Source: Selaginella moellendorffii (lineage: Eukaryota > Plantae > Lycopodiophyta). Taken from it: a stretch of 64,000 nucleotides of DNA. The stretch is from assembly GCF_000143415.4 (NCBI RefSeq), contig NW_003314269.1:3093060-3157059 (forward strand). The letters are read 5' to 3'. How positions within the stretch are numbered: position 1 is the first letter of the stretch; each line of letters begins with the position of its first letter. A program made the position numbers and the translations under genes. Below, one piece after another: positions 1-64,000 of the stretch. A model generated the notes under the pieces. It saw nothing but the letters and a program-made list of their open reading frames with translations. It was not told the origin of the DNA and ran no database searches.

Positions 1-544
1 CAACACTGCCACTGGATCAAGGCCCACAGGCCCAACCACTAAGTCCCACAGTCCTCTGGGACTTCCTCCTCACATAACCGTATCCTTGGTCTCTGACTCC
101 TCTTCCTTTTCACAGTCTGGGACTTTGGGGCAACATTTCGGAACACCGTGGCCTTACGCGAGCCTTTTGGGTACTCTTCCCACCTTCTACCTTTGGGTGC
201 TCTAGCCATGGGCTTAGAGCAAGGTTCCGTTGAGCCACGCTTGGTATCCAAGTAGGTAGTGCCACCCACACTTGGACTGAGAGCATTGGCCAATCGATCT
301 CCCGGGGGAACTAGAGCCGGCTCTTGAACACTTCACTAAGCTACCCCGCTTGTCGGTCTATGCTCACTCTAGTCTTGGACTTCCCAGTGGGCAACTCATC
401 ACCCAACACTGGGTACACCCTTCCTAGGCCAAACTGGCCTTTCCTGGCCAAACTAGCTCCACTACAGTCCTCCCCCACTATACTTTTGGAGCTCACCAAA
501 CCCCCCAGGGTCTGGGAGACGAACGCTTTGGGCTTTCACCCTCT

Positions 545-1130
545 CAGACGTGAACTTGGACTCGGACTCGAACTCAAACTCGGACTCGAACTCGGGCTCG
601 GGCTCGGTCTCAGCCTCGGCCTCGGTCCCGGTCTCAGCCTCGGCCTCGGTCTCGGTCTCGGTCCCGTCTCAGTCTCAGTCTCGGTCTCGGTCTTGGTCCC
701 GGTGTCGGTCTCGGTCCCGGTCTCGGTCTCGACCTCGGACTCCATCTTGGGTCCTTCTCGGACTCCATCTCGGATTCCATCTTGGACTCCATCTCGGACT
801 CCATCTCGGGTCCATCTCGGACTCCATCTCGGATTCCATCTCAGATCCATCTCGGACTCCACCTCGGACTCCATCTCGGGTCGATCTCGGACTCCATCTC
901 GGACTCCATCTTGGACTCCATCTCGAACTCCATCTCGGGTCCATCTCGGATTCCATCTCAGATTCCATCTTAAGTCTATCTCGGACTCCACCTCAGACTC
1001 CATCTTGGGTCCATCTCGGACTCCATCTCGGACTCTATCTCGGACTCCATCTCGGGTCCATCTCAGGTCCATTTCGGACTCCATCTCAGGTCCATCTCGG
1101 ACTCCATCTCGGACTCCATCTTGGGTCCAT
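545..1130. repeat. Minisatellite: degenerate 6-mers (CTCGGN/GTCTCG) grading into a 12-mer CTCGGACTCCAT array
   Basis: Many visible copies of ctcggactccat / ctcgggtccat. The low-complexity ORFs in several frames (SRTP, RDGV, HLGL repeats) are by-products of the repeat. Confidence 0.9.
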
Positions 1131-2363
1131 CTTGGACACTTTCACATGTCATATGTTGGTCCTTTTGGGTCCTTTTTTGGAGCCTCACTTGTTGCTCGTT
1201 TCATGCTTGTTCTTTGAGCACTTCGTTGGGAGTTCCACTCCCGCTCTTGACCTTTCAAGTCGAAACTTTTAATCCAAACGTGTTATGCTCGTTTGGTTTT
1301 CGCTTCTGCTATTACCACATGGCACCCTTCCGGCTCCACTTTGGGGCCTAGGGATTTTGTGTCTCACATAGTTCTACTGCACAATATAACTTTAAATGAC
1401 AACATGTGGCAATTGGCCAAGTGATAGGATATAAACATAAACTTTTATTAACCAACAAAAAAAAAGATAATATAAAATCTTTTATTATAAAAAATGAGTT
1501 TAGAAAGTAAATACTAGATGAACTAGTGTCGAGTGAACCCTTGATGGTACTCCCAAAAAAAAAAGGAAGGGGTTATTAACTTATTCATGTGAGAACCTTT
1601 CACTACTCACATAACTTGTCATTTCTGAAAGAATCGTTATGTTAATACTTTTCACTACAGTAGTATCAATAAGACGTTGTTTACTCTAAAGCCTCCACTT
1701 AGGAAATGGAGGATGTTAATCTAGAAGACATTGATAACACCAATATATGTGGCCAACCTCATCACATGTTCAGTATCATGGCTATAACCATGTCCTCACT
1801 TTGTCTTTGGACATGAGCAAACTTTGTACCAGCCAAAGAGTGTCGTCAAAGGAATTGGGGCAAGTGCATACATAAATCTTAAAAGATCATAATGAAGCAC
1901 TAGTCACAATATTTCTAACTTAATCTGCTTTAATATATTTGGCTCTGTATGAAGCAAGAAGCTTCAAAAGAAAACACCAAATTGCATAATTGACTCATAT
2001 AACTCGTGACAAAGATGATGCAATTGTTGTAAGACATTATTACAATTGTTAACATATCAAAATGCACATTCAAAGATGTCTGGGAGAATACTCTAGTTTG
2101 CATGAGTGGCTACACTCAAACCATTGTACCATTGTAATAGCATCTCTTTGATACATATGGAAAACTTGTATAGACACTAAACATTATCCCAAAAATGATA
2201 GGTGGCAATCATTGTAAAGTGATCGAACTAATAATATATATCATCTCCAAAATTCCCATGAAAAAACTATAGTCGAATATAAAGATTAACAACAAGAGCA
2301 AAAGGAGCTACACCATACTTTTGACTCAATAAAAGGAGTTACATCTTTGAGTGGATGTATATT

Positions 2364-2450
2364 TTTCTTTTTTTCATTCATCTACAACAGCCTCCTCCTC
2401 CTTTGACTCAAAGGAGGAAGAGGCTGTTGCAAATGAATGAAATGAAGAAA
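2364..2450. repeat. Near-perfect palindrome (about 43-bp arms, 1-nt centre)
   Basis: tttcattcatctacaacagcctcctcctcctttga-c-tcaaaggaggaagaggctgttgcaaatgaatgaaa. Confidence 0.85.
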
Positions 2451-3617
2451 GACAAAAGAGAAGAAATAGAAAAAACTACAAAAATAAAAAAGATCTAGAT
2501 GATGCAAAAACTAGAGCTAAACAAAAAACACAAATTCAAGCACTTTCAAAATTTCCTCTCACCTCCACCAATGTGAATATGCATATTTCTATATTCCATG
2601 CACTAACCTAAAGACCCTAGCTCAAGCAACTCACACATTTAGGGTTTCAGGAAAAAGATGGTGGGCATCGACAAGATCTAACGGCTACGAAAATCCCATT
2701 ATATTAAAATAGTATATGGCATAGTAGACTTTATAACAGTTGATTATTGTGTTTATAAATAATAAACATTTTTATAATTTATAAGTTTTCTTAATTGCTT
2801 GCATTTTTGTTTTATTGGCTGGTTTGGAGATTGGCACCAAGTGTCTTCATAGGCAATAACAAATTTGAAGCTTATGGATCCTCTCCCTTTTGCTTCACCA
2901 TCCAATAGAGCTTAGAGACAGCCACATACCTGTCCTTGTAAAACCCAATCCAGAATGGGCTAAGCTCAATGAGTATGTTATACTCGTGGAGTGATTGAGC
3001 ACATGGAATTTTGAGTGAGCAGTAAAGTTGTGAGATTCTTGTGTAATAAATAGCAACCAAGAAAAAGAACTCTAAGAGGAAGGAGAAAAAGTTATGATAT
3101 CTCAAGAACAAACTTGTTCACATTTACTCCAATTTTGCTAGGTGGCTCAGGATTTTTTCTGAAGAGCATATTTCTTCAAGGTTATCCTTTAAGGGGTTAA
3201 ATTAAGGTCACTTTTCTAGTTGCTCTTTTATTGTATAGTGAAAAATTTTGTTTCCAATTGAAAGAGCAAGAGTTTCTCTTGTTCATAGTGTCCAATAAAA
3301 TTTATGAGGCAAGAGTGGTGTGTTTTTGGCAATAAGTTTTTAGCTCACAACACGGGGTCCACTCTTTATATAGTACTAATCACCAATACTTGTTTCAAAT
3401 ACACTTATCAAACCATGCTTCACCTTACAAACTCAAAATTTTCTCCACATATTAATTCATTCCATCCTTACATTTCTATCTATAGAACTCATATGCCCTG
3501 CTCCACACCTCATATGCCCTGCTCCACACTCATTATGATGCAGGTTTCTAGATCAGCTGCCAATAAATTTAGACCTTCGAATTTTTGTTGGCTTTAAGTT
3601 TAGAACTTCTTATAGAT

Positions 3618-8711
<5,094 letters not shown>

Positions 8712-9714
8712 CGCTGCCGATTTGGATGGAGCGACGTCGGCGCTAGAAAAATGCGTTGCCGCAGCGCCTGGGGGAATCGTCAGGGAGAAGAAAGAGGCCG
8801 GTCGTGGCGAAACAAAGCCCTAGGAAACGGCATTATATAGCATTTTGTAACTTGCCTCCGAAGAAAAAACTTTCTCGCCAGTCAAGGTCTCCTTTCGTCG
8901 CTCGTGACGCGCATATTCGGATCTACTAAATAATTTTATAGAATGTTCTCTAGTACCCCTGACGATTAAGATTCGCGAATCATCGGCAGAGCTGGAGATT
9001 CGACGCCGAAATCCGAGTGCCACGCTCCTGGCTTGTGAGTATCTTTGCAAGATCCCGCTCGACGAGCAGTTCAAGGCTGTCTATCTGCTAGCTTTGAGCG
9101 CTGCTAGTGCTTTCCTGGTCGCATTTCTTCCTCGTTGCTGCTGGCTTCTGTCAAGAATCTAGCGATATCGCTTTTGCATCGTACAAGAGAGCTATCCTAT
9201 ACCAGCTGCATTGGGTGTGGTGGATTGCCTCGTTTGCTGGTCTTCCCAAGTTTGTGCTATCCGTGCATGATCTGCTTGCGTCCAGGGTTAAACACAGATC
9301 CTTGCAAGCGTTGGCTGGATGCTTTGGTACTGTTCTTTGCACGGCCAGGGGACGAACAGGGGTCACAGTTCTGGACAGCAGAAGGAGACGACGGACAAGG
9401 GTGAAGACAGCGTTACTCTGTACGCAAGAGGTGGGAATCTGAGAAAAGAGGACTTTGGAGCCCGAAGATTTGCTATAGTTTGCACAGGAAAATAGGGCAT
9501 CAGGGGCCTACGAGTATTTTTTTTAATGAGAAGTGGGAAAGTTCGAGCAGGCTTCCGAGAAGAACAATCCCGCCTTCTTTTATGGATGGTGATTGCGTTC
9601 CTAGTTGTGACTAGCTCACTGGCGATGAGAGACGACTTAGGGACTTGTGTGGTGCTGAAGATACCTGTGACCACTTCTTTTGGCCCTAGAGTTTTGTTTA
9701 CAATTCTTCCACCT

Positions 9715-9830
9715 ATGGAAAAAGACCACGCGATGTGCCCGGCCACGATGCAGCGCCCACCGATCTCACGCTCATCCCAAACCACACGCTGCCTGCGCCG
9801 CCTCATCCAGGAGTGGTGCGTTGCCAATCT
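9715..9830 (+). pseudogene. Fragment of a plant U-box (PUB) domain embedded in the ABCC pseudogene
   Basis: Reads CPATMQRP-TDLTLIPNHTL-RRLIQEWCVAN across frameshifts, matching the U-box C-terminal consensus (LIPNHTLRRLIQEWC). Confidence 0.8.
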
Positions 9831-10310
9831 ACAACTAGAGAAAAAGAGCAAACAAAAATCTCGCTAGATCAGGTGAACAACTTTCATCACGACGCCAATA
9901 GGATGCTGGTACCACTTACTTGACGATCCTTCAACGTGTTTGTTATAATCTCGACCCCCTCGGACAGTTCTCAGATCCAGAAATCTGGGAGATAAGTTCT
10001 GTCATCCTTCTATTTCCTAAAAGGCCATGTTGTTAGGAGACGTCCTCGTGCAGGAAGAAGCTGGACTCACAAGGTAATGTGAAAAACATGTTGTTTTCAA
10101 TAGATGTGCTGTTCTTTAGTGTTGGATTATCTATCTTCTATTTCCTAAAAGGCCATGTTGTTAGATAAATGCCAACTCGGAGACCTCCTTGTGCAGGAAG
10201 AGGCAGTTCCTGGGTGAGGCGAGCACGTTCCCACCCAGAACGGGTGAGCCGGGTGTTAGCCCGGCGAGTGCATTCTGGAGGGAACGAGTGAGCCCGTGCC
10301 CGAGAATGGC

Positions 10311-10541
10311 CTTAATGGGCTGTGGTGAGACTGTTAACGGACACATGGAAGAATATTATTCAAGGATGAAAGGGTTCTCCAGAATTGGCAGCTAGTAGCT
10401 TGGTTCTCCAGAACCTGGCAGCTGGCAGTTGGGTTCTAGAGAACCTGGCAGTTATCAGCCACGTTCTTGCAGAAAACCTGATTCAATCCAACGGCTGCCA
10501 ACGGTTGGATCAAGTTAACGGGCGAGCCATAACCCATTAAG
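10311..10541. mobile_element. Putative MITE-like insertion with imperfect 28-bp terminal inverted repeats
   Basis: cttaatgggctgtggtgagactgttaac ... gttaacgggcgagccataacccattaag, with three internal repeats of ggttctccagaa(cc)tggcag. Lies in sequence that is absent from the parental ABCC. Confidence 0.5.
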
Positions 10542-10691
10542 AAAAGGTAATGTGGAAAACATGTGACATGTGTGGGAGAACGGTGAGAACTGGAGCGTGG
10601 GACAGGCCTTGGACGAGTGATGCTAAAACAAGGCCGTGTTTTGGCACCCAGACGAGGCCACCGCGTCCGTGGACAGTGCTACCGATGGAAT

Positions 10692-10861
10692 TGTTGAGGT
10701 ATACACTCTCTATGACATGATCCTAGGTAGCAGGAGTGCCACTTCATTGATCCAGGTGTAGGCTAGAGGTGTGTCTCTTCATCATGTATATATAGCTATG
10801 ATATATACGACTATACTGGGAGTCATCCACCATCGTGTAGCTTCCGCTCTTCTTCTCTTCA
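10692..10861 (+). repeat. LTR1 (170 bp), followed by tRNA-iMet-type PBS TGGTATCGAAGC
   Basis: tgttgaggtatacac...cttctcttca, with an internal TATA-like tatatatagc. Confidence 0.92.
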
Positions 10862-11845
10862 TGGTATCGAAGCCCTGAGGGCTTCAGATCCAGGGACGAT
10901 GGCGCTGGCCGAGGAAGGGGCTAGCAAGGATGACGATGAGCCACCGGACATGGCTGAGAGGTGCCAAGATTTGGCACTCTGCTGTATTGAGTGCCAAGAT
11001 AACGGCACTAGCAAGCTGAGCAAGGCGCTAGGGCGTGATCGAGTAGAGACTGGCCCGGAGGCACTGGCAGAGGCGCTGAGAGAGGGCTGGTGTAAGGCCT
11101 AAGTGATGTGCGCTAGGGCGTGAGAGAGCGGCCCTGAGGCGCTGAGAGAGGCGCTGAGAAGAGGCGCTGGCTGAGGCACTTACAGATGCGCTGAGAGGAA
11201 GCACCGAGCAGAGACTGCACTAGGGTGCTGAGAAAGGCACCAAGGGCTGGCCGAGCAGAGGTGAGCGCTGGGCACCCTGTAGGGCTGAGGGCTGCAGGCA
11301 GAGGTGCAGTGCTGGGGCGCTGGTGGACTGGACAGAGGTATTGTCCAGAGGCAAGCAGGAATGCTGAGTGCTGGGCTGTGAGAGGGCTCCATAGCAGAGG
11401 GAGAGAGCCGTTAGGACTCTGGCCGAGGAGGCTTGATCGAGGCTGAGACGATGAGGGCTGGCTTGAGGCACTGGAATGCTGAGTGAGGTGCTGGTGTGAG
11501 AGAGCGACCCTGAGAGAGTGGTGCAAGGCACAAGCACAGAGGCGCTGGCAGAGGCGCTGAGAGAGGAGAGACTGCGATCAGAGGCCGTGAACAAGGCGCT
11601 AGGGCGTGCGAGGCCCCGCAGAGACTCACCAGAGGTGAGTGCCGGGCGTAGAGGCACGAGGCCCCGAGGGCTGGCCGAGCAGAGACTCCACTGGAGCACT
11701 GAGTGAGGCGCTGGTGTGAGAAGGTGCTGGCAGAGGCGCTGAGAGGAGGCATTGAGCAGAGACAGATTTCTGTCGTGGATATGACAGAGTGCTTGGATGC
11801 AGAGGGAGAGTGATCTCAGATTCATGTCATAAGATCGAGAGGGAG

Positions 11846-12015
11846 TGTTGAGGTATACACTCTCTATGACATGATCCTAGGTGGCAGGAGTGCCACTTCA
11901 TTGATCCAGGTGTAGGCTAGAGGTGTGTCTCTTCATCATGTATATATAGCTATGATATATACGACTATACTGGGAGTCATCCACCATCGTGTAGCTTCCG
12001 CTCTTCTTCTCTTCA
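11846..12015 (+). repeat. LTR2 (170 bp), preceded by PPT GAGAGGGAG and followed by a second PBS TGGTATCGGAGC
   Basis: Direct repeat of LTR1; one substitution seen (ggtagcagg vs ggtggcagg). Confidence 0.92.
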
Positions 12016-12787
12016 TGGTATCGGAGCTCTCTCGATCTCGATGACATGAATCTGAGATCACTCTCCTTCTGCATCCAAGCACTCTGTCATATCCACGACA
12101 GAAATCTGTCTCTGCTCAGTGCCTCCTCTCAGCGCCTCTGCCAATGCCTTCTCACAGCAGCGCCTCACTCAGCGCTCCAGTGGAGTCTCTGCTTGGCCAG
12201 CCCTCGGTGCCTCGTGCCTCTAGGCCCGGCACTCACCTCTGGTGAGTCTCTACGAGGCCTTGCACGCCCTAGCGCCTCGTTCACGGCCTCTGATCGCAGT
12301 CTCTCCTCTCTCAGCGCCTCTGCCAGTGCCTATCTGCTCGTGCCTGTGCTCGGTGCCTCACGCCAGCCCTCTCTCAGCGCCTGTGCCAGCGCCTCAGCGC
12401 CTTGCTCAGCGCCCTAGTGCAGTCTCTCCGCCTCTCAGCACCTTGCTCAGCGCCCTAGTGCAGTCTCTGCTCGGTGCCTCCTCTCAGCGCCTCTGCTAGC
12501 GCCTTCGGCTGCTCTCCAGCGCCTCACTCAGCACTCCAGTACCACTCGGTGCCTCAAGCCAGCCCTCTCTCAGCACCTCTGCCAGTGCCTCCGGGCCAGT
12601 CTCTGCTCGATCACACCCTAGCGCCTTGCTCAGCTTGCTAGTGCCGTTACCTTGGCGCTCAATGCAGCACAGTGCCAAATCTTGGCACCTCTCAGCCACG
12701 TCTGGTGGCTCATCGTCATCCTCGCTGGCCTCCTCCTCGGCCAGTGCCATCGTCCTAGGATCTGAAGCCCTCAGGGCTCCGATACCA

Positions 12788-12957
12788 TGAAGAGAAGAAG
12801 AGCGGAAGCTACACGATGGTGGATGACTCCCAGTATAGTCGTATATATCATAGCTATATATACATGATGAAGAGACACACCTCTAGCCTACACCTGGATC
12901 AATGAAGTGGCACTCCTGCCACCTAGGATCATGTCATAGAGAGTGTATACCTCAACA
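12788..12957 (-). repeat. LTR3 (170 bp, inverted) with its own PBS on the minus strand
   Basis: Reverse complement of LTR2, preceded on + by gggctccgatacca (reverse complement of the PBS). Confidence 0.92.
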
Positions 12958-13294
12958 GGAATGATCCAATCCACCATCGCGACAAAGTTCTATCACCATC
13001 GCTCACTGGCTGCCTACTTTGATGGACAGCGACTACGTTCTAGCCCTACACGTTGGTTGGAAATCTTGCTCTCTCTTTTTTCAAGTTTATCCTCGTCTCT
13101 TTTTCCAGGACGCATAGCTAATACGACGAGCCGGGGAAGCTTTTGGAGAAGAGGAGCTCGTATTTCTGCAAGCGTTTTCCAAGATATCTTTTGGATCGAC
13201 TCCGATCTAATCATGCAGTAAAAAGAGGAAAGTATGATTATGTTATCTTTATGTATAAAGGTGACCGAAAACATTGAAAACGTGTGGGTTAGCC

Positions 13295-14423
13295 ATGGCA
13301 ATGGCGGAGCTTCTCAATCCCAAGAACACGGACGCCTTCCCTCTTGTAATTACGCCTGGTATGTTCCTGCATTCTCTTCTCGATCTGTATGCTCCCGTGT
13401 TTGGGCGCTTGTGCAGGAGCTTGCAGTGGAGACTTCGGCAATGATCTCGCAATTGGGATCCAGAAGCAAAAACTGTGGCTGGAAGGTCAACTCTTTGGGA
13501 GCCCTGGCGCAATTTTGTTCCGGGGATTCAGCGTGTCAAATGCGGAGGAATTTGCTCGAGTGGTGGAAGCGTTTGGATATGAGAGCATGGGTTACAGAGC
13601 TGGAGCTGCGACGAGGAAGCACCTTGTCGGGCCTGTCTACACAAACAATGCCCTCGACTCTGAAACCGAGCTTGGATTTCACAATGAAATGAGCTACGTA
13701 AGGTTTTCCCCATTTTTCATTCTAAGACTTCTTGTTTCTTGTTTCTTTGCCACAGCTTGCGGATTATCCCGACTTGGTCGTGTTTTTCTGCGAGGTTGCT
13801 CCACCGCCAAGCGCCGGCGGTGCCACCGGGATCGTCCAAGGCAAAGCCATATACAATAGGATCAAGAAAGAGTTTCCGGAGTTCACGGAAGATCTCGAGA
13901 ACAAAGGTCTCGTTTACTACAACTTACGCAGCGAGGAATCATGGAAAAAAGTCTACGAGACCAACGATAGAGCTGAGGCCGAAGCCAAGTAAGTGCAAAT
14001 CCCAACTGTTTCTACAATGATGTTTCGAATTCTAGAGCGCAAATTTTATCGAGAACGCTCCTCTGGCTCGACGATGGAGGAGTCAAAGAGATCCTGAGCA
14101 AAGGAACGAGGAAAGGGATTAGAGAGCTCGACAGTGGTGTTCACGGCAACAACAAGGTGTGGTTTAACAGTATTGGATCGGCCAAACCGTGGTTTCCCCA
14201 GTTCCAGTATTTCGAGTTTAGCGATGGAAGCAAGCTGCCAGCCAAAGCAGTCGAAGCGGCTCTAAAGATCATGGACGAAGAACAAGTCTCAGTTGAGTGG
14301 CAAGCCGGGGACATTGTTGTGATGAACAATCACTCGGTGCTCCACAAGAAACATGCCGCTGCTCCGAACACCCCGCGAAAGATTTTGGTGTCGATGCTCA
14401 AAACTTCCGGGGCGCCAGTGTGA
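13295..14423 (+). CDS. Clavaminate synthase-like / TauD-family Fe(II)/2-oxoglutarate dioxygenase (4 exons)
   Basis: GAILFRGF, GFHNEMSY (HxE iron ligands), VFFCEVAP..GGATGIV, WQAGDIVVMNNHSVLH..PRKILVSM. Exons join in frame. Confidence 0.88.
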
Positions 14424-14487
14424 TGAGATGCTTCGCTTGAGCTCATTGAGCTCGATCTCGAGAGAAAAGATAAATACCAGCCTTGTC

Positions 14488-26600: not shown

Positions 26601-28802
26601 CTTGTTACTTGTGAAGAGTCCTAGTTACTTGCCAAGCATTGAAGAGCAAAGCAAATGGTGCATCATTTGCATTAAATGAAGCCATCAGTAGTAACAAGCC
26701 ACATGTGACAAATGTAATACAACAAATATTACCAATAAATGCAATTTAGGTGGGTGGAAGAAGAATAAAGAAGTGGTAAAGGAGTTGTTTCAATTTTCAT
26801 TTCTATATGAAAATTTACAATTTTTATATAAGTGCTAGGATTTAGAAATTGAAGTCCATGTGGAGTTTATAGCTTTTGTTGGACACACTAACTAAATCTA
26901 AGTACATGTCTAGAATCTTGCATAATCCATCCCATCAACTAAAATATGTCTTTAATGTCTTCTTTGCAAGATGAGATCAGCAATAAACAATCTAATTTCA
27001 AGTCTGTTATTTGTCCATTATTTATTCAAGCTTCAAAAAGAGTGTTAATGTTATATTCCACTCTCTGAGAATGTTATCATTAGTGGTGTGCTTCAGTGCT
27101 CTACATCGCACTTTCTCCAACTCTCTTCCCATATCTTAGAGACAAAAAATTATTGGTACATTATTAATTGACCCAGCTCAATTAGGCTTTAAGTTTTATT
27201 CTTTATACTTTTTACTCCCACAATGATCTCTTGGAAAATTTCAAATTTTCACAACTCCCTTCATTTGTAATTCTCAATGCTAGCTTGAAGTAATTTTAAT
27301 TTGCAATTTTGAATTTTCTTAAGTTGAATTTCATTTTAAAAATAGAGAATCTTCTAATCACAAATAGGCATCCTATTGTTACATTTTTATGATCATAAAA
27401 TTAAGCCATATTTGACTTTTCTTGGTTAAATTTAGACTATACGTGCTGTTCAAGTGACAATATATAGTGGGTTATATTTCTATAATTTTTTGGAAAGCAC
27501 AAGTTAAATGAGTTGTTGGATCTTGTTTAGTATTTTTGATAAAATCCTAAGTTAATGGTCAACTTTTATCTTTAAACTATCGTTAAGCTTATCTTTTAAA
27601 ATACAATGATAACAATTAATTTTATAAATAAATTTATTTTCCTTACTTTATTTAATTGTTGTACTAAATTTAGAAATTTTCTAAATTATTATTCTATATC
27701 AAAAATTATGTTTTATTGTACTCAGAAAAACAATTATATTTTCTTTTAATTAAATTTTTATCTGTTTTGTTTCTTATTTTTATTTAAGTATGCATCTACA
27801 AATTATAAATTTATTTAGAATTACAAATAATTATATAGTAAATATTTACAAATTTTGTTTTTTATTTTACAAAAAAGTTAAAGACTATTGAGTTTGTGAG
27901 GATTTACAATTATATACTGAATTTGAATCATGGTTTGTTTATTTTTTAAGTAATACTAATACTATAGATTTAATAAAATATAATATTTTTTAAATTAATA
28001 TATATTATATATATTAAATATCAATAGAGGGACCTTTACTTTTCCCCACCCATTTACTAGGGTTATCCACTAAAGTTGTATATCCTCTTAAAAGTTGTTT
28101 ATAATGTTAGGGTTTAAAAAATTGAAAATGCATACCGAGTGACAAAGAATGCATGGGATTTTAAATACAAGGATTAAAATAAACTAAAGTGATTTATTTT
28201 TTTTGTTAGTAAAGTGTTGTGAGCACAAATTGCAAATATCTTGGTAAAAAGTCATTTTTATTATAAAATAAATTATTATTTAATTATTTAATATAAATTT
28301 AACTCATATTTACTTTTGTATCCCTTTTTTCATTATTGTTCAATAAAATTTACATCATTTTTTATAAGTTTTATTTAATTTAGTTTTCATATATTTAGTT
28401 TTATTTTTGTTACTACATACATTTTTAAGGATTATGAAATCCAAATAAATAGTTAATAAATTCTTGAAAATTTATATGAAATTCTATATTTTCTTTAAAG
28501 TCATTAATAATTAAAATTATACCATTTGATAGAACAAACATTCACTATGCAACAACAATTTAAAGTTGCATAATTGTTGTACACTTATAATAAAATCATT
28601 TTAAAATATTATAGATTACAAAAGGTTTTATTTCATCACAAAAAACTTCTTTTACTTTAATCTATTTAACATTCAATTATAGCATTTGTAATGTCCAGGT
28701 CACACTATAATTGTTAATTAAAACTACGCTACTATGGCAAGTGAGCAAAGAAAGTGTTTGTTCTAAACGACTCGGGCTGTATCATTTCTAGTGATCCCAG
28801 TG

Positions 28803-31170
28803 TCACTGTTGCTCCACTCCTTGTTGCGCCATTCTAAGAGCATCTTCCCACGTAAACTCCTCTTCCACGACTTTGCTGCCGGTCTCCTGCTTTTGCGTCT
28901 CATCGCCTCCTTTCCTTCTCTTGCTCTCTGGTTTCTCATGAATCCTCTTCCCGTTACTTTTCTTGTTCCTTGGTTTCTCCCTGGCCTCTTGCACTTCCAC
29001 TTTCCTGTGCGTTTCCTTATTCTCCTTCCCCCGCTTCCTCTTCTTGCTCCCCGCTTTCTTTAATTCTCTATCGTCATCCTCTTCGTCCGTGTTCCCACCA
29101 TCACTTTGTCCTGCTGCTTCAGCTTCATCTCCCTCATCCCCCATGCCGGCGGCTGGTTTTTCATCCTCCGCGTCATACAAGTTCCTCTGGACTGGCATGT
29201 TCCTCAGCGACTGCTTGCTCACCAGAGCCAGCGTTGAAGCTTCGGCAGAGGGCGCGTTTGCGTCGTCCAAGTGTGGTGGAGGAACAAAAAACGGAATTCT
29301 GCCCCGCTGCCAATCGTAAAGCACCATTTTCGCTGCTGTTTTCAGATCTGGCTCACCCCCCTGTACAAGCTCGAATATCAGGACAAAATGCATTCCAACC
29401 ATGATTACCTTCAGAAGTTTGCCCGTTTGTTGGCACAGCTGAGTGAGGAAGTCCTCATCGTCATTCCAGTCTTGTATCTTGTAAGCTCTCTTTAGATAAT
29501 CCTTCTTCACTCGCTGTAACACCTCTCCTATGTGCTCAGTAGCGTCATCCAGATTTCCCACGCGGACCTTGCAGAGTATGACGATTGTTAGGTGAGAGCG
29601 CAAGAACGCATTTTCTCCTTACCACGCCTTTTAAGACAATGTCAGTTTCGCTGTCATGATTTTGATACACAACACCGGGGCAATCTATAAGGAAAATTCG
29701 TTTCGTCAGTGTTATATACTGCCAGACTTTTGTTTCCCCAGGCAGTGGCGCAACTTTGCAGACCTGCCGAAAGTAGAAATACAGAACAAGTTAAGCTAAA
29801 AAACGGGAAACTCTTTGAAGCTCACATTCTTTGTCCGCAAAGTGTTTATGACTGAAGACTTTCCAACGTTTGGATAGCCAATAAAACCAACTGATATCGC
29901 CTGTTTGTCACTTTTCAACCGAGCAAGTTGTCTCAGCAAAGAGAGAAGAGATCCCTGAAGCGAAAACATGTGAAAAAGTTCAATTATCATACGCATAAAT
30001 CTACCTTGCCAAACGGATTGGTTACGCTCGCGTGGAATGCGAGCGTCGGATATTCACGAGAGAGCACGTGAAGCCATCCTCTTGTAGCCCATGCTGGTAC
30101 TAAATCGCACTGGAAGACAAAGAAAGGAAATGATTTGGAGCCTTAGCTGATGGCAAACCTTGTTGAGAAGAAAAATCAGATGCTTGTGCTTGCAGTTTTC
30201 TCGGAGGTGTTTCTCGAGATGATAGCACCGAGTGCCAGCGGGATCCCTGGCATCCAGCACCTAAAAGACATCATAGACACAGGATTTTATAAGATTCAAA
30301 CAGTCGCAAACCTGGACAACCACGTCAGAAGAGTCAATAACTTTGTATAGTTCCCCCCAGATACGCTTGCTCTGGCCTTTCTCAAACATTGTATGCCTCA
30401 CTTGGTCACGCAAGCCATCCGTTTCGGTCAACGCTGTACTCTTTTTTTTGGTAACATCCTCAAGACTCTTTTCGTGCTCCTCTGAAAGATGTAAGATCAG
30501 AAGGAAGCATGCCAGTATTTCGCTTTCACACACCTTGTGTGTTGGCACATTTTTGCACCAGGCTAGTATAATCATCAACACCGAGTTTGGGACGCTTCCT
30601 TTTCTTCTTGGGACCGAATGTGTCTTCAAACTTTTCGGTATCTAAAAGATGAACCCTCGCTTGCTACAAAGAAAAAAAATTGTCATGCTCCAAGGAATGG
30701 AAGAAAAAAACTTTAGGCAGACCTTTGGTCGATCAGTCAAGAGTGCCATCGGCAATTTCTTCTGCTTTAAAATCACAGTGTAGGCGTTCGACACTCTGGT
30801 ACGCATTTCTTCCCGGAACGTTTCCAGCTCCTTCTGCCCGACGACCCTCGTATTCCCTTCATACCACATTTTTCCCAATCAAGCAAATACATCTTGGAAA
30901 ATTGAGACGAGATCTTCACTCACCAAACCATCGCCTATCGGGCTGAATCCTCGTCGACGGCAGATCCTTGGACTGGAGCTCGTGATGCAAAACCTTGCCC
31001 TTGCTGTCGCGCCGGGGACGAGACTGATACATATTGAGCCGCCGGACGGTCGCGGAGCTGCGCATTCCCGCGGCGCCGGATCCGCCATCGCGCCTGTTTG
31101 CATCGAGCGAATGTTTGGGATTCCCACCGCGCGACGGCGTCCGCGCAGCCTGCTTCTTCGTCTTCGCCAT
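28803..31170 (-). CDS. NUG2: Nucleolar GTPase NUG2/NOG2/GNL2
   Basis: NGP1NT domain ([15 protein letters not shown]), [66 protein letters not shown]. Confidence 0.95.
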
Positions 31171-31281
31171 TTTGCTATGCCCTAAACCTCCCTAGGGTTT
31201 ATACAGAATGTCCTCAAGTTAGATTCCGTTAGGGCAGAAACAAAATTAAACAAAAGCTTATTGCCAAGCAAAAATTTCTCT

Positions 31282-32503
31282 CTAAGCGGCAGCTTCCACG
31301 GCTTTCACTACAGCAACTTCAGCGGGCCTGAGAACTCTTTCGTGGAGTAAGTATCCAACCTGGAAGAACAAACCATCTCCTTAGAAAAACAACCATGGGG
31401 AAGAAAACTCTCGTGGACACCTTGAAAACGTTGGCGACGGTGCCGGCGGGCTTGCTGGGATCAGCAATCTCGCAGACCGCGAGGTGCACGTTTGGATCGA
31501 AAGGCTCGCCAGTCGGGTCGAATCGCTCGACTCCATACTTTTTGAGAACCTGAGGGAGAGAGAGAGAGAGAGCGAATGATAACCGCGGAAACAATCGATC
31601 AAAACTTCTTTTCCATACCTGCATTAGTTGCTTCTCAGTCATCTTCACTCCTGCTAAAAGAGTGTCGAGGAGCTTCTTGGCTTCCTCCGCGTCCTTGGGC
31701 TGTCCAACGGACGACAAAGCTCTCGAGAGATTGTCCGAAACGTCAAGCAAATCCTTCGAAAAGCTCTGGAACAGATCGAAAACTTTGTAAGCCTTGACTC
31801 AACCAAAACAAATGAACAGAAGAAAACGAAGAGAAATCATACCTGGACGGCGAACTTGCGAGAGCTCTCTTGCTCTCGCTTTGCCCTTTCTCTGTAGTTC
31901 TCCAGCTCCGCAAGGCCACGAAGAACACTGTCCTTGAGCTCCTTCACAAGTTCATCCTTTTCCTCGATAATCGAGTCCTTTTCTCGAACCTGCTGCTCGA
32001 ACTTTCTGATCTCTTTCAGCAGCTTCTGCTCGGCTGTCTCGGGCACTTTCTTGTCATCGGCAGCTCCCGGCTTATCACCCGGTTTCCTCTCACCATCGCC
32101 GCCTTTAGCACCACCTTCGCCACCGCTGGCGGCGGCGGCGGCTTTTCCTGTCGCCTTCTTCTCATCCTTCCCAGACTTTGAGACTGGCTCGGTTTTATCC
32201 TCCACTGGGGGCTCCTCGGCCGATCCCGGCCGCCCCTCTTTCGAGGTGGAAGAATTCACGGCTGCAGAAGAAAAATGGGCTGTGTGAAACGATTGTGCCG
32301 GTGAGATCCGTGACGACGGAGGAGGAATGCAAGCAAGCCATTGCTGCAGTTACCACAGTTGTTCTTTAAGATTTTGGAAAAACCCTATTCAATCGAGCTA
32401 CCTGGCGAGGAGAATCGGCTGCCCGGAACGATTGCAGAAGCGACGAGGACGATCTCGTGCGCCTCCAGCCATGCCGCAATAGTGCTCCCACCGCTTGCCT
32501 CAT
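31282..32503 (-). CDS. GrpE nucleotide-exchange factor, probably mitochondrial
   Basis: LRGLAELENYRER, FSKDLLDVSDNL, FDPNVHLAV, GYLLHERVLRPAEVAV. Arg/Ser-rich presequence MRQAVGALLRHGWRRTRSS. Confidence 0.92.
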
Positions 32504-32655
32504 TGCGCCGAGAGGAAGAAAACCGCCTAAACCCTAAACCCACGCGTGAAGAATCTAGAACAAGCAACTATAGCCGCCCGATCTCGTAACGTTAATCTTG
32601 CCACGTGGACTGTACACGTCAGCTTATTAATATGAAGAGAAATATTCTTGTCACT

Positions 32656-33770
32656 ATGGAGATTTCTCTTTGCTATGGCGGCAATGCGTGGGCTAGACGA
32701 GGCTCTCTAGTGCGCTGCGCGGCTTCTAGGGATGGAAAATCCGGTCTTCTATCGTGGATGAGGAGCGCGGCGCCACACGAGATCTTGGGGCTCTCGGCAG
32801 CGCGAGGATTTGGCTTGGACGATGTCAAGGCGGCATTTCGATCCAAGGTTTGTGAGAGAGAGGCTCTAGGGTTTTGTGTGATGGATTTCGCGGATTTCCA
32901 GGTGAAGGAGTACCACCCGGATGTGTATCGGGGCGCCGAGGATCCGGAGGCCATCACACAGTGCCTGATTCGGGCTTACGAGGTGAGCACATCTTTTGTT
33001 CACTCGTTGGAAAGAGTTTTTGTGATAGAACCTCGGTTAGAAATTCTTTGCAGGAGCTCTCGCTGGAGACTAAACCAAGCATTGGACAAAAGAGGTTCGT
33101 GGTTCTTCTTTTCTCTCCTCGTTCTTTGCTACATTTCGATTGATCAATGCAGGAGATCTCTCGATCCTTTCCAAGAGCCGGAAGGAGAAGCGAATGATAT
33201 CTTTGTGAATGAGCTTCTCTGCATTGGAAAAGGTTCGCAAGCTTTCCTCTTTCGTGTGATTGATCTTAACTTCGTTGTTTTCCTTTGAAAAATCAGCCTG
33301 TCCTTACTCTTGCGTGGAACGAGCTCCATCAGTGTTTAGATACAATCCAGAAACTGGACGAGCTCAAGCTGTTGTTCAAGGTAATCCTTTCTTTGCTTCG
33401 GCATAACTTAAAACGAGCTACTTAGCCTGGTCGAATCCCATCTGTGTGAAAATCCAGGAAGAAGTGGCGACTACTCTGTGCAGCTAGCCGTCGGCCAGTG
33501 CCCGAGAAATTGCATCCACTACGTAACCGAAGAACAAGGGAAAGTCCTGCGAGACTTGCTTCACAGGTAAAACATTAAACTCTTCACGCGTTTTACTTCG
33601 TGGGTTCTTGAATCGTGTGTGGTTTTGCTAGAGCTTCGATCGATCCTTACAACTCCGAGGATTTCACGACGATCCAAGGCCTGATCGCGCGCGCCGCTTA
33701 TGAAAATGGAAGATACAGGGGCCCCAAAAGAAAACCAAAGCGTAGTGACAAAATGGTAGATTACTATTAA
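32656..33770 (+). CDS. Plastid-type DnaJ protein with ferredoxin-like domain (DJC76/77/82 class)
   Basis: J domain with YHPD; DIFVNELLCIGKACPYSCVERAP and LAVGQCPRNCIHYVT Fe-S cysteine motifs. Confidence 0.88.
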
Positions 33771-33792
33771 AAATAATTTCTATTTCGCTGAG

Positions 33793-33935
33793 GAATATTC
33801 TAATTTGTTCGGCATTAGGGTAAGGTAGATGTTTCTAGAGGCAGCCGTCCGATTGGTCAAATCGGACGGCTGAGGGGCGGTGTCGTAAATATAGCTCTCC
33901 ACCGTTGGATCTAATCTGTCGGGACGGCTGGGATG
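33793..33935 (+). promoter_or_regulatory. APX upstream region: GAATATTCTA (HSE/P1BS-like) and a 13-bp perfect inverted repeat
   Basis: gaatattcta at 33793; cagccgtccgatt-ggtca-aatcggacggctg at 33842-33872. Confidence 0.45.
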
Positions 33936-34099
33936 CTTTAAAAGAGGCTCGTGGCCCTCACACTCCTTTTGTGTTGCTGCTGCGTCTTCGAGGGAAGGGC
34001 GAGGAGAGAAGGCGCATTCTTCGATCGGGATCGTGAATCAGGTAAATCAGCGCTTGCGCTTCGCGATTCCATCCCTCTGACGCCGCTCCTTGGAGTAGG

Positions 34100-35382
34100 A
34101 TGGGAAAATCTTACCCGGCCGTGAGCGAGGAGTACAAGGCCGCCGTGGAGAAGGCCAAGAGGAAGCTCCGCGGCTTCATCGCAGGCAAGATCGGCGGATC
34201 GAAGCTTGAAATTTCTAGTCTTTCTGACCCTTTGTTTCCAATATTTTCTCGCAGAGAAGAACTGTGCGCCATTGATTCTCCGCCTTGCGTAAGTCTCTTG
34301 TCCTCTTTTTCTTTGGTTTCGCCTCTTCTTGTAAAGCTCACGGCTCGCGTTGTGGAATAGATGGCACTCGGCGGGAACTTACGATTGCCAGTCCAAGACC
34401 GGTGGTCCTTTTGGCACCATGAAGCTCGCTGAGGAGCTTGGCCATACCGCGAACAATGGTCTCGACATCGCCGTGAAGCTGCTACAGCCAATCAAGGACC
34501 AGTTCCCCATCTTGAGCTATGGCGACTTCTATCAGGTAAAGACTCGTCTTTGTTTGCTTTCCTTCGTTTGGTTTTTCCCTTTAGTGCTGTGACGCTAGCT
34601 ACCTCGAACGATAGTGTCTGGAATTAGTGCCATTTCGATAAGACTTGGTTCTTATAGATTATTTTTTTACAGCTTGCGGGAGTCGTTGCTGTGGAAGTCA
34701 CTGGTGGCCCCGAGATTCCATTCCATCCCGGGAGAGTGGTGAGTTTTGATATTCGATTTTCAATTGGTTTCTCGTGGAATGATGTAACAAAAGAATGCCT
34801 TGGATGGATACAGGACAAGCCAACATGCCCAATGGAGGGACGGCTTCCAGATGCTACCAAGGGCGCGGATCATCTCAGAGACGTGTTTGTGAAGCATATG
34901 GGTCTCACGGACAAGGACATCGTGGCTCTTTCTGGCGGTCACACTCTGGTAAGCTGTATCAGTCTCAGAGAAAAAAAAATCTTACGAAACTTCGGTGTGT
35001 TTGTCCAGGGAAGAGCACACAAGGAACGATCCGGGTTTGAGGGCCCATGGACGCACAACCCTCTCCAGTTTGACAACTCCTACTTCACGTAAGTCGATCG
35101 ATTTCACTTTTCTTTCTTTCCGATCTAATCGTGTTTGCTCCAGGATACTGCTGAGCGGTGAGCAGGAAGGCATCCTCACTCTCCCAACCGACAAAGTTCT
35201 CGTGGAGGATCCCTCATTCCGCCCGCTCGTGGAGCTCTACGCCAAGGTAAAGAGAAATCTCCGCTTAGAACTCTGCGTGATCAAGAGATAAATCTCACTT
35301 GGAACAGGACGAGGAGGCGTTCTTCAAGGACTACACCGAAGCCCACCTCAAGCTCTCGGAGCTTGGATTCGCCGAGGAGTAA
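34100..35382 (+). CDS. APX: Cytosolic L-ascorbate peroxidase
   Basis: [61 protein letters not shown]. Confidence 0.97.
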
Positions 35383-35830
35383 AAGCAAAGGGCGTAAATA
35401 ACCTCCGAGCAAGCCTTACTTCTTTTTGGATTTTGTGGAAAAAACATTAATAGCAAATGTATTGTTAAGTCAGCTGGCACACATTCCAAGAACCCTAAAA
35501 CCCTAATAACACGAGAGCTTGTTTCCGGCCGATGACAAGGACCCAGCCAATGAAACCCGCAAGATGACGCACTGGTTCATGTTCCCGACCTTGAATGACT
35601 ATGTTCTCGAGGCATGGACGAGGATGAAATCCCATGCGACGACGAGGATGGTGGCAGTTGTGAAATAAATCTTGGGGCTCACGACCTTGAATGAATCTAA
35701 AATCTAGAATTAAAACGTGCAAGCAAATCTTCGTGAAGAACATTCGTGAACGAGGAGGCTCTTTTGAGATCCATCCGAGCTGTTTGGATAAAATTTACAG
35801 TTGCCTCCAAGGATTGTTGCTAAGATTGAG

Positions 35831-38539
35831 CTAAACATCATATACCACTCCAACGTGAAGCAAGCTCTCGTGAGGGATGTGATAAACGACGCTGCTGCCT
35901 CTACAAATCCTCCGGAGGAAGCTGTAGCCAAAGTTTATGGCAACTCTCTTCCAAAAGCTCGACGCTTCGCGGGCCTTCATCACGGTGTTTCCCATGATAT
36001 GCACGATCCCATCTTGCCTGGCCCTGCCTAGAAAATCGCCCTCGTCTTCCTCGTCACCCCTGGAGGAGCAAACCGATGATCGGCGATGGATCTCGTCCAG
36101 CGAGCCTGCTGTGCTGATCATAACCGAGTCGATGTTTGATCTCGTCGGCTCCGCTGATACCACCCGGGAGCTCTCGATGCTGTCGTCGGAGTTTTCCACA
36201 CTTCCCACCATGGACTCGTAGCGGACAAAGGAGCGGAGCGCCTGGAAGAGGAGCTCGTCGAACTCGTCGTCCTTTTTGTGGAGGTCCTTGTAGCCATATC
36301 GCACTGCGCAGCGGTACATCCGAAACTCCCTGGGGCCTATTCTCCGAATGTGGAACCGCTCGGCTTTCGGGACCGTGCTGACTGGGAGATACTTGACGCA
36401 GACGAACATGAGAATTGAGTGGATCGCTGGGAAGTGCGTGAGAAAATGAGAGAAAATGGAAGGTACCCCGTGAGCGAGCTCCGTGTAAAAGAGACCGATT
36501 CCTGGAAGTCGGACCATGCCGAGCCCCGGGCCAAGCCGAAGGATCCAACCGAGAGAAACTTTGTTCTGGAGTTCGAAGCTGTGCCGTTCAGTGGTTCCAT
36601 AGTGCCATGTGTACATGACAATGAGCAGAAAGGCTCCAATTGCCAGAGGTACCCAGCCTCCCTTCTCCACCTTGACGAGAACAGCTGAGATGTAAGTGGA
36701 CTCGAGGGAGCCAAACACCACGAGAAATGCCAGAACCAGCAACAGGTTTCTTTGCCAGATGATGAGCATGACGAGAGCCATTAGTAGAGTGGTGACAAGC
36801 ATCACTCCCACAACAGCAATCCCTGTAAAAATATATCAGCATATTATCCAAAGCATTTGAAGTGAGCTTACCATAAGCATTTGCTATCTGCATTGTTTCT
36901 CTAAACCCAGCGGTTATCACCAGGCACGCAACCATAAGCAACCAGTTGACTTCGGGAATATAGACCTGGCCGAGGTACTTGTACGAAGTGTGAACAATCT
37001 TGACCCGCGGGAAGCAACCCAAAGCCACGGCTTGCTTTATGATGGAAAAAGTTGCAGAGATCGTTGCTTGGCTCGCAATGACTGCAGACGCCGTTGCGAT
37101 TACAAACACAGGCCAGTAAACTGCTGGTGTTTTCGGTATAGACTTGTAGAAAGCGTCGTTCACGTCGTCGGGTAGCTTCATGAGATATGCAGCTTGTCCC
37201 ATGTATGCTGCTAATAGACAAGGGAACACCATTCCAGTAAAAGCCAGCTGCATAAATCAAGAATTAAAACCAAAAAAACAATATAACGATCCAGGACACT
37301 TACTTGGATCGAGGAAGCTGAGAAGTGGCCAAGGTCAGCAAACAAAGCTTCGGCACCTGTCATAAATGTTTAGATGCCAAGATTTTGAGAAAGATGTGTC
37401 AGCAGACCTGTTATAGCCAGAAAAACTCCTCCAAGTGACTCCCAGCCTCTGGTCTTCTGCCTTCCGAAATAGCGAATGATGTAGTGCGGGTTGAGGGCCT
37501 TGAATATAGATGGATCATGAACAACGATGTTGTAAACTCCAAGCGCACCAATCGCAAGAAACCAGACGAAGATAATTGGAGCAAACATGAATCCAACTCT
37601 GGCAGTTCCAATGCGTTGCATGCAAAAGAGCCCAACTAAAATCACCAATGCCAGAACCAAGATAGCATCTGTAACAAAGCTCAGATTAATCTTCACTCAA
37701 GGAAAACATCACGGCAAGACTGACCATCAGAGACGGACAAATGAGCAACTCGGAGTCCTCTCACAGACGAAAGCACTGCAAAATGACGAGCATCGGCAAC
37801 GTTTTCCTCCAGAAAAAAAATCAAAGGACGAACCTGATATAGCAGGAGATAGCATTCCATCACCGATAACCATGCTTGTGCCGAGTAGGACTAGCACAAG
37901 CAGGATCTTTTGCAAGGTTTGGCTTTTCTCCAAAGCCACCTTTACTTTGTGAGCATGAGACTTCTCGGGCACTGCCCGGAAACTGTACGTGGTAAGCTCC
38001 CGATCAGTGGGATGCTGGTTGGAGATAGTGTTAACTTTGACATGCCTGCATATCAAAGAATACAGGGCAAAAGTCCCGCCTGGAAAAGAAAAGGAATCCA
38101 CAAAGTTTAAATCACCATCTAGCGATGAGAAATACCTTCTCCATTGTCTCCCGATCGTAGCGCGATAAAAACGTACTTGACCAGAGCAATCAGAGTGATG
38201 GTGTAGACGATCAGCGACAGCGCTCCCAGCACGTCCTCGCGGTGCTGGATCCCATCCGGGAAGATATTGGAGAAGACGTAGAGCGGCGATGTCCCGATGT
38301 CGCCATAGACCACACCAAGGCTGAGGAACGCCAGGCGCAGCGTCGCGGCGGTGGAAACCCTCTGGAGAAATTCTAGCTCGAATCAGGCATGGGACAGGGA
38401 GAAAATAGGCCAATCATCCCTTTACCTTTGCCGGCGCTTGCATGCTCTGGATTCGCGCCGCATCGTCGCCAAGCGGCTGATCAATCTGATCAAGACTCCA
38501 CATTCCCCCTCTCTCCCGCCCTTGCTCTTCGTCCCCCAT
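35831..38539 (-). CDS. KT/HAK/KUP potassium transporter
   Basis: [61 protein letters not shown]. Confidence 0.96.
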
Positions 38540-38725
38540 AGCTGGAAGAAACAAGGGGAAATTCCTTAAAGCCCTAGAATATCCATGAGCTTTTTAAAAT
38601 CCCGCGTACGCGGCGAGATGAGCGTTTCCCCTTTCTAGCAAGCGTAGAGGCTACTTTTAGACAGAGCAAAATGGGTTTTTGGTTAGATCCTAGCGGTTAA
38701 AAAATACAGCGATATTTTCTCTCTA

Positions 38726-40320
38726 TCATCTAGAAATCCCACTCCTCGTGTTTAGATCGAATTGGGCTCCACGGCTCCAGCTCCCACCTTGCATGGCATT
38801 TCCATCCTCCTCGTCCTCAGAGTCACCGTCACCGTCACCGTCACCATCACCGTCACCGTCACCCTCGTCTTCTTCGTCCCCCTCGCCCTCACCTTCACCG
38901 TCATCAGCGTCACCCTCCTCGCCGTCACCTTCACCTTCACCCTCACCATCTTCGTCACCTTCTTCCTCTTCGGCGTCCTCGTCCGACACCCATTGCATGG
39001 CGTCGTCGGCCTGGCGAGGATCGCTCGCCTCGACGTTGAGATTCATGTCCGCCGCCTGGAAGGAGTCTTTGGAGGCGGTGCCGCCGCCGCTGGATTGCTG
39101 CTGGGCTGCTGCTTGTTCTCGCGCCTGTGCCTCGGCGGCTCGGACCTTCTCTACGTGAGCGATCGCCTCTTTCATCTTGGCCTCCGCCGCTGCCTTCTCC
39201 GCTTCCATCTGGCTCCGCAGCTCCGAGAGTCTCTGCTTCTCGTCCTCGAGAAGGAGCTGCTCGACGAGCAGCCGCTCCTCGCCTCGCATCTCTCCCTCCC
39301 ACCGCTTCCTCACGATCATGTTGTACATGGCGATTTGCTTCTGGAGCGCCAGGAAGTATTCCCGGCTCTTGGAGCTCAGCGTTTCGTTCCAGAGCTGGCT
39401 TCTCGAGACGGAGCCGTGACCGTCGGTGGCCCTGTCCTCCACTTCGTCCATATCGTACTCGGCTACGACGTGGTAAGGAAGAAGTCTGGAAGAAAAGTGA
39501 GACTCGGATGAACGAAAAAATTCAAGCTTTGGAAAGAAACCAAGCTAGCATCAAAATCGGAAACGAAGAAACTTGGGTGACTACTTCAAATTACAGAAAA
39601 GACTCGAATAAACGTCGACATCAAAGGTGGAATTCGCCCAAACATTCGCAGGAATTCTACCAGATAACCAAATTCTAGACAAGAGAAAGAAATGGAGGAA
39701 GCTAGCATTGGGCGTCACAAAATCAGAACTTGAGTGACTACTTCAAACTACAAGAAAGGCTACATCGACAAAAGATTTGGAATTCACTCAAGCATTCGCA
39801 GGAATTCTACCAGGCAACCAAATTCTAAACAAGAAAGAGAAATGGAGGAAGCATACCTTTCACAAGCGTCTTCCAGGGACACGAATGGCCGATGGATATC
39901 TGGGTTACACACACGCATTAGATCCTGTCTAGCCATTTCCACTTCCACGGCATCGGGTTTCTCTTTGGCTCCTCCAGGCATGGGCGGAGCTGTGGCGGCG
40001 GCAGCGGCAATAGCAGTAGCAGCAGCAGTGGCGGGCGGAGGAGTAGGAGGAGGAGGAGATGGAGCAGCAGCGGCAGGAACCGCAGAAGAAGGCGGAGGTG
40101 GAGGAGAAGGACTGGCAGTCGCCCCTTGGCCGCCGCCTCCGAAAATCTTCTTCTCCTTGAGCTTGTGCTTCAAAATTTGCTGCTGCTGGCTCTGGATTTG
40201 GGGCTGGAGCTGGTGATTCTGGAGCGATACCTGATTCGGCTGCATTGGAGCTGCGAATGGCGACGGCGGCTTGCCAATCTTCTGCTGCTGCTGTGCTGGC
40301 GCCATCTCCGCCATCGCCAT
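38726..40320 (-). CDS. GLTSCR-domain protein (BRIP1/2-like SWI/SNF-BRM subunit), 2 exons
   Basis: Spliced CNPDIHRPFVSLEDACER|LLPYHVV matches the GLTSCR1 consensus. Q/P-rich N-terminus, coiled coil and acidic tail. Intron 39486-39856. Confidence 0.8.
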
Positions 40321-40564
40321 AGACGATACCCTAGGATGGAAGACCTACAGCGCGATTGCGCGACGCAATGCCGGGAGCGGGGCATTCCCTTGAGCCCTGG
40401 AACTTCTCCTGTCACCTGACAAGACATGCTTCTTCCTCGCCATGCTCGAAGGAAGGACCAAACCCTAAGCTCTAACACACCGCATCTGGCACCGTAAATC
40501 CAACGGTCACAAAAGCGCCATTTGTGAGCATTGAGAACAATAAATACTATTGCTTTTGTTTTTT

Positions 40565-42264
40565 CTATTCCGATTTGCTTGTGCTCTTTACTACCACCAG
40601 TGGACACGGACTGTGATGCGCGAGGTAGTCACTGACGCTACCGAGAAACGTCCTGTGACGAGATAAAAAAGAAACCATCGATCACTGTCACTTGTGATGA
40701 ATCAAGCTCACACCAAAATCACAGTAAGCGCTGCGAATTCACGAATTCGATCAAAGAAATCACCACGGAGTTTCAAGCAAACTTACGGCACAAAGCTAGA
40801 AACTCGAATCTTAAAAGCATAAGAAAGTGGAAGAAATTCCAAGTAAAACTCAGGAAACTCAAATCTTAAAGCACGAAAGAGGGGAAGAAAAACTTGCCTG
40901 GAAAGAACACTCCGGTCTTGAGTTCCTATTACAACAGCGTCAGCTTTCAATGTGACAAGGCCCTCGCAGACTTTAGCCTCCGTCAGGCCAGTGACAACCA
41001 TTCCCTCGCAAGAAATCTCCTACAAGAAAGGAAAAGAACGATATTTTTTAGTTTGTCAAAACGCGTTGTAGCTTGAAAGTGAGAGGCACCTTTGGCACTT
41101 CCTTCATGAACCTCTCAACGAGAAGTTGGCTGTCGTTGGACGCTTTCACTTCCTCCTCGACGTCGTTTCCAGGAGCTATATAAACGTCCTCTACGCCGAA
41201 TTCCCCTGACAAAGTGATCAGCTCTGGCTTTCGACTTAAATCTATGTTCCATCCAGGAACACAGAGACTAAAACGAGAAATGCCTTACCAGTTCCCAGAG
41301 CCGTGACAGGAACAGTGACGGGATTGTGAACGTGATATAGCACAACTTTGTCTGATGGCCTGCAGAAGTTTTCAAGGGCCCACGAAAACGCTTGCACAGC
41401 CTGCAAAAGTTTTTAATTTTCTGCACAGCACGAAACTTGCTCTTGGCTTACCTCTTTGGAATCGTCGACGGCAATCACGATTTTTCTAGGCAGTCCCGCC
41501 GATGACAAAGGATCATGCTCTTTTAAAGCTTCTGGCGGCTGTCGAACAATCACGACAGTACAGCTCGCGTTGTGAAGAACAAAGTCGCTAATGCTTCCCA
41601 ACAATGTCCTGCAAAAGAAAAACGCAGGTTACGGCCTACTTTTGTAGATCAAGCTTTAGAAACCTTTTGATAAGTCCGTAGGCATGGCTGCCAACAAGAA
41701 CCATGTCGGCTCTAACCCGATTTGCTTCATCAACAATCCAGCTCCCGGGTTCTCCCTTCACCACCTCACCTTCGCAAGAAATCTAGAAAAAAAAAACGGT
41801 TGGAAACGAAAATCACGAAAAAAAACCCACATTGGCATTCGCGCATTGCTTAAGATACTTAGAAATCAGCGCCTTAGAACTCTCCGTGACTTGCTTCTGG
41901 GCAGCCTCGGACTCAGCTGGAGAGAGAGTCATTGGAACAGTGTACTCTGCAAAGCAAAGAAAAAGAACAACACATTACGTAAGTAGCGAGAAAACCAGAA
42001 GAGATCAATGCAAGTGAAGATCTAAGCAAAAGTGGATCTAGCATTCCCTTTCAAGCACTCTCTAAGCACATTCCCTCAAATACACACAGCATTACCTCCA
42101 ACCATGTCCGCGGTCGCAACATCGGCCCCAACAAAAGGCGCAACAGTGATCGCCACAACATGATCGTCGGGACGGAACAAATTTTGGAGCCCCCAGGTGA
42201 AAGCATACGCCGACACCTCGGAATCGTCCACCGCAGCTACGATCTTCCTCTTGCCGCTCGCCAT
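40565..42264 (-). CDS. Universal stress protein with two tandem USP domains
   Basis: RKIVAAVDDSEVSAYAFTW...LGSISDFVLHNASCTVVIVR, then RKIVIAVDDSKE...FLGSVSDYLAHHSPCPLVVVK. Confidence 0.92.
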
Positions 42265-42462
42265 CGCTCGAAGAACCCTAAAATTTCCACCTCCAGCGTG
42301 GATCTCATAGCGTAGAGTGACATGTGTCACGGTTGCGAGGCGAGCATGTGTCGTTGAAAGCATATACCTCGAGCAGGACGGGAATATACCTGCCATTACG
42401 AACGGTAAAAGGGCGGTATTTTTCCAGTGTTCTTCGCTAGGGTTTGGGCGTGATTTCTTGCC

Positions 42463-45403
42463 ATGAGCAGCGGCGGCGATCTCAATCAGGTCGTTGCGAG
42501 GGCGCAGCTGGTGCGCGAGAGCTTGATCAAGAGCCAGGGTATCACCGATCAAATGCTGCGCATCCTGGGATCGTTCGATCAGCGGCTCTCGGCGCTACAA
42601 ACGACAATGCGCCCCACTCAGGTTTGGATTGTGGTGTGAAGATTTTGCTGGATTTCTGCACGGATCGGTCGATTGTGTTGCTGGATGATGCATTGCTTGC
42701 ATTCTAGATTGGGGAAGAGAAAATTTTAAGGTAGATCTTTTTCTTTCTTTACAACAGGAGCGTCTCCAAGCAAGCCGTAGAAAGCGTCGGGACACTATAG
42801 ATTTTCTGTCCGACGATGATTTGGATGACCTTGACGAAGATACAAAGCCGGTATCTTTGGTCACGGGAAGCCATTTTTCAAAACTTGACTGCTCAAACAG
42901 GCAAGACGGAAGAGTAGTCTTGGCCTTTTTTCGGATGATGAGCTCGAGGATGGTGATGAAGAGGAGGAAGAGGAAGATCTGAGTGCTGAGAATTTCTTGG
43001 TACTTCTTCTTGGAGTTCTTCTGCCTGTTTAGTTTTCCTTGTGTGCTTCTTTAGTAAACTGTCCATTTTTACAGGTTCGAACGCATGCTATCAGGAACGT
43101 TCACGATAACATCGATCAAACCATCAATGCAGCAGAAACAATACTCACTCAATTCGATGTTTCTCGTCAGGTAAGAATTCACGTCGAGGTCGGAGGTATT
43201 ATACTTACGTCTTTCTCCATGCAGGTTGAGCCGAAAATCGTCGAGGGTCCACTAGATGACATATCCACATACCTGGGTGCTGTTGACCAGCTCAAGACCA
43301 ACGTCGATTTCTTCAATTTCCATCGGAGTTTCCAGACAAGCGACGCGGCTTTCAAGCATGCAAGGAATCTCCTTCTGAAAGCCATGACGAAACTGGAAGA
43401 CAAATTTAGAGAGCATCTAACACAACACAGGTAGGTACACAGGTATTTTACTGGATCTTTGTAAGCTGACAAGTAGCCAGTGCAGTAAGCCGGTTGATCC
43501 AGCAGAGTTGCTCAGAACTCTTCCAAGTTCCATGCGGCTGCAAAATGCGTTTGGAGCGTCTGGTGAGACTTTGATGATTGAGAAGGTTGTGCATGCAGGC
43601 TCCGGTGCGGATAGAGCGAAAGTGGAGGAGACTCTTCCATTAACTTTGCCAGTCGTTATTGCCCCAAAGGCCGTTCCTCAGCTGGCGGATATGGCCCAAA
43701 GAATGATCAATGCGAGCCATCACGAGCAGTGCATTGAAGCTTACAGGTTCATATCGCTACCATGCATATAAAGCTTGGACTTAGTGTTTCTATATTATTC
43801 CAGGGAAGTTAGATCTTCTTTCTTGGAGGACAGCCTAAGGAAGCTTGGAGTGGAGAGCATGACCAAGGAGGACGTGCAGAAAATGCAGTGGGAAGTTTTA
43901 GAGTCAAAAATTGGAATCTGGATTCAGTCTATGAAAGTCTCGGTGAGTTCGTTCTTTGCCATGGATTCGATCTTATGGCTCAACTTGGTGTCAGGTCAAA
44001 CTCCTGTTTGCTGCAGAACGTAAGACTTGTGACCAGGTTTTCTATCGTCTTGAACCGCACCGAGAAGAGTGCATAGTTGCGCTTCTGGAACCCAACTTTA
44101 ACCTGCTTGCGAGTTTCGGCGAGGCTGTGGCCAAAAGTAAGAGGTCCCCCGAAAAGCTTTTTGTTCTGCTTGACATGTATGAGACAATGCGAGACCTTTT
44201 ACCCGAGGTAACTTGATCTCATTTTTGCGTGCATTGGGATCACAACTCTACGTTTTGCAGATCGACATTATCTTTTCTGGAGAGGCAACGGCCCCATTAC
44301 GAGAGTCAGCAGCTCTGTTGACGAGCAAGCTATCTCTGGCTGCTCAAGAAACGTTCGATGAATTCCTCGAAGCTGTGGAGAAGGATGCGACGAAGACACC
44401 AGTACAAGATGGCACAGTGCATCCTCTTACTAGCTATGTTATCAACTACGTGAAGTTCCTCTTTGAGTAAGTTCAAGTATTTCCAATCCTTTTTTCATAG
44501 TTTGGATGGTTCCTAGTTACCAGAAGACTATAAGGCAGCTCTACAAGGAAAGCGATGATTTGGACAAGAAAGAGTCTCACATTGGACAGAACACACTTAA
44601 GATCATGGCGGCCTTGCAAACTAATCTCGATGTGAAAGCGAAACATTACAAGGACCCCGCGCTCTTGTCCCTTTTCCTTATGAACAACATCCACTACATT
44701 GTTCGCTCGGTTAAGAAGTAAGCAGCCAGTTTTAAAATTGACAATGGAGTAAGATATTTCCACAGGTCAGAAGCAAAAGATTTGCTGGGAGATGAGTGGA
44801 TTCAAATTCATCGCAGAATTGTCCAGCAACATGCGTCGGCATATCAGCGTACCTCTTGGGTGAAGGTCTGTATCAATTTATAAAACATGCTCTATAACTC
44901 CCTAAAGCAACATCTACAGGCCCTTCAATGCCTCACTGCCCAGGGACTCTCTTCATCGTCTCTGGGCGCTCCAGCCTCTAGTGCGGAAGCTGGCAGTGGA
45001 GTTTCTCGATCAATCTTGAAAGAAAGGCAAGGCAACGTTTTCACAAAACTTATGTTTTTGTTTTTCTTTTTTCCCAGGTTTAAAACTTTCAATCAACTCT
45101 TTGAAGATATGCATCAAAAACAATCACAATGGAGCATCCCAGACGCTGAGCTCCGTGAAGCTGTTCGACTTGCCGTGGCAGAGGTTTTGCTCCCAGCCTA
45201 TCGCAACTTCTTGAAGCGCTATGGGTGAGCAAGTGCTGTTTTAAAAACTGCTAGCTTCGAACGAACAATTTTCAAACAGCCCTGCGCTGGAAGGAGGAAA
45301 AAACCCTCACAAGTACATCAAGTACACACCCGAAGATTTGGAGAAATTGCTGGCAGATTTCTTCGAAGGAAAGGCTCGAAAATCTCAACTCTTTCAAAGC
45401 TAA
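42463..45403 (+). CDS. EXO70A1: Exocyst subunit EXO70A
   Basis: ILGSFDQRLSALQTTMRPTQ/VRTHAIR, SPEKLFVLLDMYE, DGTVHPLTSYVINYVKFL, FLMNNIHYIV, KYIKYTPEDLE. Confidence 0.95.
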
Positions 45404-45534
45404 AGTAAGTGGCATTTTATTTGGAAAAAAAAGCTTTTTGATTCAAAAGACGAACGAGTACAAAGCCTCTCCGTTATCGGTACTCCAAGAAAATTACGTA
45501 GCCTACATCAGCAGTTGGCGGCGACGTTTTGCTT

Positions 45535-46567
45535 CTAGTGCCCGACGCTGTGAACGCGAATGACACCGTCCGTGTAACCAGCAAACAACTTGGATCCATC
45601 CATACTCCAGTTCAGAGTGGTGCAGTAAGTCGGCTGCAGCAGAGACCACAAACACGACAATCGCTAAGAACAAAAACGAAAAAGAACCAAAAATCCAATT
45701 TTGATGACTGGTACGTACCTCTTTCTTGGACACCTGCTCGGGCTTGATCTCCTCGACAATGTTCTTGCTCTCCAGATCCCAGATCTTCACGCACTGCTGG
45801 GTCGCAGCGCAGAGCCAGTACCTGTTGGGGCTGAAGCACAGGCTATGGATGATATCCCCAGCGTCCAGCGAGTAGAGCCGCTTCCCCTCCGCCAAGTCCC
45901 ACAGCATGGCAACACCGTCCTTGCCACCGCTAGCGCACAGAGACCCATCCGGCGAGACCGTGACCGAGTTCACGTAGCCGGAGTGGCCGGCTAAGTTGGT
46001 CCGGAGCTTGCAGTTCGTCAGGTTCCACACCTTCACCATCTTGTCCCAGCCGCCGGAGACGATGATGGGATTCGTAGTCACCGGCGAGAAGCGGACGCAG
46101 CTCACCCATCCGGTATGAGAGTCCTGGTCCTGGATCGTATACTTGCACTCACCGAGCGTGTTCCAGAGCTTGATCGACTTGTCGCGCGAGCCCGAGACGA
46201 TCTGGCGGTTATCCGCGGAGAAAGCCACCGAGAGGACGTCCTTGGTGTGGCCGACAAAGCGCCGAGTGGTGTTGCCGTTGGCCAGGTCCCAGAGGCGGAG
46301 GGTGCCGTCCCAGGAGCCCGAGAGCGCAAACTGGCTATCCGAGGAGATGACCACGTCCTGGACGAAGTGGGCGTGGCCCGTGAGGCGGCGCTGTGGCAAG
46401 CCAAAGTCCTGCTCGGTGAGATCCTTGTGCTGCGTGTTCCACAGAAGGACCGACTTGTCGCGCGACGCCGAGAGGATGATGTCGCTGTTGTCCACGGGCG
46501 TGGCGATGGCGGTCACCCAGTCCGTGTGGCCTTCCATGCGGCCCTTGGAGACGAGAGAGTCCGTCAT
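45535..46567 (-). CDS. RACK1: Receptor for activated C kinase 1 (WD40, 40S ribosomal protein)
   Basis: [42 protein letters not shown]; single 3' intron. Confidence 0.97.
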
Positions 46568-47027
46568 GGCGGAGGGAGGCGAGCGTACCTGGCGGCGCGG
46601 CGGCGAAGTGAAGAAGAGCGAGGCGGCTCTAGAACCCTAAAGCCTCCTTCAGTTTAGGGTTTTAAGATGGACGGCCGCGATTGCCCCAATCTTAGGGCTA
46701 CATTATATTGCGTTTTTATACTCTGAATTTTATTGTGATTTGAGTTCCATTATCAACTTTTTATTACAAGTTCTGTTCACTATAAAACAATTATTTCAGA
46801 TATTTTATACAAAAGAATGAATCCTATCTTATATTATTCCCCTCCACCCCGGTTTTCAGTTTTTATGCCTCAGAGCTCCTCTACAGAAAATTTATCTGCC
46901 AAAACTGAGCTGCTATAAGTTTAAGAAGAACACAAATCTTACTTGAGCCAACATCTTTCTCCAGAAAGTAATCCTCCTCATCTCCCATTAGTATATCACA
47001 CTGCAAGACAACCAAACGAAAGAAACT

Positions 47028-48257
47028 TCAGACGAAACCAAGAGAGATTAATTTTTCGATTAATACTTCGTCGTCGTCATCGTCGTCGAGCTTCCTCTTC
47101 ATCTGCGGAAGCCCAGCGTCCTGGTTCTTTGCGAATCTCCCACGAATCCTTGGGCGACTGTCTGCTAGAGTCTTCCGACATGCATACTATACGTAAACAA
47201 AGACACAAACCATCAACATACAAGTGCAAACCCACAAACTCTAGCTTCAGTTCAAGTTCCAAACCTTGATCTTCTTGATGTAGTTCCTCTCCGATCGCTT
47301 CTGCCTGTACCTATCAATCCTCACCTTTCGCTCCTCGGGGCTGTAGCGGCCAACTTTCATTGCTGGATCGTCCGGAGTTCCAGGACTGGAAGCAGCAGCA
47401 GCAGCAGCGGTAGCTGCAGTGGCCGAGGTCGCAGCTGGAATGGAACTCACTGATCTGGAGATAGGTGACGAGAGAAATCCCAGTGGGAAATGTGGTGACA
47501 CGGGCAAATTCCCAGTGCTCAAGCTCCTGTAGAGTTGATGGTTCCAGGGATGAGGGTGGCGGTGCAAGAATGGTATAGCGGGATGAGGAGGGGGAAGAGC
47601 ATTGTGATGAAAGCTTAATGGAGATGGAAAATTATGGTGAATTACTGAGGAGTGTTCCATCATAATCGGAGGAAATTCCCTCATGAATTCTGTGATCGGA
47701 TCGTTCTCTTCACCTCCTGGTTCGCCTCCTGGTTCATAGCTAGAGGGCATGATTACTATTTGATCATGATCGTGATCACAAGATGGTGCATCATGAGATG
47801 GAGGAGGTGGTAGTGGTGCTGATGGGATTGATATTGTAGTGACACCAGCGAGATCTTCCAGAAGCCCAGATGAAGAAGAACTGCTGCCATGATCTTTAAA
47901 CTCCTGGATGCTAGTGCTAATGCAATCAAGATTATCCGTGGCATTGGTGGTGGTGATGGTGGTAGTGGCGGTTTGGAAGCTAGATCCCTCAAGTGCTAAA
48001 TCTGGTTGGATTGGGGGAGATTGCGATGTATTATCATCATCCTTGACAAGAATATGGAGATAGTGTGACAAGCTAGTCTGATCCTTTATATTCTCACCGC
48101 TAAAATCAAAGATCTCCTGCTCATGACCATCGCTGCTCTCTTCTGCAAGAGATCCCCCTCCTCCTCCTCCTCCTCTAATTTCACTGGTGGTGGGAACTAC
48201 ATTGCTTGCGGACGACTCGAGCAGCTCCTCGGGGCAGCAGCTCAGAGCTTCCCACAT
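47028..48257 (-). CDS. CCT-motif family protein (no B-box)
   Basis: VGRYSPEERKVRIDRYRQKRSERNYIKKIK|YACRKTLADSRPRIRGRFAKN. The 3' end is uncertain (a further exon is possible). Confidence 0.88.
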
Positions 48258-48518
48258 TTTTGCCCAGATACACTTTTTTCTCTGGCCAAAAGAACCTGGA
48301 GAAAAGGAGGCTTGAGGACCAAAGAAATTAGAGGGTTATCATAAGTAAGTCTATAATTAGTGGGCTTAAGTAACTTATTTCTCCTTTTTTGTGATTTACC
48401 CTTAAGTTATACTGTGTTTTAGAATTTTTTTTTTCTTACATGTTGGATCTTCAATTCACAATAGTTTGATTGTCTAACCAGTTAAGTTGGCTACCAAGAT
48501 TTTATAGAAAAGAGAAGT

Positions 48519-51500
48519 TTAGAAGGGAGTCTGGCATAGAGGACAAGTGGATTTGTGAGAGGATGAGAACCACTTGTAAAGACAAGCTCCATGGAACTTG
48601 TGGCGGCACGTCTTGCAGGCGAGCCGAGGAAGGCTATGGTTGGAGGTGTGGATGATGCTGTAGCAAATCGGACACTCCTCCACGCCATCAAACTCGCGAT
48701 CCACATTCTTCTTCCATATCAACACAGCCTCCGAGAGAGATCCATTCTGTTTATGATTCGCAAAGCAGTAAGTAACAAGATAGAAAGCAAAGAAAGAAAG
48801 AAAGGAAACCAAGCTTACCTGGTTTCTCAGGAAAGAAGCCATGGAGAGAATCCACTTGCGCATGCGTGTCTCGCTTATACCCAAGCGCTTGCCGCAATCG
48901 ACTTCCACGGCTTTGAGCGGATAGCAAGACGGCAACTTGATGGTCATGTCCATCGCAGCCTCCTCTTTCTTGTAAATCACAGTCACCTCTCGCAGCGACC
49001 TGTTTGCCTTGAAGATAAAGTTCTCTTCGGCAATGGCAGCAGCTTGCACCTAAAGAAAAAAGAAAGCCAGCTCGAGAAGCTCTAAAAAATAACACAGCGC
49101 ATTGTTTACCTGATTGAATTCCTCCGCTAAAAGTCGAGGACTACAGTAGTCAGCCGTGAAGGCTTCGATCGCAGCAACCGCTCCTTTCTCCCGCAGCCCC
49201 GCGAACCATGTCTGGACGCACGCCGGTAACACCCTCAGGATCAATCCATAGATCGCCCCGGCAATAACTGCGAAGTCGTTCGTGTTGCCACCACCCCATA
49301 AGAGGCCGTCCACTGCAAACGAAACAGACGCTGTGCCTGCTGATCGCTTGACTGCTTCAACCACCGGAGACAGCTGCAAATCTTCCTTTTTAACGTTGCG
49401 CTTCGTAGGGATATGTCGAAAGAGACAGTCGAGCAATGAGCTCGGCGTGTCGGAATCCTTGACATATTGAAGCAAGCGGTCTCTTGCCTCCGATGAAGTT
49501 CCCAGAACTTGGAGGTGCGTGAGAAAGAGTGACCAGGCAAGGAAGTAGTGTCCCTGCAAACGCGAGATTAGAGACATAGAAAACTGGAACGTCAGATAAG
49601 TCATACCAGGGAAGAAGTATCACCCCCGAATAACTTGCTCGCAGGAGTACCAAGTGTCGTTAGGAGCTCTGGCCGTATGAAATCAAAAGACGTATCGACC
49701 TGCAAATCCGAATCGCTCGGGTCATCTTCAGCCGACGTCGAAGATGAAACCACGGGCTTCCAAGAAACCGCTTGGTGCTGAAGTGGCTCGGTTGAGAGAA
49801 ACTTGTAGGCAACCCACTGTAACGAGGGAAGAGGATGCGGAGAAAATAAGAGCGCGTAGAGAGCACTGATGCCACCTGTTCCTAGTCCCCACAAGTCCGC
49901 AGCACGAACGGCCGTTTCACGAACTCTCACTGGAGCAGTGAGTAGTAACTCGGCAACCCGGTCCCAGAGGTACGAGCAGCGCGACCTTTGCAAAGATATA
50001 TCCTGTCTTAAATCGTCATTAGCACTAGCCAGTGCCTCGGCAAGTCCCGTCGCGAGAAAAACTCTGAAAACGTTGTCTACTGCTCTTGTCTCAAAGTTGG
50101 ACCACTGTGCTTCCTCCAAGCTTTCTAAGGATCTCGATCCAGCTGCCTTCTCGAAACTCTTCAAGGATTGAGTGAGTGACAGAATAGTTACTCCCGTGCC
50201 TAGAAGCTTCTCCGGCATATCGTTGTCCTCCTTCACGACTTTACTTTCTCCATCATCGGACATCATCGCTGCAACCGCTTCCGTATACTCTTCACTGTGA
50301 ACGACTGCATCCTCGATCCACTTCCGTAGCTGTCTGAGTATGAAGGTCCAATCCTCTAGGCCGAAGTTCTGCCAGCAGTACGCCACTGCTGGAGCAATTA
50401 GCCTTGCCAGCATAACTTGAACCGACGGATTCGAGGCTTCCTCTGCCGGCAAGTCCACAAAAATACCGGACTGCTTGCGGAATAAAGACAACAGCAAGTT
50501 CCTTTGCTGCTCGGATATATCTGCTTTCCCGGCCGAGAGTAATGCAGTCACACCACCTGTCGAATCTAGAGGAAAACAAGCCACGGCCACTTGCATCCAT
50601 TGCATGTTATCTAAGACATGAAAGTATGTTAAGTTAAATGAAACGATTGAAGTGACGAGCGAACCTGTAAAATTTGGAACTTCCAAGGCGAAGTTCAGCC
50701 AGTCGCAGATTTTCGATTCCATTTCGCTAGGAAAGAGAGTATCGTCGGACTTCCGTTTGATCAAGGACGGCATCATCGCTTCCAAAACATGTGGCAGAAA
50801 ACTTGAAGAGGATCCGGATAAGTACTTTGCAAACAACATCTCGCTTTCTTGTCTTCCGAAAGGCCCGTGATGGCCAATCAGTGCTCTCAAAACACCGAGA
50901 AGAGCACGTAAGTAAGGATCTCCCTCAGCAGCGCTGGGGAACAGTGTATCCAGAACGTTGTCCAGTAAAAGCCTGTGTCGACTTCCACCCTCGCTTCTTG
51001 CACAAGCCTGCAAGAAATTAAAAACAAAAGGTTGGCCATGCAAATCCGATGTGCAGAGGAGCTCCACAATAAGCCATGGCCTAAAACTGATATCCTCGCC
51101 CAAGAAAACTGTTTCTGGACCCAAACTGCGTGTAACCTCGAGAACTGTTGCTGAAATGCTGTGATGTTTCTTCGCCTACAATAGAGAGTTTCACAAGTTA
51201 AACGAAACAAAAGCAGCCTTACTTTTACCTCTAAGAGATGGCTGCGAGCTCCAGTACTCCAAAAGGGCCAATAATCAGCAGAAGCTAATAAACAATCCAA
51301 GGCACCTTGCCTATCCTCGGAGTTGCGACATGTCAAATGTAGCGTGTCCAGCACCCAATATGCGGCAGTGTTGTAAAATTCCTCTGGTTGGTCTTCCAAA
51401 AGCGTCTTTCTTACGCCTGACATCAGCTTCTCATACAGGCTCCGCCTCCCCGAGAATTCAGCGCATGATGTGAGTATGTCCTTCCGAGCTTGAAGCAAAG

Positions 51501-54500
51501 ACTGCGCAAGATTGTCATCGGTATAAGACGTAGTCGTCGTAAGACTTTCTTCATTGTCGTCATCTTCATCATCTGCCTTCAATACCGGTTGCACGTATGT
51601 CCAGTATAGGCAGAAAATAATCCCAAGACCTCCGATAACTAGCTCATTTATTCCGTCCACATATCTTAGAGAAGGCCAGCACGCAAGTAACGTATCGATA
51701 GAAGCCTTGGCTCTTTCTAGCGTCTCCGTAGAACCGTCCCCTTCTTCAATAGACGAAGGGGCAACAGAAACAGCCAATAAAATTGCCGCTTCGTTCTTAG
51801 ACTTATAAACCGCCAGAACCATACTCCTTAGAAATTCTTCCATAACTCTTATGACAGTTCCCTTTGACAAGATCGTTAAATAGCATCCTTCGCAAAGAAC
51901 TCCCTCCAGAGTTGTCCTGCACTTAGTAGGTAGCCTCAGAAAGCGCCAAAAGAAACACAAACGGAAAACCTTATCAGTTCGAATGCCGATGCCTGGAAAT
52001 TGGACATAGCGCCTAAGACGGCTTCGTCAATCTTCGGCGACTTCCATCTCTCCAACTTATAAGCCTCATTCTGTAAGCTGCACCGTGATTGCAGCGTCTT
52101 AATAAGGCTAGCCAAGATACTGATCCGAGAAGAGTCCTGTACGTCTGAAAAGTACGTAAGCACGTAATCCCATTCCCTGAAGAACATCTCATCTTCAAGA
52201 AACGTCAGAAGAACATAAACCTTGAGTTTGTTGAACTCCCCACTCACAGACCAAGGAAGCAGCTCATTTCGAAAAAGGTATTGTAGATGTTTTGACGAAA
52301 AAACATCTTCTACAGCCGAGCTCGTCAACTCTGTGTTGTCTCTGCCTTTCCAGTTCTGAGAAGCGAGTAAATCAAATACATGCAACCCATAGGTCCCTAC
52401 TAAACCCGTAAACAAATTCACAGCCTCGGGCTTTTCCTACAAAATGTAAGGGCTAGTCAGTGAAATTCTCAAACCGAAACAGAAGCATTACCGAGTTTTT
52501 TATAAAACCAAAGCCATCGGCAACAAATGGCTTAACAACCTTGTTGAAAATCTGGCTTCTCTTGTCGAGGTCCGAAAACGAGTCGAAAATAAGAAAAAAG
52601 CGTAGCACACGGTCATTGACTTGGCTGTTGTTCGCAAGAAATAATGCCGAACACTCCTCCCGAAGACAATCCCAGAACGCAGACAGCGAATTATTGTCCA
52701 GTGCACCCACAATGTCGACAATACATTTCCCTATCTCTTCAATAAACTTATCGGATAAAAGCAAAGAGGATGTCCTCTGGACGTTTGTCTGAACGTAAGA
52801 CTTCCACAAGATTCCAAATAAGACGCTTTCAGTGAAAAAAGGTTGCAACGATGAATCCTCTGCACCCAGGAACCTGTAAAATGGTAAGTGAAAAACTACA
52901 AGATTAATAAAAGTTTGTACCTTTTCTCGTGCGACAATAGCCACATAAAACACTCCTTGGTCGAATTAAGTAGGAGCATTCCCTGATCGAATGTCCAAGA
53001 GGCCTCCTCACATCCTTTCCAAAGATTAGTGAAAAAGTCGACAAAATATCCTTTCGGTGGAGATAGTGCAGCAGGAGGAATAAGTGAAAGAAGCGGCAGC
53101 AGACATGGATAAGAAACCTGTTGTGAACCATAGCATCCATGACGGAGAAAAGCCCAAAACCTTTGTTGCACAATTTTCCTGATAGAACTAGATTCCCAGG
53201 TCTGAGGAAACCGTTGTGTGAAAACTAGTATCAAGTCCCACATAGCCTGATGGCAGCCAGCGTCTTTCTCTTGAAATGTCCCAAGAATAAATTTCGCAGC
53301 CACTTCCATGTTGTCGTTTGGGAGAACGTGCGGGACGTGTTGTATGTAGACCTGTATAGCTTGATATACGGCCGAACGCGTACGAGATTTCCCAGATTTT
53401 GCCAAACCTTGAAACATTTTGTGATCTCGGAAAAGCTTAGCTGACGCCGTCACAAGCATTTCATTTGTGGTTGCTCTTTCCTCCCCGGTTTCCGATTCGA
53501 CCGAAGTGAAGAGAATGGTGAGAAGAGCCGATAAAGAAAGGAGGGTGGAAGATATAACCTGAAATAATATAAAGTGAAAAATGTGACGGCGAACACTAAA
53601 AAGATTACCCGTTCATACTTCTCAGCTGACTCTTCTGCTGGAGTTGATTTATCAGAAATCGTTTGCGGGGTCAATTTTAGATTATCGTCGATGTAAACAA
53701 GGATATCTGTCGCACAGAACGTCAGAGCTTCCAATCGTTTCTTTTGACCTGGAAAAGCAGCCTGGACAGTTGATTTGAGAGGAGCAACAACATATGAAAT
53801 ACACAACCTGAAGTGCTTGCTTAGCAGCGTCAGAAACCTCGAAGAACGGATCGAAATGTGACATCCACCAAGCTCCCATTAAGGACCGCAAATGGGGAGC
53901 CAGTGACCGCCTGGGAAAACAGCACTTTAAGCAACTTCTAGACCCAAGAACGAACAGTTAACATACCCAACCGTAGTTGCAAGACTGGTCATAGCCTTGT
54001 GTGTGGCCTCTCGAGTTTGACGACTGTTATCGAAAACTAGCTTCTTGTATTCAAAAACCTGAACTCAAAAAGATAAATCGATGTACTGCCAAAGAGAAAG
54101 GAAAGGATGGTGTGCATACCCACGATGGTAGAACGGGTAAAACTTCCGCGGCTGGACGCTCCTGGAAAAATGCAGTCAAAGCAGCGAGAGCTTTTATCTG
54201 TTTGAAAAAGGAAAAAAAAGCAAGAGGAATATCAGAACTAGACACTACGTAAAGGGCAACGTACCTTTGTTATTGGATCCTTCTTCGACAATCTCCGCAA
54301 ATTCGCAGCCGTTTCTCCATCGATACTCTACCACACCACACAATCCCTCACAATTACACCGAAATAACACCACATTCCATACCGCATACGTCTCCTCACT
54401 CGGCCCAGCGTCAATCCGCGCGCTGCCGACATATCCTCCAAATCCAGCGCTCGCATTGCCCTGCGACAGCGCCGCCGCCAAGCTGCGCACAGGAATTCCA

Positions 54501-54588
54501 TTAAATCCACAGCCGATCGAGCGACGCATTACCTGCTGCTGGACGGCCGCCCCTTGCCGCGAGCGCCATCGCCCTTCGTCCTCCCCAT
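48519..54588 (-). CDS. LTN1: E3 ubiquitin ligase listerin (ribosome quality control)
   Basis: N-terminal GRPSSSSLAAAL..GFGGYVG, HEAT-like body, and C-terminal [49 protein letters not shown]. Confidence 0.95.
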
Positions 54589-54740
54589 AACCCCTTAAAC
54601 CCTAAAATAGGAGGAGAATTTTAAACAGAGCTTCCCTATATGTACAAGGGTGATAATTTATTACCTTTCCCCTTAGGCACATTTACAAAACGAATCCATT
54701 ACAAAGAATCTCCTCACTACTATCTTTTTGGCGATCCTTG

Positions 54741-56612
54741 TCAATGCCCAAACGAATGTAAGCACTCCCTGGGAGCTCTCCAAAACATCCTCACTTCTCG
54801 GCTCTCCTGGGACGATAGATTCCTGTACCGATTCCAATCCTCGAGCACCAGCTTCAAATCCACAAGCTTCCTCTCCAGCTTGGTGCAGCAATTCGCGTGA
54901 ATCGTGCACACCTCGTCGAAGTCCCTGCTGATCTGACAAAACCCGCCGAAGTATCTGGTATCCAGGAAGCGAACCTTGAGCTTGAGAGCCTTGAACTGGG
55001 GGCTGTGCTTGATGTCGTTAAACACGTCCTGGTCGTGATGGTTTGGGTGCTTGAGTCGCGACTCGTACCAGAGCTTGTAGAGGGCGATCGTCCGGGGGCT
55101 CGAGATGGCGTGGATGAAGCCACCGTTGGGATCGTTCCTGAGGTCCTCGGGGTTTCCATTGAAACGGTCGCAAGCTATCTCGAAGTCGGCCTCGGGAGAA
55201 AAGTGCTGGAAGGGATCGCGAAACCACATTATATCCGCGTCCTGCAAGCACGAAAGAGCTTTAGTTTATGAGATCCAGCTCTTATGACAGTGGCACGAAC
55301 TTAAATATAGAACGACTCTCATACAAGTTCAAGCAAAACATAAATTCTACAAGGATAGTATAACCATCACAAAATCCTTGAGGAGGAAAGATAGAAAACA
55401 ATTCTCCGGATTCCTTGACCAAACAAGAATAGTTTTCTCGTCATCTTCGGAAACAATAAAGCAAACAACAAATTTAACTAAGAACCATGTGGAACGGACA
55501 GACGAAGCCGGCACAAATCAATCAAGGCATCCAAAGCATGCGGGGAAAACAAACCCTTTGGAACGTGACAGGGAACAAGAGCCGAGTCAAAACCAAACAG
55601 GCAGTTCCAAACGACGAGAAGTTGTGCTTTAAAAAAAAATGGAAGAAAAAAAAATACACATACCGTGAAAACGAAGTTGTAGCCGAGCTTGAGCACGATG
55701 TGTAGAAACTCAACTCTCCTCCACATCATCTTGAGATAGTCGGAGCTCATGAAGACCTTCTCGCCGGTAAAGTCGACGCCATCGGTGGCGAGCTTGAAGC
55801 AGTGCCTGTGAAGCTGCAAGCACCGAGTGTGAGAGGCCTGGTCGAGATTGACGATGAGCAAATGGTCGAGCAGCCCGCGGGTGCCATCTCCCAGCCGGAA
55901 ACTTTGGAAGAACGCGTCGATCATGCTATCGTTGTCAGCCCACGATTTGTTGAGAGTTGTGAGTATTACTGTTTTGTTACGGAAGGCCACCTCCGCGAGA
56001 CTCGCCTTTAGAGTGCTCACGTCCTGCGCCAAAGGAAGGAAAAAAAATCTCCACGGTTAGCGCAAAGCCACAATAGTGCCAATAGATATGTATCACACAA
56101 AGACAAAGAAGTTTAAAAGAACCACGGCATTGATCGATCGAGCAAGGAAGTTTCGACCAGATTTCGATTTCGATTTCGATTTCCAGGCGCCGAGGAAAGA
56201 ATCGATGGGGATTTGCTCGAAGAAGGAGAAATTCGGAGCTGGGGGAGGGAAACCTGGAAGAATTTGGGACCAAGAAAAGAAAGCGAGGAAAGATTTCGAG
56301 CGAAATCGGAGCCGCGGAGCTGGAATCTCTCGAAATATCACCCGATCGCAGGCCAAGCATCCTGGGAAAGTGGAAAAAGAGGATAGAGGAGCGCACCGGA
56401 GCGGAGGATTGGCCGTCTTGATACCAGAGGAGATACGACTGGGTCTTGCGCGAGAGGAGCATCATCGTCTTGCCATCATCGGACATGTAGACCGCGGCGA
56501 AGAGGATCACGCACACCAGCGCGGCCAGAACTCCCAGGAAAGCTGACCAGAAATTCGCCCTGCTGATGGCGTTGCTACTGCTGCTGCTACTAGCGCACCC
56601 TGGCCCGCCCAT
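54741..56612 (-). CDS. Nucleotide-diphospho-sugar transferase (GT77-like), type II membrane protein
   Basis: N-terminal TM helix, KTVILTTLNKSWA, YLKMMWRRVEFL..LGYNFVFT|DADIMWFRDP, HANCC. Confidence 0.9.
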
Positions 56613-57064
56613 TTCCTGCCTAGAAATCTCTAAGAATTCACCGCGCGCCTGTCATGGATCGCAAGGCGCTCACATTTCCAGCGCGATCGCTCCGCCAGGG
56701 CCTTGACCACGGTATTTCGCCAGCAGTCGAAACGGACCGCCATGGGAGCTTAAGAACGACAGGCTGTACGAAAGAATGCCCCAAATAGTACGGCATGAGC
56801 CCACAAAATAAACTAAACCCCACAGTCCATGTGGAACGCCACGTATGCCCTAATCACTCGCCAGTTAAAACTTTTTCTCTTCCCGTGTTCTTGGAGTGCT
56901 TGTGTAGATCAACTTAATGTTTCTGCCAAGTTCCTGGGCCATCTAGAAATGCTGTAATAGAAATCTTATTGTGTAGCAATGGTAGCTACAGCTCTAACAA
57001 GCTGCTATACACAAAGTAAAAGTACCTCTTTTTTCTCTTTTGATTTTCCTGGCTTTAGATTCGC

Positions 57065-58123
57065 TTAGAACGCTTGCAGCTTCTTGCAGTTTGGAGTCTC
57101 GCTGATCTTTCCCCAGGCCCGGAGATTGAGCTCCACCCGGCAATTGTGCGTCAAAACATCGCGGTAGTCTCGCTCAACCTGGGCCTCGACTTGCTCGCGG
57201 ACCCTCGATCCAAGCGGGTGTTCCTGGTGAAAACTCGGCGACTTGACAAAGTAAGGCACACCTCGGTTGTGAGTACTTAGCTCGTGAAGATATGGCGATT
57301 GCCGCTCAAGGGAGTAGTAACTGGGCTGCGACATCGGGAAGGATGTGAGAGCGATCACCAGAAAGATGAGTACCAGGTGGACGATCCCGGTGAGGTTGAT
57401 CGACTGTCCACCCTCGGGGGCCCTGGCCATCCCCGCGGGAGTTCTCACAAAATGCTGCCTTTGGAAGTTCCGACCCTGGCCGCCAAAGAAGAAGGCCTGG
57501 AAGATCTCGTCCGGATCGAAGTGATCGTCGAAGAAATCGTTCCTGCGCCGGCGCATCCCCTGCTGCTGGTGCTGGTGCTGGGCGAGATTCCTCGCCTCCT
57601 CTGGCCCGTATCGATCATATCTCTCCTTGAGCTCCGCGTTGCTCAAGCACTGGAACGCTCTAGACACCGACTTAAACGCCTCCTCGGCGCCCGCGGCCTT
57701 GTTCTTGTCCGGGTGGACTTTGAGCGAGAGCTTCCGGTACGCCCTTCTCACGTCCTCCTCCGAGCACTCCTTCCCCAGCCCCAAAATCTCGTAGTAGTCT
57801 ACTGTCCGATTGATGCGCACCACAATCTCGATCTGCTCCGGGGAGGGATCGCTGCTGGCCGTGGTGCTGCTGGCCGTGTCCTTGACCTCGGATTCGTGCT
57901 CGCCGTTCCTCTGCGAGCTGCTCTTAGATCCTCCCGAGCTCTTTCGAATGTCGTCCTCCTCCCCAAGCCCCAGCTTGGAGGCCAATTCTCTTACATCTAG
58001 ATCTTCCGGCCGGAGGCGCCGAGCTATGGAGACGTACTTACGAGCGCGCGACTTGTCGCCAGATTCGATTGCTGCCCTGGCTATCTGGACGCAGCGCTCC
58101 GCCTCCCCTCTATTGCTTTCCAT
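57065..58123 (-). CDS. ER-membrane DnaJ protein (DNAJB12/14-like; J domain, TM and DUF1977), intronless
   Basis: MESNRGEAERC, DYYEILG..LSLKVHPDKNKA, PDEIFQAFF, and a TM segment. Confidence 0.92.
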   Translation of the reverse strand: MESNRGEAERCVQIARAAIESGDKSRARKYVSIARRLRPEDLDVRELASKLGLGEEDDIRKSSGGSKSSSQRNGEHESEVKDTASSTTASSDPSPEQIEIVVRINRTVDYYEILGLGKECSEEDVRRAYRKLSLKVHPDKNKAAGAEEAFKSVSRAFQCLSNAELKERYDRYGPEEARNLAQHQHQQQGMRRRRNDFFDDHFDPDEIFQAFFFGGQGRNFQRQHFVRTPAGMARAPEGGQSINLTGIVHLVLIFLVIALTSFPMSQPSYYSLERQSPYLHELSTHNRGVPYFVKSPSFHQEHPLGSRVREQVEAQVERDYRDVLTHNCRVELNLRAWGKISETPNCKKLQAF

Positions 58124-58296
58124 CGATCGATCCAAAGAGAAAACCCTATCCTTGCCCTAAGGAAACGCCAATATCTGGCGGAATATTCTATTTTGCATGT
58201 ATTTAGAATGTATTGCTACAGAATATTCTATTAAGCACAATTTGACGTGACGGAATATTCTACCTTAGGCTCCTCAATTTAGGGTTCTTCTCGGCT
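58124..58296. promoter_or_regulatory. 173-bp bidirectional promoter with three GAATATTCTA copies, TGACGTG and telo-box-like motifs
   Basis: gaatattcta at 58181, 58221 and 58253, between divergent ATGs. Confidence 0.6.
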
Positions 58297-60656
<2,360 letters not shown>

Positions 60657-60865
60657 GCATGAATTGTCGTACTTCCCCATTCTTTATTGTACGGTAGTGG
60701 GAACAGCAGGTACGGACATGGAAGGGGTCGCACGTGCTAGCATGGTCAAGAGAGAAATCACTTGAATTACAGAACATACTTTTTGGTGAGTCAAGAAAAT
60801 CCGCCCGACTTTGAATCCAAGACTAAATCTCCCTGGGATCACTTCTTTCTTTTCTTTCTTTTGTC

Positions 60866-62070
60866 TTAGCGTACATAAAAAGACTCGCTGCCAAAGATGA
60901 TTCCATTGTCTCCTTCTGGAGCGTGGGATCCAGGCTCGGAATAATCAACGCTGGGCGGCAGCCACAGCGACGAGACTTGATCCATCCCAAACATTATCAT
61001 CTGGCTTTGGAGCTCCAACTCGTGAGCGGCATTCGCGAAGAAGTGGTCATGGTGTTGTCCGGGAACCATTTGGTCGTCGCTGATTTCGATGCTTGATTCT
61101 TCGGACGTGTCTATCGATGTTGCGGATCCGAGATAATCTTGGTGATCCGTGATGTGAGTTTCTCTAGGATGGTCTTTCCCTGAAACCCTTGTACTACTAC
61201 TCGTGGGATCATGCTTTAAGTCATGCTTGTTCCTGGAATCTATCGGACGCGAGCAATCGGGCGAGCTCGACTTGGAGATGGGGGATTTAAACTCGTTGGC
61301 GCTGCCATCGTCCGTGAGCGCGGAGGAAATCGAGGAGAAGGAGAGGCTGTGGCAAAACTTGGAGGATCTCGACTTGGATGTCGGCTCGGCCATTGGGCTG
61401 TTGGCCAGTGGCTTGTGGGTCTTTGGATTGATGCCCAGCTTGAGCAGCTTCTTCCCGAGATGGAAGTTCCAGTAGTTTTTAATCTCATTGTCGCTGCGGC
61501 CAGGGATTCTACCCGCGATGATAGACCATCTGCTTGGACAGAAAAGATTTTCAAAGAGAGATTTTAAATCAAACCCAAGTGGATGGAATGTTTTTCTTGG
61601 TGTGTATGATACCTGTTGCCAAGTAGCGAATGCAGCTTGATTATCAGTGCGTCTTCGTCCTCTGAGAAACTTCCCCTCTTGAGGTCCGGGCGGAGATAGT
61701 TGAGCCATCGTAGCCGGCAGCTCTTTCCACACCGCAGCAGGCCTGGCCAGGAACAAAATCGCGATCAAAACCATGGATTCTCGATGAGAAAATGCAGCAA
61801 GAACACCATATTTCAGAGAATAATCGCGCAAATTCACCCATGCAAGAACGGAATCACAGAAGAACAACCTGCCGCCTTGGGGACCTTTCGCCAATTCCCT
61901 CGATCCCCATACAATTTCATGTGGCGCAGGAGCAGCGCATCCTCCTCCGACGTCCAGGGACCTCGCCGCAGCTGGGATTCATTGCAACAAGTGCAAGAAG
62001 CCGAGGGAGAAGAAGAAGAAGAAGAGCAAGACAGCGATGGCGATGATCCGGCAGGAGCTCTTGGTGCCAT
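60866..62070 (-). CDS. R2R3-MYB transcription factor
   Basis: [68 protein letters not shown]. Confidence 0.94.
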
Positions 62071-62359
62071 GGCGATGCTGGAAATTGCCGTCCTCGATAG
62101 AAAAACGATCGATCATTGGGAGGGGGGACAGAGTGACGAAGATGAAGAACACCAGCCGAGGAAACAACCTAGGAAGGCCACCAGTTTTTCCACACATTAT
62201 ATTCCCGTAGCTTGAAATTCCCGCCAGCGTGTACGATCGAATTTATCAGCATATTCCCTCCTTACCAAAGGACACGTGTTGTGCAATGCTGGGAACACGT
62301 GTCGCTGTGGGCATGGACGAGTTCTTCAGTGACCCAGGAGGAGCTAGGGTTTCGTGAGA

Positions 62360-63305
62360 ATGCTCGCGATCTTCGGGAAATCGGTGGCGCAAGCGCCTGA
62401 GCAGCTCAGCGCAGCTTGCGGTGACCATGGCGATGGAGGAAATGAGGGAGGATCGCCCGATCTGGTGAGCTCCTTCCGAGAATCCTATCCCGAAGCGGTC
62501 GTGTTTCAAGCCGGCGAAGCGGCGATCGCCTACAGCCATGAGCGCCAGGCCTTGCTCAAGCCGAGGTAGGCAAGTTTTTCTCCCAGGAAAGTTCTTGCAA
62601 GGGATTGGATTGGATGAGATGGAATATTGACCAACGATGAACACCAGGACTTTTGCTGTGGCGGACGATATCTTCTGCGTGTTTGAAGGCATCCTAGAGA
62701 ATCTCACGTCGCTCAAGCAGCAGTATGGCCTCTCGAAGGTGGCCAACGAGGTGCTCATTGTCATCGAAGCGTACAGGAATTTGAGAGACCGGGCACCATA
62801 CCCGACTGACCATATGATCCGCGAGTGGAAGGGCCACTTTGCCTTCGTCCTCTTTGACAACACAACACAACGCGTACTCGTCAGTGCTGTGAGTGGCCAA
62901 GAATTTTCTTCGTGATGGAGGACTTTCTGTCGCTCTCGTTCTACGCTTTTACTTTCCTCTTTTCAGGATTGTCAAGGAAAAGTCTCGCTCTTTTGGGGGG
63001 TCACGTCGGAAGGCTCGCTGGTTTTCTCGGACGACTTTGACGTTCTCAAGAATGGGTGCTTCAAATCTTCGTCTCCATTTCCACCTGGTAAGGAGGACTT
63101 TAGCTTGCGATAGAATATAATTTCTATTGATTGGTTGTGCACAGGATGCTTCTTCTCGAGCGAGCAGGGGCTCCAGAGCTTCGATCACCCGCTGAACGAA
63201 GTGAAAGCCTCGCCCAGGGGAAAAGGCAAAGACGGAGTAAAGTTTGAGGTGGATCGGCCAGAGCAACCTGTGGGCGATGGACCAGGTTGGGCGTCTGCGT
63301 TCTAA
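62360..63305 (+). CDS. Wali7/TSJT1/aluminium-induced protein (YGL and LRDR motifs)
   Basis: MLAIFGKSVAQAPEQL, LKQQYGLSK, IEAYRNLRDRAPYP, LFWGVTSEG, PFPPGCFF. Confidence 0.92.
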
Positions 63306-64000
63306 ATGGAGAGGAAGAAATTTGCGAAAGACACGGTACCTCCCCTTGCCTCGTGCATCTGCGAATTATTTGACTTCACTGCCTCTTGCTACTGAGTTTA
63401 GTCATTGAATAAATTGACTAGGCGCCAAGAGAACACAAGAAGATATAAGATGATTTCCCATGCTTTGAAATTTTCGGTTTACAGCCAGTCATAACCAAAA
63501 CCGGATGCTAGCGATGGGGTGGGATAGGTGTTGGTAAGGGATCTGGCCATGCTTTTTCATTCCTCTCTTTGCTTGGACCTCGAGTCTGAATTTCCCAGGT
63601 GCTCCACCTCAGGTACCCTGCTCAGGGTGTAAATAAGAAAAAGTTTTGTATTCAAATCAAATTATAACTCAAATCAGTTCTGTGAATTCCAATTTGCTCC
63701 AATGGAAATTTCAATTTTTAACATAATTCCCTCAACTAAAGGTCCATTGTATGTTATACTACTATGACTTTGCATATGGGATCCACACCTGTACTTTCTT
63801 TTGAGCACCTTTCACATGGTTTTTATAGGTTGAAGCCTTCATAAATTCTTGTCCGGCACTTTTTATTTCTCACACATGATCGAATCAGATGATGGTTGAA
63901 GTAAGCTCGTGATTTGTACTTTTATTTGTCGCTGAGTGCATATTAATTTGGCAGCAATAAGTCCTTTTCCTGCATGATTTGGGGTGCCCAGGTGCTCAAG

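Follow-up and report, generated by a model that had tools for sequence, protein, structure and literature searches.

A MoMLV provirus with inverted LTRs was reported as a case of 'integration utilizing two U3 sequences' (Colicelli and Goff, 1988, J Virol 62:633; PMC250582), and in maize, inverted pairs of TRIMs share one 5-bp target-site duplication (TSD), e.g., at AC220956:117725-118283 with the TSD CTTCA, an arrangement validated by PCR and sequencing (Gao et al., 2016, Genome Biol 17:7; PMC4717578). The inverted type makes up 6 of the 93 maize TRIM arrays, and for Selaginella moellendorffii the same study gives eight TRIM subfamilies, five of them with arrays (PMC4717578). Complex elements with three LTRs and a TSD have been attributed to template switching (Sabot and Schulman, 2007, BMC Genomics 8:247; PMC1950507): these are all direct (head-to-tail), have U3...U5 outer ends, and switch templates in R. 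Tandem TRIM arrays (L3I2) and Cassandra arrays, in which small LTR elements without coding capacity carry additional LTRs, are direct repeats as well. The literature holds a precedent for each step of the origin proposed below: for three-LTR complexes formed by template switching, for U3-U3 integration, and for inverted TRIM pairs in one TSD. A literature search for 'inverted dimer' retrotransposon cDNA found no match, and a paper on the Ty1 integrase contained nothing on the pairing of like ends.

The locus described here lies in a 64,000-nucleotide stretch of S. moellendorffii v1.0 (scaffold GL377573.1; hereafter the window), which contains no Ns. A small TRIM-class element, doubled back-to-back to about 2.3 kb, forms a 2,266-bp composite between two copies of GGAAT, and the layout given in the original prediction (three LTRs, an inverted arm, and GGAAT at each side) is correct to the base. 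The left GGAAT (10687-10691) is followed on the plus strand by LTR1 (10692-10861; 170 bp, TGTTGAGG...CTCTTCA), whose U3 end adjoins this TSD and which has one private difference, an A at LTR position 38. PBS1 (10862-10873, plus strand; 12 nt, TGGTATCGAAGC) leads into internal region A (10874-11836, plus strand), which is non-coding, harbors many degenerate 35-45-nt repeats of the GGCGCTGAGAGAGG type, and is without a Pfam or Rfam match. The PPT of this arm (11837-11845, plus strand; GAGAGGGAG) directly adjoins the central LTR2 (11846-12015, plus strand; 170 bp), which is direct with respect to LTR1 and is followed by PBS2 (12016-12027, plus strand; TGGTATCGGAGC). The orientation switches between 12027 and 12028: from 12028 on, an internal region is read as its reverse complement, PPT end first, and the PPT end of this inverted region B (12028-12775, minus strand), of which the remnant CGAGAGA is left at 12028-12034, is joined to PBS2. 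Region B runs into PBS3 (12776-12787, minus strand), which has the same letters as PBS2, and the inverted LTR3 (12788-12957, minus strand; 170 bp), whose U3 end adjoins the second GGAAT (12958-12962). Both outer termini of the composite are the TGTTGAGG end of the LTR, i.e., two U3 ends, whereas a canonical single LTR retrotransposon has one U3 and one U5 outer end. Terminal inverted repeats of 170 bp had been predicted; the ends are indeed inverted, but the repeat measures 407 nt at 95%.

According to Gao et al. (2016), TRIMs are defined by direct LTRs, PBS and PPT, a 4-6-bp TSD, a size below 1,500 bp, the lack of retrotransposon proteins, and at least two copies with different TSDs (or one copy and a solo LTR). 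In the composite, LTR1 and LTR2 constitute terminal direct repeats with TG...CA ends, each LTR is immediately followed by a PBS, and unit A, from LTR1 to LTR2, has a size of 1,324 bp. The primer-binding sites match the plant tRNA-iMet PBS consensus TGGTATCAGAGC (PMC7215508) at 11/12 and, in the case of PBS1, 10/12 positions, the consensus being plant-wide and not that of Selaginella's own tRNA-iMet; no tRNA gene was found in the window. Neither a Pfam search of five ORFs nor an Rfam search of positions 10400-13250 returned a match at E<=1. A gag-bearing (TR-GAG) identity was dropped on account of the Pfam result, and Cassandra and retrozyme identities were dropped because Rfam detected no 5S rRNA-like segment or hammerhead ribozyme. 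The family is probably multicopy, to judge from contigs of public sequencing runs, in which the LTR start occurs behind another flank and family depth is high; the searches described next retrieved no second complete copy. The window and the 21.5-kb allelic stretch contain no other LTR copies, none of the 879 candidates obtained with a 201-aa antisense ORF as protein query for further copies was significant, and the motif of LTR end plus PBS had 0 matches in metagenome contigs, as expected for a plant repeat.

The composite interrupts a C-terminal (NBD2) fragment of an ABCC-type ABC-transporter pseudogene on the plus strand, which extends from 10539 to 10686 on the left and from 12963 to 13198 on the right. 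In comparison with a paralogue in the window, the fragment has lost 14 nt, with a frameshift, on both haplotypes. On the allelic scaffold GL377565.1, the site is uninterrupted (...GCTACCGATGGAATGATCC...) and has one GGAAT (1859-1863 of the 21.5-kb allelic stretch), and neither LTR nor internal sequence is present in these 21.5 kb. Likewise, the ABCC paralogue within the window (about 3896-3900, minus strand) runs unbroken across the insertion site with a single GGAAT. Allele and paralogue thereby confirm the clean 5-bp TSD that had been proposed to split a host pseudogene, and the empty-site allele with a single GGAAT, for which a search had been recommended, exists. Since GL377565.1 has an untouched single-GGAAT site and no element, the composite is hemizygous, i.e., present on one of two haplotypes. 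As the allele is uninterrupted with one GGAAT, the 2,266 bp represent one insertion with exact ends; both flank-U3 junctions fit the empty allele to the base, and the retention of this allele in the same individual places the ends of the composite beyond dispute. In the public runs, an 'empty-site' joint was rejected as the allele, because its loose ends match 3840-3960 and thus the paralogue in the window. Another joint fits the empty haplotype, with all five TSD letters fitting both sides, but its shorter side of 19 nt is too short alone.

How does the locus compare with the described systems? To judge from the title of that report, the composite resembles the MoMLV provirus in that the outer ends are both U3 and integrase would have used two like ends (PMC250582). 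However, the MoMLV case concerns a laboratory retrovirus in cultured cells, whereas the Selaginella composite is a non-autonomous element that occurs naturally in the germ line of a plant, possesses an additional LTR in its center, and combines two internal regions that differ from each other. With the maize type 'R-L4I2', it has in common two oppositely oriented internal regions in one TSD. In contrast to the three LTRs found here, 'R-L4I2' comprises four LTRs and two internal regions and is read as two complete elements; arm B of the composite is without its own 3' LTR, and its PPT is joined to the PBS behind LTR2. The maize account, in the parts of it that were available, provides no mechanism, junction analysis, or empty allele (PMC4717578). 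An internal LTR, two cores, a flanking TSD, and highly similar outer LTRs (LTR1 and LTR3, 169/170) are shared with the complexes of Sabot and Schulman (2007), but the Selaginella composite departs from these by its inverted core B, the switch at PBS/PPT, and the U3/U3 ends. It is set apart from the tandem TRIM and Cassandra arrays by their direct orientation, and its LTR is also without 5S, so that it is not Cassandra.

The three LTRs are almost uniform, whereas the internal arms are not. LTR2 with its PBS is identical to LTR3 with its PBS (0/182 differences), LTR1 with its PBS differs from the latter at 2/182 positions, and LTR1 and LTR2 are identical at 169/170. Between arms A and B, in contrast, 38 of 539 positions are substituted (7.1%), with 227 gap columns and large indels; B is 92-94% identical to A in alignable blocks and shorter by 227 alignment columns. 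The contrast in divergence between the arms (38/539) and LTR plus PBS (0/182 for LTR2-LTR3, 2/182 for LTR1-LTR3) is significant (Fisher p=0.0012), although LTRs may just be better conserved than internal regions across the family, which counts against the argument from divergence. By this comparison, A and B derive from two different templates. Uniform LTRs and diverged arms are expected if one source templated all LTRs in a single reaction, whereas two RNAs supplied the internal regions. Moreover, the closest pair of LTRs, LTR2 and LTR3, spans the A/B boundary, whereas cDNAs made independently of each other should give the reverse pattern; this pairing depends on two sites, at which post-insertion G>A changes could have occurred. 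Taking the two G>A differences that are private to LTR1 for markers of the template was judged an over-interpretation and rejected, as they are possibly later mutations.

At the orientation switch, nt 12 of the PBS (plus or minus 1) is joined to the 3' end of the PPT, within 0-4 nt. Alternatively, the junction can be read as 4 nt of microhomology, with a single C>T change and no change in length. Three readings of the exact junction fit equally well, and the strand-transfer path is thus not fixed by the sequence. The 3' borders of PBS and PPT are natural end or pause points of plus-strand synthesis. Public sequencing runs were compared as Logan contigs, by sampled words of the stretch, of which the best run contained 36%. 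In four runs, the bin with the central junction (12016-12060) has a contig depth of about 0, and the interior is thus known from the assembly alone. A contig joint between 11454 and 12396 on 'opposite strands' was considered as another inversion and rejected, since it has the pattern of a third family copy placed on two inverted homologous arms.

These observations are probably best explained by one reverse-transcription reaction on two family RNAs, in which a tail-to-tail switch generated an inverted chimeric cDNA that integrase inserted via its two U3 ends. A-type and B-type family RNAs would have been copied together, and most likely shared a particle that an autonomous helper provided. A plus-sense strand that had just completed LTR and PBS would have jumped tail to tail onto the PPT 3' end of the other template, likewise plus-sense, and copied this backwards, with a switch that was either nearly blunt or mediated by a 4-nt CCCT/AGGG overlap. 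The predicted cDNA has the order LTR-PBS-A-PPT-LTR-PBS, followed by PPT-B-PBS-LTR in inverted orientation, and terminates on both sides in U3 (...CCTCAACA-3'). These two U3 ends would have been paired by integrase, and one concerted insertion would have led to the 5-bp GGAAT duplication in the ABCC pseudogene fragment of one haplotype. The one-step, integrase-mediated insertion of an aberrant inverted cDNA, which had already been put forward in the original prediction, is favored because the TSD is genuine, the allele is empty, both ends are U3, and the switch coincides with landmarks of reverse transcription, namely the PBS/PPT borders. The composite would then be the dead-on-arrival result of a single faulty retrotransposition cycle of a TRIM-class family.

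A different route would start from two cDNAs, A and B, that enter a mixed intasome with one U3 end each, while the free distal ends are subsequently joined by host end-joining. The U3-out/U3-out ends and the single TSD also follow from this scenario, the two differing internal regions are explained naturally, the four-LTR 'R-L4I2' arrays of maize resemble such a product, and the GAGCTC/CCCT microhomology fits end-joining. However, two independent and exact defects are required, as the extension of cDNA A has to match the PBS precisely and cDNA B has to be without precisely its 3' LTR. Furthermore, LTR1 and LTR2 should be identical and LTR3 different, which is at odds with the observed identity of LTR2 and LTR3, and parents that are 7% apart internally should give LTRs that differ by more than 0-1%; joining of two cDNAs is therefore regarded as unlikely. 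The ends of the composite being secure, its interior might still be an artifact of the Sanger assembly of 2011, through mis-assembly or a chimeric clone, and the true arrangement between the U3-flank junctions might be different. The 12016-12060 junction is unconfirmed in the public runs (bin depth of about 0, at most 36% of sampled words per run), but the low depth is accounted for, since the identical LTRs multi-map and the sampled plants probably lack the insertion. Besides, the window is free of Ns, the arms are too far apart (7%) to have collapsed, and the odd junction is located in unique sequence and not within a repeat, where assemblers mis-join. As the flank-U3 junctions match the empty allele exactly, an orientation switch must exist inside, and an artificial interior is quite improbable.

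Even smaller chances are given to the notion that ordinary insertion(s) were remodeled by chromosomal rearrangement, i.e., by inversion between inverted LTRs, by nested insertion and deletion, or by replication template switching. Recombination is frequent among LTR elements, and replication-based rearrangements also leave microhomology junctions. However, as was argued at the outset, no chromosomal crossover between LTRs could bring a U3 end to the right TSD. In addition, just two copies of GGAAT are present and the allele is without any element sequence. An inverted duplication of A is excluded, since B was not copied from A, and the breakpoints of any deletion would have to coincide precisely with the PBS border on one side and the PPT border on the other. 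Rearrangement is accordingly close to refuted. Just as improbable is a fold-back element that moves as a unit, whether similar to a DNA transposon, as in the Ginger or Foldback types, or an inverted retroelement that propagates itself. The 407-nt terminal inverted repeats, the TG...CA ends, and the TSD would suit such an element, but not the direct LTR in the interior, with a PBS and a PPT arranged as in retroelements, the lack of a transposase or other protein domain (Pfam), or two arms that stem from diverged templates. A second copy of the junction, moreover, was found neither in the window nor in the 21.5-kb allelic stretch or the public-run contigs compared. The composite would also be unable to copy itself as a unit, because a transcript that begins in one LTR would stop at the next.

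The composite is a real but rare copy-and-paste accident with counterparts in maize and in a mouse retrovirus, not a new class of mobile element. The suggestion that it is an undescribed mobile form was not borne out, as the U3-U3 MoMLV provirus of 1988 and the inverted TRIM pairs of maize precede it, and recurrence as a mobile form is unlikely, since arms from different templates imply that the composite was built de novo. What is new is the three-LTR layout, the joint between PBS and PPT, and the allelic proof.

The locus can be regarded as a natural fossil of two events in retroelement replication that are seldom documented: a switch of templates during plus-strand synthesis, at PBS/PPT landmarks and between two presumably co-packaged RNAs, and concerted integration via two like (U3) ends. 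It thereby points to a heterodimer co-packaging of small non-autonomous elements, and it indicates that the family, and hence its helper, was active after the split of the two haplotypes. If read through, the composite would fold as a hairpin of about 870 bp, and its inverted repeat of about 0.9 kb could be a source of small RNAs. It is a tentative thought, with the odds rather against it, that U3-out/U3-out integration in S. moellendorffii is a recurrent side pathway across TRIM, Cassandra, LARD, and Gypsy elements rather than a one-off. Should this be the case, the driver could be a reverse transcriptase prone to tail-to-tail PBS/PPT switches, together with an integrase that pairs like ends with ease, and the products would be ready-made long hairpins, which could seed RNA silencing of their own source families.

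The composite, a 2,266-bp insertion of three LTRs with an inverted second arm, has exactly the layout of the original prediction, as seen in a reading of 10500-13200 and a repeat search: a left TSD, GGAAT (10687-10691), is followed by LTR1 (TGTTGAGG...CTCTTCA, 170 bp, 10692-10861, plus strand), the adjoining PBS1 (TGGTATCGAAGC, 10862-10873), internal region A on the plus side up to a PPT (GAGAGGGAG, 11837-11845), the abutting LTR2 (11846-12015, plus) with its PBS2 (TGGTATCGGAGC, 12016-12027), internal region B (from 12028, reverse complement, PPT end first), PBS3 (12776-12787, minus), LTR3 (12788-12957, minus), and the right GGAAT (12958-12962). The predicted terminal inverted repeat exists, but it is longer than the 170-bp LTR (407 nt at 95% in the repeat search). 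BLAST of element parts against the 64-kb window returned exactly three LTR copies and no family member beyond the composite.

The hallmarks are those of an LTR retroelement: TG...CA ends, a PBS directly after each LTR, a PPT next to LTR2, and a 5-bp TSD. The PBSs match the plant tRNA-iMet PBS consensus from the literature, TGGTATCAGAGC (PMC7215508), at 11/12 and 10/12 positions. Because unit A measures 1,324 bp and none of the five ORFs of the internal regions has a Pfam match, the element is a TRIM under the working definition in the available text of Gao et al. (2016, PMC4717578), i.e., <1,500 bp and without retrotransposon proteins; the same text counts 8 TRIM subfamilies in S. moellendorffii. 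Rfam gave no match in the composite stretch, hence neither a 5S nor a hammerhead motif. A sense-strand ORF is kept in both arms (10899-11102, plus; 12496-12750, minus), starting ~25 nt past the PBS (MALAEE..DDDEPPD..ERCQDLALCCIE.., 67 and 84 aa); it lacks a Pfam match in either arm and might be the remnant of an ancestral gag start, or chance.

Contigs of public sequencing runs show the family to be multicopy: the LTR start is also preceded by another flank, and the repetitive internal region occurs in many lengths. In three runs (X1, X2, X6), contigs follow the PBS/internal side up to 12788 and continue with ATTCGGGATAGAAATCA... in place of the LTR. They may be truncated copies, or copies that combine the same PBS and internal region with a different LTR, and are possible leads to a related family or to the helper element. 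In X1 and X2, roughly half of the depth for the family lacks 2 nt at 12811-12812 of LTR3 (and the corresponding position of LTR1 and LTR2), which marks a common polymorphism between LTR subtypes; the composite carries the undeleted type in each of its three LTRs.

On both sides the insertion is flanked by C-terminal (NBD2) sequence from an ABCC-type ABC-transporter fragment. A full ABCC-type gene occupies ~3600-9800 in minus orientation (756-aa exon, 6232-8502; allele annotated with 1461 aa), and the pseudogene fragment (10539-13200, plus) is an inverted C-terminal piece of it, ~1 kb upstream. In the in-window paralogue (minus, ~3627-4029) the site is uninterrupted, with GATGGAGTGATCC against GATGGAAT[element]GGAATGATCC at the insertion. 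The window belongs to S. moellendorffii v1.0, GCA_000143415.2, scaffold GL377573.1, of which stretch L001 is 100% identical to window 9520-31061, and the other haplotype (GL377565.1, stretch L002) was reached through a 99%-identical allele of a single-exon ammonium-transporter gene 6.5 kb right of the composite. Here, L002 1707-1863 corresponds to window 10539-10691 and L002 1859-5597 to window 12958-16730; these matches share 5 nt, and the allele reads ...GCTACCGATGGAATGATCC... with a single GGAAT. Since LTR and internal-region sequences are also absent throughout L002, the composite is hemizygous in the sequenced plant, with bounds exactly as read. The predicted splitting of a host pseudogene by a GGAAT TSD is therefore genuine (continuous paralogue, single-GGAAT allele), the empty-site allele proposed as a check exists, and the U3-flank joints, which match that allele, bear out that both outer termini are the same LTR end. 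The insertion postdates the divergence of the haplotypes, which differ by 1.3% substitutions in the right flank. The host fragment had already lost its function by then, since both haplotypes carry its 14-nt frameshifting deletion. Just left of the composite, 373 nt (10166-10538) are absent from L002 (jump 10165 to 10539); local direct repeats (10007-10164, 10071/10544, 10386-10445) suggest that this is either a short tandem duplication or an indel polymorphism. Another structural difference lies between the TauD-family and ammonium-transporter genes (L002 ~5800-10000, window ~16860-19520), where the allele is 1,631 bp longer (7856 vs 6225).

The two arms differ at 38 of 539 alignable positions (7.1%) plus 227 gap columns, whereas LTR2+PBS2 and LTR3+PBS3 are identical over 182 positions and LTR1+PBS1 carries two private G>A differences (contrast of arm and LTR divergence, Fisher p=0.0012). 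Arm B was therefore not copied from arm A, and this rules out both the duplication of a resident element by fold-back and a fold-back artefact of sequencing. The LTRs look as if one source had been copied in a single reaction. Across the A/B boundary LTR2 sides with LTR3, albeit on two sites only, contrary to the expectation for two independently made cDNAs.

At the central junction, ...CTCTTCA is followed by TGGTATCGGAGC and TCTCTCGATCTCGATGACATG..., whereas a normal PBS, such as that of LTR3, continues with CCTGAGGG, and the PPT region reads CTCCCTCTCGATC as its reverse complement. The junction fits PBS nt 1-12 joined to a PPT without its last 3-4 nt, PBS nt 1-11 joined to a complete PPT that is two G shorter, or a putative switch inside a 4-nt CCCT/AGGG microhomology; the last predicts GGAGCCCTCTCG against the observed GGAGCTCTCTCG, of equal length with one C>T. 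Under all three readings the switch falls within a few bases of the 3' borders of PBS and PPT. In retroviral reverse transcription, the PBS border is the end of plus-strand strong-stop DNA, and the PPT 3' end is made by RNase H, where plus-strand synthesis must start strand displacement. Tail-to-tail joining of two plus-sense 3' ends is the kind of product that a polymerase template switch yields; a chance deletion is an unlikely origin, as it would have to strike both landmarks.

The composite probably arose in one faulty cycle. Co-packaged RNAs of two family members would have undergone reverse transcription together, and a tail-to-tail switch at PBS/PPT would have given a chimeric, inverted cDNA terminating in U3 on both sides. 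Integrase would then have brought its two U3 ends together (bottom-strand ...CCTCAACA-3') and inserted the cDNA in one concerted step. TG..GAG is common to the U3 end TGTTGAGG and the U5 end in reverse complement, TGAAGAGA. One-step insertion of an aberrant inverted cDNA, as originally proposed, is supported by the TSD, the empty allele and U3 at both ends. The main rival, in which two separate cDNAs pair their U3 ends and host end-joining connects the distal ends, accounts well for the four-LTR maize arrays but is unlikely here, since two precise defects would be required and the LTR grouping it predicts is not the one observed. LTR-LTR crossover fails, as originally argued, because no crossover brings a U3 end next to the right-hand TSD, and nested insertion with deletion would require two exact breakpoints, given that there are only two GGAAT copies and an allele without everything else.

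That the interior is an assembly error seems improbable to a still greater degree. Depth is ~0 in the bin holding the junction, and the best run, among public runs that are all Logan contigs, has 36% of the words. However, the sequence around the junction is unique and free of Ns, and the arms diverge by 7%. Since the joints of both U3 ends with their flanks agree with the empty allele, the orientation must also switch somewhere within the composite. X1 and X2 contain the empty-site joint (10686>12958) at flank-like depth, all 5 TSD letters fitting both sides; a similar joint in X6 was rejected as the in-window paralogue. The run data fit an insertion missing from the sampled plants.

The premise that two-U3 inverted integrants were undescribed fails against published cases, such as a MoMLV provirus with inverted LTRs, whose title speaks of integration through two U3 sequences (Colicelli and Goff, 1988), and the inverted 'R-L4I2' TRIM pairs of maize, four LTRs within one TSD (Gao et al., 2016). 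In the available text of Sabot and Schulman (2007, PMC1950507), three-LTR complexes with TSDs are ascribed to abnormal template switching between two co-packaged RNAs; those complexes are direct, whereas the Selaginella composite is inverted. It combines features of earlier cases, being an inverted three-LTR chimera with a PBS-to-PPT joint, and its allelic empty site is without counterpart in the available text of the comparison literature.

Overall, the observation is confirmed and its interpretation partly so: one-step U3-U3 integration is supported, a new mobile form is not, as the composite is presumably not copyable as a unit because transcripts would begin in one LTR and stop in the next. 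A read-through RNA of the whole composite is predicted to fold into a hairpin (871 cross-arm pairs, helices up to 140 bp, MFE -1940 kcal/mol), which might give rise to small RNAs that target the family. A gene annotated as a TauD-family 2OG/Fe dioxygenase (13295-14423, plus; L001, GL377573.1, 3776-4904) starts 333 bp right of the composite; LTR2 is directed towards it through the inverted arm, and its allele-specific expression could therefore be affected.

Follow-up and report, generated by a model that had tools for sequence, protein, structure and literature searches.

An apparently optional acidic mini-exon, and a putative second one, in the first intron of a weakly expressed EXO70A gene of Selaginella moellendorffii

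Can a plant EXO70A gene splice additional residues into the helix by which its product joins the exocyst? The question is raised by a Selaginella moellendorffii gene in the 64,000-nucleotide stretch of DNA analyzed here (the window), the first intron of which contains two AG/GT-bounded segments that can be read in frame with the exons on either side. Among plant EXO70 proteins, EXO70A/EXO70.1 is the conserved one with a housekeeping role that stays bound to the exocyst, and a negatively charged N-terminal helix suffices to release EXO70 from EXO84 and from the exocyst (PMC12626893). An optional acidic insertion in this helix of a lycophyte EXO70A paralogue would be a natural experiment on this helix-charge model, and also a rare plant case of a cassette exon that alters the protein in a central trafficking gene.

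The gene (positions 42463 to 45403, + strand) is of the EXO70A/EXO70.1 type as judged by its domains, a conserved motif, best hits, and gene structure. Twelve homology-supported exons were delimited by tblastn and splice-site mapping, the whole gene length being aligned by tblastn to orchid EXO70A, and Pfam matched Exo70_N (PF20669, E 3e-13) and Exo70_C (PF03081, E 1e-17 to 3e-18) in different exons. These data agree with the identity proposed in a preliminary description of the locus. The motif ...ILGSFD.RLS.L...MRPTQ followed by [VI]RTHA.R is present in this multi-exon gene, with the assignment to the A (EXO70.1) clade being one of best hits plus gene structure; EXO70.2 genes are mostly without introns (bioRxiv 10.64898/2026.01.28.702365). 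In an exact look-up, the exon 1 open reading frame (ORF) and a 241-residue ORF of the window were both absent from the record. A single-exon DnaJ gene of the same window is already on record. The features of the EXO70A gene are as follows.

42463-42621, + strand: EXO70A exon 1 (translation; tblastn to orchid EXO70A; 149 homologues; in both RNA contigs)
42622-43074, + strand: whole interval, a single intron of 453 nt in the skipping isoform (joint 42621 to 43075 in one RNA contig)
42622-42757, + strand: intron 1a (136 nt; T 0.39, GC 0.40, intron-like; joint in one RNA contig)
42758-42850, + strand: mini-exon EA (93 nt, 31 codons, phase 0-0; start seen spliced to exon 1)
42851-42900, + strand: putative intron 1b (50 nt, gtatct...aaacag; length inside the 48- to 57-nt class)
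42901-42999, + strand: putative mini-exon EB (99 nt, 33 codons, phase 0-0; EA-like peptide, exon-like composition)
43000-43074, + strand: putative intron 1c (75 nt, T 0.49)
43075-43170, + strand: EXO70A exon 2 (translation, tblastn, RNA contig)
43225-45403, + strand: EXO70A exons 3 to 12 (tblastn, splice-site mapping, Pfam)
43225-43430, 43486-43746, 43804-43942, 43995-44207, and 44261-44466, + strand: exons 3 to 7
44517-44717, 44766-44865, 44920-45026, 45078-45224, and 45280-45403 (stop included), + strand: exons 8 to 12

Exon 1 comprises 53 codons and ends in phase 0 after ...MRPTQ (CAG/gt), and exon 2 comprises 32, beginning V-R-T-H-A-I-R. The ten other introns of the gene measure 48 to 57 nt each, one of them being GC-AG. 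Within the first intron, the coordinates and translations of the two phase-0 segments were exactly as previously claimed. Both EA and EB are stop-free, are multiples of 3, and have canonical splice sites on both sides (EA, acceptor ...ctttacaacag/G and donor CCG/gtatct; EB, acceptor ...ctcaaacag/G and donor TTG/gtactt), and each can be skipped in frame; retention of intron 1b leads to a frameshift. Their composition is exon-like (T 0.22 to 0.25, GC 0.47 to 0.49), with the three flanks being intron-like (T 0.30 to 0.49, GC 0.37 to 0.42).

The EA peptide consists, in this order, of a basic cluster, Thr, I-D-F-L, S-D-D-D-L-D-D-L, and an acidic tail (net charge -4), and that of EB consists of R-R-K-S-S, L-G-L-F, S-D-D-E-L-E-D, and a long Glu run (net charge -11). 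From these sequences, the insert would be a predicted disordered loop made of two diverged copies of one module, with a net charge of about -15; in each copy of this putative module, a basic cluster bearing Ser/Thr is followed by a hydrophobic pair and then by S-D-D-[DE]-L-[DE]-D, with acidic residues forming the tail. GA occupies codon positions 1 and 2 in 11 codons of EA and 14 of EB, with third positions varying. The RRxS/T kinase sites attributed to the segments are found in the EA/EB peptides, and, again as sequence matches, S-D-D-D in EA and S-D-D-E in EB conform to the CK2 consensus S/T-x-x-[D/E] in acidic context.

Two further likenesses put forward in the preliminary description were not supported by the sequence. 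The LFa motif of FAM21 consists of L-F, 3 to 10 acidic residues, and again L-F; EB has L-F, 21 residues, and F-L, and EA has no second pair. FAM21/WASH is not known from plants. The ATG8-interacting motif (AIM/LIR) has the core [W/F/Y]-x-x-[L/I/V] preceded by acidic residues (consensus, PMC4091244), and this core is absent at either Phe, there being no L/I/V at +3 in F-L-S-D of EA, in F-S-D-D of EB, or in the terminal F-L of EB followed by V-R of exon 2.

Two of the relevant splice joints were found in RNA-derived contigs, one low-depth contig each and from different runs. In the inclusion contig (161 nt, depth 3), exon 1 is joined to EA (42621 to 42758; 136 nt removed, GT..AG), and the sequence continues ~56 to 59 nt into EA with 0 mismatches to the window. 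In the skipping contig (452 nt, depth 5), exon 1 is joined to exon 2 (42621 to 43075; all 453 nt removed, GT..AG) and the sequence runs on through the exon 2-exon 3 joint (43170 to 43225). The joints share only 4 to 6 letters, so the contigs are not chimeras of de Bruijn assembly. With both splice forms present in RNA contigs, EA appears to be a genuine exon whose use is optional, on RNA evidence that is thin. EB, the use of the EA donor, the EA-EB joint (42850/42901), and the EB-exon 2 joint (42999/43075) were not seen in the RNA reads and contigs examined. The alternative splicing originally proposed is supported in RNA at the junctions 42621/42758 and 42621/43075, by one contig each; we infer that EB is an exon as well and that the full insert has 64 residues.

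Over 447 positions, the skipping contig shows 3 differences from the window, one of them an Ala-to-Thr change, and it probably represents the other haplotype; two alleles may be represented by the two contigs. Reads from this EXO70A gene were almost absent from two deep raw RNA-seq runs, and the depth of a second EXO70A paralogue in the same contig sets was 15 to 140 times higher. The gene at 42463 to 45403 is the minor, weakly expressed one of two expressed EXO70A paralogues. Four A-clade EXO70 models have been reported in S. moellendorffii, the sequenced individual being heterozygous with most genes present as two close copies (PMC3399122). The four models, probably corresponding to two loci in two haplotypes each, leave room for a diverging paralogue.

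How readily could such segments arise by chance? Two compatible AG/GT-bounded, stop-free cassettes, each of at least 90 nt, occurred in 7.8 to 8.1% of dinucleotide shuffles of the 453 nt, and the same geometry occurred in 27% of real 453-nt intervals of the surrounding gene-dense region; cassette geometry by itself is weak evidence. The local score of the EA peptide against that of EB was 50 (BLOSUM62), compared to 24.3 +/- 4.7 in shuffles that preserved composition, with 1 of 5000 equaling it (p about 2e-4). Two cassettes with peptide similarity at this level appeared in 0 of 3000 shuffles. At the DNA level, no similarity between EA and EB was detectable, and TRF found no tandem repeat in either segment. 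An ordered peptide motif shared without DNA similarity implies selection on the protein. Intron size, composition, and peptide motif, taken together as features of the sequence, make a chance origin unlikely.

As had been claimed, the residues on either side of the first intron directly adjoin each other in other plants. Across 24 EXO70A N-termini, the consensus is continuous over the exon 1/exon 2 junction, and a real insert at this point was present in 0 of 119 full-length top hits (seed-plant EXO70A). On the gene strand of three non-seed-plant loci (L001, L002/L003, and L004), whose first introns measure about 2.0, 0.6, and 1.5 kb, respectively, EA and EB had no homologue, and no relatives were detected in annotated proteins or in JGI metagenome contigs, for which EA alone is too short a query. 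An exon 1 search of representatives recovered mostly genomic exon 1 read-through ORFs of other plants. A search with the 58-residue exon 1 ORF gave no candidate; a profile of scaffold plus exons, used to look for lycophyte orthologues, gave angiosperms only among the best 120, and a profile on an unrelated scaffold gave no match. The supplements of two exocyst papers contained no Selaginella sequences. Two proteins with tiny introns, P0126 and P0137, were considered as relatives and rejected as mis-modelled seed-plant proteins.

The insertion point is within the N-terminal helix through which EXO70 is docked in the exocyst (PMC12626893), as the preliminary description had placed it. In an AF2 model of the orchid EXO70A N-terminus, residues 3 to 92 form one helix with pLDDT above 90; solved structures begin at residue 75 or later, outside the insertion site. 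Exon 1 encodes the N-terminal half of this CorEx helix with Arg13, Arg18, Arg41, and Arg50, and exon 2 encodes the second half with Arg55 and Arg60, all six thus being kept. On the model, the insert would split the helix between Arg50 and Arg55. MpExo70I in which the six Arg were replaced by Glu no longer bound Exo84, localised to the cell plate, or complemented, whereas replacement by Ala or Lys caused none of these losses (PMC12626893).

The reading that we prefer, and in which we place about half of our confidence, is that of a low-expressed EXO70A paralogue with two frame-neutral exons that are spliced alternatively and encode an acidic insert that would weaken the pairing with EXO84. Two small frame-neutral coding exons would have arisen within the ancient phase-0 first intron. 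Splicing of exon 1 to exon 2 would give the canonical protein, and inclusion of EA, then of EB across the 50-nt intron, would give isoforms with 31 or 64 additional residues. By analogy with the Marchantia charge inversion, a helix that is looped out and strongly negative would pair less well with EXO84, the inclusion isoform would then be an EXO70 that is free or targeted differently, and the skipping isoform would be the exocyst-competent one; phosphorylation may deepen the negative charge of the insert. That one or both mini-exons, acidic and open to phosphorylation, constitute a splice-controlled electrostatic switch, toggling EXO70A between an exocyst-bound and a free, "escaped" form, is a further step made by analogy, which we consider quite improbable. 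Should the inclusion form turn out to be noise at trace level, in a paralogue undergoing decay, the observation would be unremarkable.

Under such noise, EA, possibly together with EB, would be a cryptic pseudo-exon used now and then in a weakly expressed and weakly constrained paralogue of which only the canonical form is functional. This would be consistent with an inclusion joint seen once at depth 3, with a gene that yields hardly any reads in two deep RNA runs beside a paralogue 15 to 140 times deeper in the contig sets, with EA/EB conservation not being found across species (three loci, metagenome contigs), and with AG/GT stop-free cassettes being frequent by chance; a 64-residue insert would, moreover, break a continuous conserved helix and could be deleterious. 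Noise is nevertheless a somewhat unlikely explanation, as the ordered motif shared without DNA similarity points to selection at the protein level, the varying third positions still keep Asp/Glu codons, and both segments are frame-neutral and exon-like with an intron of modal size between them. A less radical alternative limits the doubt to EB, which would be a chance open frame, with EA spliced directly to exon 2 and 31 residues added in frame. EB has no RNA and a weaker acceptor pyrimidine tract, and EA alone preserves the frame; however, the module order of EB is that of EA, its composition is exon-like, it has G at donor position -1 and acceptor position +1, and the 50-nt spacing fits the intron size class, making EA as the sole exon unlikely.

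It is also conceivable that the haplotype of the window always includes EA, perhaps with EB, and that the other one lacks or always skips both. The 3 differences in 447 positions of the skipping contig, as opposed to the identity of the inclusion contig over 161 nt, would fit with such an allele-specific structure, as would the heterozygosity of the sequenced S. moellendorffii, with most genes as two close copies (PMC3399122). However, the sampling is tiny, one contig each, nothing indicates a different intron in the other allele, and intron definition in short-intron genomes would favour inclusion wherever the sites are kept; we regard a fixed difference between alleles as quite improbable. 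An intronic C/D-box snoRNA, with the open frames being incidental, was suggested by sub-threshold Rfam matches to archaeal C/D sRNAs at 42931 to 42984 (19.7 bits, E 0.08). This score is far under the gathering score of 42, a eukaryotic C/D snoRNA would need more than the 54-nt span, and the boxes driving the match (UGAUGA, CUGA) are Asp/Glu codons; a terminal stem or inverted repeat is absent, and the exon 1-EA splice would be left unexplained. Membership in this RNA class was rejected on the score and the missing stem, and we deem a snoRNA extremely improbable.

Like land-plant EXO70A/EXO70.1 (Arabidopsis EXO70A1, MpExo70I), the gene encodes Exo70_N, Exo70_C, and six N-terminal Arg, and it shares with land-plant EXO70A the conserved phase-0 intron directly after ...MRPTQ. 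No residues separate ...MRPTQ from [VI]RTHA... in the land-plant EXO70A examined, which comprised some 120 proteins from seed plants as well as three loci from non-seed plants; the S. moellendorffii gene, a minor paralogue, differs from these in that an acidic mini-exon can be spliced in at this point. EB gave a weak compositional Pfam match to positions 16 to 38 of papillomavirus E7 (E 0.096, below threshold), and the hydrophobic pair, S-D-D-[DE], and acidic run of EA and EB recall S-S-E-E-E-D-E of E7 CR2 and fit S-x-x-[DE], a short-motif resemblance and not homology. EA and EB may also resemble phospho-regulated SUMO-interaction modules.

In plants, exon skipping is a minority mode of alternative splicing. 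In metazoans, Exo70 (EXOC7) has ESRP1-regulated epithelial and mesenchymal isoforms, and such in-frame splice variants provide a precedent for an EXO70 diversified by alternative splicing, albeit in another lineage, at another position (not the CorEx helix), and with unrelated sequence. A passage of PMC3399122, citing Dellago 2011, notes the alternative splicing of metazoan Exo70. For Exo70II, De la Concepcion et al. (2025, PMC12626893) describe "complex escape" by way of negative charge in the N-terminal helix, and the likeness to the present case is that negative charge would be put into the same helix, amid the Arg residues that cannot be inverted to Glu without loss of Exo84 binding. In Exo70II, the charge shift arose by point substitutions fixed in separate paralogues, whereas S. 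moellendorffii EXO70A would have a putative optional, disordered insert of 31 to 64 residues in an Exo70I-type helix. If the switch were true, one gene would reach an outcome otherwise fixed as charge changes in separate EXO70 paralogues.

The window carries an EXO70A-type gene of 12 exons on the + strand (ATG at 42463, stop at 45401-45403), which was mapped by tblastn with orchid EXO70A and by reading of the splice sites, the Pfam domains Exo70_N and Exo70_C being matched by separate exons. The interval of 453 nt between exons 1 and 2 holds two candidate mini-exons, EA and EB. Their coordinates, AG/GT bounds, phase and open frames were re-read in the sequence, in exact agreement with the preliminary description. 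The features are as follows.

42463-42621, + strand: EXO70A exon 1, ending in phase 0 after ...MRPTQ
42758-42850, + strand: EA, 93 nt, phase 0, without stop, AG/GT-bounded
42901-42999, + strand: EB, 99 nt, phase 0, without stop, AG/GT-bounded
43075-43170, + strand: EXO70A exon 2, beginning V-R-T-H-A-I-R
45027-45077, + strand: EXO70A intron 10/11, GC-AG (AAG/gcaagg ... cccag/G), 51 nt; no GT donor here keeps the frame

The region is gene-dense. EXO70A (ATG 42463) and a universal-stress-protein-like gene of the - strand (ATG 42270) are arranged head-to-head, and with start codons about 190 nt apart the promoter region must be common to both and both 5′ UTRs very short. At the other end, EXO70A lies tail-to-tail with RACK1, a gene of two exons that runs from 46567 to about 45535 on the - strand, the convergent stop codons being about 130 nt apart (region 45401-45537), so that the 3′ UTRs probably overlap. 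EXO70A is also neighbored by a single-exon DnaJ gene whose exact record match assigns the window to scaffold GL377573.1 of GCA_000143415.2, an assembly of the Selaginella moellendorffii genome. In the annotated record L007, which overlaps the window, positions 13536-21059 (window about 47065-54588, - strand) have a GenBank product of 2092 residues with Listerin (Ltn1) domains plus a CCT domain, apparently a gene-model fusion of two neighboring genes.

Four RNA runs were compared with window positions 42401-43600. In X1 (Logan contigs, organism A), one contig of 452 nt (depth 5) fell on 42477-42618, 43072-43167, and 43222-43430, joining exon 1 directly to exon 2 with removal of 453 nt (GT..AG) and continuing into exon 3. 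In X2 (Logan contigs, labelled organism B), one contig of 161 nt (depth 3) fell on 42517-42618 and 42755-42813 with 0 mismatches, joining exon 1 to EA with removal of an intron of exactly 136 nt (GT..AG). That just 4 to 6 letters are in common at the joints indicates real RNA molecules rather than assembly chimeras. EA is thus a real exon that some transcripts include and others skip, each form having been seen once. The EA donor, EB, and the EB-exon 2 joint had no coverage in these runs, and EB is a predicted exon. The alternatively spliced insert of the preliminary description therefore holds for EA inclusion and for full skipping, one contig each (junctions 42621/42758 and 42621/43075), the part involving EB having no RNA coverage: neither 42850/42901 nor 42999/43075 was seen in the four runs. 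Three positions, one of them an Ala-to-Thr change, distinguish the X1 contig from the window, so that it probably represents the other haplotype, while the X2 contig matches the window throughout; the splicing may consequently be allele specific rather than alternative within one allele.

X2, despite its label, contains contigs identical to the S. moellendorffii EXO70A locus and to its paralogue, suggesting that the run was mislabelled, that the sample was mixed, or that the taxon is nearly identical; its study also includes a run labelled organism A.

The raw RNA-seq runs X13 and X14, from each of which about 1.4 Gb was read, contained almost nothing from the window's EXO70A gene. Each gave ~80 reads on a conserved patch of 33 nt (42560-42592) at 90 to 95% identity, with both sides unlike the window, and contigs matching the same patch had depths of 83 (X1) and 427 (X2) versus 5 and 3 for the window's gene. 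The source of these reads and deep contigs is a second, much more highly expressed S. moellendorffii EXO70A paralogue, which reads ...SQSVTQSVM...LESAMRPTQ and whose consensus ends one base, a C, past the Gln codon. The window's gene is hence the minor paralogue, which fits the four A-clade EXO70 models in the heterozygous S. moellendorffii genome (PMC3399122), probably two loci times two haplotypes.

Cassette geometry alone is not beyond chance: two compatible AG/GT stop-free cassettes, each of at least 90 nt, occur in ~8% of dinucleotide shuffles of the 453-nt interval and in 27% of genuine stretches of the same length from the gene-dense region. The ten other introns of EXO70A all measure 48 to 57 nt, and a first intron of 453 nt would exceed each of them eightfold; counting EA and EB as exons divides it into pieces of 136, 50, and 75 nt. 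EA and EB are exon-like in composition (T, 0.22 to 0.25; GC, 0.47 to 0.49) and their three flanks intron-like (T, 0.30 to 0.49; GC, 0.37 to 0.42). In both peptides, a basic cluster containing Ser/Thr is followed by two hydrophobic residues, then by S-D-D-[DE]-L-[DE]-D, and last by an acidic tail. Aligned locally, they score 50, versus 24.3 ± 4.7 in composition-preserving shuffles (1/5000), and 0/3000 shuffled introns gave two cassettes as alike, nulls that are generous to the exon reading since shuffling destroys local purine-rich tracts. No DNA similarity was found between EA and EB, nor any repeat by TRF; 11 codons of EA and 14 of EB have GA at positions 1-2, with variable third positions. 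Combined, these features are what one would expect if an exon had been duplicated long ago and the copies had since been constrained at the protein level. A C/D-box sRNA in EB (42931-42984) was rejected, the Rfam archaeal models reaching 19.7 bits where the gathering score is 42; these matches stem from Asp/Glu codons spelling UGAUGA plus one CUGA.

The flanking residues are contiguous in other plants, as had been proposed: a consensus built from 24 EXO70A N-termini shows no break at the exon 1/exon 2 junction, and among 119 full-length top hits the one insert at this point, of 18 residues, is probably a retained intron. The first introns of the three closest reachable genomic relatives (L001, L002/L003, and L004; about 2.0, 0.6, and 1.5 kb) contain nothing homologous to EA or EB on the gene strand, and a metagenome scan for EA/EB relatives found nothing. 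L002 and L003 come from JGI metagenomes, probably of peat-moss samples. The suggested lineage specificity thus amounts to absence from the relatives sampled, a set outside which lie the other haplotype, the second EXO70A locus, and every other Selaginella.

Concerning linear motifs, the proposed RRxS/T kinase-type sites are present in the insert as sequence matches, as are S-D-D-[DE] phospho-sites. The suggested likeness to ATG8-interacting motifs is not borne out, the canonical core [W/F/Y]xx[L/I/V] being absent from EA and EB, nor is the FAM21 LFa pattern, EB having LF, 21 residues, and FL. The sole signal from the family library was a compositional resemblance of EB, below threshold, to the papillomavirus E7 CK2-site region. 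The insert may resemble CK2-regulated SUMO-interaction modules, and its R-R-K-R-R cluster may be NLS-like.

AF2 predicted the first 200 residues of orchid EXO70A (24 sequences) as one continuous helix over residues 3-92 (pLDDT above 90), which puts the exon 1/exon 2 junction (residues 53/54) mid-helix, just past the conserved Pro51. This site is missing from solved EXO70 structures, which begin near residue 75. The N-terminal helix of EXO70 decides exocyst association (De la Concepcion et al. 2025, PMC12626893), and these two lines support the preliminary placement of the insert in the exocyst-docking region. EA and EB carry net charges of -4 and -11, respectively, not counting phosphorylation at their S-D-D-[DE] and RRxS/T sites. 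Going beyond the sequence facts and published experiments, our best inference is that inclusion would loop out and acidify the CorEx helix, the N-terminal helix docking EXO70 in the exocyst, and so weaken EXO84 pairing, with skipping giving canonical EXO70A. In MpExo70I, changing Arg13, 18, 41, 50, 55, and 60 to Glu abolished Exo84 binding, cell-plate localization, and complementation, and changing the same six to Ala or Lys caused no such loss (PMC12626893); all six are kept in the window's gene, with the insertion site between Arg50 and Arg55.
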